Below, piece by piece: positions 1-64,000 of a DNA stretch of 64,000 nt (positions are counted from its first letter, which is position 1; the number at the start of each line of letters is the position of its first letter). The stretch is from Anolis carolinensis (Eukaryota), in assembly GCF_035594765.1 (NCBI RefSeq), contig NW_026943821.1, positions 18,073,608-18,137,607 on the forward strand. The letters run 5' to 3'. The translations under genes and the position numbers were made by a program. Below the pieces are notes generated by a model. The model searched no databases. It saw only the letters and a program-made list of their open reading frames with translations, and was not told the DNA's origin.

Positions 1-14500: not shown

Positions 14501-16962
14501 ACTGAAAATCATTTGTTTTTCACTTCAAAGGAATTAAGATTGGTGTTGATAGCTGCCCTGCAGGGTTGTCACAATTTATGTTTTCCCTGTACAGAGTGTA
14601 GTAGTGTTTTGTTTTTTAAATTCCTTTGCATTCTTTGTACTGTATCCCTCAGGTAATAGATATGCCGGAACATAATCCTGGTCAAATGGGTGGAACAATG
14701 CGGCTTGGCAAGAGAAGAACAGTCTTCCAAACTGATAACTCAGTCATGAGTATGAATTTTTGTAGCTCTGTCTGTCCCTCCCTCCCTCCTGCATGTCCAG
14801 ATGTGGAGGCCTTTTTATCCCATGTCCAGCGAGTTATCTAATGTAATCAGGGGTAGATGTGGGCCAGGCAAAGAAAGCATGTTATTCAATTCTGTGTCAT
14901 ATCATTCATGGCCATGAGCTTTGATGGATTTAATAGGCCAGAAGAAAGAAAGCTATCCCCACCACTGCACCCCACTCCCGCCAATTATAAGATATTGCTG
15001 TGGCTCTTCTAAAGCTTAGTTACTGATAGTGTTGTAGTGCTTGTTGGATGTATTATGTCCATTAACCGTGCATTCAGATATTTGCAACACATCTGAACAA
15101 AAACATACCCATTTATTTTTCCAAGACTTGTAAACTGAAATGTTTCACCATGAATGTCACTCGCATTCACAAGAGCATGCTATTTATTTATTTTTTAGCA
15201 GCATTTATATCCCTCCCTTCTCACCCCGAAGGGGGGGTCAGAGCAGCTTACAGTCATAGGTACATACAATATATTACATTATTCGTATAGCACAATATAA
15301 GCATTATACTGTATATTACTATATTGTACTATAACACAATATTGTAATATTAGTAATATTACATTAATATAAATATACCATTATAATAGTGTATTATTAT
15401 TATTATTATGCTAGGATTGGTTTCTAATGCTAAATCTGAGTGCTTGATAGATCTTACTGTATTTGACTTCTCTTACTGCTTTAGAGGTACACAGCAAGTA
15501 TCAGAATTTGATTTAAAAGGAATAGTCCACTTCAGGGCTTTAATCCACCCCATTCTTGGAAACAAGGGGAATTGGGGACATGCTGGTATTAATATGGTAA
15601 CCAATTTCCAATAAGCAAATCCTTATGTTTTCTTTCTGGATAGGAAAACTGTATGGAGATTGTGACCATATAGAAGAGAGGCACAGACACAGATTTGAGG
15701 TATGTCAAACACAAGTGAGCTTCATCAGTTTTTCATTGCATTCTCTGAAAAGTTATACAATGCTGTTTTTATTTTATAGGTAAATCCAGAATTGAGAAAT
15801 GCTTTGGAAGAAAAAGGTATGAAGTTCGTTGGTCAGGATGTTGAAGGAGAGCGAATGGAAATAGTTGAGCTGGAAGGTGAGCCCTTGGGTCGATCTTTGG
15901 TACCATTGTCAAGGAAAAGAATGTGTAGACATCTGTAAGATTTAAGAATCTTCATTCCAACTTTGGGAAAGAAAATAAGTACCACTTGAGGCATTGGAGA
16001 AGATAATAATAGAATTCTGAAAAAGTACCCAATATGAGACTGTGAGTTTAAAATTATTGTCTCGTGTATTATATGTGCCGTAACAGACAGACAGAATGGT
16101 AATATTCAGAATGGCTCTAAGAAAGGATATATTTTGTATTTTTTTTAACTTTGGCCAAATGAGGTTTCTTCAGATACTAACCTAATCAAAGATATGTACT
16201 TTTCTCTTCTAGAGCATCCATTTTTTGTTGGTGTTCAGTATCACCCAGAGTTTCTGTCTAGGCCTATAAAGCCATCTCCGCCTTACTTTGGTTTCCTCCT
16301 GGCTTCTGCAGGGAGGCTCGCACATTATCTACAGAAAGGTTGCAGACTCTCCCCTAGGTATGTGTATCTTCTGGCTTATTAAATCCAAATCAACTGTTAA
16401 TTACAATTCTTGAAGCTGCCCATTACTTCCCCCGAATAAAAGATGGTCAGAAGCCTGAACATCATCTTTTCAGTTTTGTGCTATGGGGTCAGACATCCAT
16501 ACCAAATCCTCCAGACGGATCTTGCCATAAGCCACAAACGGGGCTGCAAGCATCAGGATTCTTAAAAGCTGAAAGCAAGTATGACATTCTAGGGCCGATG
16601 CTAGTATCTGAAAACTACTGTTTCAATTTCTTTAGTATTCACAAATGACATTCTGGAGTATTTTGGGAAGTTTAATTGAACAATAAGTTGAAATTCTTCT
16701 ATTTGCTGGGTAAACGTCTTCCCAGGGCCCTTTCCACCTTGGATTCGGCCCCTGTAAACAAACCAGGCTTGTATGGAAATGTTAGTGCTTCCGTTATGTT
16801 GTTTCTCATAGTGGGTGCTTTGCCTGTAAGAGGGAATCCAGAGGTGAAGCTGAAATGCAGAAATTTTTTCTTCATAGGGATACATACAGTGACAGAAGTG
16901 GAAGTAGCTCGCCAGACTCTGAGATGACAGAATTGAAATTTCCTGCAGTAAATCATGAGTAA
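5577..16962 (+). CDS. CTPS1: CTP synthase 1, 17 coding exons, 591 aa
   Basis: Exons 5577-5742, 5850-6020, 7167-7267, 7779-7895, 8496-8579, 8874-8954, 9733-9884, 10022-10154, 11460-11548, 12402-12496, 13060-13122, 13894-13937, 14653-14749, 15644-15699, 15780-15876, 16213-16357, 16878-16962. All GT-AG, 1776 nt in frame. Motifs [32 protein letters not shown] (catalytic Cys), QYHPEF and the CTPS1-type tail [11 protein letters not shown]. Confidence 0.97.
10330..10992 (+). mobile_element. Decayed CR1 LINE 3' portion in a CTPS1 intron
   Basis: Contains ctagaatactgtgtccagttct and ccctatgaagaa...gagctggg CR1 RT-end motifs and a ctatgattct tail. Confidence 0.7.
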
Positions 16963-17972
16963 TTGCAGGTAATGTCTTCCTTCATTTTTTAAAGATTTCC
17001 TCCTCTTCCTTGCATCTTCTTCAAGTGTAATGGTGGCACATAGTTCTTTGGATGTTTCTTGTTCTAGAAATGAATTATTTCCTGTAAATAATCTCTTTTG
17101 TGTCTCCTCTTCCAGATATGCCTCATGATCAGAAGATGCTTCTTTGGATGCAATGGCTAAACCCCTGGAATCTTAAATCATATCATTATAATTGTATTTT
17201 AACAAATCATGTCACCCTTTTATGCCCCTCTCTTACATTTATTTTTAGTACTTTACTTTGCGAAGGTGACAGCAGTGCCTACTCGTGTGCTGAATAATGG
17301 CAGAAGACAGATTCTGGATTTCTGATGAGATTTAGTATGTTATTATGAATAGTCATAAACGTTGCCAAGCAGAATATCTTGATTCAGATTTTCTGTGAAC
17401 TTCCATTGTAGGAAGTTAAAGTTATAAGGTTTTCACTCATAAAGGTTTGTAGAGTGGAAGATTCTCAGGGCTGTAAAACTTAATCCTTTTTAAGTAATGG
17501 ATTTGTTTCTACATGACCACTGCAGAACACCTTTTCTAGAAATATCATTTTTCTGCTCTTGAAACTATATTTAGTTTATTTCGATCCTAGGAAGAGTGAA
17601 TTGTGTTGCAATTATGGATTTCAAATGTAAATTTCCTGTATTTTAGATGCACAGGCGAAGAGTGTATTTTCCTTTACTCCTGTTTCTTGGACTCATATAA
17701 TTCCTTGTATCAAGGGGAGGCCTGTATACAAGAAAATGACTTTTCATTTGCTGCCTTTTGGAATTCTCAATGAGATGGCTGCCTTACATTTAAAAGTCTC
17801 ACGTCCTTCTTTTTGTAAGGGAGGCCCACCTAACTCTGTCACCCCACTGTTGAGAAAGCGTCACTATGTTGGCTTAAAATATGCCATGGGGGAATTCAGT
17901 AATATATTTACTGCAACCTGCAAATGAGTAAAAGGATGGCAGAGGACTTTTATAGACATGAGAATTACATGA

Positions 17973-18082
17973 AATAAACATGTATACTCTTTTCTGTTTG
18001 CCAAAGTAGATTGTACATTGTGTTTCAAGTAAATAAGAGAGATGTTATAAAACATGCCATGTGCACAGTTTTGTTCATTAAA
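17973..18082 (+). terminator. CTPS1: Candidate CTPS1 polyadenylation signals
   Basis: AATAAA at 17973-17978 and ATTAAA at 18077-18082, followed by GT-rich sequence; the last (UTR) exon starts at 17116. Confidence 0.5.
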
Positions 18083-18865
18083 ACTTGGGGAAAGTAATCT
18101 GTGTCTGTTCTAGTCAGGCTTGGGTACTCTTGTGCCCTCACCTTACTTCCTTTTTATTAATTTAGGTTTGAGTATTCATTTTTGGAAATCCAAAATGCAT
18201 CAGAATCCAAAATTGTTTACATGGGTGGCTGAGATAGTGACATTTTTGCATTCTGATGATTCGGTGTAAATGAACTGTGGAGGACTGAATGATGTCCTAC
18301 TTTTTTTTTTACTTCTGGATCCTTGACTTATTTATATAATTAACCATAGTGTGACCGGTATAATCTATATTATAAATATCCTACCTAAGTTCCAGTGGTT
18401 ATACTTTTATAAACTCTGGAGAGTAGGGACGAAATTATTCTATTAGGTTCAAATATTTTGAATATACTTTCAAGTCTCATAGGTAGCAGCAATGGTCTGG
18501 CAGAATATACTGTAAGCCCTTGTTTGGTTCCAGGAAACAAATCTGTGGATGCTCAGTGGCATATTAAAATGGTGTCCCTCATATAAATGGCAAAACTAAG
18601 GTTTGTTTATGTATTTATTTGAATTTGGAATACCATATATTTTCAAACCATAAATGGTTGAATTGATGGATATGGAGGGCCAATTGTACTTATGAAAGGA
18701 CAACTGGTTAATGAAATGTAATTTTTTTCTACAGCAAGACCGACATACCCCACAAAATAATAAACCTATTAGACTCAAGCTCTTTATTGGACTACTTTTG
18801 TTTTATACTGGTGAATATTGATATTCCCAATGTCTGATGATATTTCTAGTGATACTGCTTCTCTG

Positions 18866-21698
<2,833 letters not shown>

Positions 21699-24600
21699 TT
21701 TCAGAACTCAAAGATGTGAAAAAAAATCTAGAAATAGGATTAGTATTTGATCTTAGTCTTCATTGGGATATTGCATGATGCAGATTTAATTGCTTTAATT
21801 CAATATTCATCTTGTGTTTTTTAAGTAGTTTATGCTGGAAAGACTTCTTTTTTGGCTTAGTAGAAAGAAGGAAGTAGAAGACGTAGTAGAAAGAAGGAAG
21901 TGTCCTTACAAGATCTGTGGCTGATAAGGCCTCAGTATTGTGTCAAAGCCTATCAGGAAAACATTTGGCTTCTCATAATCATTACACTGATTGATGTGAT
22001 GACTGTGGTTTGGCAGATGATTGCTACTTAGTGTGGCAGATTACTTGTTAACTTTTGATGCGGCAGCCTAAAGGGATAGAAAAACATTTTTCTGGATCTT
22101 ATCAATGTTCCTTAAATCTAGCAAACCCACCCTAAAATCTTGCAGTTTTCAAATTTTTAAAAAAGTATTGTACATAGTAAACTTTCCTCACCCTTCCCTA
22201 ATTTTTCTTTACATTCATGACTACAGCATATGCAAGCCCTAAACAGAAGCGATGAAGCACACTACATTTGTTACTTTGTGCCTACACTGTCAAATATACA
22301 AAATTAGTGACTTAATTTTTCCAGTTCTTTCAACGATTATACTTTCCTATCATTTATGCTTAAGTCTTTTGCTGGCATCTTGAAAGCCACCAGCAAAAGA
22401 ATCTGAAGCCATACATTCAGAGAGATATTTTTTAAACCCCCACTGAAACCTGGAATTTGTCTATTTACAACCAAATCTCCTGGTCTCTCTCTCTCTCTCT
22501 CTCCCCCCCCCCCCCCCAATCTCCCATTTTGTTGCTGTTGCCAAAATATTTGTATTGAAAAACGTATTATGTGAACCACCTAGAGGTCTACAGGTAGCCT
22601 GCTACTTCGTTTCTGAAAAGAGGTTCTATAGAGCTACTACTACGTCCAGGTTCATGATAGTGGATGACTCCTGGAATTCCATGTTCTAAATCCTTAGCCA
22701 AATGGTGGAAAGGAACCTGGAGGATTCCTATGAAGGCATCACTTAATATGCAATGTAGACAACCTGTAGATGCCACAGTCAAAGTAAATCTTTTTCACAG
22801 GTTTAATCCCTCTACTTCCCAACTTCTTTAACACTCAACTTACCATGGAAGGAATGAGTATTCATGTTAGACAAGAGTCCAGGTTTCTTGTTAAATTCCT
22901 ACCATTGCCTTTAGCTATAGCAAGTCTATGACATGCACCTCTACTTATCTTTACCCAAGCTTGAAATTGTGAGGTCATAGATGTATAGTTCTAATGTGTG
23001 CTCTAATGTGTGCTCGCAGGTGGTCCCATGATACAGAACACACACCATAATTCTGGTGATAGAGCCTTGGCAAATAAATATATGGACTGCAGCGACCAAG
23101 GAAAATGGGTGTGCATTTGAATCATGAGCTGTGTTAAACAGACCTTCCTTTATTTACATATAATTCTCATCAAGTAGGTAGGACTACAAGTGGGAAATTG
23201 GCAATTATTCCTTCATGTCAAATTGCTGGCATTAGAATGGTGTTGCCTCAACTTCTTATTGTCCTAGTCTCAGGAACCAGTTGCTTGCACTAATTTGTGC
23301 TGGGTAGATCAATAACGTTCTCATTTCACTAATAAACTTTTGTATTTATTGTCTAATTTGTACCATTGATCAAATAAGCAAATGTGGAGCTGTACCACTT
23401 TCCTTCCCTCTTTTATTTATAAACAAAATCAACAGATTAAGTGCAGAAAAAAATATTGATAGGATCATCCCTGCTTCCTGTTCACAGGAATGTGATTGTG
23501 TAGCCAGACAGCAATAACAAAGACTGTAACCCTGCCCCAAAAGGAAGGCTACACCAGGCAAGCCACATGTCGGCTGAGTTGCATCCTTCTGCAGTAAGCT
23601 CCTTTTCACACTTGTTTTTGCATTTTAAATTTTAGGTTCTTTAATCTCTTCTTCTGGAGCAGTCCAAAAATTTGCTCTTCCAGAAGAGCCTCATGAGGGA
23701 GGAAGAAGTATCCACAGGAAGGGTAGTAAAGCATGTGACTTGGGAAGAAAGAAGGAGCTTAAAAATGATGTGTATCACACACTGCCCTATGCCCAGTTTA
23801 TAGTATGGGGAAGGCCATACATGACTAATCCAAAGGCCCGTGTCTATGCATCTCAAAAGACAGGGCACATTGTTCAGTGTCCGGAGTAGGTAAAGAAATC
23901 AAAAGCCCTCATAGTTTTGCTTTGTGGAAGCAAAGAAGTCTTCATTCATGGATCTCTAGAGAAGCAGAACTTTGGGGCACCAGCTTAATACCACCTTCTC
24001 TCATTTTCATTTACTAGCAAGAAACATCCTCAGTTCTGGAACAGCAGGGGTCACTGCTTAAGTGCCATAAAAATAAATACATTAAACATTTTCCAGCATA
24101 CATACAGTACAAATCAATTCATGTTTGTCTGCTCACACTGGGGATGGGCAAACATTTCAAAAACCAGTTCCCTATATAGTCAACATTACAATGACCTCTC
24201 AGCCATAGTGTGAAGTGGAGGGATGTTAAATGGTACTACTGTCGAATAAGAAATATTTAACTTCCCAGCAAAAAATCTAAACAGCGGCTATTTCAATATC
24301 AAATAGAAAAAGATCATATTCTTGTTTGGGCTATTTGGTTATCTACCCTGACATCTGGTAAAGAAAGCTCTTTTCCCGCCAACTTATCTGAAGAGCTTCA
24401 AGTGATAGAGATATTAATGCGGATCCACTTTTCAGCCCATCACAATTGTCTTTCCTTTTTGTTCCAAATAAATATCAGAACTCTACTATCATGTCAGCTG
24501 CACTTGGAAACTGGTAGACTGAGATCTCCATGAAGGCAAAGCAAAAATAAAAATAAAAATCTATATTCAGATATTAGGGCTAGCAGAATGGTGTGTCCTC

Positions 24601-25144
24601 TGCTATAATCCCTGATACAAAGGGAGTGGATAATCTGGAAAACAGCACCTGGTTATCTTATGAAAGAACTGGTTCCTTGCAGTTAGTCTTTTCTGCATGG
24701 CACAGAATGGGAACACTCGCCTGGCATTGCCCAGCCAAAATGCACTCTTGGTGCAACATGAAGAGAATCCTTGAGGAGGGCAGGAAAAGGAACATGGTGC
24801 AAAGAAGGGCCCAATAGCGACGTCCAACGTGAATGCGGCTCTTTCAGAACTCCATATACAAAGCTCATCTTCCCAGTAAAATTGCCTATGGTCCTAAATT
24901 CCACCAGCAGAAAGTAGAGGAAACATTTATCCTTTCAGGCCAAACTGTCTATATCCAAGTCTCATCTGAAGGTCTGGCGTGACCGGGGTCTTCCTCTAGG
25001 ATAAAACCTTCTTTTCTGTGGTAGCGAAGATATTCTTGTAGTGCTATAACGCGGTGGGCAAGAAATGCAGGTTTACGTTACCTTCTGTATTGGAGAAGAG
25101 AGCACGATGTTTGCAAGACTTCTGCCAGAATGACACTTCGTTCT

Positions 25145-36135
<10,991 letters not shown>

Positions 36136-37244
36136 TATAATGTCTGTTACAGGTCCTCACCTTGGAACTGGCTCAGGTTTACTGAACGGAAGTTGTCTAG
36201 GTAAAAATAATTTAAAAAGAGAAAACAAGTGAATATGAAGTGTCAAACATGTGGTGAAGAATTTCAGTCAAAGTAGTGAACTTTTTACAAATCAAATGCC
36301 AAATATCAATTGTAGTGTTTACATTTCAGCTCTAGGGTTTTATGAATGAAATTGAATATTTTGGATCCATTGTATTTTGTTTTAAGGCATCATTTTACTT
36401 CATTATTTGCTTAAATTATTTATTTTCTGCATGTTATCAAAAGCTTAATGTTGTATAGTAAATGCATTACAGCACGAAAAAAATAGTAGTCCACCAAAAT
36501 TCGAAATGTTTGCATAAGATAGGAATTGAAGTCAGCAAAAATACATTTTTAACAGGTGCTGAAATGTCATTAAGCTTCTATTGTAGGGAGTAGCAAATTC
36601 CAAAGATGAGACAATAAAACAAAAAGGATCTCTCTGAAGTAATTACAATTTCTTTGGCACTTAAAGGCTTGAGGGCGAAGTAACCTTAGAAGACGCACTG
36701 CTATAGACATGCAATCCCCATTTCCATTTCATCATAAAATGATATTCAAGATAAATCTGATTGACATCCCTCGTTTATGCCAGGGTGTGAATAACAGATG
36801 CTTTGAACTGCAACTCCTAGAATACTTCTCCATTCACTACACTGATTAGGGCTGCTGAGATTTGCAACAACAACAATTGGCGGGTCACAAGAATCCCGTG
36901 CCTGGTCTCTCTGAAATAATAACAGTAATTCCTGCATCTCCTTGTGGCTTGAGGTAGGGTACAATATAGTTAAAACAAAATATTATTAAAATATAGTTAA
37001 AACAAAATATTATTAAAATACACCGAACCTGCATAGATGTGGGCGAAAAGTCAGGAGAGAATGCTTCTGGAACATGACCATACAGCCTGGAAAACTCACA
37101 GCAACCCAGACAACTATAATTTTTTATATAGTTGTCAATACTCCCTGGATGTTACTGAACGACAACTCCCATCACTTTTGATTATCTGCTGTGTGAACTG
37201 GGGATAATGGGGATTGCAACACAACAGGCCTTGTGGCACTGATG

Positions 37245-37676
37245 TTTTTTTTTTTCCTGTTTCAGGAGCGACTTGAAAAACTGCAACCCTCACAGCTCTG
37301 AGGATGCCTGCCACAGAGGTGGGCGAAACGTCAGTTCTGGAACATGGCCATACAGTCCAAAAGATTCACAGCAACCCGAATTGCAAGGTCGCTTCTGATG
37401 TGAGAGAATTGGACGTCTGCATGGATGATGCCCAGGGCATGCTCAGATGTTGGATGTTTTACCATCCAGTGGGAGGCTTGCCTCATGTCTGTGCATGGGA
37501 AGCTGGAGCTGACAGATGGGAGCTCGCCACGCTCCCTGGATCGTCCTGCTGGCACGAGGGTTTAACTCAGGCATGGGCAAACTTCGGCCCTCCGGCTGTT
37601 AGGAATTGTGGGAGTTGAAGTCCAAAACACCCGGAGGGCCGAAGTTTGCCCATGCCTGGTTTAACCCACTGTGCTA
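37245..37676 (-). mobile_element. SINE interrupted by a Penelope-end fragment and a hAT MITE
   Basis: SINE on -; Penelope piece at about 37288-37378; MITE 37568-37658 with TIR caggcatgggcaaactt and an 8-bp target duplication gtttaac(t/c). Confidence 0.7.
37294..37336 (+). ncRNA. Minimal type I hammerhead ribozyme motif (antisense to SCMH1 intron 1)
   Basis: agct CTGAGGA t gcctgc cacagag gtgggc GAAACGTC agtt; core intact, 4-bp helix I. Confidence 0.55.
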
Positions 37677-38087
37677 CCCTGTTTCCCCAAAAATAAGACA
37701 TCCCCAAAAAATAAGAGGTTTTGCTTAATTGCTAAATATAAGGCCTCCCCTGAAAGTAAGACCTAGCAAAGTTTTTGTTTGAAAGCATGCCTGCCAAACA
37801 GAACACCAGAGCATGTAGGATTGGTAAATGTACATACGAGTTATACATGGAAATAATAGTAATAGTAAGAAATTCTTGACAGGAGTCACAGTTTGTCTGG
37901 TTTGGTTATGTTGGTTTGTGATGAAAACTACTGTACAGTATATAATAAATGTTCATTTTTTTTTGTTCAACAATAAATGTGAATTCTTCTTCATGGAAAA
38001 ATAAGACATCCCCTGAAAATAAGACCTAGCGCATCTTTGGGAGCAAAAAATAATATAAGACACTGTCTTATTTTCGGGGAAACACGG
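37677..38087. mobile_element. Tc1/mariner-type MITE with TA duplication
   Basis: TA-ccctgtttccccaaaaataagaca ... tgtcttattttcggggaaacacgg-TA; same family as 4496-4913. Confidence 0.8.
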
Positions 38088-38639
38088 TAGTGGGGGAAAG
38101 GTTATGAATATTTTGAAGCTTGACATCATGTCCACAAGCCTTGTGCCTAAAATCCAAACCGCTCTCCTGACTTAACAGAACAGCAGCCTTCCAGATGTTC
38201 CTGTATCACAACTCACATCAATTCCAGTCATGGTGATTGTACAAGAGTTATAGTCCAGTACCTGGGTGGCCACATACAATGACAGGGTGGGCCTGTGGGC
38301 CCTGAATTTGGCCCATAGACCCTGGAGCATCGCGAGTATGGGAGTCAATCCCATGCCTGTTCGGCTTGGATGCCCTGCGAGATGCTCCAGGGAAGGCCTC
38401 TGAGGTAAAAGAAGGGCTCCCGCTCAGCATTCTGGGCGGCTTTCTCAAGGCATAACAAATGCTAACGGAGGCCTTAGAGAGGCGCCTCAAAAAAAAAAAC
38501 CCCACCAGGCCGGCCTGTCACTCTCGCTGTCCGAGAGACGCGGCCTGCAGGGCTGCAGAGGCCTCAGGCTTTCCTGTCGCCCTTCCCGCCCCAGACAGGC
38601 CTCTCTTCAGCCCCCTTCCCCGGATAGAGGGAGGCCCTG

Positions 38640-38860
38640 CTCACCTGACAGCGCCGCGGCTCCTCACCGCCTCGCGACCGTTATCGCCGCCATGTTCCGG
38701 AGCGCCGCGCGGGGGTGCCGCCGCTGCAGCTGGGAAAGGAGGGCCGGGAAGGAGCGGAAGAGCCCGCCCGGCCCGGCGCCGCCCCTGGCCGCTTGGGGGC
38801 GCTTCGGCCTGGCAGGAGGGGCGCCGGAAGCACCGGGGGATCCGCTCGGCTCCACTTCCC
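38640..38860 (-). promoter_or_regulatory. SCMH1: SCMH1 CpG island promoter and non-coding exon 1
   Basis: CpG-dense region; donor tgtcag|gtgagc at 38645/38644; ETS-like ccggaa sites; YY1-like catggcgg; next exon acceptor at 36196. Confidence 0.65.
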
Positions 38861-38924
38861 ACAAGAACAACAATACTAATAAGTGGGTTGCTGTAATAAT
38901 AATAACAATTATAATTATATTGTT

Positions 38925-40560
38925 ATTATAATAATTACTAATGATATTGCGGTATAGTGGTATAGTACAATAATATACGAATTACTAATAATGTAATAAT
39001 TACCAATAATGCGGCATAGTGGTATAGTTCAATAATATACGAATGTCTAATAATGTTATAATTACTAATAATATTCTGGCATAGTGGTATAGTACAATAA
39101 TATGCAAATTGCTAATAATGTAATAATTACTAATATCATTACAGCATAGTGGTATAGTACAATAATCTACTAATTACTAATAATGTAATAATTACTAATA
39201 ATATTCCGGCATAATGGTATAGTACAATAATTTACAAATTGCTAATAATGTAATAATTACTAATAAAATTGCGGCATAGTGATATATTAAAGTAATCTAC
39301 TAATTACTAATAATGTAATAATTACTAATAATATTCTGGCATAGTGGTATAGTACAATAATATACAAATTGCTAATAATGTAATAATCACTAATAATATT
39401 CCGGCATAGTGGTATAGTACAATAATATACAAATTGCTAATAATGTAATAATTACTAATAACATTGTGGCATAGTAGTATAGTACAATAATCTACTAATT
39501 ACTAATAATATAAAAAATTACTAATAATATTCTGGCATAGTGGTATAGTACAATAATATACAAATTGCTAATAATGTAAAAATTACTAATAATATTCCTG
39601 CATAGTTGTATAGTACAATAATATACAATTTTCTAATAATGTAATAATTACTAATAATATTCTGGCGTAGTGGTAGAGTACAATAATATACAAATTGCTA
39701 ATAATGTAATAATTACTAATAACTTTGCAGCATAGTGGTATAGTACAATAATCTACTAATTACTAATAATATAAAAATTACTAATAATATTCTGGCATAG
39801 TGGCATAGTACAATAATATACAGATTGCTAATAATGTAATAATTACTAATAATATTCCGGCATAGTGGTAGAGTACAATAATATACAAATTGCTTATAAT
39901 GTAATAATTACTAATAATATTCCAGCATAGTGGTAGAGTACAATAATATACAAATTGCTAATACAGTAGAGATTCACTTATCCAAGGTTCTGTATTGTCC
40001 AAGGCAGTCTGCCTTTTAGTAGTCATTGTTTTTGTAGTAAATGTTGCAATGTTTTGGTGCTAAATTCGTAAATACAGTAATTACTACATAACATTACTGT
40101 GTATTGAACTGCTTTTTCTGTCAATTTCTTGTAAAACATGATGTTTTGGTGCTTAATTTGTAAAATCATAATGTAATTTTATGTTTAATAGGCTTTTTCT
40201 TAATCCCTCCTTATTATCCAACATTTTCGCTTATCCAACGTTCTGCGGGCCCCTTTATCTCGGATAAGTGAGACTCTACTGTAATATAATAATTACTAAT
40301 AATGCTGCGGCTTAGTGGTATAACACAATAATCTACTAATTACTAATAATATAATTGTTACTAATAATATTGCAGCATGGTGATATAATACAATAATCTA
40401 CTAATTACTAATAATAGAATAATTACTAATAATATTGCAGTATAGTGGTATAGAACAATAAAATGCTAATTACTAATAATATAATAATTAATAATATTGC
40501 AATATAGTGGTATAGAACAATACCTTTACCATAGTGGTATAGAACAATAATATACTAATT
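38925..40560. repeat. AT-rich minisatellite, unit about 59 bp, about 22 copies, interrupted by a MITE at 39964-40281
   Basis: Repeating taataatattctggcatagtggtatagtacaataatatacaaattgctaataatgtaataattac. Confidence 0.9.
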
Positions 40561-40584
40561 ATTAATACAATAATTACTAAAATT

Positions 40585-40970
40585 ACATGAAAATGAATAA
40601 AATCTGGCTACTGGTATTAAAAAAATCACTAAAATCAGGACAGTAAATAAAGAACACTCAGAAGAAAGAGGAATTCCAGGCAAGAAACAATCAGGGGCAG
40701 CTAACACCTCCCAATAAAGGAACCCCCTGGCAGAAATCAGCCAGGCCTTGAAGCTGCAAGGCTTTTCAATGCTAACCAAGGTGACTGATTGCAACATTCA
40801 AACAGACAAGAGTCTGGACCTTCCACAGATATATAAACCTCTCTTGCCTGGTTTCCAACATGCCTCACGACCTCTGGGGATGCCTGCCATAGATGTGGGC
40901 AAAACGTCAGGAGAGAATGCTTCTGGAACATGGTCATACAGCCCGGAAAACTCACAGCAAGGCAGTGATT
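40585..40970 (+). mobile_element. Penelope-like element 3' fragment (hammerhead core mutated)
   Basis: Matches the post-GIY-YIG tail (aatctggctact...aaaatcaggacagtaaataaag); core reads ctgggga...aaaacgtc. Confidence 0.75.
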
Positions 40971-41086
40971 CTGCCATGGGCCAACTTGGGCCCTCCCTCC
41001 AGGTGTTTTGGACCTCAACTGCCACCATTCCTAACAGCCTTCCAGCTTTCAGTCCAAAGTACCTGGCGGGAGGGCTGAAGTTTGTC

Positions 41087-41333
41087 CATGCCTGCGAGGG
41101 AGGGGCCAGGTTTTGTGGGCGGGGCGGGGGGCGGGGCTTCCCTTCGCTGACGGTTCATGCCTGCGACGGAGGGGTCAGGTTTTGTGGGCGGGGCGGGGCG
41201 GGGGGCGTGGCTTCCCTTCCTTCCCCTCCCCTACGAGGGGCGAGGAAGCTCCGTCCTGCGGTCGCCACGCGGCGCTTCAGGCCGGAAAGGAGAGAGGATC
41301 GCGGGGAAAGAATTCCTCCTCCTCCGTCCGGAG
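41087..41333 (+). promoter_or_regulatory. RHBDL2: RHBDL2 promoter with duplicated GC-box block
   Basis: CpG-rich region with two copies of catgcctgcga...ttttgtgggcggggcgggg...cttcccttc upstream of the ATG at 41334. Confidence 0.6.
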
Positions 41334-44300
41334 ATGGAGCTGTCCGGTCTGAGCGCGGCGGAGGCGGAGGCAGAAAGCGGGCGGCGGGGGCTCTGTGGGC
41401 GCGTGCACGAGTCGGCGTCGCGGTGGGTGCTTCCGGAGGGCGCGCGGGCCTCGTACCTGGAGCGCGCCTCCTGCCTCCCGCCGCCGCTCTTCATCCTCCT
41501 CGTCAGCGCCGCCGAGGTGCGAAGGGAGGGAGGGGGCGAGGAGGAGTCCCGCTGCATTGGCAGCCCCCTCCCTCCCTCCCTTCCTTCCCCGGCAGAGCCG
41601 CCCTCTCGTCCTGTCTCCGCAGCTGTCCGTCTTCGCCTTCTACGCGGTGCGGGAGCCCCAGGCCCAGTGGGTGACGCTGGAGAGCGGCATCTGGGAAAGC
41701 CCCCTCACCTACCGCCCCGACCGGAGGAGCCAGGCCTGGCGCTTCCTCTCCTACATGCTGGTCCACGCCGGGTAGGAAAAGGCGGAGGAAGGGAATGCAT
41801 GGATATAGAAGCATTGAATGGCCTTGCAGCTTCAAAGCCTGGCTGATTACTGCCTGTGGGAAATCCTTTGTGGGGAGGTGTTAGCTGGCCCTGATTGTTT
41901 CCTGTCTGGAATTCCCCTGTTTTCTGAGTGTTGCTCTTTATTTACTGTCCTGATTTTAGAGTTTTTTGAATACTGGTAGCCAGATTTTGTTCATTTTCAT
42001 GAAAGAAACAAATGAATGAATGAATGGGTGGCACAGTGTGTTAAAGCGCTGAGCTGCTGAACTTGCAGACTGAAAGGTCCCAGGTTCAAATCCGGGGAGC
42101 GGAGTGAGCGCCCACTGTTAGCCCCAGCTCCTGCCAACCTAGCAGTTCGAAAATATGTAAATGTGAGTAGATCAATAGGTACCGCTCCGGCGGGAAGGGA
42201 ACGGCGCGCCATGCAGTCATGCCGGCCACATGACTTTGGAGGTGTCTACAGACAACGCCGGCTCTTCGGCTTAGAAATGGAGATGAGCACCAACCCCCAG
42301 GGGTTAACATCAGGGGAAACCTTTACCTTTACTACCATGAATGAAGAAAGGGGGGGGCAGAAAGACATCATACCATCCTGTCTCCTGTTCCATCCGTTGG
42401 CAGCCCCTCCCACCAAGGAATAACTGCCACTCTGGGACCAGAGTGAAGAATGGGGGGTGGGGGCAGGAAGACATCATACCAACCTAAGAGCCAGGAAAAT
42501 ACTTCCATCTTGCCTCCTGTGCCATAGCAACATGCTATGCTAATTTTACAAACACACACACACACACACATAATATATATACAACAATTTATAAATTATA
42601 ATATATTGTATATACTTATAATATTGGTGCCCCTGGTGGCACAGTGTGTTAAAGCACTGAGCTGCTGAACTTGCAGAATCAACATTGTAACCAATGGTTT
42701 TGTCCCTATTGTAGTTTTATAGGCAGTAGTTTGGGCAAAAACGTCAGCCTGTAGAAGGTGGGTCCTGTGGGACTGGCGGAGGGACCCTTTCCCCGTTGGG
42801 TCACTTCTTAGGTGGCTTTTGCTCAGCCTGAACTGAACCACAATGGCAGAACAGAAGCCTGAGTGTGCGGAATGCATTGGGACCTGGAAGAGCCTTGCTG
42901 TCCTCTGCTCGCTCTCTCCCTTTGCAGCATTGAGCACATCTTGGGGAACCTGGTGCTGCAGCTTGTCCTGGGGATCCCACTGGAGCTGGTTCACAAGGGA
43001 CACCGAGTTGGGCTTGTCTACCTTGCAGGAGTGCTGGGAGGTGAGCGGGAAATGAAGGGTCCTGTGGGGCGAGGGAGGGAGGGAGACAGGGCCGTGTTTC
43101 CTTCATGGGATTCTTGGAGCACCCTTGGGGCAGGCAGGTGGGTGCTGGATCAGGACCAGACCCCTCCAAGAACTGTGGGACCTTCTTCATTCTCCTTCCT
43201 TTCTTTCCAGGGTCCTTGGCCAGTTCAGTCTGTGACCCACTCCTGGGCCTTGTCGGAGCTTCAGGGGGTGTCTATGCTTTGATTGGAGGATACTTCATGA
43301 ACGTGCTGGTGGTAAGGAAGGGCCGGCGGGCAGGGGGAGGTGGGATAGAAATGTCATTCCACTTTGGGTGCCGTCTTTCCCTCAAATAATGGCGTTTGCA
43401 AGAGTGCAGAAAGCCCCATTACATTCATAGGATTGCTGTGAGCCAACACTGAAACACACAGATGTTAGCAAAACCTCACAGACTGTAACAAGAGGCAGCC
43501 AAACCGCTTGGAGACAGAACCCAATGCTGTGGGGACAGAATCTCTTTGGGCCCATGGGTCATAGCACACTTTAGCAGCAGAATCGTGAATCTGGGGGATC
43601 TGGCGTTGGCAAAGGCACTGACCTGTTCTTTCTGCTGGCAAAAGCAGCTGCTGTGATCAGTTGTGGGCAGGGAGGAGGTGGTTGGCAACTGACCTGAACC
43701 CAGAGACTGGCATCAAAGGCACAAGGGCCCATTCTTCTGGGGAAGGCGGCCATTTCTGTTATGGCAGAAACCTGTCCAGATGAAGTGTAGACACCCTTTG
43801 GCCACTGATGGGAATGCTGGGGGGTGGTGGTCATGCAGAGAAGCATTGTGCCCAGCAAGGCATCTGTAAGTCCAGGACTTACATGAGGCAACTATATTGC
43901 TTGGTAAGGAATGATGTTATAATAATAATAATAATAATATTTGTCCTTGTTTCTCTTATTTACAGAACTTCAGAGAAATGATCCCGCTGTTTGGTGTTGC
44001 CAGGCTGCTCTTCATCTTCATCATAGGTAGCCCTCCCTCCTTCTCTACTTCTCCTACCTCATTTCAGTCAGACTGGGAGGCTGCTGGGAGCCTCTGGGTC
44101 CTCATTCTGGCCCTGGAAAGGAGGAGTTATGGGTAGGGAAGAGTAAGAGGAAGCCCACCCTACTCCGTCATATTCTCTCCCAGCAGTATCTCATTTTATA
44201 AAGGTATCACACCTGGTTAGAACTTAGGATGACTGTACACTGCTCAGCTAAAGTGAGCCAGTTATTTCTGATTTGTGCGGTTTATGTATTTTTTTGTGGG

Positions 44301-45953
44301 GGGAAGCTTTCTGTAAACAGCCTACTTCTACTTACTCAGGATATGGGATCTGAAGGGATCTGAGTCCTGATGGAGACCACTTATGTCACCCAAAGGGCAT
44401 CCGGCCTCTCTGGCCATTGCTGCTTTGGCCCAGGGCGGTCTCCCGTCCAAGGGCGGACCAGGAGCATCTGGGATGGGCCTCTGCACTTGTTGGAGAGCAG
44501 AAGAGGAGGCCCAGAAACATGAGGGGGAGGGGGAGGCTTTTGGATTTGGCTTCTAACCCATTGTCTTGGTTTCTTAGTGGGAACAGACGTGGGGTTTGCT
44601 CTGTACAGAAGGTTTCTCTCAGATGCGGATGGGTTGAAGGTAAAAGCATGTCTTATGGGACCAGACCTCAGACTGCGGGGCATTCTTCTGCCATTCTGCT
44701 GAATAAAGCTGGTGTCCTTGTCTCCTTCCCTCCAGGCTTCTGGCGGCTGACTCTCCTCCTCTTTGCTCAGATGGGTTTGGACTCTCTTCCTTCTGCTGAC
44801 TTTCCATCGCAGGCAGTGGCTGCCCTCTACCTCCTCTCTCTTCTTCCTCTCTCTTCTTCCATGAGATGAGGCTGCCCTCAGGCTGGATGGTGCTCCCCTC
44901 CTCTGCCGTGAGTCTGTCAGGAGCCCCAGGGGGCTGAGGGATGCTTGGGAGGCAAGGCCAAGGTGGGAAGGTTTTTTTCGTGTCAGGAGCTACTTGAGAA
45001 ACTGCAAGTCGCTTCTGGTGTGAGAGAATTGGCCGTATGCAAGGACGTTGCCCAGGGAACACCAGGATCTTTTGATGTTTTTTACCATCCTTGTGGGAGG
45101 CTTCTCTCATGTCCCCGCATGGAGCTGGAGCTGATAGAGGGAGCTTATCTGCGCTCTCCCCAGGTGGGATTCGAACCTGGCAGCTTTCAAATCAGCAACC
45201 CAACCTTCAAGTCACAAGGCTTTAATCCACTACGCCACCGGAGGCTCCGGGTGGGAAGGTAATTCCCAGACTTCTGGGTGGCCCTGAGTGGAAGGGATCG
45301 TGTCCTCACCCTCCATTTCTGGCCGGCCCCCATTGTCCGTCACCCATGTGAGCACCCCACTGAGGGAAGGCAGACATCAGGATCCCCTATGCCGGTGGGG
45401 CTGCTGCCTTCCCCGAGAAGGTCTTTGGGTTGTACAAACCGGCCCTTTGGGAGCCTGGTAGCGCTCCTCCGAATAAGGGAGAGAGGTGGAACAACCCTCC
45501 GAGGACAGAAACGTGTGTTGGGGGCACCAGATGCATATGGCCTAATAGCCCTCTTGCTCTGTCGGCATGGAGCCCCCCCATATCCCCTTTGATTCTGCCT
45601 CCCTGGAGGCTCTTTGGGGCCAGCGCTCAGCTCCTGCCTGCTTTCTCATCTTCTTCTTCTCTTACTTCCTCTTGTGGCTGCCTCTGGCTCCTCCTTGAGC
45701 CCAAACAAATGGCACCATTAAGCGCATGTGTCAGTATCGTGTTTGTGTTGTGTATGTCTTCTCTCCAAAGGTTTCCTTCGTGGCCCACATTGCGGGCGGA
45801 CTGGCCGGGATGTCAGTGGGATACGTCATATTCAGCTCCTTCGACAGAAATTTCGCCAAGGACCCCCGGTTCTGGGCCTGCATTGGTGCCTATGTGCTCT
45901 TCATGGTGTTTGCTGTGTTCTTCAATGTGTTCCTCTCTCCAGCAAACCAGTAG
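41334..45953 (+). CDS. RHBDL2: Rhomboid-like serine protease 2, 7 coding exons, about 283 aa
   Basis: Exons 41334-41516, 41623-41771, 42928-43040, 43211-43311, 43966-44026, 44578-44639, 45771-45953; 852 nt in frame. WRF motif, HAG..H..GN, catalytic GASGG and AHIAGG. ATTAAA at 46096-46101. Confidence 0.93.
41810..42000 (-). mobile_element. Penelope-like tail fragment in RHBDL2 intron 2
   Basis: Reverse-complement match to about 40585-40770. Confidence 0.65.
42025..42333 (+). mobile_element. Sauria SINE
   Basis: Homologous to 1905-2236; (ACCTTT)n tail. Confidence 0.8.
44973..45249 (-). mobile_element. tRNA-derived SINE with 11-bp target duplication
   Basis: Flanked by ggtgggaaggt at 44962-44972 and 45250-45260. 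Confidence 0.8.
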
Positions 45954-46234
45954 AAAGATGGGATGGATGCCCCAGAGCCTTAAAGGATAAAAATATTCAG
46001 AAGTATATTTGTATGCTACGTTCTGCCTATTTGGGGACCGCACGGTCCCTTGCGCTGCCTTCTCACTACGGGACTGTGTGCCTTTTGTACTTGATATTAA
46101 AGAAACAGAGCTTTTCCATTGCTGTCCTTGTCCTCTGTTCAGGAGGTCTGGGGGTGGGGGCTGAGGGCCAGGCCATATAATGCAGTTGCATAGTGAGTCT
46201 ACACCAGGTATGGGCACACTTTGGCCCTTCCTCC

Positions 46235-46605
46235 AGGGTTTTTTCGGGCTGTATGTCCATGTTCCAGAAGCATTCTCTCCTGACATTTTCCCCACATCTA
46301 TGGCAGGCATCCTGAGAGATTGTAAGGTCTGTTGGAAACTATGCAAGTGGGGTTTATATATCTGTGGAATGTTTAGGGTGGCAGAAAGAACTCTTCTCTT
46401 GGAATGTTTAAATGAAAGTGTGTTTAATGAAAGTGTGAATGTTTCCATTGGCCAATTTGATTAGCATTGAATAGGTCTGGCTGCTTACTGCTTGGGGCAA
46501 ACCTTTGCCCCTTTTCCCTAGTTTCCAACAGACCTCACAACCTCTGAGGATGCCTGCCATAGATGCGGGCGAAACGTCAGGAGAGAATGCTTCTGGAATA
46601 TGGTC
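46235..46605. mobile_element. Back-to-back Penelope-like terminal fragments
   Basis: - copy at about 46235-46500 and + copy at about 46510-46605. Confidence 0.7.
46541..46581 (+). ncRNA. Minimal type I hammerhead ribozyme motif
   Basis: cct CTGAGGA t gcctgc catagat gcgggc GAAACGTC agg; core intact. Confidence 0.65.
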
Positions 46606-47532
46606 ACGAAGGGGCAAAGATGTAAAAACACTCCTCTTAATCCAAAGTCAAAAGCAAAAGGCCCCTTTTCTGTAAAGAGGGCGAGGAAAAACACCACAAA
46701 AATTGGATCTTCAAACTGCAAAAGAACTATTTATTGCGTGGCCATAGCAATGTGACAAATACATGCATACATGCAATCAAAGGATTTGTCCAAATTTCCA
46801 AAATGGTTGCAAGGGTTTTATCACCTCCACAGAAATTAGTAAGCATATCCTTATTGGTTTACAAAGATCATTTACCCCATTTGTCTAATGTTGTCTACGT
46901 CACAAGCATCTTTAACCATTATGCAATCTCTTTGGTTTTCTATGCTGTAACAACATGTAATTCTTTAGACAATGGTGCTTTCATGTTACTGACCCTGACC
47001 TGTTGCAAGTATACGCTCGAAATCCTATGGGAACCGGTTCTGACTTGATATATTGTTATTATTTGAAAGTAACTTATTTTCTCTGGAACAACTCTTTTCC
47101 CAAACATCAGCATTTTCTCTCAAGTGCAGGCCTTCCTCAAACATAGGCCTTTTGCAACTTAGGTCAATCAAAACATACGGGACTTATAGTCATTACAAAT
47201 ATCTTTGAAAATTCTTTTTAAACCCACGTCCCTCTCGGTCACACTGCCTGGAAAACTCACAGCAACCCAGTGATTCTGGCCACGAAAGCCTTCGACGACA
47301 CATTGGCCCCGCTTTTCAGAAGGAAAGTGGCACAGCGAGAGAGAGGGCAACAGAGAGAAAGGGATAGATAGACTGTGAATGGCAAGAGACAAAATCTTTC
47401 CAATGCTAATTAGGGTGATTAACTGAAACATTAATGCTGGCTTCCCAGTGACAAAGGACTCTTGTCACACCCTGGACTCTACACAGATATATATTCTTTC
47501 CTTTCCTTACTTAGTTTATCCATACCTCACAA

Positions 47533-47573
47533 CCTCTGAGGATGCCTGCCATAGATGTGGGCGAAACGTCAGG
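47533..47573 (+). ncRNA. Minimal type I hammerhead ribozyme motif, first of a tandem pair (second at 47685-47725)
   Basis: cct CTGAGGA t gcctgc catagat gtgggc GAAACGTC agg; repeated 152 nt downstream with a G-A mismatch closing helix II. Confidence 0.65.
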
Positions 47574-47904
47574 AGAGAATACTTCTGGAACATGGCCACA
47601 CAGTCCGAAAGACATACAACAACCCTGTGATCCCGGCCATGAAAGCCTTCGACAACTGACTGTGAATGTGTTTATACCTCATCACCTCTGAGGATGCCTG
47701 CCGTAGATGTGGGAGAAACGTCAGAAGAGAATGCTTCTGGAACATGGCCATACCGTTCGAAAAACACACAACAACCCTGTGAGTGGGGGGTGCTTTGAAC
47801 TCGATTTCCTGCTACTTGGCAGGGGGTTGGACTGGATGGCCCATGAAGTCTCTTCCAACTCTACTATTCTATGATTCTATGAGTATGTTTATGTGTGTGT
47901 GTGT

Positions 47905-48099
47905 GTGGCGGAAATGCGCCGGGCCGGAAGGCCGCTCCCAGAAATCTATGGCCTGAGGAGGGGGCGGAGCCTAGCAGCCGGGCGGTGATTGGGCTCATTG
48001 AGGCGCCGTCTCCATGGCGACAGGGGGACGCCGCCGGGCCTACAAGAGCCCCTCAGCGCAGGCGCAGTCCTGCTTCCGGAGCAGGCGAACGCTGCCCTG
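47905..48099 (+). promoter_or_regulatory. MYCBP: MYCBP promoter
   Basis: GC box at about 47961, inverted CCAAT at 47988, RFX X-box-like gtctccatggcgac 48008-48021, NRF1-like gcgcaggcgca 48056-48066, ETS cttccgg 48073-48079. Confidence 0.65.
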
Positions 48100-48982
48100 A
48101 TGGCGAATTACAAGGTAGGCGAGCAGCGCGAGGAGAAGATGGGGAAGCAGAGAAAGGAACCGGGGCTTCCGTGGGCTAATCCTTCTCCCTCCCTCTCTTC
48201 AGGCCGCCGACTCGAAGCGGGAGCAGTTCCGCCGCTACCTGGAGAAGTCGGGCGTGATGGACAGCCTCACCAAAGGTAGTAGGCCAGGAATGGGGCCAAG
48301 TTGGGCCTTCCTTGCAGGTGTTTTGGACTTCAACTCCCAGCATTCCTCACAGCCTCAGGCCCCTTCCTTTTCCCCCTCAGCCGCTTAAGCGGCTGAGGGG
48401 GAAAAGGAAAGGGCCTGAGGCTGTGAGGAATGCTGGGAGTTGAAGTCCAAAACACCTGCAAGGAAGGCCCAACTTTGGCCCATGCCAGTAGTAGGCCCAG
48501 GGAAGGGCCTAGTACTCTCTCTCTGTCTCTGACTCATTCTTCCTCTCTTTCAGTGCTGGTAGCCCTGTATGAGGAGCCCGAGAAGCCCAACTGTGCCCTG
48601 GAGTATCCTTCAAGCACTTACAAGCCTGCAGAAGGGAGGGAGGATGGACAACGGGACCCCTTCCCCTCTTCCCCTTCGCAGCCCTTCTTTCCTTAACTTC
48701 CCGGTGCAGCTTCCTCAAGCACCACTTGGGTGCCACGGCCCCGGAGAACCCAGAAGTGGAAGCCCTTCGCCTGGAAGTGGCGGAGCTGAAGGAGAAGTAC
48801 GAGGTCGTCCTGGAGGAGAACCGGAAACTCAAGGCCAAGGTCAGGGCGGCGAATGTAGTGGAGGGTTTTCACAAGCTCATCTCTTCTGGCAAAAGGCTAA
48901 TGGGGCTGCTCTTTACTCTTCGCAGCTGGCGCAGTATGAACCACCTCCAGAGGAGAAGCAACAACAGCAGCAGCAGCAGTAG
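48100..48982 (+). CDS. MYCBP: MYC-binding protein (AMY-1), 5 exons, 107 aa
   Basis: Exons 48100-48114, 48203-48275, 48554-48602, 48710-48839, 48926-48982: MANYKAADSKREQFRRYLEKSGVMDSLTKVLVALYEEPEKPNCALDFLKHHLG...LAQYEPPPEEKQQQQQQQ*. Confidence 0.95.
48285..48488. mobile_element. Palindromic hAT-type MITE in MYCBP intron 2
   Basis: Fold-back around ccgcttaagcgg; 8-bp duplication tagtaggc at 48277-48284 and 48489-48496. Confidence 0.85.
48603..48709 (+). other. MYCBP: U12-type (minor spliceosome) GT-AG intron of MYCBP
   Basis: 5' splice site GTATCCTT; branch site TTCCTTAAC at 48689-48697, about 12 nt from the 3' end; no polypyrimidine tract after it. Confidence 0.9.
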
Positions 48983-49010
48983 GAATGGGGGGACTCTTCC
49001 TATGGTTTGC

Positions 49011-49016
49011 AATAAA
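49011..49016 (+). terminator. MYCBP: Candidate MYCBP polyadenylation signal
   Basis: AATAAA 28 nt after the stop codon. Confidence 0.5.
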
Positions 49017-49618
49017 AACAGACAGGCAAGCAGGCAGAGCTTGACTCGGTCCTTTCCTTCTTTACTGCGCCACTGATTCTTCTTCTTACCCATCTTTGGG
49101 CACTCCTTGTGAGAGAAAGCACACAAAGCAGAGAGGGAGGCAGGCAGGAGAGGGCCTTTCCTCCATTGCTGTGGGAAGTCAGCAAGCAGCTGTGCAGTAT
49201 GGAATCGGAAACATTAACTGCTCTGACACACAGACCAGTCTTCAAGCCAGTCCCGTTTGATTGGCAGCTGCAAAGTGTGCTTCCCTATCAAAGTAGTTTC
49301 CCTTAAGAGCAGGGTCATAGCCAGAAAAAATGGGGGGGGGGGGTGTTTGAACATTTTTTGGGGGGGGGGGTTGAACCCCTAACACCCCCCCCCCCCCCCC
49401 GCTATAGGCCTGACAATATTTGCTTGAGATAGTGCTTGCAGTTCTAGAGGGACTTTTAATTTTTTGCGTCTCATAGACTTAGCATGGGGATTTGGTTAAC
49501 CAGTTAAAAATCATGAATAAACCAGGTTTTTTTTAAACCTGAAAAATTGGGGGGTGGGTGGGTTTGAATGGGTGGGTTTGAACCCCTAACCCCCCCCCCT
49601 CCCTGGCTACAGGCCTGA

Positions 49619-49896
49619 TTTTTTTTTTCATGTCAGGAGCGACTTAAAAAACTGCAAGTCGCTTCTGGTGTGAGAGAATTGGCCGCCTGCAAGGACGTTG
49701 CCCGGGGAACGCTCAGATGTTTTGATGTTTTGATCATCCTTGTGGGAGGCTTCTCTCATGTCCCCGCAGGGAGCTGGAGTTGATAGAGGGAGCTCATCCG
49801 CACTCTCCCTGGGTGGGATTCGAACCTGGCAGCTTTTAGGTCAGCAACACAACCTTCAAGTCACAAGGCTTTAATCCACTATGCCATCGGGGGCTC
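49619..49896 (-). mobile_element. tRNA-derived SINE inserted at the end of a G/C-run MITE-like element (about 49310-49617)
   Basis: Target duplication ctacaggcctg on both sides. Confidence 0.7.
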
Positions 49897-50819
49897 CTAC
49901 AGGCCTGCTTAAGAGGCCTATTGGGGGACTGACTTGAGAAGGAGGGAGGGAGAGGAGGAGTCCTGAGCCTTTAAGAGCTGCAGGTTTTGGGGACGGGGGT
50001 CTGGGAGGGGGGCACAGGGGGGAAGGGGAGGGAGGCAGGGGGTCTTGTCTCTCAGAAAGGTTTGCTGTGAGTTTTCCGGGCGGTATGGCCATGTTACGGA
50101 AGCATTCTTTCCTTTTGTTTCACCCACATCTATGGGTTGTGAGGTCTGTTGGAAACTAGGCAAGTGGGATTTATATAGATCTCTGTGCAATAATGTCCAG
50201 GATGGCAGAAAGAACTCTTGTCTGTTTGAGGCAGGTGTGAATGTTGCTATTGGCCACCTTGATTAGCATTGAATATTTATCATGTCACAAGCGAACCGAG
50301 GGTACAAGTTGTGATGTACAGTAGAGTTTCACTTATCCAAGACTTGCTTATCCAAGGTTCTGGATTAACCAAGGCATTTTTGTAGTCAATGTTTTCAATA
50401 TATCATATTTTGGTGCTAAATTCGTAAATACAGTAATTACAACATAACATTTTCTGTCAAATTTGTTGTATAACATGATGTTTTGGTGCTTAATTTGTAA
50501 AATCATAACCTAATTTGATGTTTAATAGGCATTTTCTTAATCCTTCCATATTATCCAAGATATTCACTTATCCAAGATTCTGCCGGCCCGTTTATGTTGG
50601 ATAAGTGAGACTCTACTGTATTTGGAAACACAAAGTTTAAAAACTTGGCATGATAATAAATGTCCTTTGACCAGTAGCTAGTCCCTTGGAGTGCGTCTGG
50701 TGTTTCTGTAAGACCTCGCATGATGCATGTTGCAGGGTTCAGGCTGCATTGTAGTAGGTGTTCTGTGGTTTACTCTTTTCCACACTTGCATGTTGTGGAC
50801 TCCACTTTGTGGCCCCATT

Positions 50820-51112
50820 TATTAAGCATTGAATAGCCTTGCAGCTTCAAAGCTTGGCTGTTTCTTGCTTGGGGGCAATCCTTTGTTGGGAAGTGTTATC
50901 TGGCCAGTTGCAACATTCACACTTGCCTCAAGCAGACATTCCACAGATATATAAACCCCACTTGCTTAGTTTCCAACAGACTTCAAAACCTCTGAGGATG
51001 CCTGCCATAGATGCGGGCAAAACGTCAGGAGAGAATGCTTCTGGGATATGGCTATACAGACCAGAAAGCTCACAGCAATCCGGTAATTCCGTCCATGAAA
51101 GCCTTCGATAAC
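50820..51112. mobile_element. Penelope-like terminal fragments abutting the RRAGC promoter
   Basis: Short - piece followed by a + copy; hammerhead GAAA mutated to AAAA. Confidence 0.7.
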
Positions 51113-51139
51113 ACAAACTGCACAAACTTGTTGCACGGC

Positions 51140-51281
51140 TCCCATGGGGCGCATGCGCAGAAAGGACGCGGGACAGACTTCCGGTCCGACGCCGCCTGGG
51201 TTCCCGGGAGAAGAAGGAGGCGTCGATCCGGAAGTGCTGGGAGGCCCTTCGAAGGCCCGCCTCTGTCGCTGCTCCCGGGCG
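51140..51281 (+). promoter_or_regulatory. RRAGC: RRAGC promoter / 5'UTR
   Basis: NRF1 palindrome gcgcatgcgca 51149-51159; ETS/GABP acttccggt 51177-51185 and ccggaagtg 51227-51235; CpG island. Confidence 0.7.
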
Positions 51282-52325
51282 ATGTCGGCGCTGCAGTTCG
51301 GCCCGGGCGGGCCCTCGTTGACCTCCAGTTCTGCCGAGGAAACCGGAGCGGCGGCGTTGGCGGGGGAGGCCTTCCCGAAGGACTTCGGATACGGCGCCGA
51401 CGAGGAGGAGGAAGAGGAGGACGATGACCGGGAAGCGGCGGGAGGAGGAGGAGGAGGAAGCGGGGCGGCAGGCGGCGGGGCCCCGGATGAGGAGGACGGC
51501 GAGGAAGAAGAGGAGGATGGCAGCGTCGGGGGCGGGGCCGGGATCGAGCTGGGCCTGGGCTCCGGAGGAGGAAGCGGCGCCGGGGACGCCTCGAAGCAGC
51601 CGCGGATCCTGCTGATGGGCCTCAGGAGGAGTGGGAAGTCCTCCATCCAAAAGGTGAGGAAGGGAAGAAGGGAGCGGTTTCCTAGGCAACGGTTCCCTTG
51701 ACGACCTCTTCCCCACCCCCTCCCCGGGAGCAGGAGAGGTGAGGGAGTGAGGGGCGGGGTCTCCTAGGCAACGGTTCCCTTGACAACCTCTGCCCAGGAG
51801 CCCCTGGTGGCTTGAAGGTTGGGTTGCTGACCTGAAGGCTGCCAGGTTCGAATCCCACCCAGGGAGAGCACGGATGAGCTCCCTCTGTCAGCTCCAGCTC
51901 CATGCGGGGACATGAGAGAAGCCTCCCCACAAGGATGATAAAAACATCAAAACATCCGGGCGTCCCCTGGGCAACTTCCTTGCAGACGGCCAATTCTCTC
52001 ACTCCAGAAGCGACTCAAGTTGCTCCTGACATGAAAAAAACCCTTAATAGTAAATAATAGTAAATAATAATAGTAAAGGTAAACGTTTCCCCTGACGTTA
52101 AGTCCAGTCATGTCTGACTCTGGGGGTTAGTGCTCATCTCCATTTCTAAGCCGAAGAGCCGGCGTTGTCCGTAGACACCTCCAAGGTCATGTGGCCGGCA
52201 TGACCACATGGAGCGCCGTTCAAAACTGCTCCCGGGGTTTGAACCTGGGACCTTTCAGTCTTCAGCTCAGTGCTTTAACTCACTTCGCCATCGGGGCTCC
52301 TTTTGATAATAATAATAATAATTAT

Positions 52326-52360
<35 letters not shown>

Positions 52361-55300
52361 AAACGACTATGCGACTGAGAGAGAGAGAGAGAATAATAAT
52401 AATAATAATAATAATACTTTATTTTTCTACCCCACCACCATCTCCCAGCAGGGACTCGGGGCGGCTGGGTCAGAAGCCCGAAATACAAAACAATAAATCA
52501 GTAAAACACATTGCAATACACAGACAGTAAAATCAGCAGTTATACAAAACAGTTCCCTTAACCAAAACAATACAATAAATCATAAAAACTCAGTTAACAT
52601 ATAAATCAGTTAAAAATAAAATCAGTTAAAATAAAATAGAATAAAATGGACCACCAGGTTGGTGGAGGGGATGGCATGACAGGGCTACCTATACTAAGGT
52701 GCAATGGCATAGTTCTAAAGTGCTTTCTCTTAGGTGGTCTTCCACAAGATGTCACCCAACGAGACGCTCTTCCTGGAGAGCACCAACAAGATCTACAAGG
52801 ACGACGTCTCCAGCAGCTCCTTCGTCAACTTCCAGATCTGGGACTTCCCGGGCCAGATGGACTTCTTCGACCCGGCCTTTGACTACGAGATGATCTTCCG
52901 GGGCACCGGGGCCCTCATCTACGTCATCGACGCCCAGGTCTGGGATGGGTGGGCATGTGGGAGGCCCCCTTCTTCCCTGCCCAGGGCTTCCCTGGGTCAG
53001 ACCACACCTGGAATCACACTGTGTCCTATTCTGGGCACCTCAGTTGAAGGGAGAAGTTGTCAAGCTGGAATGTGGGTGACTAAAATGATCAAGGGTCTGG
53101 AGAACAAGCCTTATGAGGAGCAGCTTAAAGAGCTGGGCATGTTTAGGCTGCAGAAGTGAAGGCTGAGAGGAGAAATGAGGGCCATAGATCAAGATGTGAG
53201 GTGAAGTCATAGGGAGAAGGGAGCAGGCTTGTTTTCTGCTGCCCTGGAGACTAGGACGCAGAACAACGGCTTCAAACTACAGTAAAGGAAGGAGAGCTGT
53301 TCAGCAGTGGAACTCACCCTCTCTGTCCCAGAGTTTGGGGGAGGCTTTTAAGCAGAGGCTGGATGGCCATATCTCGGGGGTACTTTGAATGCGATTTTCC
53401 TACTTCTTGGCAGAATGGGTTTGGACTGGATGGCCTCCCCAAGAAGCAGGAAAATCACATTCAAAGTACCCCCAACAGATGGCCACCCAACTTCTGCTTA
53501 AAAGCCTCCAAAGAAGGAGCCTCCATCACACTCCGAGGCAGAGAGTTCCAGTGCTGAAAAGCTATGATTCTAGGAGTCCCTTCTCCCTTTGACCTCTCCT
53601 CCGCTCTGCAGGACGACTACATGGAGGCCCTGACCCGGCTCCACATCACCGTCTCCAAGGCCTACAAGATCAACCCTGACATGAACTTCGAGGTCTTCAT
53701 CCACAAAGTGGACGGCCTCTCTGATGACCACAAGATTGAGACACAGAGGGACATCCACCAGCGGGCCAACGACGACTTGGGAGACGCCGGGCTGGAGAAG
53801 CTGCATCTTAGGTGGGAGGCCTTGAGGCCAGGCCTGGGCAAACTCAGGCCCTCCTTCCCTCTCTTAATTCCAAAGAGCCAGTAGGCCATTAGGAATGGTG
53901 GGAGTTGAAGTCCAAAACATTTGGACTCAAGTTGGCCCAGGGCTGTGTTAGGGTTACCATTGCCATTCTATTGTTGTTGTTATTACTATTATCATTAATG
54001 TCTGAATGACATTGTTTCCTCATGAAGCTCATGAAGGTTCTGGGGAAACGCTCTGGGCTTTGGTGCCTCTTGCTGTGCAGATCTTGCAGACAAGGATTAT
54101 TTTTGTGTGTCAGGAGCAATTTGAGAAACTACAAGTCATTGCTGGTGTGAGAGAATTGGTTGTCTGCAGGGACGTTGCCCAGGGGGCACCCGAATGTTTG
54201 ATGTTTTACCATCCTGAGGGAGGCCTCTGTCATGTCCCTGCTTGGGGAGCTGGAGCTGACAGATGGGAGCTCACCCCGCTCCCCACATTCGAACCACTGA
54301 CCTTTCGGTCAGCAGTCCTGCTGGCACAAGAGTCTAACCCATTACACCACTGGGGACTCCTTGACAAGGAGATTGAAAGTACAGTAGAGTCTCACTTATC
54401 CAAGCTAAACAAGTTGGCAGGACCTTGCATAAGCGAATATCTTGGATAATAAGGAGGTATTAAGGAAAAGCCTATTAAACATTAAATTAGGTTATGATTT
54501 TACAAATTAAGCACCAAAACATCATGTTATACAACAAATTTGACAGAAAAAGTAGTTCAATACGCAGTAATGTTATGTTGTAATTACTGTACTTACAAAT
54601 TTAGCACCAAAATATCACGATATATTGAAAACATTGACTACAAAAATGCATTGGATAATCCAGAACCTTGGATAAGTGAGTCTTGGATAAGTGGGACTCT
54701 ACTGCGCTTTCCCCTCAGCTAGTGAAGGAGGGGTCCTCCGAAGGGGCTAACTCCCAGTCTCTGCCTTGTAGCTTTTACCTGACCAGCATCTACGATCATT
54801 CAATATTTGAAGCCTTCAGTAAAGTGGTACAGAAGCTCATTCCGCAGTTGCCAACGTTAGAAAACCTGCTGAATATCTTCATATCAGTAAGTGATAGTTC
54901 CTTATTTGTATGGTTGGTTTTTATATCACTACAGTATAGTTTTAGTGGTCATTTGGGAGCTTAGTGTTAAAGATTGCTGCATGGGTTGAATGGAATGAAT
55001 TCGGGTTGCTTTTGGTCTTGAAAACTAGCAGCTATATGCACAGATGTCTATTATATACAGAAAAAAGAAAAAAAAGAAAAAGTATGGTATATAATATAAT
55101 ATAAAGTAAGTTATGTTATAGTTCTATACTTCTATAGTGATATAGTCACTTATATATTATGATTGTAGTATCAGTTTATATATTCCAACTGTACAGATAA
55201 ATACATATAATTCAAAATTGTCTCGAATCTGAATCGGGTTTAAATAAACCTGATGATTGACCGTAACTCCGTTCCTGTGGTTTACACAATGAATAATGGT

Positions 55301-57879
55301 AGACTTATGTATAGTATCAATATCAATATAACAAACAAAATGTCCAATTTTAACAAATATAATTATTGGTACATAAAGTAGTGTTATTAAAGTCTTGATA
55401 ATATTCTCAAGGTTTGTAACACTCTTCTTCAAAATCAAAGTTCCATGTCAATAGTAACAAAGAAGGATAACTCCCTGGTTAAACTCCTTTTTTCCTTTTC
55501 CTTTTTTTCCTTTTTGGTCTTGAAAGGCCAAGGTGTCCATTGCAAATGAGGAGTGCATGAGTGGCACCATTTTGAGGAATCCTTCCCCAAACAAGCAGTT
55601 TTTTCCAGAGAATTCTTCCAGGGCCAAAGCCCCCCATTTCCTCACATTCCCAGCTGACACATACAAATCTGGTTCTGTGTTTTCCTTTTCTCCTTTGCAG
55701 AATTCAGGGATTGAAAAGGCTTTCCTCTTTGACGTTGTGAGCAAGATCTACATTGCCACGGACAGCTCCCCGGTTGACATGCAGTCCTACGAACTCTGCT
55801 GCGACATGATCGACGTGGTCATCGATGTCTCCTGCATCTATGGGTCAGTGCCTTGCATTTGGAGCTGTTGCAGCCGCTCAGGAGGCCTTCAGAGGGAACT
55901 CTTTGGAGTGGTTTTGAAGGCTCCGCATCCTGTTGGGGCATCCCAATTCCTGTGGGGCTGTTGCGGCCCAGGGTGTCCTGAGCAGTCCCTATCTGTCCAT
56001 TTCCCCATCTCTCCCTCGGTGGCTGAGCAGTGGCCCTCCTCTCTCCCCCTCGGCTGCAGGTTGAAGGAGGATGGCAGCGGAAGCGCTTACGACAAGGAAT
56101 CCATGGCCATCATCCGGCTCAACAATACGACCGTCCTGTACCTCAAAGAGGTGACCAAGTTCCTGGCTTTAGTCTGCATCCTGAGAGAAGAGAGCTTTGA
56201 GCGCAAAGGTGAGGCAAATCGAGACTTCCCCGCTTCCTCAAATGGGCCTCTCTCCTGGGGTCTGAGCTGCTCTGCGCTCAACTCATGGTCTCTTTTGGGA
56301 GGCCTTAGGTGTCTGCAGACTGCCCTGGATGCTTTTAATGATCTCTGTGGGAATGAATGGGAATGGATTCACGGCCGGGCTTCCTCCCCCTTCGCAAGCA
56401 CGGTTGGTTGGAACGTGGGAGAGGGCCTTCTCTGTGGTGGCTCCCCGGCTCTGGAATTCCCTCCCCAGGGAGATTAGGTTAGCACCTACCCTCGCTGTCT
56501 TCCGTAAGCAATTAAAAACATGGATGTGTTGTCGAAGGCTTTCATGGTCGGGATCACAGGGTTGTTGTATATTTTCCAGGCTGTATGGCCATGTTCTAGA
56601 AGTATTCTTTCCTGACGTTTCGCCCACATCTATGGCAGGCATCCTCAGAGGTTGTGAGGTATACATGGCCATACAGCCTGGAAAACATACAACAACCCAA
56701 AAACATGGATGTTCTGTTGTGCTTTTGATTAGACAAGGTCCTACAACCTGGCCCCTATTCATATTGAAATCTGCTTTTCCTCTTTACAGTTGTTTTGTCA
56801 TCTCAGGACTTTTTCCCAACCTACTTCCTACCCCATGTATTTCTGCTTTGATTTATATATCAGTTCTAACTTTGATGAGTTGTTAGTTACCCATTATGCC
56901 CTAGGATGGTACATTTTAAAGGCACATTACCCATTATGCCCTAGGATGGCACATTTTAAAGGCACATTACCCATTATGCCCTAGGATGATACATTACTTT
57001 TTAATGGTTTTATAGCTCCCACCTTGGTAGCCCCCGATGGCATAGTGGACTAAAGCCTTGTGACTTGAAGGTTGGGTTGCTGACCGGAGAGTGCGGATGA
57101 GCTCCCTTTATCAGCTCCAGCTCCATGCGGGGACATGAGAGAAGCCTCCCACAAGGATGGTAAAAACATCAAAACATCCGGGCGTCCCCTGGGCAACGTT
57201 CTTGCAGATGGCCAATTTTCTCACTCCAGAAGTGACTCAAGTTGCTCCTGACACGAAAAAAAGCCCTTGGTAGCATTTAGGAAGAGCCTGAAAACCTGGC
57301 TCTTCGCACAGGTCTTTGGATAAGTACTGCCCAGTTGTATGATAAATTTCATACCGGCGATTACTTCTTGATCAGTTGTACCTTTGCATTGTTAATCTCG
57401 CTGATATAGCCACAGGCTTCACCCCCACTTCAAGGTGCTCTCCCATAATCTTATAGCACTTTTAACTACCTCTTGTTTACAAAACTCACTTAGCGCACTT
57501 TTGCCCAGTTCATTTTTATTATTCTGTTGCTTGTGTTTTACTAATGTTTGTTATTTTACTTTTATGTTAATTTTTAATTTTTATTTGCGCATGGTTTCTG
57601 TTATTTGATGTTGTTTTATGTTTGTTATTGTATTTGCCTGGGATTTGGCCCCATGTAAGCCGCCCCGAGTCCCCCCGGGGAGATGGAGGCGGGGTATAAA
57701 AATAAAATAATAATAATAATTATGATGTTATTTTAACTAAGGCATGTTTAATTTGTTCTAATTTATACTTGTGTTTTAAAGTGTATTTTATGATGTAAAT
57801 GTGACTGATTGGGCTTGTCCCCATGTAAGCCGCTCTGAGTCACTTCGGGGAGATGGTGGTGGCATACAAAAATAAAGTA

Positions 57880-57912
<33 letters not shown>

Positions 57913-58756
57913 TTATTGTGACACAGCAAACAAGATAGAAATGCTGGATTTCGTATCACAAAATCACAAGTCGAACACTTCCCAAGTGTCTAGGACTGTG
58001 TGATGTATTTTCGGATGATGCGTGCAGATCCCAGTAGGGTGGCCTTCTGCAGTTGGCAGATCGTGATTTTGTCAATGTCTATTGTTTCCAAATGCCGGCT
58101 GAGATCTTTTGGCATGGCACCCAGTGTGCCCATCACCACCGGGACCACCTTTATCAGCTCCAGCTCCATGCGGGGACATGAGAGAAGAGTCTTTGAAGAG
58201 TCTTTGAAGTTCAATCTGCCAGAGTCTTTGAAGTTCAATCTTGAGGTCCTGATAGTGGCTGAGTTTTTTTCTGTTGTTTTTCGTCAATGCGACTGTCACC
58301 TGGGATGGCAACATCAATGATCAAAACCTTTTTCTTTTCCACAACTGTGATGTCTGGTGTGTTGTGTTCCAGAACTTTGTCAGTCTGGATTTGGAAGTCC
58401 CACAGTATCTTTGCGTGCTCATTTTCCAATACTTTTGCAGGTTTGTGATCCCACCAGTTCTTTCCTGCTGGCAGGTGGTACTTGAGGCATAAGTTCCAAT
58501 GAATCATTTGGGCCACATAGTTGTGCCTCTGTTTGTAGTCTGTCTGTGCAATTTTCTTATAGCAGCTGAGGATATGATCAATGGTTTCGTCGGTTTCCTT
58601 GCACAGTCAACATTTTGGGTCATCAGCTGATTTTTCGATCTTGGTCTTCATTGCCTTTGTTCTGATGGCTTGCTCCTGGGCTGCAAGGATCAGGCCTTCT
58701 GTCTCCTTCTTCAGTGTGCCATTTCTGAGCCAGAGCCAGGTCTTCTCCTTATCTGC

Positions 58757-58809
<53 letters not shown>

Positions 58810-59038
58810 GCAGTTGTTGGGTGTTTTACAGTGTCCTTGGCCCCGTCTTCCTCACCATTTCTCCCCCTTTCGCCTCTTCTTCGCAGGCTTGATAGACTAC
58901 AACTTCCACTGCTTCCGGAAGGCCATCCACGAGGTCTTTGAGGTGGGCCTCTCCTCCCACCGGGCCTGCAGCCACCAGGCCAATATCCCTGGCCTGAAGG
59001 CAGTGACTCACAATGGTACCCCCAGGAGCGCCGTCTGA
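51282..59038 (+). CDS. RRAGC: Ras-related GTP-binding protein C (RagC), 7 exons, about 444 aa
   Basis: Exons 51282-51653, 52734-52937, 53612-53811, 54772-54886, 55701-55843, 56060-56208, 58887-59038; 1335 nt in frame. P-loop [24 protein letters not shown]; RagC-type end HNGTPRSAV*; adjacent to MYCBP. Confidence 0.96.
51797..52300. mobile_element. Tail-to-tail SINE pair (tRNA SINE + at 51797-52040, Sauria SINE - at 52072-52300)
   Basis: Homology to the two SINE families seen elsewhere in the window. Confidence 0.7.
53005..53555. mobile_element. CR1 LINE fragments in RRAGC intron 2
   Basis: [26 protein letters not shown] on +, followed by an inverted CR1 tail piece. Confidence 0.75.
56370..57720 (+). 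mobile_element. L2 LINE 3' fragments interrupted by Penelope, a 38-bp tandem repeat (about 56886-56997) and a SINE (57031-57264)
   Basis: [34 protein letters not shown] (L2 ORF2 end); tail tgtaagccgccccgagtccc...aataaa; SINE target duplication ccttggtag. Confidence 0.7.
56611..56651 (-). ncRNA. Minimal type I hammerhead ribozyme motif (antisense to RRAGC intron 6)
   Basis: Reverse complement reads cct CTGAGGA t gcctgc catagat gtgggc GAAACGTC agg. Confidence 0.65.
57915..58756 (-). mobile_element. 5'-truncated R4/Dong-clade non-LTR retrotransposon in a (TAA)n array
   Basis: Zinc-knuckle remnant [14 protein letters not shown] and restriction-like endonuclease region [10 protein letters not shown]...NTPDITVV...IIDVAIP...K..Y.DL; (TTA)n on both flanks. 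Confidence 0.85.
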
Positions 59039-59584
59039 GGCGGGGGCGGCAGGCAAGATGGTGGCCACCCAGAAATTGCAGGCAGGTGCGGCCTGCCCTC
59101 CACGGCCCGCAGACGGAGGCCTTGCCCTGGGCGGCTGGTGGAGCGAGGTGGCCGCTTCTGCTTTGCGGATAGCCTCGGCCCTGGCCCAGCCTCCTCCTCC
59201 TTCGGTGGCTGCTTGGACTTCCCCCTCAGAGAACACCGGGCCCGGATCGCTGCGGCTGAACTGGAACTGGCTCAGTGTTCCGCTGCTCGACCGATTCGGT
59301 TCTCGGTGGCCAGGAAGTTGCCGAAACTCAGAGCGTTGCGTCTCGTGGCTTCGTTGAGCACAATGGCAAGCATTCCGTGTAGTCCTTGGTTCCGTGGTAA
59401 CAATACCTGAAAAATAATTCCAATTTTGGTGCCTCGGTGAAGAAGGAGCTGATTTCCGTTTCCGGATATTCTAAAAGAAGAATTGGTAACCTAACTTGGT
59501 TGCTCGGAACTGGTTTGGAGGCTCAGGCCTGTTGATGACCTGGTTAATGAGCTTCTGTTGGTGGTTCCTGTCCTTGGTTTTGAG

Positions 59585-59778
59585 CAGGTATTGGCAAACT
59601 TGGGCCCTCCAGGTGTTTTGGACTTCAACTCCCACCATTCCTAACAGCCTCAGGCCCCTTCCTTTTCCCCCTCCGCCGCTTAAGCGGCGGAGGGGGAAAA
59701 GGAAGGGGCCTGAGGCTGTTAGGAATGGTGGGAGTTGAAGTCCAAAACTCCTGCAGGCCTCAAGTTGTTCCATGCCTG
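59585..59778. mobile_element. Palindromic hAT-type MITE in the RRAGC 3'UTR
   Basis: Fold-back centred on ccgcttaagcgg, lying between the stop (59038) and AATAAA (60179). Confidence 0.8.
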
Positions 59779-60178
59779 GTTTAAGGCTGCTTTTTGTAGT
59801 AAACAACTCCAGCTTTGCTGATGTCTCTGTGGGCTTGGTGCGCATTGGATCCTTGGGCACCTTCTTGCGGAAAGGTCTCGCTTCTGTGCAGCAATGTGAC
59901 GTCTGATGGACAGCCCTGGGCTCCATTCAGGAAGCGCCCTGTATTTGTCGTTGCCGGGAGGGCAAGTGCCTGCCGCCCTCCTACCATCTGCAGCCTCCGC
60001 TCACCTCCAGCATGCGCCTGCGTCCAGAAGACCCTTCTGACCAGAGCTGACCCCTGGCCCCAAAGCCTCCAGTTGCATTTCTTGCCCAAAGGTCAGCGCA
60101 AACATATGCTCTGACGGACCCAGCTCTCCTTGCTTCCTTGTTGTCTTCTTCGGAGGGGACCTCTCACTCTGCTCCATT

Positions 60179-60184
60179 AATAAA
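60179..60184 (+). terminator. RRAGC: RRAGC polyadenylation signal
   Basis: AATAAA followed about 25 nt later by GT-rich sequence. Confidence 0.6.
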
Positions 60185-60304
60185 ATGCCTTTATCTCCGT
60201 AAGGCCTTCTATGTACTGTGTGACTTGGAAGGTGGGTCTATGTGGAGGGAGGAAGGGGTTTGGAAGACCCTAGATGGATAGATGCAAAGCAGACCTCCAT
60301 GGTA

Positions 60305-60950
60305 TCTGGGTTGCTGTGAGTTTTCTGGGATGTATGGCCATGTTCCAGAAGCATTTTCTCCTGTCGTTTTGCCTGCATCTATGGCAGGAATCCTCAGAGG
60401 TTGTGAGGTATGTTGGAAATTATGCAAGTGGGATTTATATATCTGTGGAATGTTCAGGGTGGGAGAAAGAAGTCTTGTCTGTTTGAGGCAGGTATGAATG
60501 TTTCAATTGACCACCATGATTAGCATTGAATACCCATTCAATTTCAAGGTCTGATTGTTTACCACCTGGGGGAATACTTTGTTGGGACGTGTTAGCTGGC
60601 CCTGATTGAGCTGTGTCTGGAATTCTTCTGTTTTCTGAATGTTGTTCTTTATTCACTGTCCTGATTTTAGAATTTTTGAATACTGGTAGCCAGATTTTGT
60701 CCATGGTTTCCTCCTTTCTGTTGAAATTGTCCACATGCTTGTAAATTTCAATGGCTTCTCTGTGTAGCCTGACATGGTGGTTGTTAGAGTCCAGCATGTC
60801 TGTGTTCTCACATAGTATGCCATGTCCAGGGTGGTTCATCAAGCTCTCTTTATGGCTGACTTCTCTGGTTAGTCTGCAGTGCCATTCATGTTCTTTGATT
60901 TTGTGTCTGAGCAATGCTGCGTTTGGTGGTCCCTATGTAGACTTCTCCAC
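60305..60950 (-). mobile_element. Penelope-like element 3' part with GIY-YIG endonuclease remnant
   Basis: VYIGTTKRSIAQT / IKEHEWHCRL...RLHREAIEIYKHVDNFNRKEE followed by the hammerhead-bearing tail (core mutated in this copy). Confidence 0.9.
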
Positions 60951-60954
60951 ACTG

Positions 60955-61325
60955 TCCTCTAAAATCAGGACAGTGAATAAAGAAGGAATTCCAGACATGA
61001 AACAATCAGGGCCAGCTAACACCTCCCAACAAAGGATTCCCCCAGGCAATAAACAACCAGACCTTGAAACCGAAAGGCCATTCAGTGCTAAGCAAGGTGG
61101 CTAATTGAAACATTCACACTTGCTTCAGTTCTTTCTCCCACCCTGGACATTCCACAGAAATATAAACCACACTTGCCTAGTTTCTAACATGATTTCACAA
61201 CCTCTGAGGATGCCTGCCATAGATGCAGGCGAAACGTCAGGAGAAAATGCTTATGGAACATGGCCACACAGCCTGGAAAACTAACAGCAACTCAGTGTTT
61301 CTGGCCATGAAAGCCTTGGACAACT
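60955..61325 (+). mobile_element. Inverted copy of the Penelope tail joined to the truncation point of the preceding element
   Basis: Reverse-complement homology to about 60305-60670. Confidence 0.8.
61201..61241 (+). ncRNA. Minimal type I hammerhead ribozyme motif, best-preserved copy
   Basis: cct CTGAGGA(61204-61210) t GCCTGC catagat GCAGGC GAAACGTC agg; perfect 6-bp helix II; predicted cut between 61238 and 61239. Confidence 0.7.
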
Positions 61326-61737
61326 CCTTGGGATCTGCCTCTGAGTCCAGGGGAGGGAGCAAGAAGTTCTTTCCTCTGCAGCTGAGGGTCCCATGCGAGG
61401 GGGTGGAAGGGGCTCCAGCAGCAAGCCCCCCCCACCCCCCGCCGCCTGGGGAGATCAAGAGCTGTAAGGAGGGCTGGCTGGTCTCCTGAGAGGCCTCCAT
61501 CCATCTGCAAGGTTGGCTTTAGTGAGAAGCGATGCCCAATGTACCTGGTTGCTCTTGGGTACCATGTGTTGTGAGGAAACCAAGGCAAACACAGTGGCTC
61601 ATGAGAAAGAGAGGAGATCCCTAACTCTAGTCCTGGCTTCCATAGACCCTCCTGGGATGAAGCCCCACGTCTGAGTCTGGTGCACAAATGCGTTCAGTCA
61701 GTGTCCAGTTTTCTCATTTGCATCAGAGATTGACTAG

Positions 61738-62192
61738 TAAAAGGTAAAGGTTTCCCCTGACATTAAGTCCAGTCGTGACCGACTCTGGAGGTTGGTGCTC
61801 ATCTCCATTTCTAAGCCGAAGAGCTGGCGTTGTCCATAGACACCTCCAAGGTCATGTGGCCAGCATGACTGCATGGAGCGCTGTTATCTTCCCGCCGGAG
61901 CGGTACCTATTGATCTACTCACATTTGCATGTTTTCAAACTGGTAGGTTGGCAGAAGCTGGGGCTAACAGTAGGAGCTCACCCCACCTCCAGATTCGAAC
62001 CTGTGACCTTTCGGTCCACAAGTTTTATTATTGTTGTTTTTATTGTTTTTATTGTTATTTTAAAGCCAAGTGTATTGCTTTAATCTATTTTTGTAAACCG
62101 CTCCGAGCCAAACTGGGAGTAGCGGTATATAAGCTTAATAAATAAATAAGTTCAGCAGCTCAGTGCTTTAACACACTGTGCCACCAGGGCTC
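61738..62192 (-). mobile_element. Sauria SINE interrupted by an L2-tail-like insert; partial second copy at 62300-62420
   Basis: aaaggtaaaggt tail and homology to 1905-2236. Confidence 0.7.
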
Positions 62193-62950
62193 CGAATTAA
62201 GTGACAGGAATTCCAAATATGTTAGCCAAATTCACACAAAAAAAGTACATGGAAAGCATAATAAATAGGACAAAAAATAAAATGGGTAAAATATGTTGAG
62301 GTTGGCAGGAGCTGGGGCTAACAGCAGGCACTCATTCCGCTCCCGGGATTTGAACCTGGGACCTTTTGGTCTGCAAGTTCAGCAGCTCAGTGCTTTAACA
62401 CACTGTGCTATCAGGGCCCCCTGGACAGATTTACTAGAGGAATGAAACATCTTTTCTGACACAGTATTGGTTTGAAGGAGATAAATAATAGGTCCCAGGA
62501 TTTTAGTTCTTGGCTCAGAATACAGAGGGCAAGAAAACAAATAGTGAGGCAAATCCTCAATTTCTGGAGCCCCGCAAACACATAGACGGAGAGCCAGAGG
62601 GGTGCCTGTGTATCTCTACCATCAATCACTGCTGTGGGCATGCTTTGTATTTATTTGCTTGCCTTTTATGCAAATGACCTATGGTCTAAGCATCAAATAA
62701 ACTTGACCTGACTAGAGGAATGCTATAAAAGGCAAGGAGAGAAAGCAAGATAGGGAGATGTGTTGTAATTGCTCATGGCGTACTGTTTCAGCAACCACAA
62801 CAAAACAGGACTGGCTTGATCTTCACCCAAAATTGTGGCAAGGAAACACCTCGGAATAGTATGTGAGGAAACCTTCATTTCTGTGGCAGACGCAATGCAA
62901 TGTCTTTCTTCATTTCCTCCCACTCACAGGTACACAACTCGAAAGGTAAC

Positions 62951-63010
<60 letters not shown>

Positions 63011-63114
63011 TTATTTATATGCCGCCATCATCTCCCCTGGAGGGGACACGGGGCGGCTTACAGAAATATCAGATACAAAACAATAACAATGTACAATACA
63101 CCAATAAACAATAA

Positions 63115-63792
63115 CAATGGTGCAGTTGGCCACCTTGATTAGAATTAAATGGCGTTGCAGCTTCAGAGTCTGACTGCTTCCTACCTGGGGGAATCCTTTG
63201 TTGAGAGGTGATTAGCTGGCCCTGATTGTTTGTTGTCTAGAATTTCTGTGTTTTTGAGTGTTGTTCCTTATTTACTGTCCTGTTACTGTTATAATATTTA
63301 AATGTTGACCAGAAAAAAATACTTACTAAAAACATAGAATTAAAAACAATGAGGTTGCAGAAGTTACAGGGCAAGGGGACAATTTCAACAGAAAGGAGGA
63401 AATAATGAAAATGAGCAAAATCTGCTACCAGTATCAAAAAACTCTAGAATCAGGTCAGTAAATAAAGAACAACACTCAAAAACAGAGGAATTCCAGACAA
63501 CAAACAATCAGGGCCAACTAATCACCTCCCAACAAAGGATTCCCCCAGGTAGGAAGCAGTCAGACTCTGAAGCTGCGAGGCCATTTAATTCTGATTAAGG
63601 TGGCCAACTGCACCGTTCACATCTCAAACAGACAAGAGTTCTTTTTCCCACCCTGGATATATCCACAGATATATAAACTCCACTTGCCTAGTTTCCAACA
63701 GACCTCACAATTTCTGAGGATGCCTGCCATAGATGTAGGTGAAACGTCAGGAGAGAATGCTTCTGAAACATGGCCATACAGCCCGGAAAACT
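63115..63792. mobile_element. Back-to-back Penelope tail fragments; hammerhead motif at 63711-63751 (+)
   Basis: 63115-63285 (-) mirrors about 63450-63615 (+); ttt CTGAGGA t gcctgc catagat gtaggt GAAACGTC agg. Confidence 0.75.
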
Positions 63793-64000
63793 TATTCACT
63801 TTCAGGGGCTGCTGGCTGCTCTCTTGCTGTTTCAACTTTCTCCAGGAGAGGGCAGTCCTTCTCTAGAAATGAAAATACACAGGCTTCTTCCAGAATCTGG
63901 GATCATGTTGGTCAAAGGAGGAGATGCAAAGGATGCAAAAAGACAATACCTGGATCCAAAAGGAAAGAAGAATCTCAAAGGATGCTAGAAGAAACTCCTC

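Follow-up and report, generated by a model that had tools for sequence, protein, structure and literature searches.

Minimal type I hammerhead ribozymes reside in massive copy number in the pseudo-LTRs of metazoan Penelope-like elements (PLEs), as described by Cervera & De la Pena (2014; PMC4209133) in a paper that mentions neither Anolis nor lizards. Minimal PLE hammerheads are also covered by Lunse, Weinberg & Breaker (2017), as cited in PMC6765202. These ribozymes cleave poorly even as dimers (PMC4209133). Closest to the locus studied here is the Poseidon-type element of the green anole, Anolis carolinensis, whose consensus, Poseidon_Ac, begins at the ATG and ends with ...aacctctgagg (Arkhipova 2006; File S1 of PMC11167929). 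The ribozyme of this element (PAc) cleaves in vitro only when the PAc protein is present (Frangieh et al. 2024, Mob DNA 15:12, PMC11167929), whereas invertebrate PLE examples were assayed as RNA dimers or trimers. Cleavage at GUC|A was demonstrated in an RNA spanning -126 to +235 together with PAc protein; it was abolished by C3G or G8C and partly restored in the double mutant (PMC11167929).

The same study reported that hammerhead cleavage is dispensable for insertion in vitro, mutants inserting normally, and that anole RNA-seq contained no detectable ends at the cut site (PMC11167929). The first 172 nt of the ORF are needed in the template RNA and were proposed to be the site of a protein-binding motif, and the PAc protein nicks and extends both DNA strands (PMC11167929). 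Reverse transcription starts at two internal sites, genomic copies end at about +85 or about +119, and the difference corresponds to a 34-nt 'tail' (PMC11167929). Head-to-head pairs of copies with the tail on one arm only were drawn in 2021 (PMC8557442, Fig. 2). A second related group is formed by the animal non-LTR retrozymes, short tandem units with type I hammerheads that are related to PLE pseudo-LTRs (Cervera & De la Pena 2020, PMC7229834; Li, Clavereau & Pollet 2026, preprint).

Motif class (2014), element (2006) and ribozyme with mutational controls (2024) are thus already known, and the copies described below add nothing new in kind. Tail, head-to-head pairs, partial tandems, start-codon overlap and protein-assisted cleavage have all been published for A. 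carolinensis. Beyond good annotation the locus is of little import; it serves as a clean illustration of the published PAc insertion architecture.

The hammerhead motif and its copies

The window, by which we mean the whole 64-kb stretch of DNA analysed, contains a motif at 61201-61241(+) that reads, in 5' to 3' order, CCU / CUGAGGA / U / GCCUGC-(CAUAGAU)-GCAGGC / GAA / A-CG-U / C, the cut, and AGG. Helix I comprises 3 bp (CCU/AGG) and helix II 6 bp with a 7-nt loop. A previous reading of this DNA, made from its letters alone (the sequence-only reading), had parsed the motif as a minimal type I hammerhead, and at the level of sequence this parse is borne out. The core positions C3 U4 G5 A6 N7 G8 A9 and G12 A13 A14 are present in 9/16 window copies, 61201-61241 included. 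A15.1 and U16.1 can pair around CG, and they are followed by C17, a non-G nucleotide, and then A1.1. The pair closing helix II, G10.1-C11.1, is G-C in five copies (61201, 46541, 47533, 56611(-) and 37295) and G-U or G-A in four others. An open-ended helix I can be formed from the sequence flanking the core, but it is weak (3 bp; 95.8% of cells paired; one double change). Helix III is not stable: in a monomer it amounts to one pair around a 2-nt loop, although a 4-bp intermolecular ACGU/ACGU helix is possible. With the metazoan PLE hammerheads (PMC4209133) the motif shares the type I arrangement, the nucleotide between A9 and G10.1, the G10.1-C11.1 pair, the 6-bp helix II, the 3-bp helix I, the palindromic helix III (ACGU), the pseudo-LTR location and the massive copy number.

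The nucleotide inserted between A9 and 10.1 is U in 12/12 aligned copies. This extra U had been reported before; what had been overlooked is that it constitutes the middle letter of the element's start codon (A9-U-G10.1, the U of AUG). The ACGU palindrome is likewise found in 12/12 aligned copies, and four further copies have AUGU, AAGU or ACAA instead. The idea that the CpG of ACGU escapes decay, which came from the first alignment (0/12 changed), was dropped once these four changed copies had been added, CpG decay then standing at 3/16.

The pattern CTGANGA-N20-GAAACGTC has nine exact matches on both strands of the 64-kb window; in 100 shuffles the expectation was 0.00. The census by blastn-short was reproduced by an unfiltered covariance-model search of the window, the model having been trained on the nine intact copies: 16 copies in 64 kb or 250 per Mb, in agreement with the approximate number of recurrences claimed earlier. 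Thirteen of them are full-length 41-nt motifs, one is cut by the window start, one lacks the 5' half and one is internally deleted (Table 1). All seven copies previously listed as intact are intact, with coordinates off by at most 1-2 nt. Two further copies with both boxes, 1621-1661(+) and 47685-47725(+), had not been listed; in these an A at 11.1 breaks the G10.1-C11.1 pair. The copies at 46541, 47533, 56611(-) and 61201 are fully canonical, to which 37295 may be added if the G-U at its outermost helix I pair is accepted (4-5 of 16). Boxes are also intact at 1566(-) and 63711, where 10.1-11.1 is G-U, and at 1621 and 47685, where it is G-A. The remaining seven copies are broken, most commonly by G12>A (5/16), G12 forming a CpG with C11.1. 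The dispersed copies in the window are decaying fossils, those that are no longer canonical having lost G12, 11.1, helix I or entire segments.

Table 1. Hammerhead copies, insertions and flanking repeats in the window
Feature	Position	Strand	Basis
Intact hammerhead; helix II fully Watson-Crick, GCCUGC/GCAGGC	61201..61241	+	covariance model, 70.0 bits
AUG of element ORF, within motif 61201..61241	61210-61212	+	
Predicted cut in motif 61201..61241	between 61238 and 61239	+	sequence
Intact hammerhead, equal to published Poseidon_Ac junction 41-mer; first of 152-nt tandem pair	47533..47573	+	72.5 bits
Second of tandem pair; boxes intact, A at 11.1, helix I mismatch	47685..47725	+	pattern, covariance model
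Intact hammerhead, equal to published 41-mer; within mini-element (-21 to +119)	56611..56651	-	pattern, covariance model
Intact hammerhead; helix II 3' strand GCGGGC	46541..46581	+	pattern, covariance model
Broken hammerhead: G5>C, 11.1/12 changed, ACGU>AUGU; partner of 46541 copy	46279..46319	-	covariance model
Boxes intact; outermost helix I pair G-U; deletion after motif	37295..37335	+	pattern, covariance model
Copy without CUGANGA half; ACGU>AAGU	37023..37055	+	blastn-short, covariance model
Boxes intact; N7=A, G10.1-U11.1; minus arm of head-to-head mini-element pair	1566..1606	-	pattern, covariance model
Boxes intact, A at 11.1; plus arm with 1566(-), tail form	1621..1661	+	pattern, covariance model
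Boxes intact; helix I UUU/AGG (two G-U), helix II GCCUGC/GUAGGU	63711..63751	+	pattern, covariance model
Broken hammerhead: A6>G, G12>A	40871..40911	+	blastn-short, covariance model
Broken hammerhead: G12>A	50989..51029	+	covariance model
Degenerate hammerhead of minus arm: G10.1>U, G12>A, U16.1>A	60360..60400	-	covariance model
Remnant; CUGANGA box and helix II 5' strand deleted internally	50117..50137	-	covariance model
Copy cut by window start: G12>A, ACGU>AUGU	1..30	+	blastn-short, covariance model
5'-truncated Poseidon-type PLE copy, plus arm of head-to-head pair	60958..61330	+	self-comparison, consensus, depth
Inverted partner: GIY-YIG remnant, UTR, degenerate hammerhead, end at about +83, without tail	60306..60955	-	self-comparison, by-eye translation
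Left copy of probable target-site duplication of 60306-61330 pair	60295..60308		12/14 match to 61324-61337
Right copy of probable target-site duplication of 60306-61330 pair	61324..61337		12/14 match to 60295-60308
Exact 14-bp duplication flanking 56528-56698 pair	56514-56527 and 56699-56712		sequence
Exact 10-mer repeat ACTTTGGAAC flanking 1566(-)/1621(+) pair	1503-1512 and 1745-1754		sequence
Head-to-head pair	1509-1615(-) / 1621-1751(+)		self-comparison
Head-to-head pair	46240-46473(-) / 46514-46607(+)		self-comparison
Head-to-head pair	50059..50905(-) / 50935-51112(+)		self-comparison
Head-to-head pair; plus fragment = +47 to +83	56528-56657(-) / 56663-56698(+)		self-comparison
Head-to-head pair	60306-60955(-) / 60958-61330(+)		self-comparison
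Head-to-head pair	63116-63282(-) / 63361-63792(+)		self-comparison

Host element and insertion architecture

We are in very little doubt that the copies go back to insertions of a Penelope-like retrotransposon of Poseidon type in the green anole, comprising the Poseidon_Ac/PAc family and older relatives. Since the consensus starts at the ATG and ends as quoted above, joining two elements in tandem recreates the 41-mer, and the copies at 47533-47573 and 56611-56651(-) are identical to this junction sequence when compared by eye. The 61201 copy differs from the published 41-mer at 11.5 and 11.4 only. The encoded N-terminus MPAID.GETSGENA.GTWPHS agrees with the published PAc protein, the short ORF from the AUG at 61210 translating as MPAIDAGETSGENAYGTWPHSLEN followed by a stop. 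C17 at 61238 lies 26 nt after the ATG, matching the published PAc cut (PMC11167929). In a self-comparison of the window, the motif belongs to a repeat that is about 130 to 650 bp long, and the 3' end of this repeat is about 90-130 nt away. Assignment to minimal type I hammerheads at PLE ends, as proposed by the sequence-only reading, was therefore correct, and the element can now be named precisely as Poseidon_Ac/PAc.

The statement that the motif at 61201 lies in the tail following a GIY-YIG remnant (60305-60950) was mistaken: the remnant is on the minus strand, in the inverted partner copy, and the plus arm starts at 60958, past all endonuclease motifs. On the minus strand, 60435-60955 encodes 'CGEVYIGTTKRS', a frameshift, and then 'IKEHEWHCRL ... 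HVRLHREAIEI.KHVDNFNRKEETM ... KIWLPV'; as judged by eye against the published PAc translation, this peptide is the C-terminal GIY-YIG endonuclease region of the Poseidon_Ac protein. A Pfam search of the ORF pieces of the minus-arm copy and of the other long ORFs of the window returned no GIY-YIG or reverse transcriptase (RT) match, and no RT-bearing copy lies within the window. The hammerhead occupies a pseudo-LTR position relative to a GIY-YIG ORF, the remnant preceding the motif in the 60306-60955(-) copy. Common to the window copies and PAc (PMC11167929) are the 41-mer, the AUG in the core, the N-terminal peptide, the UTR, the GIY-YIG C-terminus and the +85/+119 boundaries. What sets the window copies apart is their greater age, their divergence (about 75-90% similarity) and their 5' truncation; none of this is a difference in kind.

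In the plus arm at 60958..61330(+), the final ~130 nt of the ORF are followed by a UTR of ~126 nt and the hammerhead/AUG junction, after which come ~114-120 nt from the start of the ORF (the 'tail' form). This arm belongs to one of six head-to-head pairs in the window, and most copies sit in such pairs. Direct repeats of 10-14 bp, taken as target-site duplications, bracket three of the pairs, each of which is therefore one insertion event. Both ends are preserved in four pairs, where an arm ending at about +83/85 faces one that extends to about +114-119; only the latter has the tail, as in the published drawing (PMC8557442). An alignment of 12 copies showed the same two classes of ends, at about +83 to +86 for 1566(-), 40871, 47685 and 60360(-) and at about +114 to +120 for 1621, 47533, 50989, 56611(-) and 61201. 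When contigs from four public runs were aligned to 60940-61700 as a measure of family depth, this depth fell from 2.4e5-8.5e5 in the bin ending at 61329 (+120) to <350 in the bin starting at 61330. The minus arm at 50059-50905(-) appears split by ~550 bp (50276-50824), probably a later insertion into the PLE copy.

The mini-elements 1566(-), 1621(+), 47685(+) and 56611(-) all begin at about -21 from the AUG (TATACCTCA...). In the pseudo-LTR, a TATA-like AT-rich box at about -53 to -45 precedes this point by ~30 nt. The -21 boundary common to all four may be the transcription start of the element; if so, the mini-elements would be full-length cDNAs covering the RNA from its 5' end as far as the internal RT start. 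A tandem pair with a spacing of 152 nt lies within 47533-47780, and contigs from other loci show similar tail-to-(-15) joints.

Copying starts downstream of the hammerhead and 5' truncation is heavy, and nearly every insertion therefore keeps one motif. As this applies however short the insertion is, it explains both the 16 copies in the 64-kb window and a very large number across the genome. Such a number had been extrapolated before and is plausible in its order of magnitude, since contig depth over the motif was about 3e5 times that of unique flank in what is probably a DNA run, a ratio that indicates an order of magnitude and not a copy number and that agrees with the 250 motifs per Mb of the window; however, a very large number is only what would be expected of so abundant an element. 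Annotation based on Rfam probably misses hundreds of thousands of such motifs in the lizard genome.

Sequence tests and competing readings

Covariation in the nine intact copies was not significant, with 70/500 shuffles reaching the observed score and a single double change. The variable positions of helix II are transitions (11.5 C/U, 11.4 G/A, 11.1 C>U). In the family contigs, ~85% of depth has U at 11.5 and G at 11.4, which makes the published GUGGGC the majority form; C11.1>U accounts for ~20% and G12>A for ~10% of depth, and no variant reaches >=10% in CUGANGA or ACGUC. Most helix II variants do retain pairing through G-U, as the sequence-only reading had remarked, but such retention does not testify to constraint. 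Among six longer copies, loop II was invariant (pairwise identity 1.00), followed by the catalytic boxes (0.92), the stretch from +33 to +60 (0.88) and the UTR (0.76). As far as sequence identity tells, the conserved block is -9 to +60 as a whole and is not specific to catalytic positions. This block includes the ORF start and forms part of the 172 nt that the template RNA needs (PMC11167929). Because loop II and +33 to +60 are as conserved as the core, coding and protein-binding constraints on master copies could explain the conservation.

In nearest-neighbour folding, which is uninformative on tertiary or protein-assisted folding, the hammerhead was never the minimum-energy structure of monomers, dimers or the tandem pair. 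A register-shifted CUGA/UCAG pairing is favoured in monomers by 3-10 kcal/mol (~6 in most copies); for the 61201 monomer the values are -17.0 (shifted pairing) versus -10.8 kcal/mol (hammerhead). For the dimer, an extended duplex at -38.2 kcal/mol compares with -22.1 kcal/mol for the double hammerhead. Such weaknesses match the literature on poor minimal-hammerhead cleavage, dependence on PAc protein, dispensability for insertion in vitro and lack of RNA-seq ends. No Rfam hammerhead model produced a match: not with the gathering score as cutoff, and not at E<=10, whether on the whole window or on the 151 nt of 61150-61300. Hammerhead_1 (RF00163) and the other models share the core boxes but expect a helix III hairpin and a longer helix I, and we attribute their silence to the limits of the models rather than counting it against the motif. 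The window contributes very little to the question of ribozyme function in either direction. That activity cannot be read from sequence, as had been cautioned, holds for the diverged copies, whereas the exact 41-mer of two copies has published cleavage with mutant controls. Similarly, the expectation of dimeric cleavage agrees with the general inference for PLE minimal hammerheads (Cervera & De la Pena 2014), but the published requirement of PAc is for its protein.

Conservation of the whole -9 to +60 block, with loop II invariant among long copies, suits a model in which the motif is kept as ORF start, N-terminus and RT-bound RNA while the hammerhead fold is vestigial and irrelevant in vivo, the dispersed copies never cleaving. 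The thermodynamic disadvantage of the active fold, the G12>A lesion in 5/16 window copies and ~10% of family contig depth, and the normal insertion of hammerhead mutants in vitro together with the missing RNA-seq ends (PMC11167929) all point the same way. Yet hammerheads recur in PLE pseudo-LTRs of metazoans, plants, fungi and protists despite unrelated flanks, which argues for a selected role (PMC4209133), and the cleavage of PAc depends on C3 and G8 with compensatory rescue (PMC11167929), so that we consider a vestigial fold possible but on balance rather unlikely. That the repeat resembles the hammerhead consensus by chance has a virtually negligible probability. It could appeal to the silent Rfam models, but 11/11 core positions, the 10.1-11.1 pair, the inserted nucleotide and the palindrome fit the PLE descriptor (PMC4209133), and the published C3G, G8C and double-mutant results for an identical sequence refute it (PMC11167929).

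Some copies might alternatively constitute a non-autonomous, retrozyme-like family of ~140-nt mini-elements (-21 to +119) occurring singly, head-to-head or as 152-155-nt tandems. The PLE protein would then mobilise in trans the circles formed from transcripts that had been cut at successive hammerheads. The 47533/47685 tandem, by its 152-nt spacing, resembles a dimer of retrozyme units; four mini-copies have the common 5' boundary at -21; contigs from other loci join ~+115/+117 back to ~-15; and a derivation of animal non-LTR retrozymes from PLE pseudo-LTRs is proposed in the 2026 preprint (Li, Clavereau & Pollet). However, the second tandem unit has a broken 11.1 pair and a helix I mismatch, and the same structures are expected from internal RT initiation on short transcripts started in the pseudo-LTR combined with partial-tandem insertion. 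The published RNA-seq, without ends at the cut site (PMC11167929), is a further counterargument. Canonical retrozyme hammerheads moreover have contacts between the loops of helices I and II and abundant circular RNAs, in contrast to the two units of the window, one of them damaged, which are known from genomic sequence. We regard a retrozyme-like origin as improbable and retain the interpretation of all copies as Poseidon-type insertions.

A possible mechanism and other features of the window

The hammerhead of the Poseidon-type element spans the boundary between the 3' UTR (pseudo-LTR) and the next ORF. C3-G8 directly precede the start codon, A9-U-G10.1 is the AUG itself, and helix II and the GAAACGUC box correspond to codons 1-10. 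As published, the RT begins to copy at internal positions of the RNA, about +85 or +111 to +118 of the ORF, on the downstream side of the hammerhead. That the protein nicks and extends each of the two DNA strands fits the head-to-head pairs, the one target-site duplication and the 30-40-nt tail on one arm. With helix III limited to A15.1-U16.1 around CG, the active fold presumably needs a second copy or a protein. Two RNAs could form a double hammerhead in which their ACGU palindromes pair as a helix III of 4 bp and each strand is cut by the core of the other, and the predicted PAc protein dimer may bring the two RNAs together. A cut at this site would leave the AUG detached from the remaining ORF, and a cleaved RNA could therefore not be the mRNA.

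It is conceivable, though we give it very little credence, that the need for PAc protein and the ACGU palindrome reflect one mechanism, a protein dimer assembling a double hammerhead in trans whose two cores would each cut the opposite RNA 26 nt after its AUG, and that canonical copies in host transcripts can be cut as well. Plus-strand copies near the RagA-like gene could be examples of such candidates. If this were true, transposon activity would be linked to host RNA processing in tissues that express the PAc protein.

The gene in question is represented by an ORF piece at 55698-55811(+) with similarity to the C-terminal end of a Pfam profile, Gtr1_RagA (E=2.4e-05); the piece is probably a plus-strand exon of a Rag GTPase gene. 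Three near-perfect palindromes of ~140 nt are present at 3983-4124, 48316-48457 and 59611-59752. All three match mir-5408 on both strands below threshold (58.7-64.0 bits versus a gathering score of 90), and those at 3983-4124 and 48316-48457 also have a subthreshold match to mir-3160 on both strands; they resemble a MITE-type inverted-repeat family more than curated miRNA genes. Positions 2840-2993 are a run of 154 N. Finally, another, unrelated interspersed repeat, ~290 bp in length, occurs at 61735-62024, 1947-2237(-), 42060-42334(-) and 52071-52220, and its copies are 84-91% alike.
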